Assembly: GCF_004010195.1 (NCBI RefSeq)
Contig: NC_057755.1
Coordinates: forward strand, 3,076,789-3,118,904
Direction: 5' to 3'
From: Chiloscyllium plagiosum
Taxonomy: Eukaryota
Length of the DNA stretch: 42,116 nt
Part shown: piece by piece, positions 1 through 42,116 of the stretch
How positions within the stretch are numbered: the first letter of the stretch is position 1
How the letters are laid out: each line of letters opens with the position of its first letter
Position numbers and translations under genes: made by a program
Notes under the pieces: model-generated
What the model was told of the DNA's origin: nothing
The model's database searches: none
The model's input: the letters and a program-made list of their open reading frames with translations, nothing else

Positions 1-227
1 AAAGGCTTAACAGACAATTAATTTTTCAATGTATAATTTCAGTTACGTCACACTGTAAATTTTTGCTATAAATTCTGTGTTAAGATTGAGCCCTCCACTA
101 TCACCTGATGAAGGAGCATCGCTCCGAAAGCTAGTGTGCTTCCAATTAAACCTGTTGGACTATAACCTGGTGTTGTGTGATTTTTAACTTTGTACACCCC
201 AGTCCAACACCGGCATCTCCAAATCAT
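1..227 (+). mobile_element. Penelope-like element 3' end / pseudo-LTR, truncated by the window start
   Basis: Contains a hammerhead core (CTGATGA...GAAA) followed by a tail resembling shark Penelope-like pseudo-LTRs. Family assignment is from recognition. Confidence 0.7.
102..137 (+). ncRNA. Minimal type I hammerhead ribozyme
   Basis: cac-CTGATGA-a-GGAGC-atc-GCTCC-GAAA-gc-TA-gtg. Core boxes intact, 5-bp stem II, palindromic AGCT stem III, CUA cleavage triplet, cac/gtg stem I. Confidence 0.75.
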
Positions 228-228
228 A

Positions 229-900
229 ATTTAAGTTCAGCACATGAAAGCAGACTCACAGGTAGATAGAATATTGAAGAAGTAGTTTGGTATGCTTGCC
301 TTTATTGGTCAACACATTGAGTATAGGAGTTCATGTTGCAGCTGTACAGGAGTTTGGTTAGGTCTCTGTTGGAATGCTGCATACAAGTGTGACCTCACTG
401 ACATAGGATGTTGTGAAACTTGAAAGGGTTCAGAAAAGATTTACAAGGATGTTGCCAGGGTTGGAGGGTTTGAGCTACAGGGAGAGGCTGAACAGGCTGG
501 GGCTGTTTTCTCTAGAGCTGAGAGGTAACTTTACAGAAGTTTGTAAAATCATGAGGGACATGGATAGGGTAAATAGACAAGGTCTTCCTCCTGGGGTGGC
601 GGAGTCCAAACTTAGAGGGCGCAGGTTTAGGGTGAGGGGGCAAGTTTTCGAAGGGAGCTAAGGCATAACCTTTCATGCACAGAGTTGTGTATGTATGGAA
701 TGAGCTGCCAGAGGAAGTGGTGGAGGCTGGCACAATTATAACATTTAGAAAGCATATGGATGGGTACATGAATAGGAGCAGTTTAAAGATACATAGCCCA
801 AGTGCTGGCAAATGGGACGAGATTTACCTGGGATATTTGGTCATTGCAGACGAGTTGAACCGAAAGGTCAGTTTTTGGGCTGTGTATCACTGTGACTCTG
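229..900 (+). mobile_element. CR1 (HER1-like) LINE 3' fragment
   Basis: Translations LERVQKRFTRMLPGLEGLSYRERL and VWNELPEEVVEAGT match the CR1 ORF2 C-terminus; ends in a GACTCT-type tail. Confidence 0.9.
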
Positions 901-1220
901 TATTTGTTTCAGATCCAAGTTTCTTACTCTCAAACAGAAATCTAACTTCTGCCAAATTACACTCACTGTTCCCCAGAGAATCTTTCATTCTAGAATCATT
1001 TATTAAAACAGCCTTATTACATATTACTAGCTCCTACATATCTTGGCGTTGATCCACAACATATTGTTCACTGAAATTACACAGAATACCCTACGAATTT
1101 GACATTCCCATTTTACGTGAAGATTAAAGTCATTTCTGATTAATGCATTGCCTTTTTACATGTCCTCGTTATTTAATGTTATGCTCTGTTCTAAAGAACA
1201 TTACTGCTAGAAGATTCTAG

Positions 1221-1492
1221 TGGCACGGTGGCACAGTGGTTAGCACTGCTACCTCACAGCACCAGAGAGCCGAGTTCAATTCCCACCTCAGGCGACCCAC
1301 TGTGTGGAGTTTGTACATTCTCCCCGAGTCTGTGCGGGTTTGCTCCGGTTTTCTCCTACAGTCCAAAAATGTGCAGATTAGGTGAATTGGCCATGCTAAC
1401 TTGCCCGTAGCCTAAGGTGAAGGGCTAAATGTAGGGGTGTGGACTTGTTGGGCTGGAGGGCCTGTTTCCACACTGTAAGTAATTGAATCTAA
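1221..1492 (+). mobile_element. HE1-like tRNA-derived SINE
   Basis: Pol III A box (TGGCACAGTGG) and B box (GTTCAATTCC); central TGTGTGGAGTTTG..CATTCTCCCCG domain; CR1-like 3' end GGGCCTGTTTCCACACTGTA. Confidence 0.88.
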
Positions 1493-1704
1493 CAGATTGC
1501 TCCCACCAGTGTCATATTACACTCATTATTTCTTAGCTCCAAGGATATAGGTTCAACATCTTTTAATCCAAAACCATCTCTTCTATCTTACTTATTAAAT
1601 CACATACCATGAAAGCTGCCTCACCACCCTTCATTTCTTGCATGCCCTTTCACATATCTTTTAGTTGCCAGCTTTGATCTCGTTGGGGCCATACCTCCAC
1701 AACT

Positions 1705-2055
1705 GTGATGGCCTAGCTGTATTATTGCTGGACTGCTAATCCAGAAACACAGGTAACGTTCAGGGGAACCAGATTCAAAACCCACCCTAGCAGATGGTGG
1801 AATTGAATCCAATTTTTAAAAATTGAGAATTAACAGTCTAGCAATGACCACAAATCCATTGTCAGGTAAAACCCATCAGGTCCACTAATATCCTTTAAGG
1901 AAGGAAACTGCTATCCTTACCTGGTTTGGCCTTCGGGTGACTCCAGACCTTCTGCAATATGGTTGATTCTTAACTGTCCTCTGGACAATTAGGGGTAGGC
2001 ATTAAATGCTGGCCTAGCCAGTGACACCCTTATCCTGTGAACAAATAAAACAAAA
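1705..2055 (+). mobile_element. Second tRNA-derived SINE family
   Basis: tRNA-like head, conserved body (GGAAGGAAACTGC..TCCTTACCTGG..GACTCCAGACC) and A-rich tail. Homologous copies at 4418-4762, 34285-34490 and 37165-37730. Confidence 0.75.
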
Positions 2056-2289
2056 TTCATGAACATTTTTTGATCTGTTAATTCATTTATACTTTTCTCT
2101 GAATACTACAAGCATTTAAGTAAACAGCCATGATTTTTGCCTTTTTCTACCATTTTTCCCTTTAGGCCCTATTTGCTTTTCCTTCCTGTTCCGCTCTTGA
2201 TATCATTATCTAAGTAGCCGTCCTTCAACGCCACCATTGACTTTGAAAATCAGCGATTCCCATCTCCCAAACCCTTACTCCTTCTAAAG

Positions 2290-2430
2290 AAGGAAGAATT
2301 CCTGAAGAAGGGCTCATGCCCGAAACGTCGATTCTCCTGCTCCTTGGATGCTACCTGACCTGCTGCGCTTTTTCCAGCAACACATTTTCAGCTCTGATCT
2401 CCAGCATCTGCAGTCCTCACTTTCTCCTTA
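2290..2430 (+). mobile_element. Solo Penelope-like pseudo-LTR
   Basis: Hammerhead followed by the tail CTCCTTGGATGCT..CTGATCTCCAGCATCTGCAGTCCTCACTTTCTC, which also occurs at 25705-25800, 36495-36655, 36904-37113 and 41965-42116. Confidence 0.8.
2291..2338 (+). ncRNA. Minimal type I hammerhead ribozyme
   Basis: CTGAAGA (2302-2308), GGGC-tcat-GCCC stem II, GAAA, palindromic ACGT stem III and GUC triplet. Flanks aggaagaattc/gattctcct pair as a bulged stem I. Confidence 0.8.
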
Positions 2431-2619
2431 CTCCTTCTAGTTTGTTTAAGTCGGCCTACAGCCCGAGTTATTCAATTTGCCAGGAGACTGGTTCCAGCTC
2501 AGCTCACGTGAAGCCTGACCCATTTGCATGTATGGAAATGCAATTCTCCAACATCAAAAGTTAAGCCACGTATTTAACAGCTTTACATAGTGCCAGTTTT
2601 TCCATGGTGATTCCTCAAT

Positions 2620-4010
2620 AAGGGAATCAAAATGTATTGGGAAAAGACAGGCAGGTGGACTTAAGGATTATCAGATCAGTCATGATCTTAGCAAGTGGCA
2701 GAGCAGACTCAATGGAGCGAATGGCCTAATTCTGCTCCTTTATCTCATGATCTTATAAAAAGATTCTGTAAATGGTGAGATATAATTTCCCCCTCTTACA
2801 ACAAATTTGACTCATCCACATTTTGCATGTATCTAATTTTTCTATTTTGAACAATTGTGTCCTTCCTTCCAAGACAATGGTATAGTTTCTTTTGGTTCCT
2901 TCCACCTCACCAGGCACTACATTTAATCAATTATTCTCTGCTATTTTCACAAAAGTGCATGTTTCTCAAACCCATTCGCCCTGTAACATTTCACCCCTCA
3001 CCAATCAAGCGCCTATCTATCCCTGTGTTAAATATTCTCAATGCCTTAGCCTGCACAGCTTTCTGCAGCAATACGTTCCATAGATTCACCATTCTCTGTC
3101 TGAAGAAATTCCTCCTCATCCTTGTTCTAAAGGGCTGTCCCTTCACTCTGAGGCTGTGCCCTTGGGTCCTAGTCTCTCCTGGTGTATTGGAGTTGGCTGA
3201 TTAGTCAAGGCTGTTAATGTGGTGGGCATGTCTTTCAAAAAGCAGGAAATACATTGCTACGAAAGACTTAGAAAAAAATGATTGGCATTGGGATAAAAGA
3301 GAGCATGTTTGAGAGTTGGAAAATGGATATCAATAGTTAATGAGTATTTTTCAGCTGGAGGGAGGTTTGTAATGGAATTTAAAAGGGGTCACTACTCTGG
3401 TCCTTGCTTTTCCTATTGTCGCTCAATGATTAAGATTTTACAACACAGGGGATAATTTCAAAGGCTGCAGATGACTCAAACCTTCGGAGAATTGTGAAAT
3501 TTGAGGAAGACGGTGTAAAACTATTTAGGTCCATGAGACATTGGTGAAGTGGGCAAATATACAGCAGATGAAATTAATGTGAATGATACAGTTTGATGCA
3601 AAGGTGATGGAGAGGCCATATAAAATAAAGGGTATGATTCTAAAAGTATTTACAAGAGCAGAAAGACCATGGCCAATATGAGCCTTGGTCTATAAATGTG
3701 GCAAGAAAGGTAGAGAGAGATGTTATTAAGAATCTAGGCTTCATTAATAGAGGAACTGAGTACAACAGCAGGGAGATTGTATTTAGATAAGAAACTAGTC
3801 AAACATCAGGGGAAGTACTGTGTGCAGTTCTGGGCTCCACAAAGGATAGGGATGGGTTAGGCAGTGTCAGAGAGGTTTACAGAAATGGTTTGACAGATGA
3901 GATAGTGCAGTGGAAAGGCTGGAGAAATTGGGACCATTTTCCTTGCATAAATGAATCGAGAAAGAGACGGCACAGTTTTGAAATGTTTTGAGAAAGAAAT
4001 AGACGTGAGG
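2620..4010. mobile_element. Cluster of old CR1 fragments (+ 2620-2757, - 2970-3180, + 3185-4010)
   Basis: Degenerate CR1 3' end and RT motifs (AADD-like, YCVQFW, QRFTEM) in both orientations. Confidence 0.7.
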
Positions 4011-4417
4011 TGAAGAAATAAATAAATGCAAAGTGTGAAAATAAAACATAATGTCATGCTTACAGAATAGCAAATGTGACAATGTGTATTCAAGGTAGCT
4101 CCAGTAAACAGTACTGAATATTAGCTGATATTCCATTATCAGAAATTCAAACAGAGAATTCATTGATGGGAAGTGGGGTTCATTGCCAAAGCATGGCATT
4201 CAACATACTGTGGTACAGAATACCTTGAGCTTCCTGATGCTATTACTGAACAGAGTGTGGTCACTTTGTGTGCACGCATGCTTTCCCTATGAGAACTCCC
4301 AATCCACTTTAACAAATATTTCCTTCATCTACCACCTTCATGGGAAAATTTGGATTGTGATAATGATTAGACATTATGCCAAACAAACAGTCAAGGCTCT
4401 TAATTCTGTGATTATAT

Positions 4418-4762
4418 TTTTTAAATTCATTCATGAGATTTCGGCATTGCTAATTAGGCCAGCATTTAATGCCCATCTCTGATTGCCCAAACAGTTGTTA
4501 CGAGTCAACTGCATTGCTATGGACCTGGAGTCAAATGTAGGCCAGACTAGGTAAAGACAGCAGATTTCCTTCCCAGTAGGGCACGAATGAACCAGATGAG
4601 TTTTTCCAACAATCAGCAATAGTTTCAATAGACTCTTAATTTCAAATTATTGTTCAATTCAAATTTGGCCATCTGTCATGCAGGTTCTGAACCCAGGCCC
4701 CCAGAACCTTACATGGGTCTCTGGGTTAACAGTCCAGTGATAATACTACTAGCTGTCACCTC
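4418..4762 (-). mobile_element. Second-family tRNA-derived SINE, antisense copy
   Basis: Reverse complement aligns by eye with 1705-2055. Confidence 0.75.
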
Positions 4763-5024
4763 AAAATGTCATAACTTGTGCATATATTTACACATCATTT
4801 ACAAAAGTATAATTTTAGCATTTTAGCCTTAGTAGTTGGATTTTTTCAAGTGTTCCTGTCAGAAGTTAATTTCTGGACAAAACACCATTTGTTGCCTGGT
4901 ACTTTATGAATGCCACAACTTAATAATAGTACTGACAAACTATACAAATTAACAGAGACGAGTTTGTCCCTGTACACAAAAAAAGGAAGTCTGTAATATT
5001 GTTCAACATAATTTAGGTCCTTAC

Positions 5025-5269
5025 CTCATGCTATGTCTCCTGATTCTGGAACAAGGCTTCCAGTGAAATAACTGTGTTCCGCATACACCCTCATCATAAA
5101 CATGACCTTTGGGCTTTTTGCAACTTGGAAATATTTGGATAAAGGTTTAACCTAAGTTCCACAGACTCTCATTTGTGCTATAATCTTGTGATGCATTAAA
5201 GAACTAGTATCCAGTGACATTGAACCCCTGAATGCTAAGACTGACACAAATACTCCGTCAGCCACCCAT
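5025..5269 (-). pseudogene. Candidate decayed exon of an unidentified extracellular-protein gene
   Basis: cag acceptor and AG|gtaagg donor. The main frame reads QGFNVTGY*FFNASQDYSTNESLWNLG*TFIQIFPSCKKPKGHVYDEGVCGTQLFHWKPC, with three N-glycosylation sequons and in-frame stops. Confidence 0.4.
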
Positions 5270-5604
5270 CTGTGTTTTAAACGAGCCAACAGCGGAACAA
5301 AAATGAAACTATTCTGGGTGAAAAAATTAGCTCCTTGTCATTAATCAGATTTTATATCACAGTACAAAACCTGTTTATGACTGGACTATAAAATAACAGA
5401 AATAGTGAGGACCAAAGTTCTCTGTAATCAAACAGCAAAGGGCACAGTTAACGCTGAATTTGATTAGCCTATTTGACAGAAATTTACGATAACTATTCCA
5501 TATAATTATTAGCTGTTTCTTTGATCCATTTCCTTGTCAATGTGAATATAAATGCAAATGTACCAACTACTATATCACTCTCGTTTACAATCTGAAATGA
5601 CATT

Positions 5605-6385
5605 GAATTCAATGAAGGGTATATCATATGAGAAGCAGTTAGGTCTGTACTTGATGCAATTTAGAACGATGAGGGGTATTTCATTGAGACCACCATGAGC
5701 CAGTGAGACACTGGACTGAGAGACCACCGTGGGTTAAGCCAAAAGTCTCCCACCCTGGGCCAAGAGACCGCCACAGGCTGTGGAAGAAACCCATACTGGG
5801 CTGGGAAGCTGCCTCGCCAAGTTAGTGCTGAGGCCCCAAGTGCAGGACGTCGCCAAGAAGAAGAAAAGAAATACAAAGAGAAAAAAAAGGAAAGAAATAG
5901 ACAAAGCAGATGAGTTCCGGCTAAAGCATTCTACTGAGTTGCTGGAGATAACCCTTTGGAACAGAGACGAGGAGGAATTTCTTTAACCAGAGCGTAATGA
6001 ATGTGTGGAACCCGTTGCTGCAGAAGACTGTCGAGGCCAAGACATTGAGTGCATTTAAGACAGAGATAAGTAGTTCTTGATTCGTAAAGTGACCAAGGGT
6101 TATGGGGACAAGGCAGGAGGATGGGACTGAGCCATGATTGAATGGCAGACCAGACCTATTGGCTGAAAGCCTCATTCTACTCCTATATTTTATGGAACAT
6201 CGTGGTAAATCTCCTCTGCCCCCACTCCAGTGCAATCATGTCCTTTTCATAGAATACTGCAGTTCTCGTCACCATACTATCTTAACCCTAACCAATGTTT
6301 AATAAGGTTGTAACATGACTTCCCTGCTCCTATACTCCACACCCGGTCTAATGAAGGCAAGGCATTCCATGTGCTTTCTTCACTG
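5605..6385. mobile_element. CR1 3' fragments (+ 5605-6195 with an unrelated insert at about 5700-5935; - 6200-6385)
   Basis: RRNFFNQSVMNVWNPL-type CR1 C-terminus and 3' tail; antisense YRSRE/YCS motifs. Confidence 0.7.
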
Positions 6386-6420
6386 CGCCCCCCCCCCCCC
6401 CCACACCCAAACCTACTTAC

Positions 6421-6470
6421 CATTGCAGACACATTTTATTATATTGTTTTAAAATGGAGGCTGCAAACCT
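6421..6470 (-). pseudogene. Candidate small exon (EGF-like cysteine pattern) of the decayed minus-strand gene
   Basis: tttgcag acceptor and G|gtaagt donor. Reads EVCSLH, then after a frameshift IKCVCN, joining the next candidate exon as D-G-W. Confidence 0.35.
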
Positions 6471-6840
6471 CTGCAAACTAAATCAATTACCAAGTTAAAA
6501 TTTACCCAAATGCTTCCTGAAGCTGCAACATCAAACTCAAATGGCAGAATATAGCAGCAATGAATGTAAAAATGATGGAGATTCTGGATTGAGGGGAGGC
6601 AAAGAGCAACTGAAATAATGTGCCAATAAGCAGAAACCACCTGTTGGATAAGAGAGGAGCAGAAGAAGAGGGACTGTGAGTAGAGCATGTCCAGTAGCAG
6701 CAGGGCTGCAAGGTAAGAACGTGCTGCTAGGGAGTGTAAAAGGTGGCAGGTCAGCAAGGGCAGCCCAAACAAGTAAGTGGCAGAGCAATAGGACTGAGAG
6801 AGAAAGAGGCACAGCAGCGATGAGCACTGGCTCCACGGCT

Positions 6841-6886
6841 TGTGTGTGCGTGTGTGTGTGTGTGTTAGAGAGAGTGAGAGAGAGAG
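6841..6886. repeat. Compound (TG)n(AG)n microsatellite
   Basis: Seen directly. Confidence 0.95.
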
Positions 6887-6929
6887 AAAAAAAAGGGAGC
6901 AAGAGTGAGCGAGAAAGCAGACTTCACAA

Positions 6930-7290
6930 TGCATGTCCAGTCAGCCTTCCTAAGAACTCATTGTAGGAAGAAGGTAGTCATATATGCTGAAGACAGGGGA
7001 TGGGGAGAGGAGTTTGCAGTAGTTGGAGATGCAGCTCAGAGACAGAGAACAGCAGTGAGGTATACAAAGAGATTTATAATGGTGAGCCAGGGAGAAAGAG
7101 AAGCAGATAATGGGGCCAACATGGAGGTGAAAGTGAGTTAGCTGTGCTGAAAGCAGCTTGTGTCATGACAATGTCTGAGGTTTGTGAGTGGGTAACAGAC
7201 ATAGAGGAAGGTGTTCAGGTTCAAAAATGATTGAACTCTATATTGAAGGCTGCACGGTCCCCAAGCAGGGAATGTGGTGATGTTCTTCCT
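6930..7290 (-). mobile_element. Old antisense Penelope-like fragment
   Basis: Reverse complement resembles the Penelope RT-to-GIY-YIG region and the C-terminal EEHH..LG.VQP..EF.H motif. Heavily decayed. Confidence 0.45.
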
Positions 7291-7299
7291 GGTCCTAGC

Positions 7300-9465
7300 C
7301 CCCCAGCTCTAATGTGTCTTTACCAAACCTCACACCTTCCCCTCACTTAAGCCTGACCTTCATCCCACTTCACTCCCAGATCAACGAATTCCACACGTAT
7401 CATGTCATCGAAATTTTCATCTGCCGCCTCTGCACTGACTTTTTCCATCAGAACTCCGACCCTACCCTCTGGGGACCCCTTGCCTGCCTCCAACATACCC
7501 TATCCACTTGGATGCCCTGTGCCAATCTGTTACCCGCCTTCGATCTCTCTATCTCCAGCTGTCACCGCGACATTGATCACCTCAACAGGTCTGCCCCTCT
7601 CACCCAATCCAACCTCGCACCCTCACAACGCGCAACCCTCTGCTCCAACCCCAACCTCACCATTAAATTGGAGGACAAGGGGGGCGCAGTTGTAGTTTGT
7701 TACACTGACCTTTACACCGCTGAAACTAGGTACCAACCCCTCCTACTGCCCCCTCAATCACGACCTCATCGCCCATCACAAAGCTATCATCTCCCAGACT
7801 ATCCACAACCACATCACCTCAGGGGATCTCCCATCCACAGCCTGCAACCTCATAGTCCGGGAAACTCATATCTCCCATTTCTGCATCTTACTCAAAACTC
7901 AAAACCCTGACTTCCTCCATTGACCCATCGTGCTCCCACCCCACCGAACCTGTCTCTGCATATCTTGACACCATTCCCCCCGCCATGCTCCAGGATCTCC
8001 CCACATACATTTGGGACACCACCCACGTCCTCCACCTCTTCCGTGACTTTGCTTCTCGGTCTCCAATGCCTCATCACCATGGACATGCAGTCTCTGTACA
8101 CCCCTGTCAGCCATGACGAAGGCCTCCAAGCCCTTCACTTCATCCTCTCCCGCTGACCCAACCAGTACTCTTCCAGCGACACACTCATTCAACTGGCTGA
8201 ACTGGTCCTCACCATCAATAATTTCTCCATCGAATCCTCCTACTTCCTTCAGAACAAAGGGGTCACCATGGGCAGCCACTTGGGCCCCAGCTGTGCCTGT
8301 CTCGATGTCAGGTATGTGCAATAGTCCAATTTCTGCAGTTACACCAGCACCATTCCTCACCTTTTTCTCCATTATATCGATAACTATATTAGCACCACTT
8401 CGTGCTCCCATGAGGCGGTTGAGCAATTCACAAACACCTTCCACCCTGACCTCAAGTTCACCTGGACCATCTCGGACACCTCCCTCTCTTTCTTGGTCCT
8501 TTCCACCTCCATTTCTGGTGACTGACTCAACAGGGACATTTACTCCCATCCCACCTACTGTAAAAACGCTATCCCTTACTCCCATTTCGTCCACCTCAGC
8601 CATATCTGCTCCCACAAGGATGAATTCCACTCCAGAACATCTCAGGTGGCCTCCCATTTCAAGGACCGCAACCTCCCCTCCCATGCGGTCAACGATGCCC
8701 TCCAGTGCACCTTCTCCACTTCCCACACCTCCACCCTTGAACCCCACACCTCCAACCACAACAAGGATAGAACCCCCCTGGTCCTTACCTTCCGCCCAAC
8801 CAATCTCCTCCATCATCATCCTCCATCTTTTCTGCCATCTACAATCAGACCCCACCAGCAGAGATATAGTTCCCTCTCTAGCTCTTTCAACAATCTGCAA
8901 AGGCCATTCCCTCTGCAAATACCTCATTTGGTCCACGCCCACCCCCCACCAACCCACCCTCCATTCCCAGCACCTTCCCTTGCCACCACAAGAGATGCAA
9001 AACCTGTGCCCGCGCCACCCTCTTCACCTCCATTTAAGGCCCCAAAGGATCCTTCCACACCAGGGAGAGATTTTCCTGTACATCCAAACACCTCATCTAC
9101 TGAGTCCGTGGCTCTTGATGTGGTCTCCTCTACGTTGGAGTTACAGGACACCAGCTTGCGGAATGTTTCAGAGAACATCTCCAGGACACCTGCACTGAAC
9201 AACCCCACTGCCCTGTGGCCGACCACTTCAACTCCCACTCTTCCCCTACACCCCCAACTCTGCCGAGGACATGCCAGTCCTGGGTCTCTTGAACTGTCCT
9301 ACCTGTCCATCTTTCTTTGCGCTTATCCACTCCACACTCTGCTCTGACCTTTCACCATCACCCCACACTTCCAAGTACCTACCTCATTCCTAGCTATCTA
9401 ACCCCCAGCCCCACCCCCTCCCATTTATCTCTCAGCCCCCTTGCTTCCCCTCCCACACAATTCTA
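7300..9465 (+). mobile_element. Decayed Penelope-like retroelement (RT + GIY-YIG endonuclease)
   Basis: Motifs DKGGAVVV, TMDMQSLYT, KGVTMGSHLGPS, YIDN (YIDD-like), NKDRTPLVLTFRP and GIY-YIG-like FSCTSKHLIY..CGLLYVG, across frameshifts. Confidence 0.88.
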
Positions 9466-9604
9466 CCACTGAACTCACCATAGACCACATTGTTCATACC
9501 ATTATAACATTCTGCCTGTGTTTTCTTACACACCAGCACCCTTAAAAGAAATGAAACACCATTTTTAAATGGATTATATTATGGATTATATTATGTTACA
9601 ACAC

Positions 9605-10040
9605 AGACTGAAGGGTTTGAGTTATAAGGAGAGCTTCAATAGGCTAGGGGGACATTTTTCACTGGAACAGAGGATGTTGAGGTGTGACATTACACAGTTT
9701 ATAAAAATATGAGGAACACAGATAAAGTGAATAGCAAAGGTCTTTTCCCTAGGGCAGGGGAATTCAAAACTACAGGGCCATAGGTTCAAGGTGAGATGAA
9801 AAAGATGTAAAAGGGACCTGAGAGGCAACTTTTTCTTACAGTTTTGTGTCAGGAATGAACTGCCAGAGGAAGTGTTAGATGCAGATTGCAGATACAGTAA
9901 CAACCTTGAAAAGACATTTTGATACCTCCATGAATCGGAAAGCTTTATAGAAATATGGGCCAAATGCAGGCACGTGGGACCAATTTAGTTTGGGAAACTT
10001 TGCTCAGCATGCATGAGTTGGACTGAAGGGTCTGTTTTGG
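9605..10040 (+). mobile_element. CR1 3' fragment
   Basis: GLSYKESFNRLG..FSLEQRMLRCD and NELPEEVLDA motifs. Confidence 0.85.
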
Positions 10041-10042
10041 TA

Positions 10043-11300
10043 ACATACATAGTGCTGCAATATATCTTTATAAAATCTTGGCCTTGTAAAATGCCTGTTT
10101 TTTGAGGCTTGAGTTTTCTGTATTCCTAGATGTCCAACCATAGGTATTTCATTTGTCACTTGCAATATATACATACATGATCTGGGTAGTTCTATTATCT
10201 GATAGACAATCATCCTTTCTCAATCCACGGGTCTGTGATGGAGTCTCCACTTTCTCATAAAACCCAGCTTTTAATAGCCTTTGCTTCAGTTTGTGCCAAC
10301 TTACTTAATTTTGGATCTGTTTCCTGACCCTCAAATAACAAAGACTGCGTGAACATCTATTTAGAATCATCCTCATTTTTAAATAGAATTTTGGCCACTC
10401 TAACATTTCCCTGTGAAGTTACTGTGACCTTTGGTGATGGACTTTGTTTTGCCATTTTCTGTATATTCCCCCTTTTGTGCAAGTTGTTATTGTAACTGTT
10501 CTGCCCCTTATGAGCTCCTTGATCAAGGCTAAAACTATAACTTTCACTCTCGCCTAATCATTAAGCAGGAGTAAGACTATTCCATCCACTGATAATTTCT
10601 TAACAACTTCTATCACTACTGTTCCACATAACAAATCATTCTAAGTTTGCTTTCAGCACATTGGAAATGGGATATATTCTCCACTCATGCGTTTCTCTGC
10701 ACTTTGGGTTTCACTGCACTCTCTGGTAGGAATACCAGTTTTGAGTAGCTTTTTGATACGTTAATGCAGTTATGGTTGTAGTGGTATGCAGCGTTCATTC
10801 TAACCTGAGCTCCAATGTTCTATGCATAGTATTAGCGCATCAATCAAGGCAGCCCACGCAGCCAGGAAGAAAATTAGAGGGAAGTCATATTGGAAGAAAA
10901 AAGATTAATGTTGCATTTTGACAAACACCCTTTATATTTCTCATCTATTTTATTCAACTCCAAGCTTTCATAGCAGCTCCTACGTCCAGTTTCTGAGTTA
11001 TAATTTGATCTTGGCATTTTATCTTGGAATTCTCATGTTGCATTCCCACTTGCGAACCTCAATATGGCCCATGGTCTTCCTTTGCAACTGAACGAAGATG
11101 TCCCACTTTTGATTTTTATCTTCAAAACTTCCTTTTTGACTTCAAGGGGAGAGTTTGAGGCATTCCTATCTCCCTTTTCTTTACCCTGCCGACTTGCCAT
11201 CCTTACAGATTCCCATCTTTTGTCCTTTCTTGCTGATGGGGTGATGGAAAAAAAATGTATGGATCAACTCAATTATCAGGGCGTAAGTGAGGAAAGTGGG
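10043..11300 (-). mobile_element. Gypsy LTR retrotransposon remnant (gag, protease region, integrase zinc finger), interrupted at about 10750-11050
   Basis: ILQVTNEIPMVGHLGIQKTQ..RHF..P.FYKD (integrase HHCC region); LPVDGIVLLLLND (protease C-terminal region); KVGHLRS (zinc-knuckle remnant). Confidence 0.7.
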
Positions 11301-11954
11301 TTGTGGAGAGTAGGAGGAAAGAGAATTATTATCTTCAAGAGGGTAACCTAGCATGTGAAGGACAGCCCCACAAATATTATAAACCCTTATCTCCCACACT
11401 TTAAAAATTATTCATAAAAAGGCTGGATGAATCCAGCTTGCCAGCAACTGCATTATGATGATCGACAGTGTATGTTAGAGAACAATTGACTTGGTAACAA
11501 TCTCATTTGCCCCTGAGTCATTTGTTTAAAACATGGTAGATGGGATCTTTATTTTAATGGGTGTATACTAGTGCATTATGGGGTGTGTAGCAGTGAATGA
11601 GAAGGTGGTAGAGTGTGCACCTAGCTCACTTTACATTTGACTCTGCCAAGACCACACCCAGTTACGGCATGTAAAATCATGTCCAATCTGCAAGTGAGAG
11701 ACACAGTTAAAACCTTTCTATGAATCTGCTATCCCACTCAAAAGTTACATTTCTTCACTATTAAGGACCAAAATTCTCAAACTATCACCTAGACTTTCCA
11801 CAAGGTTGGTGCTGCATCCTTACATTTCACAAGCTGCAACTCTCATCGGACTTTATCAGCTTTAGCAGCTCCATAATCAAATATGATACAGTCAGTAATG
11901 TTTACTGAGTAACAGTCCAATATATAAACAACACTGGGTTAAACAGAATTAAGG

Positions 11955-13465
11955 ATTCTGCTCTAGAACATTTTTGGGGTTCTAAAGAAATTGTGGGGAC
12001 CCTAGCTGATATTTTTGCATCATTTTTATCCATGGGTGAGGACCCAGAAGACTGGAGGGTAGCAGATGGTGTGTTATTCAAGAAGGGCTGCAAAGAAAAA
12101 CCTGGGAACTACAGGCCAGTAAATCTAACATCTGTGGTGGATAAATTACTTGAAAAGATTCAGAGAGAAAAGGGAGACGTGTATTTGGAAAGAGATCAAG
12201 AGCAATCAGCATGGCTTTGTGAATGGGAGATTATGCCCCACAGAGTTCTTTGAAGAAGTGGTCAGGAAGGTTGATTAGAGCAGGGCGGTAAACGTTGTCT
12301 ATATGGATTTCAGTAAGACATTTGATAAGATTCCACATGGAAGGCTCTTCTGGAAGGTTAGATTGCTCTGGAAGGTTCGATGGAAACTAGGGCGAGTTGA
12401 CATATTGAATACACAATTGGTTTGATGGTCGGAAGTAGAGAGTAATACTGGAAGGATGCTTGTCGGACTGGAGGCCTGTGACTCATGGAGTGCCTCAGGG
12501 GTCGATGCTGGGCCCATTGCTGTTTGCTATCTATGTCAATGAATTGGATGAGAATGTACAAGATATGATTATTAAGTTTGCAGATGACACTAGAATAGGC
12601 GGTAATGTGGATAGTGAGGAAATTTATCAGAAATTGCAGCAGGATCTTGATCGGCTGGGGACCTCAGCCGAGAAATGGCAAATGCAGTTTTATTTAGATA
12701 AGTGCAAGGTCTTGAATTTTGAAAAGTCAAGTCAAGGTAGGAGTTTCATGTTGAATAGTAGAGCCTGAAGGAGTGTAGTGCAACAGAGGGACCTTGGAGT
12801 TCAGGTGTACGGTTCTCTGAAAGTGGAGTCACAGCTAGACTGACCAGTGAAAAAGGCTTTTGGCACACTGGCCTTCATCAGTCAGAGCACTGAGTGTAGA
12901 AGTTGGGAAGTTACGTTGCAGTTGTAAAGGATGTTAGTGAGGCCACACTTGGAGTATTGTGTTCAGTTATGGTCACCTTGCTACAAGAAGGATGTTATTA
13001 AATTGGAAAGAGTGCAGAAGAAATTTGTAAGGGTGTTGCCAGGACTCAACTGTCTGAGTTATAGGGAGAGGTTGGACCAACTAGGATTCTTTTTAGAGGT
13101 ATATAAGATCATGAGAGGCATGGATAGGGTGACTGCACTCAGTCTTTTTCACAGGGTTGAAGAATCAAGGATAAGAGAGCAACAGTTTAAGGTTAGAGGG
13201 GAATGAACAAAAGGGAGCCTGAGGGACAACCTTTATACACAGAGCGTGGTACGCATATGGAATGAACTGCCAGTGGACGCTATTGAGGCAGGCACAGTAA
13301 CAACACTTAAAACGTGTTTGGATAAATACATGGATCGGAAAGATTTAGAAGGATATGAGCCAAGTGCAGGGAAATGGGGTTAGCGTAAATGGACATTTTG
13401 GTCAGCATGGACCAGTTTGGGCCAAAGGACCTGTCTCTCGGCTGGAAGACTCTCTGACACTGTAT
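11955..13465 (+). mobile_element. CR1 LINE ORF2 (RT) to 3' end, decayed
   Basis: KPGNYRPVNLTSVV, YMDFSKTFDKIPH, GVPQGSMLGPLLF, KFADDT and HLEYCVQLWSP. Confidence 0.95.
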
Positions 13466-13469
13466 CAGG

Positions 13470-13930
13470 ATCCTGCCAATTGTGAACAGAAACCTAACAA
13501 TGAGGAAAATGCTGATCAAAAGCTATCACACCTACAAGAGGCAAAGACAATCACTTCCTTGTCTGTCATTTACCATCTTCTGTCATTTATCACCTTTTGT
13601 TTGGGAGATGCAGATGGTTGTGAATGTCATTTGGCATTTCCATAGCTCACGAAGGATATCACACACAGAGTCTGAAATAGTTAGTGATCTTTCACGAGTA
13701 GAAGGTTTCATGAATGATCTCCTAGTCCATGGATGTGGAGATATGAGAAAAGAAGCCATTGCAGACCATGACTTGGATCCAGTACAACTGTTTGACCCAG
13801 AGATAATAGTTGATACAATGACAGTATTAGACGAACCTGAAGCTGAACAAGAATAAGTGCAATGAACAATGCCTGAAACCAAGCACAAAAATCATCAGCA
13901 AAAGATCTTTGTTTAGATCCTGAGATGCAG
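13470..13930 (+). mobile_element. Gypsy RT remnant
   Basis: VEGFMNDLLVHGCGDMRKEAIADHD resembles the xxDDxLxxGCG..EA..DHD segment of Gypsy RT; catalytic motif degenerate. Confidence 0.55.
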
Positions 13931-14139
13931 TGAACAATAGATATAAAAGCTTTAGATCTATGAGCTATCTAAAAAGGTTCTTGGCTAATTTGTCTTCATC
14001 ATATGAATGTGCACCCAAGCTTATTACTAAGGTCGTGCTGTGGGATATTGGGGCACAGGACAAGAAATAGTTTTCACACTAATCAATATTAACTCTCATG
14101 AATGCCTTTAAAAACCTGAATGGATTTAAAAATTATGAA

Positions 14140-14952
14140 TGAAATGCATGTGCAGGGACTCAATGAGCTGGCTGATTGGCAGATACAGCTTAATTTGGAA
14201 AAACAACAAGTATTGCATTTTGGGAAAACAAATAAGGGCATGAGTGAAACAGTTGGAAGGAGGATCTTCAATAGGGTTGAATTGATCAGAGAGATCCAGG
14301 GTAAATAATCCTTTGAAGTTTGCACCACATATAGCTTGGGTGGTTAAGGCAGCATTCAGCATGCTTGCCTTTGTTGCTTGGACTTTTGAATATAGAATTT
14401 GGGATATTATGTTAACATCATACAGGACATTGATGAGTCCTCTTCTGGTGTCCAGTTTTGGCCTCCCCGTTATTAGACGGATATTATTGAGCTGGCAAGG
14501 GTTCAGAAGAGATTAACTAGGATGCTGCCGGGAATGGAGGGCTTGAGTTATGCGGAGAGGTTGGTTAGGTTGGGACTTTGTTCACTGGAGCCTAGGAGAT
14601 CGCAGCATGATGTATAGAGGTTTAAATGAGGTGAACAGCAAGTGCCTTACCCCTGGGGTGGGACATTTCAAGATGAGGGGGTATATTTTTAAGTTTGGGG
14701 AAGAAATATTATAAAAAGACATGGGGGCTATCTTTTTACATAGAGTGTTTACCTTGTGGAATGAACTTCCGGGGGATGTGGTGGATGCAGGCACAGTTAC
14801 AACATTTAAAAGACATTTGGATAAGTAAATGATTAAGAAATATTTGTAGGGATATGGGCCAAGCTCAGGCAAGTGGAACTAGATTAGTTTGGGATTGGTC
14901 AGCATGGGTTTGTTGGACCAAAGGTCTGTTTCCTCACTGTATGACTCTGTGA
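14140..14952 (+). mobile_element. CR1 3' fragment
   Basis: ADWQIQLNLEK..VLHFGKTN, VQKRLTRMLPGMEGLSY and an ATGACTCT tail. Confidence 0.88.
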
Positions 14953-15959
14953 TGAAAGTAGATCTGGCTGGTATGAACATACAGTTTTTGGTCATGAGTA
15001 ATCATTTTCTTTATTGATCATATACATTAGATTAGTTGTAACTGTGAATGACACTGCAAGCACTTTTTTTTCATTTTATTTGTGAAAAGAGGGGTTGTTT
15101 GGAGAAATGTGTTTGTAAGTACACTATACACTTGTGCCTTGCATAGTCACATGACCTCTGTTGTAAGCTGATTAGAATTCAATTCAGACTAAGCAACTAT
15201 TAAACACTCTCCATGAGAAATGGTCGATCCCTCCTAAAAGTTCAGAGTGATAGTGGTGAATATGAGCAGGTTGAATCAGATGTTCCAGTGTCGAACTGAC
15301 CATTTTAGCTCATGTCTGGCACTACAATCGACGGCTGTAGCCACAAAGAGGTGAATTTGAGACAGAAGACGCAATAGGAAGCAAAAAGAACAAATGCAGA
15401 GAGACTCAGATAGGGTTAAGAAGGTATAATCACTTCAATCCTATAGCATTTTCTATCACTGCATACTTTCTGCTATTAAGTTCTGCGTCTGATCATTTCA
15501 GCTGATCTCTCTTTGTCGCTTACTTTGTCTGATCTTACTTGTCCCTTAGTTCCACCCATTGATTAAATTAACCTTGACTTAATAAGTCTTTATTTAGAAA
15601 AACGACACCATTTCTGGTCAAACCAAATTGAACAGGCTTGATAAGTCTTCACTGAGTTAAACTATAAAAATCTGAAAAATATATACTTATAATGTCCTGA
15701 TTTGTTGCAACATTATTGATAGGTATTTTGATCTGGAGCAATGTGAAAAATCCAAACCGATTAATTGATGATTGAGTTTCAGCCAAACTCTAAAGGGAGT
15801 TTTCTAAATTTCAGGTGTCAAGGAGTAGGACGAGTTAAACCCTGCCGATTGAGAACTGTCAGAGTTCCTGAACCTTGTTCTCAACAATTTCAAAATTGAA
15901 AACTTTCACAAAAGACACATGATACGTGTTATGGTAAATAACCACAGAGGATGAGATAC

Positions 15960-16013
15960 CATCTCCATCACAGTAGTCCAGGATAACACACTGATTCACC
16001 TCACTCAAAATGC
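15960..16013 (-). pseudogene. Candidate exon of the decayed minus-strand gene
   Basis: Strong acceptor ttttatttttaacag. Phase-1 frame GILSEVNQCVILDYCDGD. The donor (gtatct) is weak, so the exon may extend further. Confidence 0.35.
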
Positions 16014-16247
16014 CTGTTAAAAATAAAAGTAGGATACAGAGTAGGAGTGGTTTGATCTTGCTACCTCCCTGTGAAAAAGACTAGCCCAGACACTGTCTGA
16101 GGGCACTCTGAGCAAATGCCATTGCTATAAGATAAAGCAATGGTTATAACAGCCAATGCAACATAACCCTAACATGAAAAAATGGCCTTGAAATGGAAGA
16201 TTAAAGTTAAATACAGAATATAGGCTGGGAAATTACATGAAACTTAC

Positions 16248-16375
16248 CTTGAAATGCAGATTCTCCATTTCCATTTGCAATCGACATAAAATCACTGTCA
16301 CCAAGCCTAAGTTGTCCCTGGTTTTCAGCCACCAATCAGAATTTGGTAATTGGAGCTGATCCTTGTAATTTGAAA
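16248..16375 (-). pseudogene. Candidate exon of the decayed minus-strand gene
   Basis: AAG|gtaagt donor and tttattttag acceptor (possibly supplied by the adjacent repeat). Frame FKLQGSAPITKF*LVAENQGQLRLGDSDFMSIANGNGESAFQ joins the next exon in phase; a second frame is stop-free. Confidence 0.4.
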
Positions 16376-16377
16376 CT

Positions 16378-16530
16378 AAAATAAACACAACGCACTGCTG
16401 ATGCTGAAAATCTCAAACAGAAACAGACTGCTGGAGAAACTGAGCAAGTCGGACAGCACCTGTAGCGAGAAAACAGTGAGAATGCTGTCAGACTTGCTAT
16501 GCTTCTCCAGCTCCCTGCTCTGCTTGCAAT
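16378..16530. mobile_element. Foldback remnant of Penelope-like pseudo-LTR tails
   Basis: GCTGGAGAAACTGAGCAAGTCGGACAGCA is followed by its near reverse complement TGCTGTCAGACTTGCTATGCTTCTCCAGC. Confidence 0.6.
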
Positions 16531-17157
16531 TTGAGATTTGTATCATGACTTTATCCTCTGACAAATGTGCATTTTTTACAACTTTAAAATAGATATAAAC
16601 CACCCCCTACCCCATCCCCCAGTTTAACAGCTCGATCAACTGTGATCAAAGCTATTTACATTTATTTAAATACTGTTTTATGGTCAATTCAATTGGGAAC
16701 AATCGTGGAAATGTATTTTTTTTTACCTTGCTATCTGAAACTGCATGAAACACTCCACCAGTTCCCTGACGCTTGGGCTTTTGGTTCTCACAATCAGCAC
16801 CTAATGTCTCAACACCTCCAAAAGGTAAACACACCAATCATTTACTCTGCTGAACAATGAGGATACCTTAAAATCCTCAGAGTGAATCTTGCCAGAAACG
16901 ACTAAGTGTCATCTTCATCGAGGGCTTTACTCCATCCGGCAGGTTTTCCAGTGTGTTCATCCCAAAACTGCTTCATTAACTACTTACCACAAACCTAAGG
17001 CATGCATCTTGTCCAATGCTAGCTCAATTCTCCCACTTGCTGTAGCCAAATATACTTGATACTGCCATGAAATTTCAGGATATTTGACACCAGGAACGTA
17101 TTTAAAAAGATTGTTGTGTCATCAGTCAAGTGCTCGCAGACCAGAGCTGCTGCCTGT

Positions 17158-17386
17158 GGCAGACAAGGGGAAGTTATACCTTACTTTAAAAGCAGGGACC
17201 TGGAGATCCTGGTGGACAGGAACATGCTGGAGGAGAGACACCCTTTTCCCTCGGGACTGGCCAAAGAGGCCACAACACCAAAATCTGCCAGACTGCTCTG
17301 AAGCCAGCACCTGGATCAGTGGTACCTCTCTGCGATGGAGGAATGCCCGTCAATGCATGAAGAAAGCTAATTAGCATTCTGTCAGG
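17158..17386 (+). mobile_element. PIF/Harbinger Myb/SANT DNA-binding protein exon remnant
   Basis: Across frameshifts: PYFKSRDLEILVD..RDTLFP..KRP..SEASTWISGTSLRWRNARQCMKKAN, matching the F...LE.LVD..LF...R...QC.KK.N trihelix pattern. Ends at AGG|gtaagc. Confidence 0.65.
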
Positions 17387-17924
17387 GTAAGCACCACCAC
17401 CACCACCACCTTCTCCCTACTATGTTACATTCACTTGATCTCTGCTATAGCAGTTTGTAAGTTTCAAGGGGTCTTACAAAATTTAAACTCAAATCACAAT
17501 ATTAATTTGTTCATTTGAATCTTTAATGTAATAGACAGCAGGTGATAGTCTAGTGCTGTAACACAGGAAGCATTATTGGGATTATAATTAACACCTATTA
17601 AAATAGAGCAGCAACTTTATGGGTGTTCTCCAGCTCACATTTTCTGGTTCAGCTTAGCGAGTAAGTCAACACTCGGTTTTTTGCCTCATTTCCAATGCCT
17701 TGAAGGCCTTTTCACTTCTGTTTGGAAATAGGATAATGTCTAACGTTCTCACTTGCATGCTTTGGTCAAGCAAGCTGTTGCTTACTAACTCTTTCTAAAC
17801 ACTTTATAGGCACTTGTTTCAATTGGTCTTTTTTTTGCTATGTTAGAATGTTTGAAAACAGTGTGTTACTTTATACACCTTAAAGATGAGATACAGATCT
17901 CTATGAATTATTTTAAAATAGGAG

Positions 17925-18497
17925 GATGACGAGGGAATAGAAAAACCCATTGGGTATTTTTCCAGGAAGTTGAATGTTCATCAACAGAAATTTTCAATGG
18001 TGGAGAAAGAGACTTTAAGCTTGGTGTTGGCATCACAACATTTCAGTGTTTATATTACCAGCAGTGCATCTGAGACAGTCATATACAGTGATCACAACAT
18101 TGACATTTGTGAAAAAATTTAAGGACAAAAATGTCAGACAGGTTAGATGGAGCTTGCTGTTGCAGCCATTCAGTTTGACAATTGTGCACTTGGCAGGTCG
18201 CGAAAATGTGACTGCCGATGCATTACTGAGACTGGAATGAGATATGGAGATGTTCAGTAGTGGGTGTACAGTGGCCTGAATTGCTTGTGGTTGTGCATGT
18301 TTATATACTGTATTTGTGTGTGTTGACTACTAAGAGTTAAAAATGAATAAATTTCTGTCTGTTTTAACATCTAGTAGTCAACCTAGCTACCTCACTCCGG
18401 GTAATTTTCACTGTTCACTTACCAAAACAAATTTCAAAGTTACGGTCTGGGTTGCCAGCTTAAGAATGTTTTGAGTGGTCTGGCGTACTCCATAACA
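17925..18497 (+). mobile_element. Gypsy RNase H C-terminus, 3' UTR and probable LTR end
   Basis: PIGYFSRKLNVHQQKFSMVEKETL, VIYSDHN and RWSLLLQPF..IVHLAGRENVTADAL then stop. The segment ends ..ATAACA, as LTRs do. Confidence 0.8.
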
Positions 18498-18509
18498 TCA
18501 TATCCCACT

Positions 18510-19890
18510 GTCAGTGCGCAGACTCATGGGCATCTGCAAGCAGTTCGAACTGACCTGAGGAGTCAACGTAAATCAAGGCAAGAGCAAGGCCGTGTCCATT
18601 GGGAACTGGATCGATTGATCTTTGTCCCCTTCACCATCAGAACAGATTACCTGAGGTGCTGGCAATGTGGATCAGAGGGGCCGGGGCGTGCACAAAATCT
18701 TGGGGGGAGCGCACCAGTAAGGAGAGGCAGAAACTGGACATTTGGGAGCAGCAGTCCCTCTCAATTGGTCATCAGGTGCGAGGTACTCTCACTGTTGTTG
18801 TAGGTAGCGCAGGTTGGCCGATTCCCACGACCTGCATCGTTGCAATCTTCTGAGCCATCTTCCACTTTCTCTCACTTTCTCTAAGTTGGACCAGGTCCAC
18901 AGGGACCCCATATGCAAAACTCTGGATAAGAGCGTGGAGAACATACTCAATACCACCCTCCAATTGATAGCCACTTAGTATCGGTATGCAAACACCAAAT
19001 GTCACTATGTACTGAGGTTCTACCTGTTCCCACTATTGCCAAGATGGCACTGGGCTCATTGCCACTGAATGCTCCAAGTAGTTGGACCATTCCACATCAC
19101 CTGTTGATGGTGTAGAAATTTGTAAAGAAAAACACCTTTGACCATAAATCCATCAGGACGTGGTCAGCGTATCGCATCCACAAGACCCTGCAGGAAAAGA
19201 TAGTGAGTCCTGTCGCATGGTTCCCTGAGCAAACTGTCAATGTCGTTTGGCAGAATACCTCATCACCAGAACTTTCCAACAAGCACCAAGACATTGCTTG
19301 ACTGGTGGTAAATAGGGCACTACCTGTGGCGATCCATCTTGTACAACATGACTGCATGCACCACCACATGCTGCCCGCGAAGCGGCTGTGGGAGGGTTGA
19401 GGCCGTCCCACAACCTTGTTGAACGTGCCATTGCATAGGAGGTCTGGAGAAAGGTTTTTATAGAGACTCCGTCACGAGCAGCTCCGTGACGCAGGATTCT
19501 GTGCTCTACAGACCGTTCCCTGGGACGCACACTGAGATAAACATCAACTGCACCTGAAGAACCATCAATTCAGTGAAAGATGCTCTTTGGTCGGCTCGAA
19601 ATATGTTAGTATTCCAGAAGAAAGAGTCGACCTTGACTGAGTGTTTCCGACAAGCCCATTCCAAGGTGCAGAACGTGCTGAGGGACACATGAAAGCTTGG
19701 GGCAGCTGCCGCCAAAGAGCAGTGCAGAAAGACCCACTGTCTGAGGTCTTTGTGCTGAGTTAAACGGGGGTCCATTCAGTCATCGGACCCTCTGGGTACC
19801 TCAAATGTATGTAAATATGATTTTACACAAGGAAGAGATGCTTTTGATTTGTTCATGGTATAGAATCCAAATCCAATATTTGTTTTGGTT
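18510..19890 (+). mobile_element. Tx1/L1-clade LINE ORF2 3' part, decayed
   Basis: RRLMGICKQFE..VNQGKSKA, VPFTIRTDYL, RQKLDIWEQQSLSI and VIRCEVLSLLL, then a C-terminal Cys-rich region and SVKDALWSARNMLVFQ. Confidence 0.8.
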
Positions 19891-20137
19891 AGAGGAGGAG
19901 AATGGGTGGGAGAGACTACACGTGTAGTGTCTCTGGTTCAGCCGCTGCCCAAATACATCAGTTCGCTCTTTCCCAGCAGCCCCCTTCTGTTCTCTCACTA
20001 TTTTGTTCCTCATTGAAGACTGGTCCAGTAAAAGCTCATGGGATGCAAAGCAGACTGGCACATTGGATACAAAATTGAATGAAAGGCAGAATAGAGGGAG
20101 ATGGTGGAGAGGTGTTTCTGTGACTTGGAGATATACA

Positions 20138-20318
20138 GCTTAGACATAGACCCATTGGTCCAACTTATCCATACTGATTAGATAACCTAAACTGATCTCT
20201 TCCCATTTGCCAGCTTTTGGCCCACATCCCTCACAACCTTTCCTATTCGTGCATCCATCCAGGTGCTTTCTAAATGTCATAATGGTACCTGTCTCCACCA
20301 CTTCCTCTGACAGCATGT
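20138..20318 (-). mobile_element. CR1 3' end, antisense
   Basis: LSEEVVETGTIMTFRKHLDG on the minus strand. Confidence 0.85.
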
Positions 20319-20840
20319 TACTTGAGATTCTTTCTGATTGGATTGCACAGACCTTGGGTGCTGAGGCATTGCTATTCTTCATGGAAGGTCCCATCAAATT
20401 CCATTTAAACCAAAAGACAATATAACTCAGTGTGGATACTGTTGATAGTCAACTAGTACTCACTGCTGAGGTCAAGTCTGGAAGTGACAACAGTATAATG
20501 TACAGCAGTTTCAGTGACAAATTACTGAGAAAGATGCAGAGGTGCAATTAAACAACCTCTGATAGAAAGGATGTGAAGCTGGGGTTTCAGTTCAAAGTCC
20601 ACCAAGTACCAAAATAAAAACTACAGCCTGACAGTGGATGATGGCTTTAAATTTCCAGAGTTTGATCTGAAGAAATTATGGCTCACTCAACAATGAATTT
20701 TGGAATAGTAGTCTTGCAGTTTCAAGAGTGCAGATGAGTTAGGAGACTTTTGGAGGACCAAAATAGAATGCTACAAAATAGAAAGGGAAAAGGAAGACAG
20801 ATCAAGAGGTTCTCAAGTAAATCTTACAGCTGACAAATTT

Positions 20841-22166
20841 ATTAAATGTACTGCCCATAGTAATAGCGAAGGTTTAGTTTGACATTGGCAACCATTTGGC
20901 AGATGTGGCAGCAAAAGCAGCCTCTAAAGGGGATCTTATGGTTGTGGGCAGAATGATGAGGCAGCCTACAAATTCTAACAAAAACCAAACTACTTTAGAT
21001 GAATTAATGCCAACCATCCCCAGATGTTGTTAAACTTCAGGGGAACGCCCCTGACACTGAGAAGCTGTTATGGTCAGAGTTGGGCTGTTTGCATGACCCT
21101 GATGCTCAACTCTGGACTATTCCTGAGAGTCAAATTTATATGTCTGATGCTCTTGTTCTATGGGTTATTGAATGTGTTCATTGTGCAACTCATGGTGGCA
21201 CCAGAGCGATCAGGGACTTACTTGTGAACACCTTTTATTGGCTCAGAGGGTTAGTGACTGTTGCTTGATCTGTCTGGAGCAAACCCTGGCAACGGCGTTC
21301 CCTGTGGGCAAGGGTTTATACCCTTTGCCTGGCAGCCCTTTTGAGATACTCCAACTGGACTACATTGAGTTGATTAAATGCCAGTGTTATAAATAGGTTT
21401 TTGTTATTGTTGTCTTTTCTAAGTGGATCGAAGCCTACCCTACTAACACTACTGCTGAGACCGTGGAGAAGATTTTGCTTAAGGAAATTATTCCCTGTTT
21501 TGGTATACCTGCTTGCATTAGCTTGGACAATGGACTGTAATTTATAGGTTATATTAATGAAGAACTCTGTTCCCAGCTTTCTATTCATTGGCACTGCATT
21601 GTGCTTATCGTCCTCGGGCAGCGGCCTTGTTGAATGTTTTTAACTTGACTCTTAAGACTAAACTTGCCAAAATAATGGCTGAGACTGTCCTCTCCTGGGT
21701 TATGCTGCTCTCTTTGGCCTTATTCTAGATGCAATCCATGCCTGTGGGCAAGACACAACTGTCTCCAGCTGAGATTCTCTACGGTTGCCCGGTCCATACT
21801 CCTTGGAATGAATTGGTTCCCTCTTCAGTCCATTTCCACCACCACGTGATCGAAGAAATGATTGTTTCTGTTCTTGCTCCATCTAACGTCAGGCGTGATT
21901 TTCATTTCCATGTTCGTGCGGCCTATGGCGATGTTTCCTCCCTCTCAGTCTCCTCACAGGTGGAGCCTGGTTCGCTTGTGCTTGTCAAGAACTGGACTCG
22001 CAAAGGTCTCCAACCTCGTTGGGTTGGCCCCTTCCAGGTTTTACTTACCACCCCTATGGTGGCCAAAGTGGCTGGTCACTCGGCGTGGGTCCACCTGCAC
22101 CATTGTAAGTTGATTGACCGCACCAATCAAAAGGAGGAAGAGGAGGAGAGAATACTGGAATCCTAG
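20841..22166 (+). mobile_element. pol: Endogenous retrovirus pol remnant (RNase H end + integrase), gamma/epsilon-like
   Basis: IKCTAHS..GNHLADVAAKAA (RNase H); HCATHGG; PFEILQLDYIEL, FSKWIEAYPT and ISLDNG (integrase core); LQPRWVGPFQVLLTTP..WVHLHHCKL (GPY/F). Many stops and frameshifts. Confidence 0.92.
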
Positions 22167-22199
22167 GAAACTGAGATCCCATTCATTTGGTTTTTTGAA

Positions 22200-22233
22200 T
22201 TTTGCTGTTGTTTTAATGCTATTCTTATTGCAG
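22200..22233 (+). promoter_or_regulatory. Candidate env splice acceptor
   Basis: T-rich tract with TTAAT branch-like motif ending in TTGCAG, 23 nt before the env ATG at 22257. Confidence 0.5.
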
Positions 22234-22256
22234 ATACTTGAACTAAGAGGAGAGAC

Positions 22257-24060
22257 ATGTGGGGATTTGCCTACTTACTGACCTGTTTGATCACACACGA
22301 CATCCTGATGGGAAAGCCACAAAAGAATCGATGTGATCCGGAACGATCCGAGATTATCTACCACCTATGTTGAGGAGCTGTCGTCCAGTGCACCAGACCA
22401 GATTCCTTCGACATGTGAAACATGACTAAGATTGATTATTGCAATGGACTCTTACATCAGAAAGACCATATGGTCCATATGGACAGTAGAAATCAGTGGA
22501 AATTACCATGTCGGTACCAAACCTGTATTTTTGATTTTATCTGCAGACGTAAGCCTAGTGAGGATAGAAATGATCAACCCCATTACTATGGTACATGTTT
22601 TAAGGAAGTCTGGGAGCACCATGTCTTTTTGCAGGACAAGTCTATTCGAGAAAAGAGAAGCCTAATAGGGGAAACTCTTCAATCCACAAACAACTTATTT
22701 GTCCAGGCCCACAGGACACTCTTCATCCCAGAGTCAGTAGGATGTTACTTCTGTCTATCAGTAGATGACTTACTTGCCCCGTCCCCAGTCCCGATCCCAA
22801 TCTGTTCATCAGACTTCCGACTGCCAACCCTCCGAAGAGAAATATCACTTTCCAAAACCATGTTGGCCCTCCTGCCACAAGTTTGCTGATGTCTTTTAAC
22901 TCTACTGCAGGGTCATATGAGAATTGCTTTAATGAAACCGGTTATGGGTGTGGAATTGTTCGTGCTCCACATAACATCTTCTGCCTATTTGAGACTTGTC
23001 TCTCCCACTCATGTAAGACAAAGGGGCCTTATACCTCCTGCACATGCATACAAACAGCTTGAATTCCACTGGCTGGGGGAGATTGCACATTTATAGGTCT
23101 TTTCTCTTCTCAAAATCTGATACTGTTGCCAAGACTAAGAGCTAAGGGAGAGCCTAATGGGAACAGAATTCTGAGGACCATTGTCCCACCATACAGTGCA
23201 AGCACTCAACAGTCACTTTGCCCACTTCTTATGGTGCTCACATGACACAATGTTGGCCCTTTACTCCTGACCAGAACCCTTGCTGTAACCTATTTTAACA
23301 AACCCTCCCTCATATATACCAAATCAGGCTGTTATTTGTTCAGCCAAGTTAAAGCTACCAATTTTCTTGTCCTTGATGGTAAAGATGTTCCCCATAAGGT
23401 TGCTATCGAAGCCCTTGTTCCCACAACAATACCTTTTCATGGCCAGTGGACAAGTCGATGGAACCTTCATCTGAGGAGGGTGCAGCGGTTGGTCTCAGCC
23501 AACTTTTGCTCCAATTGGAAGGATCCCAAGGGACTGGGTGGCAATACAGGACATTCAATATGCAGGGTAATCCTGAGTATCCTGAATTTGGGAGGATTGG
23601 TAGGGTAAATAAGTCAAAAGAACCGCAATTACCTCATTTGCACCTGACCATTCGAGGAAATAAGACCAAAGAGGCCCTGGAGCAGATTAACTGGGAATAT
23701 CAGATCTGCATCTTAATTCTATGCAGAATCCAGGTTTGCCTTAGAGTATATACTAGCGTGGGAAGGCAGGGTCTGTACAATTGTCCAAGATAAATACATT
23801 ATGGGCATTCCCGATCGCACTGGCAATATTACTAAGATACAAGGCGAGATCCAGGTGTTCCTTGACAGAATGACTGAAGCGACCAGTTGGGAAACTAGGA
23901 ATTAGACTCTTGGTACAATTGGCTTATCAATTTAGCAATGGATATCGGAATCATTCTCTCCTCTGTCTGTTTGTTGGTATTGCTATTGTTAAGTGTTTGA
24001 TTGCTAAGCTTATGAGCTCCCTCAGTGATACAGACTTGCCCCAGATCGCCGCAGTGCAAT
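22257..24060 (+). pseudogene. env: Endogenous retrovirus env (gamma-type), disrupted
   Basis: Hydrophobic start MWGFAYLLTCLI; REKR at 22647-22658; CxxC (CYFC) at 22743-22754; RRVQR at 23474-23488; heptad NKTKEALEQINWE; ISD-like QN.RFALEYILAWEGRVC..IPD..GNIT; hydrophobic anchor after WYNWL. Confidence 0.85.
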
Positions 24061-24061
24061 C

Positions 24062-24460
24062 AAAGTGGGGGAATTGAGGATGTGAGCATTTGGGACAAAA
24101 TGGCTAAAGGAATTGCACAAAATGCTAAATTAGATTGCACTGAACCAGACAGAAACAAGATTCCACAGACTGATCAAACGTGATAAAAATACAGAAGTAA
24201 CGGTTTAACCCCATCCACAAGGCACGATTCTAAGAACAGGTTGTTTACAAGAAATCGTGATAGGATGAGATAGTATGAATGAATGCGTTATGTTATTCCA
24301 TTGGTTATTACCAAGTGGCCATGCTCCATGTCTGCCTATGAACAATGTATATGAACCCAAGGCAAAATCTAAGGGGGTCAGATCCTTTAGGGGGGTTCAG
24401 ATCTTCACTATACATGTTGTATTTTCAGGATTTTCCAAAGAAATGCCGGTGATATGATCA
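24062..24460 (+). mobile_element. Polypurine tract and probable truncated 3' LTR
   Basis: AAAGTGGGGGAAT (24062-24074) is followed by TG at 24075, directly after env. TATA-like TGTATATGAA near 24346. No clear CA end before a CR1 fragment begins at about 24460. Confidence 0.6.
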
Positions 24461-25145
24461 AGAAGTTTGCATATGACATGAAAATTGATCAGGTGGTCAG
24501 TAGGGAGGAGAGTGTAAACTGGATGAGAGTATCAAAAGATTGGTCAGCTCTGCAGAGCAATGGCAAATGGAACTAAACTTGGAAAATTGGTGTGTGGTTA
24601 TATAGTGAGTGGTGCAGAAGGCTATTAAGGACTACACCATGAATAATAGGACCATGAAAAGTAGTGAAAATCAGTGGTAATTTGGTGACCATCTTCATTT
24701 CCAAATGAAAATCTCCACTTCCCTCCACTTTCTATGTACTGTCCATTAATCATATTCATGATGAAGATAACTTACCACTTCTGTTACAATGTTTTTGAAC
24801 CATATCTGTTTCGTGCTTATTATGTGGAAATGAGAACTGTACTGTCGTGTAATTCTTTTTCAATTTAATCATAATGTCCCTCTCATGGTTAATATATCAC
24901 TTTTGTAGAAATCTCCATATTTAGTAATAACAAAAAACTAAAATAATTTATTGTTTTCTCAACTGTCCTCCACTTTCAAGTGAAATTTACATGAACGGAG
25001 GTTTAACTTCTACATAAGCCTATACTGAATCTGTGCAGTAAACGCAAATTTTCACTGACAAGTGAAAACAAATTAAGAACTTTAGTTTTCTTTGATGTTA
25101 ATATAAGCGACATTGGGAACTACTTTCCATTTGTTCTAATTGAAG

Positions 25146-25676
25146 GTGCTCGGCAGAAACGCAAGGAGACACTCCGTGTCCAAACTGAAACACTGAGAGT
25201 GAACACTGTCCTCATAAAGGACAAGGTGAAGATTTTCCAGCTGCTGAGCTAACAGTTATTTCCACACGTTCGAGATCTGACACTTGTAGAACATGAGCTG
25301 ATGGCAAAAGGCCGAAGCGGTGAAGAGTAGAGAGAGAAACATTTCGGTCATGAACTAGAAAAAATCCGAACTGATCAATTATTCTACAGCAGCTTTCCTT
25401 ACAGAAAATCCAACTCTGGGAGCAGCAGTGAGCGGAATCCCAGGGATTGGTAAAACAGTAATGGTGTAAAAGATTGTTTATGATTGGCCCACTGAGAAAA
25501 TATACCCAGAATTTCAATTTGTATTCAGTTTTAAATTCCAGGATTTAAATACTATTAACTGTAGAGTGAACCTGAGGAATATGATACTGGATCAGTATCC
25601 TTACTTTGAGAATGTTCTGAGAGAGCTCTGGAAGAACCCAGAGGGTTTGCTCTTCATATTTGATGGTTTGATGATT
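25146..25676 (+). pseudogene. NLR (NACHT-domain, NLRP3/NLRC3-like shark family) exon remnant
   Basis: After a gaag acceptor: QKRKETLRVQTETLRVNTVL..ELTVIST..LVEHELMAKGR..LEKIRTDQLF. Walker A SGIPGIGKT, then FQFVFSFKFQDLN and Walker B GLLFIFDGL. At least two in-frame stops and several frameshifts. Confidence 0.88.
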
Positions 25677-25704
25677 TAGAGTCATAGAGATGTACAGCAT
25701 GGAA

Positions 25705-26792
25705 ACCAGATTCTGGAGTAGAGTGGTGCTGGAAAAGCACAGCAGTTCAGGCAGCATCCAAGGAGCAGGAAAATTGATGATTTGGGCAAAAGCCCTTCAT
25801 CAAGAATACAGGCAGAGTGCCTGAAGGTGGAGAGATAAATGAGAGGAGGGTGGGGGTGGGGAGAAAGTAGCATAGAGTACAATAGTTGAGTGGGGGAGGG
25901 GATGAAGATGATAGGTCAGAGAGGAGGGTGGAGTGGAATGTCCTTGGCAGAGTGGGAGGGAGAGTTGAAATGTTGGGCCACAGGGCGGTGGGGTTGATTG
26001 ATGCGGGTGTCCCAGAGATGTTCCCTAAAGCGCTCTGCTAGGAAGCGTCCAGTCTCCCCAATGTAGAGGAGACCGCATCGGGAGCAACGGATCCAATAAA
26101 TGATATTGTTGAATGTGCAAGTAAAACTTTGATGGATGTGGAAGGCTCCTTTCGGGCCTTGAGGGAGGAGGTGTGGGAGCAAGTTTTGCAATTCCTGCGG
26201 TGGCAGTGGAAGGTGCCAGGACAGGAGGGTGGATTGTTGGGGGGGTGTGGACCTGACCAGGTAGTCACGGAGGGAACTGTCTTTGTGGAAAGCGGAAAGG
26301 GATGGGGAGGGAAATATATCCCTGGTGGTGGGGTCCGTTTGGAGGTGGCGGATGATTTGGTTTATGTGAAGGTTGGTAGGGTGGAAGGTGACCACCAGGG
26401 GGGTTCTGTCCTTGTTATGGTTGGAGTGGTGGGGTCTGAGGGCGGAGGTGTGGGATGTGGACGAGATGTATTGGAGGGCATCTTTAACCAGATGGGAAGG
26501 GAAATTGCGGTCTCTAAAGGAGGAGGCCATCTGGTGTGTTCTATGTTGGAACTGGTCCTCCTGGGAGCAGATATGGCGAAGGTGGAGGAATTGGGAATAC
26601 GGGATGGCATTTTTGCAGAAGGTAGGGTGGGAAGAGGTGTAATCCAGGTAGCTGTGGGAGTCGATGGGTTTGTAAAAAATGTCGGTGTCAAGTCAGTCGT
26701 CATTAATGGAGATAGGTCTAGGAAGGAGAGGGAGGTGTCGGAGATGGTCCAGGTAAATTTAAGGTCAGGGTGGAATGTGTTGGTGAAGTTGA
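25705..26792 (-). mobile_element. Penelope-like element 3' half (GIY-YIG) with pseudo-LTR and decayed hammerhead
   Basis: ORF 25916-26530 contains FTCTFNNIIYWIRCSRCGLLYIGETGR.LAERFREHL. The hammerhead at about 25770-25805 has mutated core bases. Confidence 0.92.
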
Positions 26793-26794
26793 GT

Positions 26795-27088
26795 TGGGTG
26801 TACTGGCCGTGCTAAATTATCCCATAGTGTTCAGAGATGTGTAGGTTAGGGTGGATTGGCTGTTCTAAATTGTCCCATAATGTTCAGGGATGTGCAGGTT
26901 AGGATGGGTTGGCCATGCTAAATTGCCCATAGTGTTCAGGAATGTGTAAGTTAGGTGCATTAGGCAGGGAAATGTATAGTAATTGGGTCGGGGGATGGGT
27001 GGGATACTCTTCAGAGAATCAGCTGGGTCTGTCGGACTTGATGGGCCAAATGGCCTGTTTCCACACTGTAGGGATTTTATGATTCTAT
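26795..27088 (+). mobile_element. HE1-like SINE 3' part with a triplicated 53-bp internal unit
   Basis: Units start at 26804, 26857 and 26910; followed by the GGCCTGTTTCCACACTGTAGGGATT..ATGATTCT tail. Confidence 0.85.
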
Positions 27089-27227
27089 CAAATAAAATAG
27101 ACAGATAGCTCAGCATCAATCTCACTTGCTCCAGTAACAGCTCTAAAGAAAATGCTTAAGCAAAATAAATCGAAGGGCAGTTCCGCAGTAGGTCCAAGTG
27201 ATTCTACTGCATGAGTGTTGTGCTTAC

Positions 27228-27267
27228 CATAAACCTTCATCAACTGATCACCGTCAGCATTGGGGTC
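27228..27267 (-). pseudogene. Candidate 40-nt exon of the decayed minus-strand gene
   Basis: ttttattttgatcgtcag acceptor and G|gtaagc donor. The only open frame is DPNADGDQLMKVY. Confidence 0.3.
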
Positions 27268-27971
27268 CTGACGATCAAAATAAAATTGATATCAAACATG
27301 GCAGGGAGTGGACGGCAGGGCAAGCAGACGTGTTTGGGAATGAACAGCTTAACTGATTAACTGTTTCAATATTTCCTGGAGCAACAGCTTCTTTGGAAAG
27401 CCGCTGCTTCAGAGGGCTGTGTGACTCAATCGATTCGCAGACTCCAAATGAACGGCCTCACTTAGCAGTTCTGGGCTGGAAGTCAGTGCGCATGTACTCT
27501 GCCCAGTTTCCCATGGTTGCACATGACTCTGCAAGGATGCCTCAAGATTTACCCCAAAGTGCAATTTGTCATTAACTTAATCTGATTGTCTGTATTAGTG
27601 ATTGGATAAGGTATGATACTGCACCCCACAGTGTCTCTCTAAAACACACTGCAGAACTGAAAGCTCCCCTGTTCAGCATCTGTTTCAGACCCTACATGTT
27701 CGTCTCTACGGACCACACAGCCATGGACAGAGTTATGATTAACTCCTCAATAACTGGCATCCCTTAAGATTTAATTCTGCAGAAGAACTGGTTACCACTT
27801 CAACTTTCATGGGCTCCATCCATCAATATTACATTTCTCACTGTCACAACTGATCATTTCTGTTGATTTTGACAATTATTCTCAACAGTCCCTCAGAATT
27901 TCCTTGCCAAATTTCTGTCAAACCTCTCTCACGACTGGTGTGCGCCTCCCAGGTGCCAGGTTCATGATGTC

Positions 27972-29090
27972 ATAGAGTCATAGAGATATATAGCACGGAA
28001 GCAGACCCTTCGATCCAACTCGTCCATGCTGACCAGATATCCCATTCTAAACTAGTCCCTCCTGCCAGCCCCCGACCCATATCCCTCCAAACCCTGCCTA
28101 TTCATATACCCATCCAAATGCCTTTTAAATGTTGCAATTGTACCAGCCTCCACCACTTCCCCTGGCAGCTCATTCCATACACATACCACCCTCTGCATGA
28201 AAAATGTGCCCCTTAGGTCCCTTCTATATCTTTCCCCTCTCACCCTAAACCTATGTCCTCTCGTTCTGGACTCCACCACTCCAGGGAAGAGACTTTGTCT
28301 ATTTATCCTATCCATGTCCCTCATGATTTTATAAACCTCGATAAGTTGCTGATCTTTGAGGGGCCCTATTCTCTCCCAGTTACCCTTTTGTCCTTAATGT
28401 ATTTGTAAAAACCCTTTGGATTCTCCTTAATTCTATTTGCCAAAGCTATCTCATGTCCCCTTTTTGCCCTCCTGATTTCCCTCTTAAGTATACTCCTATT
28501 TCCTTTATACTCTTCTAAAGATTCATTCCATCTATTTCATCTACACCTGGCATATGCTTCCTTCTTTTTCTTAACCAAACCCTCAATTTCTTTAGTCATC
28601 CAGCATTCCCTATACCTACCAGCCTTTCCTTTCACCCTGACAGGAATATACTTTCTCTGGATTCTCGTTATCTCATTTCTAAAGGCTTCCCATTTTCCAG
28701 CCGTCCCTTTACCTGCGAACATCTGCCCCAATCAGCTTTTGAAAGTTCTTGCCCAATACCGTCAAAATTGGCCTTCCTCCAATTTAGAACTTGCATCTTT
28801 TGAATCTGGTCTATCTTTTTCCATCACAATTTTAAATTTACTAGAATTATGGTTGCTGCCCCCAAGTACTCCCCAACTGACACCTCAGTCAGTGGCCTGC
28901 CTTATTTCCCAAGTCAAGTTTTGCACATTCTCTAGTAGGTACATCCACATATTGAATCGGAAAACTTTCCTGTACACATTTAATAAATTCCACTCCATCT
29001 AAGCCCTTAACACTATGGCAGTCCCAGTCTATGTTTAGAAACTTAAAATTCCTGACCATAACCACCCTTTTATTCTTCCAGATAACTGGC
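27972..29090 (-). mobile_element. Internally deleted CR1, antisense, inside ORF1 of the larger CR1
   Basis: CATAGAGT tail repeats at 27971-27985; 3' ORF2 segment to about 28346, joined directly to endonuclease/linker sequence (NIDWD..LDGVEFIKCVQE). RT absent. Confidence 0.88.
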
Positions 29091-31345
29091 ATCCCCTTAG
29101 ACATTTCCCAAACCCTCCCCCTTCTGGCGTGCAGGAGGCCATTCCACCGCACCCCCCAGGGAACCCATCTACTGCTCCCCAAACTCAACTCAGGGCACTC
29201 GGGGGACCTTCCACTGCCCCTCAAAATCCCCCTCGGGGTGCCCTTCCACTGGCCGACATCACCGCTTCCCTTCAACCGACCCCAACCCTGCCTTGCACAC
29301 CTCTGCACTGGCTCACACCACTTCCACCTCACGCTCCCTTCCACCATCCCCCATCCACCTCCTGTCAAAGTGAGGGGCACCACCCCATTCCACCAGGTCC
29401 ATCCGACCCCCACACTCCATACAGTCCATCTTGATGTGAGTGTCTGATCATGTTTTCTTTGAGGGGGGGGGGAGAGCAGCCACAAGTTGTGGTCCATATA
29501 GACGGCACCAATGACATAGGTAGGAAGAGAGTTGGGGATCTAAGGCAAAACTTCAGGGAGCTAGGGTGGAAGTTTAGAGCGAGAACAAACAGAGTTGTTA
29601 TCTCTGGTTTGTTGCCTGTGCCACATGCTAGTGAAGTGAGGAACAGGGAGAGAGCAGAGTTGAACACATGGCTGCAGGGATGGTGCAGGAGGCAGGGTTT
29701 TGGATTCTTGGATAATTGGGTCTCTTTCTGGGGAAGGTGGGACCTCCACAAACAGGATGGTCTTCGCCCGAACCAGAGGGGTACCAATATCCTGGGGATG
29801 GGAGGAAATTTGCTAATGCTCTTTGGGAGGGTTTAAACTAATGCAGCAGGGGGGTGGGAACCTGAATTGTAGTTCCAGTGCACGGGGGGGTTGAGGATAG
29901 TGAGGTCAGGGATAGGTTTACAAAGTCGTAAAAGGGCACTGACAATCAGGATGTTGGTTTGAAATGTGTGTACTTCAACGCCAGGAGCATCCAGAGTAAG
30001 GTGGGTGAACTTGCAGCATGGGACTTCGATGTTGTGGCCATTTCAGAGACATGGCTAGAGGAGGGACAGGAATGGTTGTTGCAGGTTCCAGGATTTAGAT
30101 GTTTCAGCAAGAACAGAGAAGATGGTAACAGAGGGAGGGGTGTGGCATTGTTAATCAAGGGTAGTGTTACAGCAGCTGAGATAACGTTTGAGGACTCATC
30201 CACTCAGGTAGTTTGGGCTGAGGTTAGAAACAGGAAAGGAGAGGTCACCCTGTTGGGAGTTTTCTACAGGCCTCTGAATAGTTCCAGGGATGTAGAGGAA
30301 AGGATAGAAAAGATGGTTCTCGATAAGAGTGAGAATAACAGGGAAGTTGTTACGGGGGACTGTATCTTCCCCAATATTGACTGGCAATACTATAGTTCAA
30401 GTAGTTTAGATGGGTCAGTTTTTCTTCAATATATGCAGGAGGGTTTTTTTGACACAGGAGGAAGACAGGCCAACAAGGGGCCCTGCCATATTGGATTTGG
30501 TACAGGGTAATGAACCCGGCCAGGTATTAGATTTGAAGGTAGGTGAGCACTTTGGTAATAGTGACCATAATTCAGTTATATTTACAATAGTAATGGGAAG
30601 AGATAGGTATATACCGCAGGGAAAGAGGTATAACTGGGTAAAAGACAATTATGTGTGATTAGGCAAGATTTAGGATGCATAAGATGGGGAAGGAAACTGC
30701 AGGAGATGGACACTTGAAATGTGGAGTTTATTCAAGGAATAGCTACTGCAGGTCCTTGATACGTATATGCCTATCCAGCAGAGAGGTAGTTGTCGAGAGA
30801 AGGAGGCTTGGTTTTTCTAAAGAAGTTGAAGCTCTTGTCAAGAGGAAGAGGAAGGCTTTTGTGAAGATGAGATGTGAAAGCTCAGTTTGGGGGCTTGAGA
30901 GTTATAGGTTAGCCAGGAAAAGGTAAAGAGAGCCAAGAAGAGCCAGGAGGAGACATGAGAAGTTGTTGGCAGATAGGATCAAGGAAAATCCTAAGGACTT
31001 CTATAGGTATATCAGAAATAAAAGAATGACCAGAGTAAGATTAGGGCCAACAAAAGATAGTAGTGGGAAGTTGTGTGTGGAATCTGAGGACATAGGGGAA
31101 GCACTGAGTGAATACTTTTCATCAATATTTACATTGGAAAAGGGTAGTGTTCGTGAAAATATGGAGATACAGGCTACAAGACAAACACATAACCTCAACA
31201 CCAAGGAGAGGGAAGCACTAAAATCACTAAGAAACGATAAGAACATAATCATCCTACCAGCAGACAAAGGCAGAATGACGGTCATCCTGGACAAAGCAGA
31301 GTACATCCAAAAAGCACAACAACTACTTGCAGATAGCAACACCTA

Positions 31346-32063
31346 NNNNNNNNNNNNNNNNNNNNNNNNNNNNNNNNNNNNNNNNNNNNNNNNNNNNNNN
31401 NNNNNNNNNNNNNNNNNNNNNNNNNNNNNNNNNNNNNNNNNNNNNNNNNNNNNNNNNNNNNNNNNNNNNNNNNNNNNNNNNNNNNNNNNNNNNNNNNNNN
31501 NNNNNNNNNNNNNNNNNNNNNNNNNNNNNNNNNNNNNNNNNNNNNNNNNNNNNNNNNNNNNNNNNNNNNNNNNNNNNNNNNNNNNNNNNNNNNNNNNNNN
31601 NNNNNNNNNNNNNNNNNNNNNNNNNNNNNNNNNNNNNNNNNNNNNNNNNNNNNNNNNNNNNNNNNNNNNNNNNNNNNNNNNNNNNNNNNNNNNNNNNNNN
31701 NNNNNNNNNNNNNNNNNNNNNNNNNNNNNNNNNNNNNNNNNNNNNNNNNNNNNNNNNNNNNNNNNNNNNNNNNNNNNNNNNNNNNNNNNNNNNNNNNNNN
31801 NNNNNNNNNNNNNNNNNNNNNNNNNNNNNNNNNNNNNNNNNNNNNNNNNNNNNNNNNNNNNNNNNNNNNNNNNNNNNNNNNNNNNNNNNNNNNNNNNNNN
31901 NNNNNNNNNNNNNNNNNNNNNNNNNNNNNNNNNNNNNNNNNNNNNNNNNNNNNNNNNNNNNNNNNNNNNNNNNNNNNNNNNNNNNNNNNNNNNNNNNNNN
32001 NNNNNNNNNNNNNNNNNNNNNNNNNNNNNNNNNNNNNNNNNNNNNNNNNNNNNNNNNNNNNNN
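31346..32063. other. Assembly gap (718 N)
   Basis: Seen directly. Confidence 1.
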
Positions 32064-32576
32064 AGGACGTTGAACCCATCAACAAAGACGGCATACTTAA
32101 ACTACTGGACTTGTGCCCCAAAACCAACAGCCACACTCAGGCAACACTCACCAGAACGAAGGACCCGATACCCAGCATGAGCAAAACTAATGTACTGTAC
32201 AAAATCCCATGCAAGGACTGCACAAAACACTATATAGGACAAACAGGAAGACAGCTAACGATCCGCATCCACGAACATCAACTAGCCACGAAACGACACG
32301 ACCAGCTATCCCTAGTAGCCACACACGTAGACGACAAGCAACATGAATTTGACTGGGACAACATTACCATTACAGGGCAAGCGAAACAAATAACAGCCAG
32401 GGAATTCCTAGAAGCATTGCACTCATCCACAAACTCCATCAACAAACACATAGACCTAGGCCCAATATACCGGCCACTACAGCGGACAGCTGAAACTGAC
32501 AACCGGAAGTGGCAGGGACAGGCTACTATAAATGCCGGAGGAAACACCACAGAAGCGCTTCACAGGAGGCTCCCAA

Positions 32577-32616
32577 GCACTGAGGATGTCACCTAGACAG
32601 GGGACGAAACGTTTGC
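32577..32616 (+). ncRNA. Minimal type I hammerhead ribozyme
   Basis: gca-CTGAGGA-t-GTCaCCT-agac-AGGgGAC-GAAA-cg-TT-tgc. Core intact, palindromic ACGT stem III, GUU triplet. Confidence 0.75.
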
Positions 32617-34284
32617 AACAAAAACTTCCAGCTCAGCGAACAGAACCACAGCAACAAGATTGGATAGGTTTGAGGATGACAAAGAGGAGGTTTTAGCAAT
32701 TTTGGAAGATCTGAAAATAAAGAAAGCCCCAGGCCGGACAGGATTCTCTGGAAGCACGTGAGGAGATTGTGGAGCCTTTGGTTTCGAACCTAATGCCATC
32801 ATTGTTGACAGGAGTAGTGCCAGAAGACAGCAAATGTTGTTCCCTTGTTTAAGAAGGGGAATCGAGACAACCCTGGCAATTGTAGGCCAGTCAGCTTCAC
32901 TTTGGTTGTGGGTAAGGTGTTGGCAAATGTTATAAGAGATAGGATTTATAATCATTTAGAGAGGGATAATTTGATTAGGGATAGTAAACATGGTTTTGTG
33001 AAGGATGGGTTGTGCCTCACTAACCTTACTGAGTTCTTCGAGAAGGTGACAAAACAGGTGGATGAAGGTAAAGTGGTTGATGTGGTATATATAGATTTCA
33101 GTAAGGCATTTGATAAGGTTCCACACAGTAGGCTATTGCACAAAATAAGGAGTTTTGGGATGAAGGTGATTTAGCGGTTTGGATTAGAAATTGGCTCGCT
33201 GAAATAAGACAGAGTGTGGTGGTTGATAGGAAATGTTCATCCTGGAGCTCAGTTATCAGTGGTGTGCCACAAGGATCTGTTTTGGGACCACTGCTGTTTG
33301 TCATTTTTATCAGTGATCTGGATGTGGGCGTAAAGAATGGGTTAGTAAATTTGCAGATGACACTATAGTAGGCAGAGTTGTGGATAGTGCTGAAGGAATT
33401 TGTGGGTTATTGTGGGACACAGATAAGACACAGAGATGGGCTGAGAAGTGGCAAATGGAGTTTAATGCAGAAAAGTGTGAGGTGATTCACTTCGGAAGAA
33501 GTAACAGGAATGTAGAGTACTGGGCTAATGGTAAAATTCTTGGCAGTGTAGATGAACAGAGAGATTTCAGTGTCCAGGTACATAAATCCCTGAAAGTTGC
33601 CACACAGGTTGATAGGGCTGTTAAGAAGACATACGGTATGTTGGCATTTATTGGTTGGGGGGATTGAGTTTCAGAGCCATGAGGTCATGCTTCAGCTGCA
33701 CATGACACTGGTAAGGGCGCACCTGGAGTATTGTGAACAGTTCTGGTCACCACATTACATGAAGGATGTGGAAGCTTTGGAAAGGGTTCAGAGGAGATTT
33801 ACTGGGATGTTGCCTAGTATGGAGGGAAGATCTTACGAGGAAAGCCTGAGGGAACTGAGGCTGATTTCGTTGGAGAGAAGAAGGTTGAGAGGCAACTTAA
33901 ATGAGACATACAAAATAATCAGAGAGTTAGATAGGGTGGACAGTGAGACCCTTTTTCCTCAGATAGTGAAGGCTAGCACGAGGGGATAGATCTTTAAATC
34001 TATCACCCCTCAATTTAGGACAGATATCAAGGGTAGATTCTTTCCTCAGAGAGTAGTAGGGGTATGGAACGGCCTGCCTCCAACAGTAGTAGTCTCGCCA
34101 ATGTGAAGGGCATTAAAATGGGCATTGGATATACAGATGGATAGTAATGGAATGGTGTAGGTTAGATGGGCATCAAATTAATTTTGCAGGTCAGCACATC
34201 GAGGACCGTGCTGTAACGTTCTACGTTCTATGTTCACTGTTTGAGACTGGTTAGGGCAATTGGGTGGAGGTTGGTTTGCGTGGT

Positions 34285-34490
34285 CTAAATGGTGACCATG
34301 CATCCGTTGTCGATTGGCAGAAAAACCTGTCTGGGGTGTGCCCTGTGGGAAAAGAAACTTCTGGCTGATATTTGATTCCAGACCCACAGCAACGTGGTTG
34401 ATTCTTAACTGCCCTCTGGGCAATTAGGGGTGGGCAATAAATGCTGGTCTAGTCAGAGATGCCTCATCCTGTCAATGAATTCTTTTAAAA
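34285..34490 (+). mobile_element. Second-family SINE, 3' part
   Basis: Similar to 1840-2055 (CCAGACCCACAGCAACGTGGTTGATTCTTAACTGCCCTCTGGGCAATTAGGG). Confidence 0.7.
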
Positions 34491-34847
34491 AAGACTATTG
34501 CGTGTCACTTTCAGATTAAAGGTAAATTGTAGAAATATTATACAGATTAAAAACTAAAGGACCAGTCGGAAAGTTTAGAAAAACAAATTAATAACTATGT
34601 AAATAAAATGAAGATGCAAGGTCAGGCAGTAATTTGGGAGCTGTTGGATAGCATTGTGGTATATTGGATCTGGTAATGGTTAATGGGGAAGGTTTACTAA
34701 TCACAACATGATAGAATATAACGTTCAGTGAGAGAGTGAGGAGCTTAGGTCGGAACCAACTGTGTTTAACTTAAATAAAAAGAATTACAATGAAATGAGA
34801 ATCGTATCAGCAAAAGGGAACTGCGCAGATAAATTAATAAGAATGAC

Positions 34848-36085
34848 AGCAGCTGAGGGAGTGCTGTGCTGTCGGAGGGTCAGTGCTTAGGGAGCACCGC
34901 ACTGTCAAAGGGTCAATACTGATGGAGTGTCGCACTGTCAGAGGGTCGGTACTGAGGGAGTGCCACACTGTCAGAGGGTCGGTACTGATGGTGTGTCGCA
35001 CTGTCAGAAGGTCGGTACTGAGGGAGTGCCACACTATCGGTGAGTCAGTACTGAGGGAGTGCTGCATTTCGGAGGGTAGGTACTGTGGGAATGCCCCACT
35101 GTCGGAGGGTCTTACAAAGCGAGCACCGCACTCTCGGAGGGACAGTACTGAGGGGGCACTGCACTGTCTAAGGGTCAGTACTGAGGGACTGCTGCACTGT
35201 CAGGTCAGTGCTGAGGGAGCGCCGCATTGTCAGAGGGTCAGTACTGAGGGAGCGCCGCACTGTCAGAGGGTCAGTACTGAGGGAGCGCTGCACTGAGCGC
35301 CGCATTGTCAGAGGGTCAGTGCTGAGGGAGCGCAGCACTGTCAGAGGGACAGTACTGAGGGGGCACTGCACTGTCTAAGGGTCAGTACTGAGAGACTGCT
35401 GCACTGTCAGGTCAGTGCTGAGGGAGCGCCGCATTGTCAGAGGGCCAGTGCTGAGGGAGCGCCGCATTGTCAGAGGGTCAGTGCTGAGGGAGCGCAGCAC
35501 TGTCTGAGGGTCAGTACTGAGGGAGCGCCGCACTATCAGAGGGTCAGTACTGAGGGAGCGCCGCACTGTCAGAGGGTCAGTACTGAGGGACTGCCGCACT
35601 GTCAGAGGGTCAGTGCTGAGGGACGGCCACACTGTCAGAGGGTCAGTGCTGAGGGAACATTGCACTGTCAGAGAGTCAGTGCTGAGGGAGCGCCGCACTG
35701 TAGGAGGGTCAGTGCTGAGGGAGCACCACACTGTCAGAGGGTCAGTGCTGAGTGAGCGCCGCACTGTTTAAGGGTCAGTGATGAGAAAGTGCTGCACTGT
35801 CAGAGGGTCAGTACTGAGGGAGCGTTGCACTATCATAGGGTCAGTGCTGAGGGAACGCCGCACTGTCGGAGGGTCGGTGCTGAGGGAGTGCTGCACTATC
35901 AGAGGGTCAGTGCTGAGGGAGCGCCACACTGTCAGAGGATCAGTGCTGAGGAAGCACCGCACTGTCAGAGGGTCAGTGCTGAGGGAGCGCCGCATTCTCG
36001 GAGGGTCAGTGCTGAGGGAGCGCCGCACTGTCGGAGGGTCAGTGCTGAAGGAGCACCGCACTGTCGGAGGGTCAGGACTGAGGCA
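34848..36085. repeat. 33-bp tandem satellite, consensus about CAGTRCTGAGGGAGCGCCGCACTGTCAGAGGGT, roughly 37 copies
   Basis: Direct tandem periodicity; produces the 11-residue STDPLTVRRSL pseudo-ORFs. Confidence 0.97.
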
Positions 36086-36494
36086 GGCTGATTACAAAGC
36101 AAGTGGTTGCTGCTGAGATTGGTTCTTTCAATCTGGGAGGATGAGGTCACTTTGTCTGCCTGCCTCAACCTGACTCTGAGAGGATGCAGGCTGACAGCTC
36201 TTCAATGTGTGTCTGATATTTCCTTACGCGACAGAAACAGAACTTGTTTGAATTGCCGGAGGCAAGAAAACTTTGATGAGCAGTGTGTTATATGACACAG
36301 TATCAGCTTGTGAAAGCTTCAGGAATTTACATGTTTTGAAAAACACATTTAAGCTTGAATCAAAATTCTCACACACTTTCCAACCTTACAGCGCTGAATC
36401 TCGGAAAGATCTCTCCCCCATATTCCCACTGACCTCACCCCAGCTCCATCACCATCTGTCTCCTGTCAATCGTTCCCTTTCCAGTTTATCTTAG

Positions 36495-36655
36495 AGAAAG
36501 TGAGGACTGCAGATGCTGGAGATCAGAGTTGAGAATGTGAGGCCACATTGCTGAAGGGTTTATGCTCGAAACATCGATTCTCCTGCTCCTCGGAAGCTGC
36601 CTGACCTGCTGTTCTTTTTCAGCACCACATTCTTGACTTTCCAGCTTATCTGCAA
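36495..36655. mobile_element. Foldback Penelope-like pseudo-LTR remnant
   Basis: Antisense tail, then a sense decayed hammerhead (AAGGGTTTATGCTCGAAACATC) and tail. Confidence 0.7.
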
Positions 36656-36903
36656 TTCCACTGCAGAGGGTTCTGATTGCCTGAAGGAGCAGACTCAATG
36701 TGTTCCATACCCTAACCCCTCGATTGACCCTGCCTCCCCCACACTCTGAGGCAGCAATTTCCAGACCCTAACCCCCTCGAGTGACCCTGCCTCCCCCACA
36801 ACACTCTCAGGCAGCATGCTCCACATCCATTCTCAAGTGTCATGGTGATGGGACATGGGGAGATAATGGTCTATTGGTATTATCACTAGACTATTCACCC
36901 AGG

Positions 36904-37113
36904 GAGAGAGTGAGGAACTGCAGATGCTGGAGATCAGAGTCGAAGAGTGTGGTGCTGGATAAACAGCTGGCCAAGCAGCATCCGAGGAGCAGGAGAATCG
37001 AGATTTCAAGCAGAAACCCTTCATCATCTTCCTGATGAAGAGCCCATGCTCAAAATATCGATTGTCCTGATGCTGCCTGACCAGCTGTGCATTTACAGCA
37101 CCACACTCGACTC
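36904..37113. mobile_element. Head-to-head inverted pair of Penelope-like pseudo-LTRs
   Basis: Centre CTTCATCA-tcttcc-TGATGAAG. Each arm carries a decayed hammerhead and the family tail. Confidence 0.8.
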
Positions 37114-37164
37114 GAGACTGTTCATCCAGTCCTAGGATCTTGGGACCCAACTGTTGCTACACTG

Positions 37165-38480
37165 TTAATTCTATGATCCAGGGAATGTTCTGGGGAAGTG
37201 TGTCTGAATCCCACCACTGCAGGTGATGGAATTTAAGTGCAATCATAGAATTCTATTGTGTGGGAACAGGCCACTCAGCCCATTGAGTCCACACCGATCT
37301 TTCTGAAGAGAATCCCACCCAGACCCACTCTCCCACTCTATGCCTGTAACTCTGCATTTCCCATGACTATAATCCAACTAGCCTGCACTGCCTTGACATG
37401 AAAAACCGCCTAACCTCCACATCTTTGGACTGTGGGAGGAAATCCACGTAGACACAGGGTGAGCGTGCAACCTCAACTCAGAAGGTTGCCCAAGGGTGAA
37501 GTCGAACCTGGGTCCCTTGAACGCTGTGAGGTAGCAGTGCTGACCACTGAGCCACCTTGTCGCTGCTGTGCCATACATATCTGGAATGAGAGTTTAATGA
37601 TGGCCATGAAATCATTGGCGTTCATCAAGAAAAGCCCACCTGGCTCAGTAATGGCCTTCAGGGAAGGAAATCTGCCATCCTCACCTGATCTGGCTTGCAT
37701 GCGACTCCAGAACCACAGCAATGGCCAAGGAAACCAATCATTTGTATCAACAGTGAAGAACTCCCAATGAAGTGAATCCAGGTGGAACACCAGGCAATGA
37801 TCGAGGCACTGGAAAAGACAACAGCAGAAATAGCCCTGCTGATCCTGCAAAATCCTTCACACCATCATTGGGCACCTCGTGCCAACATTGGGAGAGCTGT
37901 CTCACAGACTAGTCAAGCAACAGCCTGAGACAGTCCTAAACTTACAGGCAAGGTCCCTGACACCACCATCCCTGTTCCTGGATAGGTCTTGTCCCATCAG
38001 CAGCACAGACCCAGGGGAGGTGACAGCACAATGGGATACACTCAGGACGAAGTTGCCCTGGAATTCCTCAACATTGACTGCGGACCCCATGAAGTCTTAT
38101 GGAATCAGGTTAAATACAGGCAAGGTAGCCACCTATTGATGACCACATGCAATCCTCCCTCTTCTGATGAATCATTTGCCACCATGTTGAACAACACTTG
38201 GAGGAAGCACTGAGGTTGCAGAATGCAATCTGAGGGGGGAGTTTCAAGGTCCACCACCAAGAATGGCTCAGTAGCTACACGACTAATCAAACTGGGTGGG
38301 TCTTAAAGGGCATAGCTGCTAGACTGGGTCCGCGGCAGGTGGTATGGGGAACTGACAAGAGGGAAAAAACAGACATAAACTCATCCTTACCAAATACCAG
38401 CTGCAGATACATCTGTCCATGATACCAGAGTGACCACCACATAGTCCTTGTGGAGACAAAGTTCTGCCTTTACATTGAGA
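37165..38480 (+). mobile_element. LINE 5' region (SINE-like leader + AP endonuclease remnant)
   Basis: Leader homologous to the second SINE family; then LGELSHRLVKQQPE.V.L and HRPRGG..EVALEFLNIDCGPHEVLWNQVKYRQGSHLLMTTCNPPSSDES, with GEFQ and DHH motifs of APE. Confidence 0.7.
37241..37563 (-). mobile_element. HE1-like SINE, antisense
   Basis: Reverse complement has GGTGGCTCAGTGGTCAGCACTGCTACCTCACAGC..GGTTCGAC and the shared body and tail. Confidence 0.88.
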
Positions 38481-38694
38481 ATAGCGACCATTTTGCTGTT
38501 CATACTTGAAGAATTTGATTTGATCACCCCTTAACCTTCTAAACTCAAAAGAGAACACGCTTAATTTGTGTAATCTCTCCTCATAATGCAGCCCCTGAAG
38601 TCCAGGAATCATTTTTATAAACCTGTGTTGTACTACCTACAAGGCTAATCTATCCTTCCTAAGGTGTGGTGCACAGATCTGCTCACAGTACCCT
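38481..38694 (-). mobile_element. CR1 ORF2 fragment, antisense
   Basis: MIPGLQGLHYEERLHKLSVFSFEFRRLRGDQIK. Confidence 0.85.
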
Positions 38695-38929
38695 GTGATA
38701 CTTTAAACTTCAGAATTTAATAACTGCTCAGGGATTGAAAACAAATAGCAATAACTCTTTTTTTTCTGGAATAAGCTGTTTCCTGCTGGAGGAGCTCACT
38801 ACATGGGACCTTAGCTAATCCCAGAACTCTGTTATAAAAATGCTAACTCCTGATAACAAAAGGGATGAATGAAACTGTAGACCCGACACAATCACCTCAA
38901 CAGCCAAAATCACTTATATCCAAACACGG

Positions 38930-39388
38930 GCTTTCTTCACTCGGTGTTAACATAGCCATCGTTACAGTTACTGCACCCCAATTTTTAAGCCCAGCAATAT
39001 AATCAAATCCCTACCTAATAGATTACTTCCAATGTCAGGAATATATAGTAATTGTCCTATCACTTCCTCATCATTTCTTCTAATTAGGGTTGGTTCAAAA
39101 ATAGGCACCAAGAATTCTTCGCCTTTTACTCCAGAAACCTTAAGATACTCCTTAGTCAATTTAACGCCGCTAGGTCTAAAACTTAGGGATGACCGTGCCG
39201 CTCCCGTGTCCACCAAAAATACTGTCTCCTCCCCTTCAGGTCCCACCTTTAAATTTATCAAAGGTTCCCGGTGGGTCTCAGGAGGAAGGAACCCCTGACT
39301 CCCCTAATCTTCATCTAAGGTCATGAGGGAAACGGCTTCCTTTTCTCGTGCTAATTCCGGGCATTCCCGTTTAAAATGCCCCACTTTC
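38930..39388 (-). mobile_element. gag-pro: Second endogenous retrovirus fragment: gag C-terminus, TAG, protease
   Basis: KVGHFKRECPELAREKEAVSLMTLDED*GSQGFLPPETHREPLINLKVGPEGEETVFLVDTGAARSSL..NLLGRDL in one frame. Half zinc knuckle, DTG active site and GRD motif. Confidence 0.92.
39242..39306 (-). promoter_or_regulatory. Predicted stop-codon readthrough signal (TAG + 8-nt spacer + H-type pseudoknot)
   Basis: UAG-GGGAGUCA-GGGGUUCC-[12 nt]-CCCACC-G-GGAACCUU-[13 nt]-GGUGGG. Confidence 0.75.
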
Positions 39389-39389
39389 C

Positions 39390-39692
39390 GTTAGCACTGC
39401 TGTCTCACAGCGCCAGAGATCCGGGTTCAATTCCTGCCTCGGGCAACTGTCTGTGTGGAGTTTGCACATTCTCCCTGTGTCTGCGTGGGTTTTCTCCGGG
39501 TGCTCCGGTTTCCTCCCACAGCCCAAAAATGTGCAGGTCAGGTGAATTGGCCATGCTAAATTGCCCGTAGTGTTAGGTGAAGGGGTAAATGTAGGGGAAT
39601 GGGACTGGGTGGGTTACTTTTCGGAGGGTCGGTGTGGACTTGTTGGGGCCGAAGCGCCTGTTTCCACATTGTAAGTAATCTAATCTAATCTA
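39390..39692 (+). mobile_element. HE1-like SINE, well preserved
   Basis: B box GGTTCAATTCC, conserved body and (TAATC)n tail. Confidence 0.92.
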
Positions 39693-39829
39693 TTACCAAC
39701 ATCTCAACCATGTCAGGTATATGTATAACTGGGGCGATGGCAACACAGTGGTGATGTCACTGGATGGCCTATACAAATAATCTGGGAACTTCAGTTCAAA
39801 TCCCAGTACGGCGGCTGGTTGAATTTCAT

Positions 39830-40135
39830 GGGGTGGCACAGTGGTTAGCACTCACAGCACCAGGGACCAGGGTTCGATTCCAGCCTCGGGTGACTGTCTG
39901 TGTGAAGTTTGCACATTCTCCCCGTGTCTGCGTGGGTTTCCTCTGGGTGCTTCGGCATCCTCCCATAGTCCAAAGATGTGCGGGTTAGGTGAACCGGCCA
40001 TGCTAAATTGCCCATAGTGCTAGATACATTAGTCAGAGGGAAATGGGTCTGGGTGAGTTACTCTTCGGAGGGCCAGTGTGGACTTGTTGGGCCGAAGGGC
40101 CTGTTTCCACACTCTAGGGAATCTGAAAAAAAAAG
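39830..40135 (+). mobile_element. HE1-like SINE
   Basis: A box TGGCACAGTGG, B box GGTTCGATTCC, conserved body and A tail. Confidence 0.92.
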
Positions 40136-40367
40136 GTAGTGGAATACCCGTTTTTAAATAACTGTTCTTTTCAGACACCGAAAGCAAACGTTAGCCAGCT
40201 GAACGGCAGACTGGGTATTGGATCAGGCTGAGCAGACCGATATGCAAACCGGTTAAATTTAAAACAAAACCAAAACAACTGCGGATGCTGGAAAACACAC
40301 AAAACCAGATATTGCTGGCAAAGCAAAACTCAGCAAGTTTGGCAGCATCTGTGGAGAGAAATCAGAG

Positions 40368-40620
40368 CTTTTTTAAAAAAATTTCAAAAATGCACTTCAT
40401 CCATAAAAATATATGCATACACATACATAGTCACTGAAACAGTTCGGTTCTGTCCAGGAGTATATGAACAAATAAACTCTGGGGTTTGACTCGACCCAGC
40501 AAACAAACTGAAGGCATCTCTTATTTGTACAAGACCATGTTCACACACATCGCAGACACCAGGGTGTCCAATAACTGAACCCCCACCCCCACAATTTCAG
40601 CAGAAAGACCGTCGAGGGCC
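40368..40620 (-). mobile_element. Tx1-like LINE 3' end, antisense
   Basis: Reverse complement resembles 19740-19810 (GTCTTT.TGCTGA..GGGGG..TTCAGT.AT.GGAC); T-rich start corresponds to the poly(A) end. Confidence 0.6.
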
Positions 40621-40732
40621 TTATATCTCTGTGAAACCTGTCTGACTTGTTCTGATAGACGTCTGAATGATTCCTGCCTGGTCCTGGAGGAACTGATTGT
40701 CCTCTGCTCGCCCTCCCAAATGGAGGGGGGAA

Positions 40733-40800
40733 GCCAGTATCAAAGATGGCGCCCTCCACTCCAGCCTCAGCACGGCATCGTCGCCATCTTTGATACTGGC
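40733..40800. repeat. Perfect 19-bp inverted repeat, 30-nt spacer, each arm containing a YY1-type motif
   Basis: GCCAGTATCAAAGATGGCG (40733-40751) and CGCCATCTTTGATACTGGC (40782-40800). Confidence 0.95.
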
Positions 40801-40881
40801 GGAACGGCTACGGTCTTACGTCCCTCCCAAGCAAACAATCCACTCCCCCCCCACCTCCGCCTGGAGGGGAACGAGGGTCCC

Positions 40882-41208
40882 GGGGATGGAGGGTAACACC
40901 CTCCTCCTGTAGGTGGGGGTGTGTGGTAGTGAGGGTTTCGGGGATGGCGCGTAACCCTCTCCCCCTGGGAGGGGGGGGGGGTAGTAGCGAGGGTCCTGGG
41001 GATGGAGGGTAACTCCCTCCCCCTGGGGGGGTGGTAGTGAGGGTACTGCGGATGGAGGGTAACCCCTCCCCCTGGGGGGGTGGTAGTGAGGGTACTGGGG
41101 ATGGAGGGTAACCCCCTCCCCCTGGGGGGCGTGGTAGTGAGGGTCCCAAGGAAGGAGGGTAACCTGCTCCCCCTGGGGAGCAGGTACTGCTGATCCTGGG
41201 GATGGAGG
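40882..41208. repeat. G-rich minisatellite, unit about 50 bp, about 6 copies
   Basis: GGGATGGAGGGTAACCCCCTCCCCCTGGGGGGGTGGTAGTGAGGGTACT recurs at about 40882, 40941, 40998, 41048, 41097 and 41148. Confidence 0.9.
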
Positions 41209-41483
41209 ACAGCCCAGAGTGCTTTCAGCAACAACAACCCGAGCCAGAGGAAACTGGTGCCTCTCTGGCCGGGAATATCGGCGGCCGAGGGTGGGTGGGG
41301 GCAGAGGTTTGGTAACACGGGTGTGGGTGGAGAGGGAGGCGATCAGTAATACCAGCCAGGAAGGGCGGATCGGTAACTTGGGAGGGAGGGTATGGGGTGT
41401 GGTGCTGACTGATTGGTAACTGTTGAGGTGGGAGGGAGGCATTGGGGTGTTCAGTAACCACCTGGGAGAGGGGTGACTTGGAT

Positions 41484-41853
41484 GTCACCATCCCTAACCA
41501 CTGACGGTAATCACAAACCCAGTCACCATCCCTAACCCCTGACAGTAATCACAAACCCAGTCACCATCCCTAACCACTGACGGTAATCACAAATCCGGTC
41601 CCCATCCCTAACCACTGACGGTAATCACAAATCCGGTCACCATCCCTAACCACTGACAGTAATCACAAACCTGGTCACCATCCCTAACCACTGACTGGTC
41701 ACCATCCCTATCCCCTGACAATAATCACAAACCCGGTCACCATCCCTAACCACTGACAGTAATCACAAACCCGGTCACCATGCCTAACCCCTGACGGTAA
41801 TCACAAATCTGGTCACCATCCCTAACCCCTGACGGTAATCACAGTCCTGGTCA
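41484..41853. repeat. 38-bp minisatellite containing CCCTAA, about 10 copies
   Basis: GTCACCATCCCTAACCACTGACGGTAATCACAAACCCG starts at 41484, 41522, 41560 and onward; one shortened unit near 41674-41697. Confidence 0.95.
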
Positions 41854-41964
41854 ATTAAGAATAACAGGATAGAGGGAGCCTGATTGTCCTGTAGTGAGGG
41901 CCAGGCCAAAGGCTAGGCATCAGAAGGGCCAGTGGAGGAGGAAAGTGAAGGTTGGTATTCAGTG

Positions 41965-42116
41965 ATCCAGGTAAAAACAATGACTGCAGATGCTGGAAAC
42001 CAGATTCTGGATTAGTGGTGCTGGAAGAGTACAGCAGTTCAGGCAGCATCCAAGGAGCTTTGAAATCGACGTTTCGGGCAAAAGCCCTTCATCAGGAATA
42101 CAGGCAGTGAGCCTGA
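41965..42116 (-). mobile_element. Penelope-like pseudo-LTR, antisense, runs off the window
   Basis: Near-identical to 25700-25825. Confidence 0.88.
42062..42100 (-). ncRNA. Minimal type I hammerhead ribozyme
   Basis: Minus strand reads attc-CTGATGA-a-GGGC-tttt-GCCC-GAAA-cg-TC-gattt. Core intact, GUC triplet, short stem I. Confidence 0.8.

Follow-up and report, generated by a model that had tools for sequence, protein, structure and literature searches.

The gag-pro junction of an ERV fragment found in the window, i.e., the whole 42,116-nucleotide stretch of DNA analysed here, is probably a variant of the MLV readthrough pseudoknot in which loop 1 is long, belonging to a gamma-like ERV family spread in sharks and preserved here in a dead fragment. 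Homology of this junction to the MLV gag-pro readthrough signal is supported by comparison at the sequence level. The features considered, in window coordinates, are as follows.

38931..39389, minus strand: ERV fragment (459 bp) comprising the end of the gag NC, the stop codon, the protease and a few codons beyond
39307..39387, minus strand: gag 3' end, encoding the second half of a CCHC zinc knuckle and an acidic tail
39304..39306, minus strand: in-frame UAG stop codon of gag
38971..39303, minus strand: retroviral aspartyl protease frame, with the DTG at 39202-39210
39296..39303, minus strand: 8-nt spacer, in which G1, G2, G5, U6, C7 and A8 are kept
39287..39295, minus strand: 5' arm of stem 1, 9 nt
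39276..39286, minus strand: loop 1, 11 nt, pyrimidine-rich and variable among relatives
39270..39275, minus strand: 5' arm of the putative stem 2, 6 nt
39261..39269, minus strand: 3' arm of stem 1, 9 nt, containing both listed variable sites (39262 and 39269)
39248..39260, minus strand: last loop, 13 nt, with a GAUAA motif matching MoMLV G36-A40
39242..39247, minus strand: 3' arm of the putative stem 2, 6 nt
39245..39265, minus strand: competing 8-bp hairpin, incompatible with either stem in nested folds of the window copy
39390..39690, plus strand: 5'-truncated SINE-like repeat adjoining the gag end of the fragment

When 11 relative proteins and two gammaretroviral loci served as queries in tblastn searches, matches to the fragment were confined to positions 38971-39405, and no further part of gag, RT or an LTR was detected anywhere in the window. 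Because the copy is without upstream gag and RT, no gene product is possible at this locus; the copy is dead and unable to express Gag-Pol. The alignment of other family copies begins at 38931, with the host flank below this point being covered in one of four runs, while at the other end lies the SINE-like repeat, which matches copies at 1239-1442 and 39837-40023 at 73-88% and which is a candidate shark HE1-type SINE. The protease frame was recognized by Pfam as RVP (7.9e-6) and matched the XMRV protease (2.2e-6); it closes near 38973, where 10 bases present in copies from three other runs are missing and the reading frame is shifted. The gag 3' end, holding half of the motif, scored below the cut-off for zf-CCHC (E 0.0053) and showed a 57% match to P0016. 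The UAG lies in frame, preceded by the end of a CCHC knuckle and followed by the DTG of a retroviral protease.

Other repeated and mobile sequences are also found in the window. A broken retroviral integrase fragment (21238-22109, plus strand; 35-42% identical to gammaretroviral integrase and 27-38% to P0077) has the reverse orientation and is separated by 17 kb from the readthrough junction; it is therefore assigned to a separate provirus. Pieces of a Penelope-like GIY-YIG retroelement, best matched in Chiloscyllium punctatum (65%) and then in rays, are present at 25916-26692 (minus strand), 7899-9347 and 32080-32596, and a LINE-type endonuclease fragment (Exo_endo_phos) at 29932-30510 (plus strand). 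A 33-bp minisatellite of about 37 units, readable as a frame of 11-residue repeats, spans 34852-36083; two more tandem arrays are seen at 40872-41208 (50-58 bp units) and 41484-41853 (38 bp units), with the tRNA-Pro called by ARAGORN at 40936-41029, inside the former array, probably being spurious. The window also contains an assembly gap (a run of N) at about 31345-32075.

Inspection of the minus strand confirmed, letter for letter, the elements drawn in the earlier note on this DNA, namely, the UAG, the 8-nt spacer, the stem arms and loops of 12, 1 and 13 nt, with the arms of stem 1 lying at 39295-39288 and 39268-39261, the first loop at 39287-39276 and the single nucleotide at 39269. A search for perfect-helix H-type knots refined this drawing by pairing 39287 (U) with 39269 (G), such that stem 1 becomes 9 bp long, the loops measure 11, 0 and 13 nt and the two stems are stacked. 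In addition, spacer bases 5-8 are able to pair with the four bases that open the last loop (39257-39260), so that stem 1 and these pairs would form a continuous 13-bp helix.

Comparison with MoMLV was then possible base by base. Of the positions described as functionally important in that virus (spacer G1, G2, G5, U6, C7 and A8; loop G35, G36, U38, A39 and A40; PMC13517186), the window keeps all six in the spacer and four of the five in the loop, with U occupying the position of G35, and the spacer is identical to that of the gammaretrovirus locus L002. In MoMLV, the spacer GUC pairs with the loop GAU across an AG bulge (PMC13517186); in the window, this bulge gives way to two U residues, paired with G9 and A8. 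The parallel between the peptide and that of MLV, as drawn in the earlier note, likewise holds, both against the MLV-type locus L009 and against the table in PMC13517186. The best Rfam match over 39241-39306 was GP_knot1 (RF01073), at 19.5 bits (E 0.055-0.37), as compared to a gathering threshold of 67.7 bits; controls scored 73-85 bits, L066 38.1 bits and L068 20.3 bits. As such, the junction is MLV-like yet falls outside GP_knot1 and lacks the short loop 1 of that type, in keeping with the suggestion that it would be a new natural variant, with a presumed function in readthrough.

When the 75 nt that follow the stop were shuffled with dinucleotides preserved, the stacking energy of the perfect-helix H-type knot at +9 (-31.0 kcal/mol) was equalled in four of 1500 cases, and in eight of 1500 when starts from +8 to +10 were allowed, using a scanner that accepts no bulges and that failed to detect MoMLV itself at +9. 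When the peptide was held fixed and codons were taken as equally likely, all 14 listed pairs held with a probability of 0.0012, a value that overstates significance as the pairs were picked after the sequence was seen; the values were 0.037 for stem 1 alone and 0.042 for stem 2 alone. These numbers bear on the idea that the helices arise as a by-product, from the G/C-rich codons that encode the conserved protease N-terminus, with the stop context alone being of importance, or nothing at all. Indeed, the paired bases mostly occupy first or second codon positions, the Rfam score is far under the cut-off, nested folding gave a z of -1.26 (24 of 200 shuffles being equally good) and potential knots are common in viral genomes, with 50 in SRV-1 (PMC3835772). 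Against a by-product stand the low peptide-fixed probabilities of stem 1 and of both stems together, the start at +9, exactly as in MoMLV, the gene calls P0111, P0159 and P0171, which read VRG here in another frame and so fix the same wobble bases, and the manner in which double changes in the relative L068 tie an amino-acid change to a silent change on the other arm. On balance, a by-product is considered improbable.

The distantly related ERV L068, in which Pfam recognizes gag p30, protease and RT and whose protease is 42% identical to that of the window, retains 12 of the 13 stem-1 pairs, with pair probabilities of 0.74-1.0. Double changes have turned one U-A pair into C-G and one C-G pair into U-A, and a further pair has gone from G-U to G-C; the double changes are silent on one arm and alter an amino acid on the other. 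In run X9, a loose end carries the 5' arm change of L068, with the partner position out of view. In a diverged contig of run X15, with a loose end at 39274, three stem-1 5' positions differ, two of which would be mismatched if the unseen 3' arm is unchanged. Across the whole ten-row alignment, eight rows of which are gapped in stem 1, covariation was not above that in shuffles (66-135 of 500).

Family copies provided a further view of the junction. Whole or part of the stretch was found in 20 listed runs, from 10 studies and four organisms, with no RNA dataset listed among them. In four runs, 278, 43, 240 and 66 contigs aligned, with the host flank being covered by organism A only, from which it follows that this is a multi-copy family common to several species. 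In the variant tally, which lists 40 of 195 rows in all, the element holds two of the 40, a number not significant alone (binomial 0.064), and both change a stem-1 G-U into a Watson-Crick pair. The variant at 39262 appears in 52, 10, 48 and 13 contigs of the four runs and that at 39269 in 20, 9, 22 and 4. Most contigs covering 39262 differ there from the window copy, which is therefore a weakened one. A peak of summed contig depth over 39237-39304, seen in all four runs, was discounted, as contig depth cannot rank gene parts. With 9 bp beginning at G9, where MLV-type signals have 8-9 bp, together with covariation in L068 and variants that preserve pairing, stem 1 is supported.

Site 39262 also bears on how the junction folds. 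In nested folding, both stems were given a probability of about 0 and two other hairpins formed, at -26.8 kcal/mol; the stem-1 hairpin plus stem-2 stacking is more stable than this nested minimum by 2.5 kcal/mol when no penalty for the knot is charged, a crude margin that reaches 8.4-12.4 kcal/mol in five gammaretroviral loci. It was thus considered whether the working structure is instead a nested one, either the hairpin at 39245-39265 or a single long hairpin in which loop 1 and the stem-2 region pair downstream. While the minimum-energy nested folds of the window copy are of this kind, the common variant at 39262 disrupts one pair of the competing hairpin and firms stem 1, and the downstream partner region differs among subfamilies and in L068, such that a nested working structure appears very improbable; the contig data, which are partial, also point to a lack of these hairpins in most natural copies. 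With the commoner base at 39262, favourable to stem 1 and unfavourable to the rival hairpin, typical family copies would be expected, by reasoning alone, to fold the knot better than does the window copy.

Stem 2 is weaker than stem 1, and its formation in RNA, and hence that of the pseudoknot, is predicted from complementarity. It comprises six complementary pairs and calls for three fixed wobble choices. No compensatory change in stem 2 was found in the family contigs, L068 or the alignment examined, such that covariation among related ERVs, a check named in the earlier note, was seen in stem 1 and not in stem 2. Neither stem-2 arm carries a variant among the 40 rows listed from the four organisms. 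Three diverged contigs or contig groups cease aligning at 39240-39243, i.e., at the end of stem 2, two further diverged contigs keep the stem-2 3' arm next to changed neighbours, and a 13-base deletion over part of that arm is present in one contig in each of two runs.

At the level of protein, 61 of 128 protease representatives cover the motif, and the following counts from this set are uncorrected for kinship. H or Y is found two residues before EP in 31 of the 61. In these 31, S, T, P or A precedes the H/Y in 25 and Q, R, P, L or H follows it in 22, as compared to 15 and 6, respectively, of the other 30; the V of xVG is present in 26 of the 31 and in 14 of the 30 (Fisher 0.003). The residues of this signature are those whose codons can supply stem 2. 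Still, the signature could reflect protein constraint.

Given this difference between the stems, the main competing explanation is that readthrough is driven by the spacer context and a long stem-loop, namely, stem 1 of 9-13 bp with a variable top, with stem 2 being incidental or optional. Every double change seen falls in stem 1, L068 presents an extended hairpin of probability near 1 alongside a weak stem 2, and stem-2 changes in MoMLV do not always abolish readthrough, with other viruses relying on extended stem-loops (PMC13517186). This explanation is nonetheless held to be rather unlikely: stem 2 is perfect, adjoins stem 1 as in MoMLV and has its three wobbles fixed (0.042), no stem-2 variant is listed in the four organisms, the peptide signature extends across the clade, and in MuLV, synonymous disruption of stem 2 lowers readthrough 27-65-fold (PMC4178896). 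The pseudoknot remains the preferred reading.

Relatives sharing the junction were sought by several routes. A protein-guided scan of viral contigs returned gammaretroviruses only, and the same type of scan of metagenome contigs yielded no close relative among 180 candidates; a scan of genome contigs gave one weak bacterial match, which was disregarded. A narrow DNA pattern of the junction found no match, while wider DNA patterns detected nine viral loci and 54 metagenome loci. The latter included 42 gamma types with short linkers and two loci with longer linkers, L066 and L068; another 10 were dropped as non-retroviral chance matches. Several of the loci (L022, L031, L052 and others) are rodent-type gamma ERVs in which stem 1 and the loop motif are kept and the stem-2 3' arm is without its G run.

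In L068, positions 716-793 correspond to a bird-type junction whose stem 1 reaches 12 bp when extended by the spacer. Its loop folds into an upper hairpin, and a possible stem 2 of 4+4 bp is interrupted, with four contiguous pairs followed by an A-A mismatch and four further pairs; the two stems are 9 nt apart. This junction is a candidate intermediate between a stem-loop and a pseudoknot. L066 (1275-1342, minus strand), in turn, is a mammalian-type class I junction compatible with a knot whose loop 1 measures 10 nt, such that a long loop 1 may not be unique to the shark family.

As judged by its protease, the fragment is gamma-like class I and resembles HERV-IP and HERV-ADP. The closest proteases are 55-62% identical, as compared to 37-42% for true gammaretroviral proteases. 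One of these, P0001 (59%), is of a type that matches by eye the HERV-ADP protease published in supplement 3 of PMC4724089, and P0074 similarly matches by eye the HERV-IP protease of that supplement; the latter protease has the same SHQ-EPLINL-xVGP junction pattern as does the window. The named bird relatives are from Passer and Hirundo. In a protease tree of 36 rows and 112 columns, holding no epsilonretroviral reference and with named references matched by eye, the window groups with HERV-IP/HERV-ADP-like and bird ERVs, while six gammaretroviral rows and L066/P0022 are split off by a 100/100 branch; no sister group of the window was resolved in this tree. None of the eight viral scans retrieved an epsilonretroviral reference. 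P0047, the top-scoring representative, was rejected as a spurious match, being a repetitive Schistosoma protein aligned over 17 short stretches.

The label 'fish-lineage ERV' used earlier is thus misleading, since the protease is nearest to a lineage described from amniotes, while the host, as judged by the best match of the GIY-YIG retroelement, is probably a shark. For the same reason, the depth of conservation proposed in the earlier note applies across virus lineages and has no bearing on an ancient fish origin. In a literature search that took in few subscription papers, no account was found of a gamma-like shark ERV, nor of any structure serving readthrough in shark ERVs or in those of HERV-IP/ADP-like type. 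An ERV of the lemon shark is reportedly HERV-I-related. This element is likewise a shark ERV near human ERVs, its closeness to a human ERV having been credited to cross-species transmission (PMC4422223). HERV-IP and HERV-ADP themselves are grouped as HERVIPADP, a supergroup described as similar to chicken ChiRV1 (PMC4724089) and from which the present family differs in having a probable shark, not an amniote, as host. The finding also marks a gamma-like ERV family in sharks, whereas surveys call the gamma clade amniote-only (PMC6001957).

By homology to MuLV, in which 5-10% of ribosomes read through the stop (PMC4178896), the junction may be envisaged to have worked in an active virus as follows. 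Once the UAG occupies the A site, the ribosome would open the four spacer pairs and would then meet, at the mRNA entry, the 9-bp stem 1 stacked on the 6-bp stem 2, with the GAUAA loop exposed. Termination would be slowed as in MoMLV, and a near-cognate tRNA would win in a minority of ribosomes, giving rise to Gag-Pro-Pol. Both this mechanism and any rate of readthrough are drawn from the MuLV example.

It can be proposed, albeit tentatively and with somewhat less than even confidence, that the HERV-IP/ADP-like lineage, in sharks as in birds and mammals, has a readthrough pseudoknot class of its own, defined by a stem 1 that is locked by the spacer and has no bulge, by a loop 1 that is long and variable, and by the lack of the A17 triple. 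If so, the protonation switch of MoMLV would count as a local elaboration, the core common to retroviral readthrough being made up of spacer, stem 1 and GAUAA loop. At the same time, the junction, within a dead fragment, remains homologous to a textbook signal and is of a kind to be expected; its use would lie in telling, by natural comparison, which elements of the MoMLV signal are indispensable.

Among known systems, the MoMLV signal is one of the closest to the junction. As in that virus, a UAG follows the NC knuckle, the spacer is 8 nt long, a stem 1 of 8-9 bp starts at G9 (+9), a stem 2 of 6-7 bp would be stacked directly upon it, GAUAA is present in the last loop and the spacer can pair with that loop, in the window without the AG bulge and as 13 continuous pairs. 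Unlike in MoMLV, GaLV, FeLV and BaEV, loop 1 is of 11 nt (12 as first drawn) rather than 1-2 nt, bearing out the earlier description of a much longer loop 1, and the last loop is of 13 nt, not 17-19 nt, with the stem-2 3' arm lying 4 nt earlier in the protease frame than in MoMLV; the lengths of 1-2 and 17-19 nt are those given for five gammaretroviral knots (PMC3835772). With a loop 1 of 11 nt, the base triple made by the single adenine of MoMLV (A17) would be absent or replaced. An in-frame gag-pro stop in an aquatic host is also found in WDSV, SnRV, SSSV and ZFERV, with differing stop contexts; a genome-wide scan, with a default loop 1 of <=10 nt, found no knot after the stop of WDSV or SnRV (PMC3835772), and a 2026 review regards readthrough elements as established for gammaretroviruses only and as unknown for fish retroviruses (PMC13517186). 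That same review describes the roles of the A17 triple and of the spacer-loop pairing as disputed (PMC13517186). A natural family with the spacer, loop motif and stem 1 retained, without the one-base loop and with bulge-free spacer-loop pairing offers a comparison for both of these MoMLV roles.
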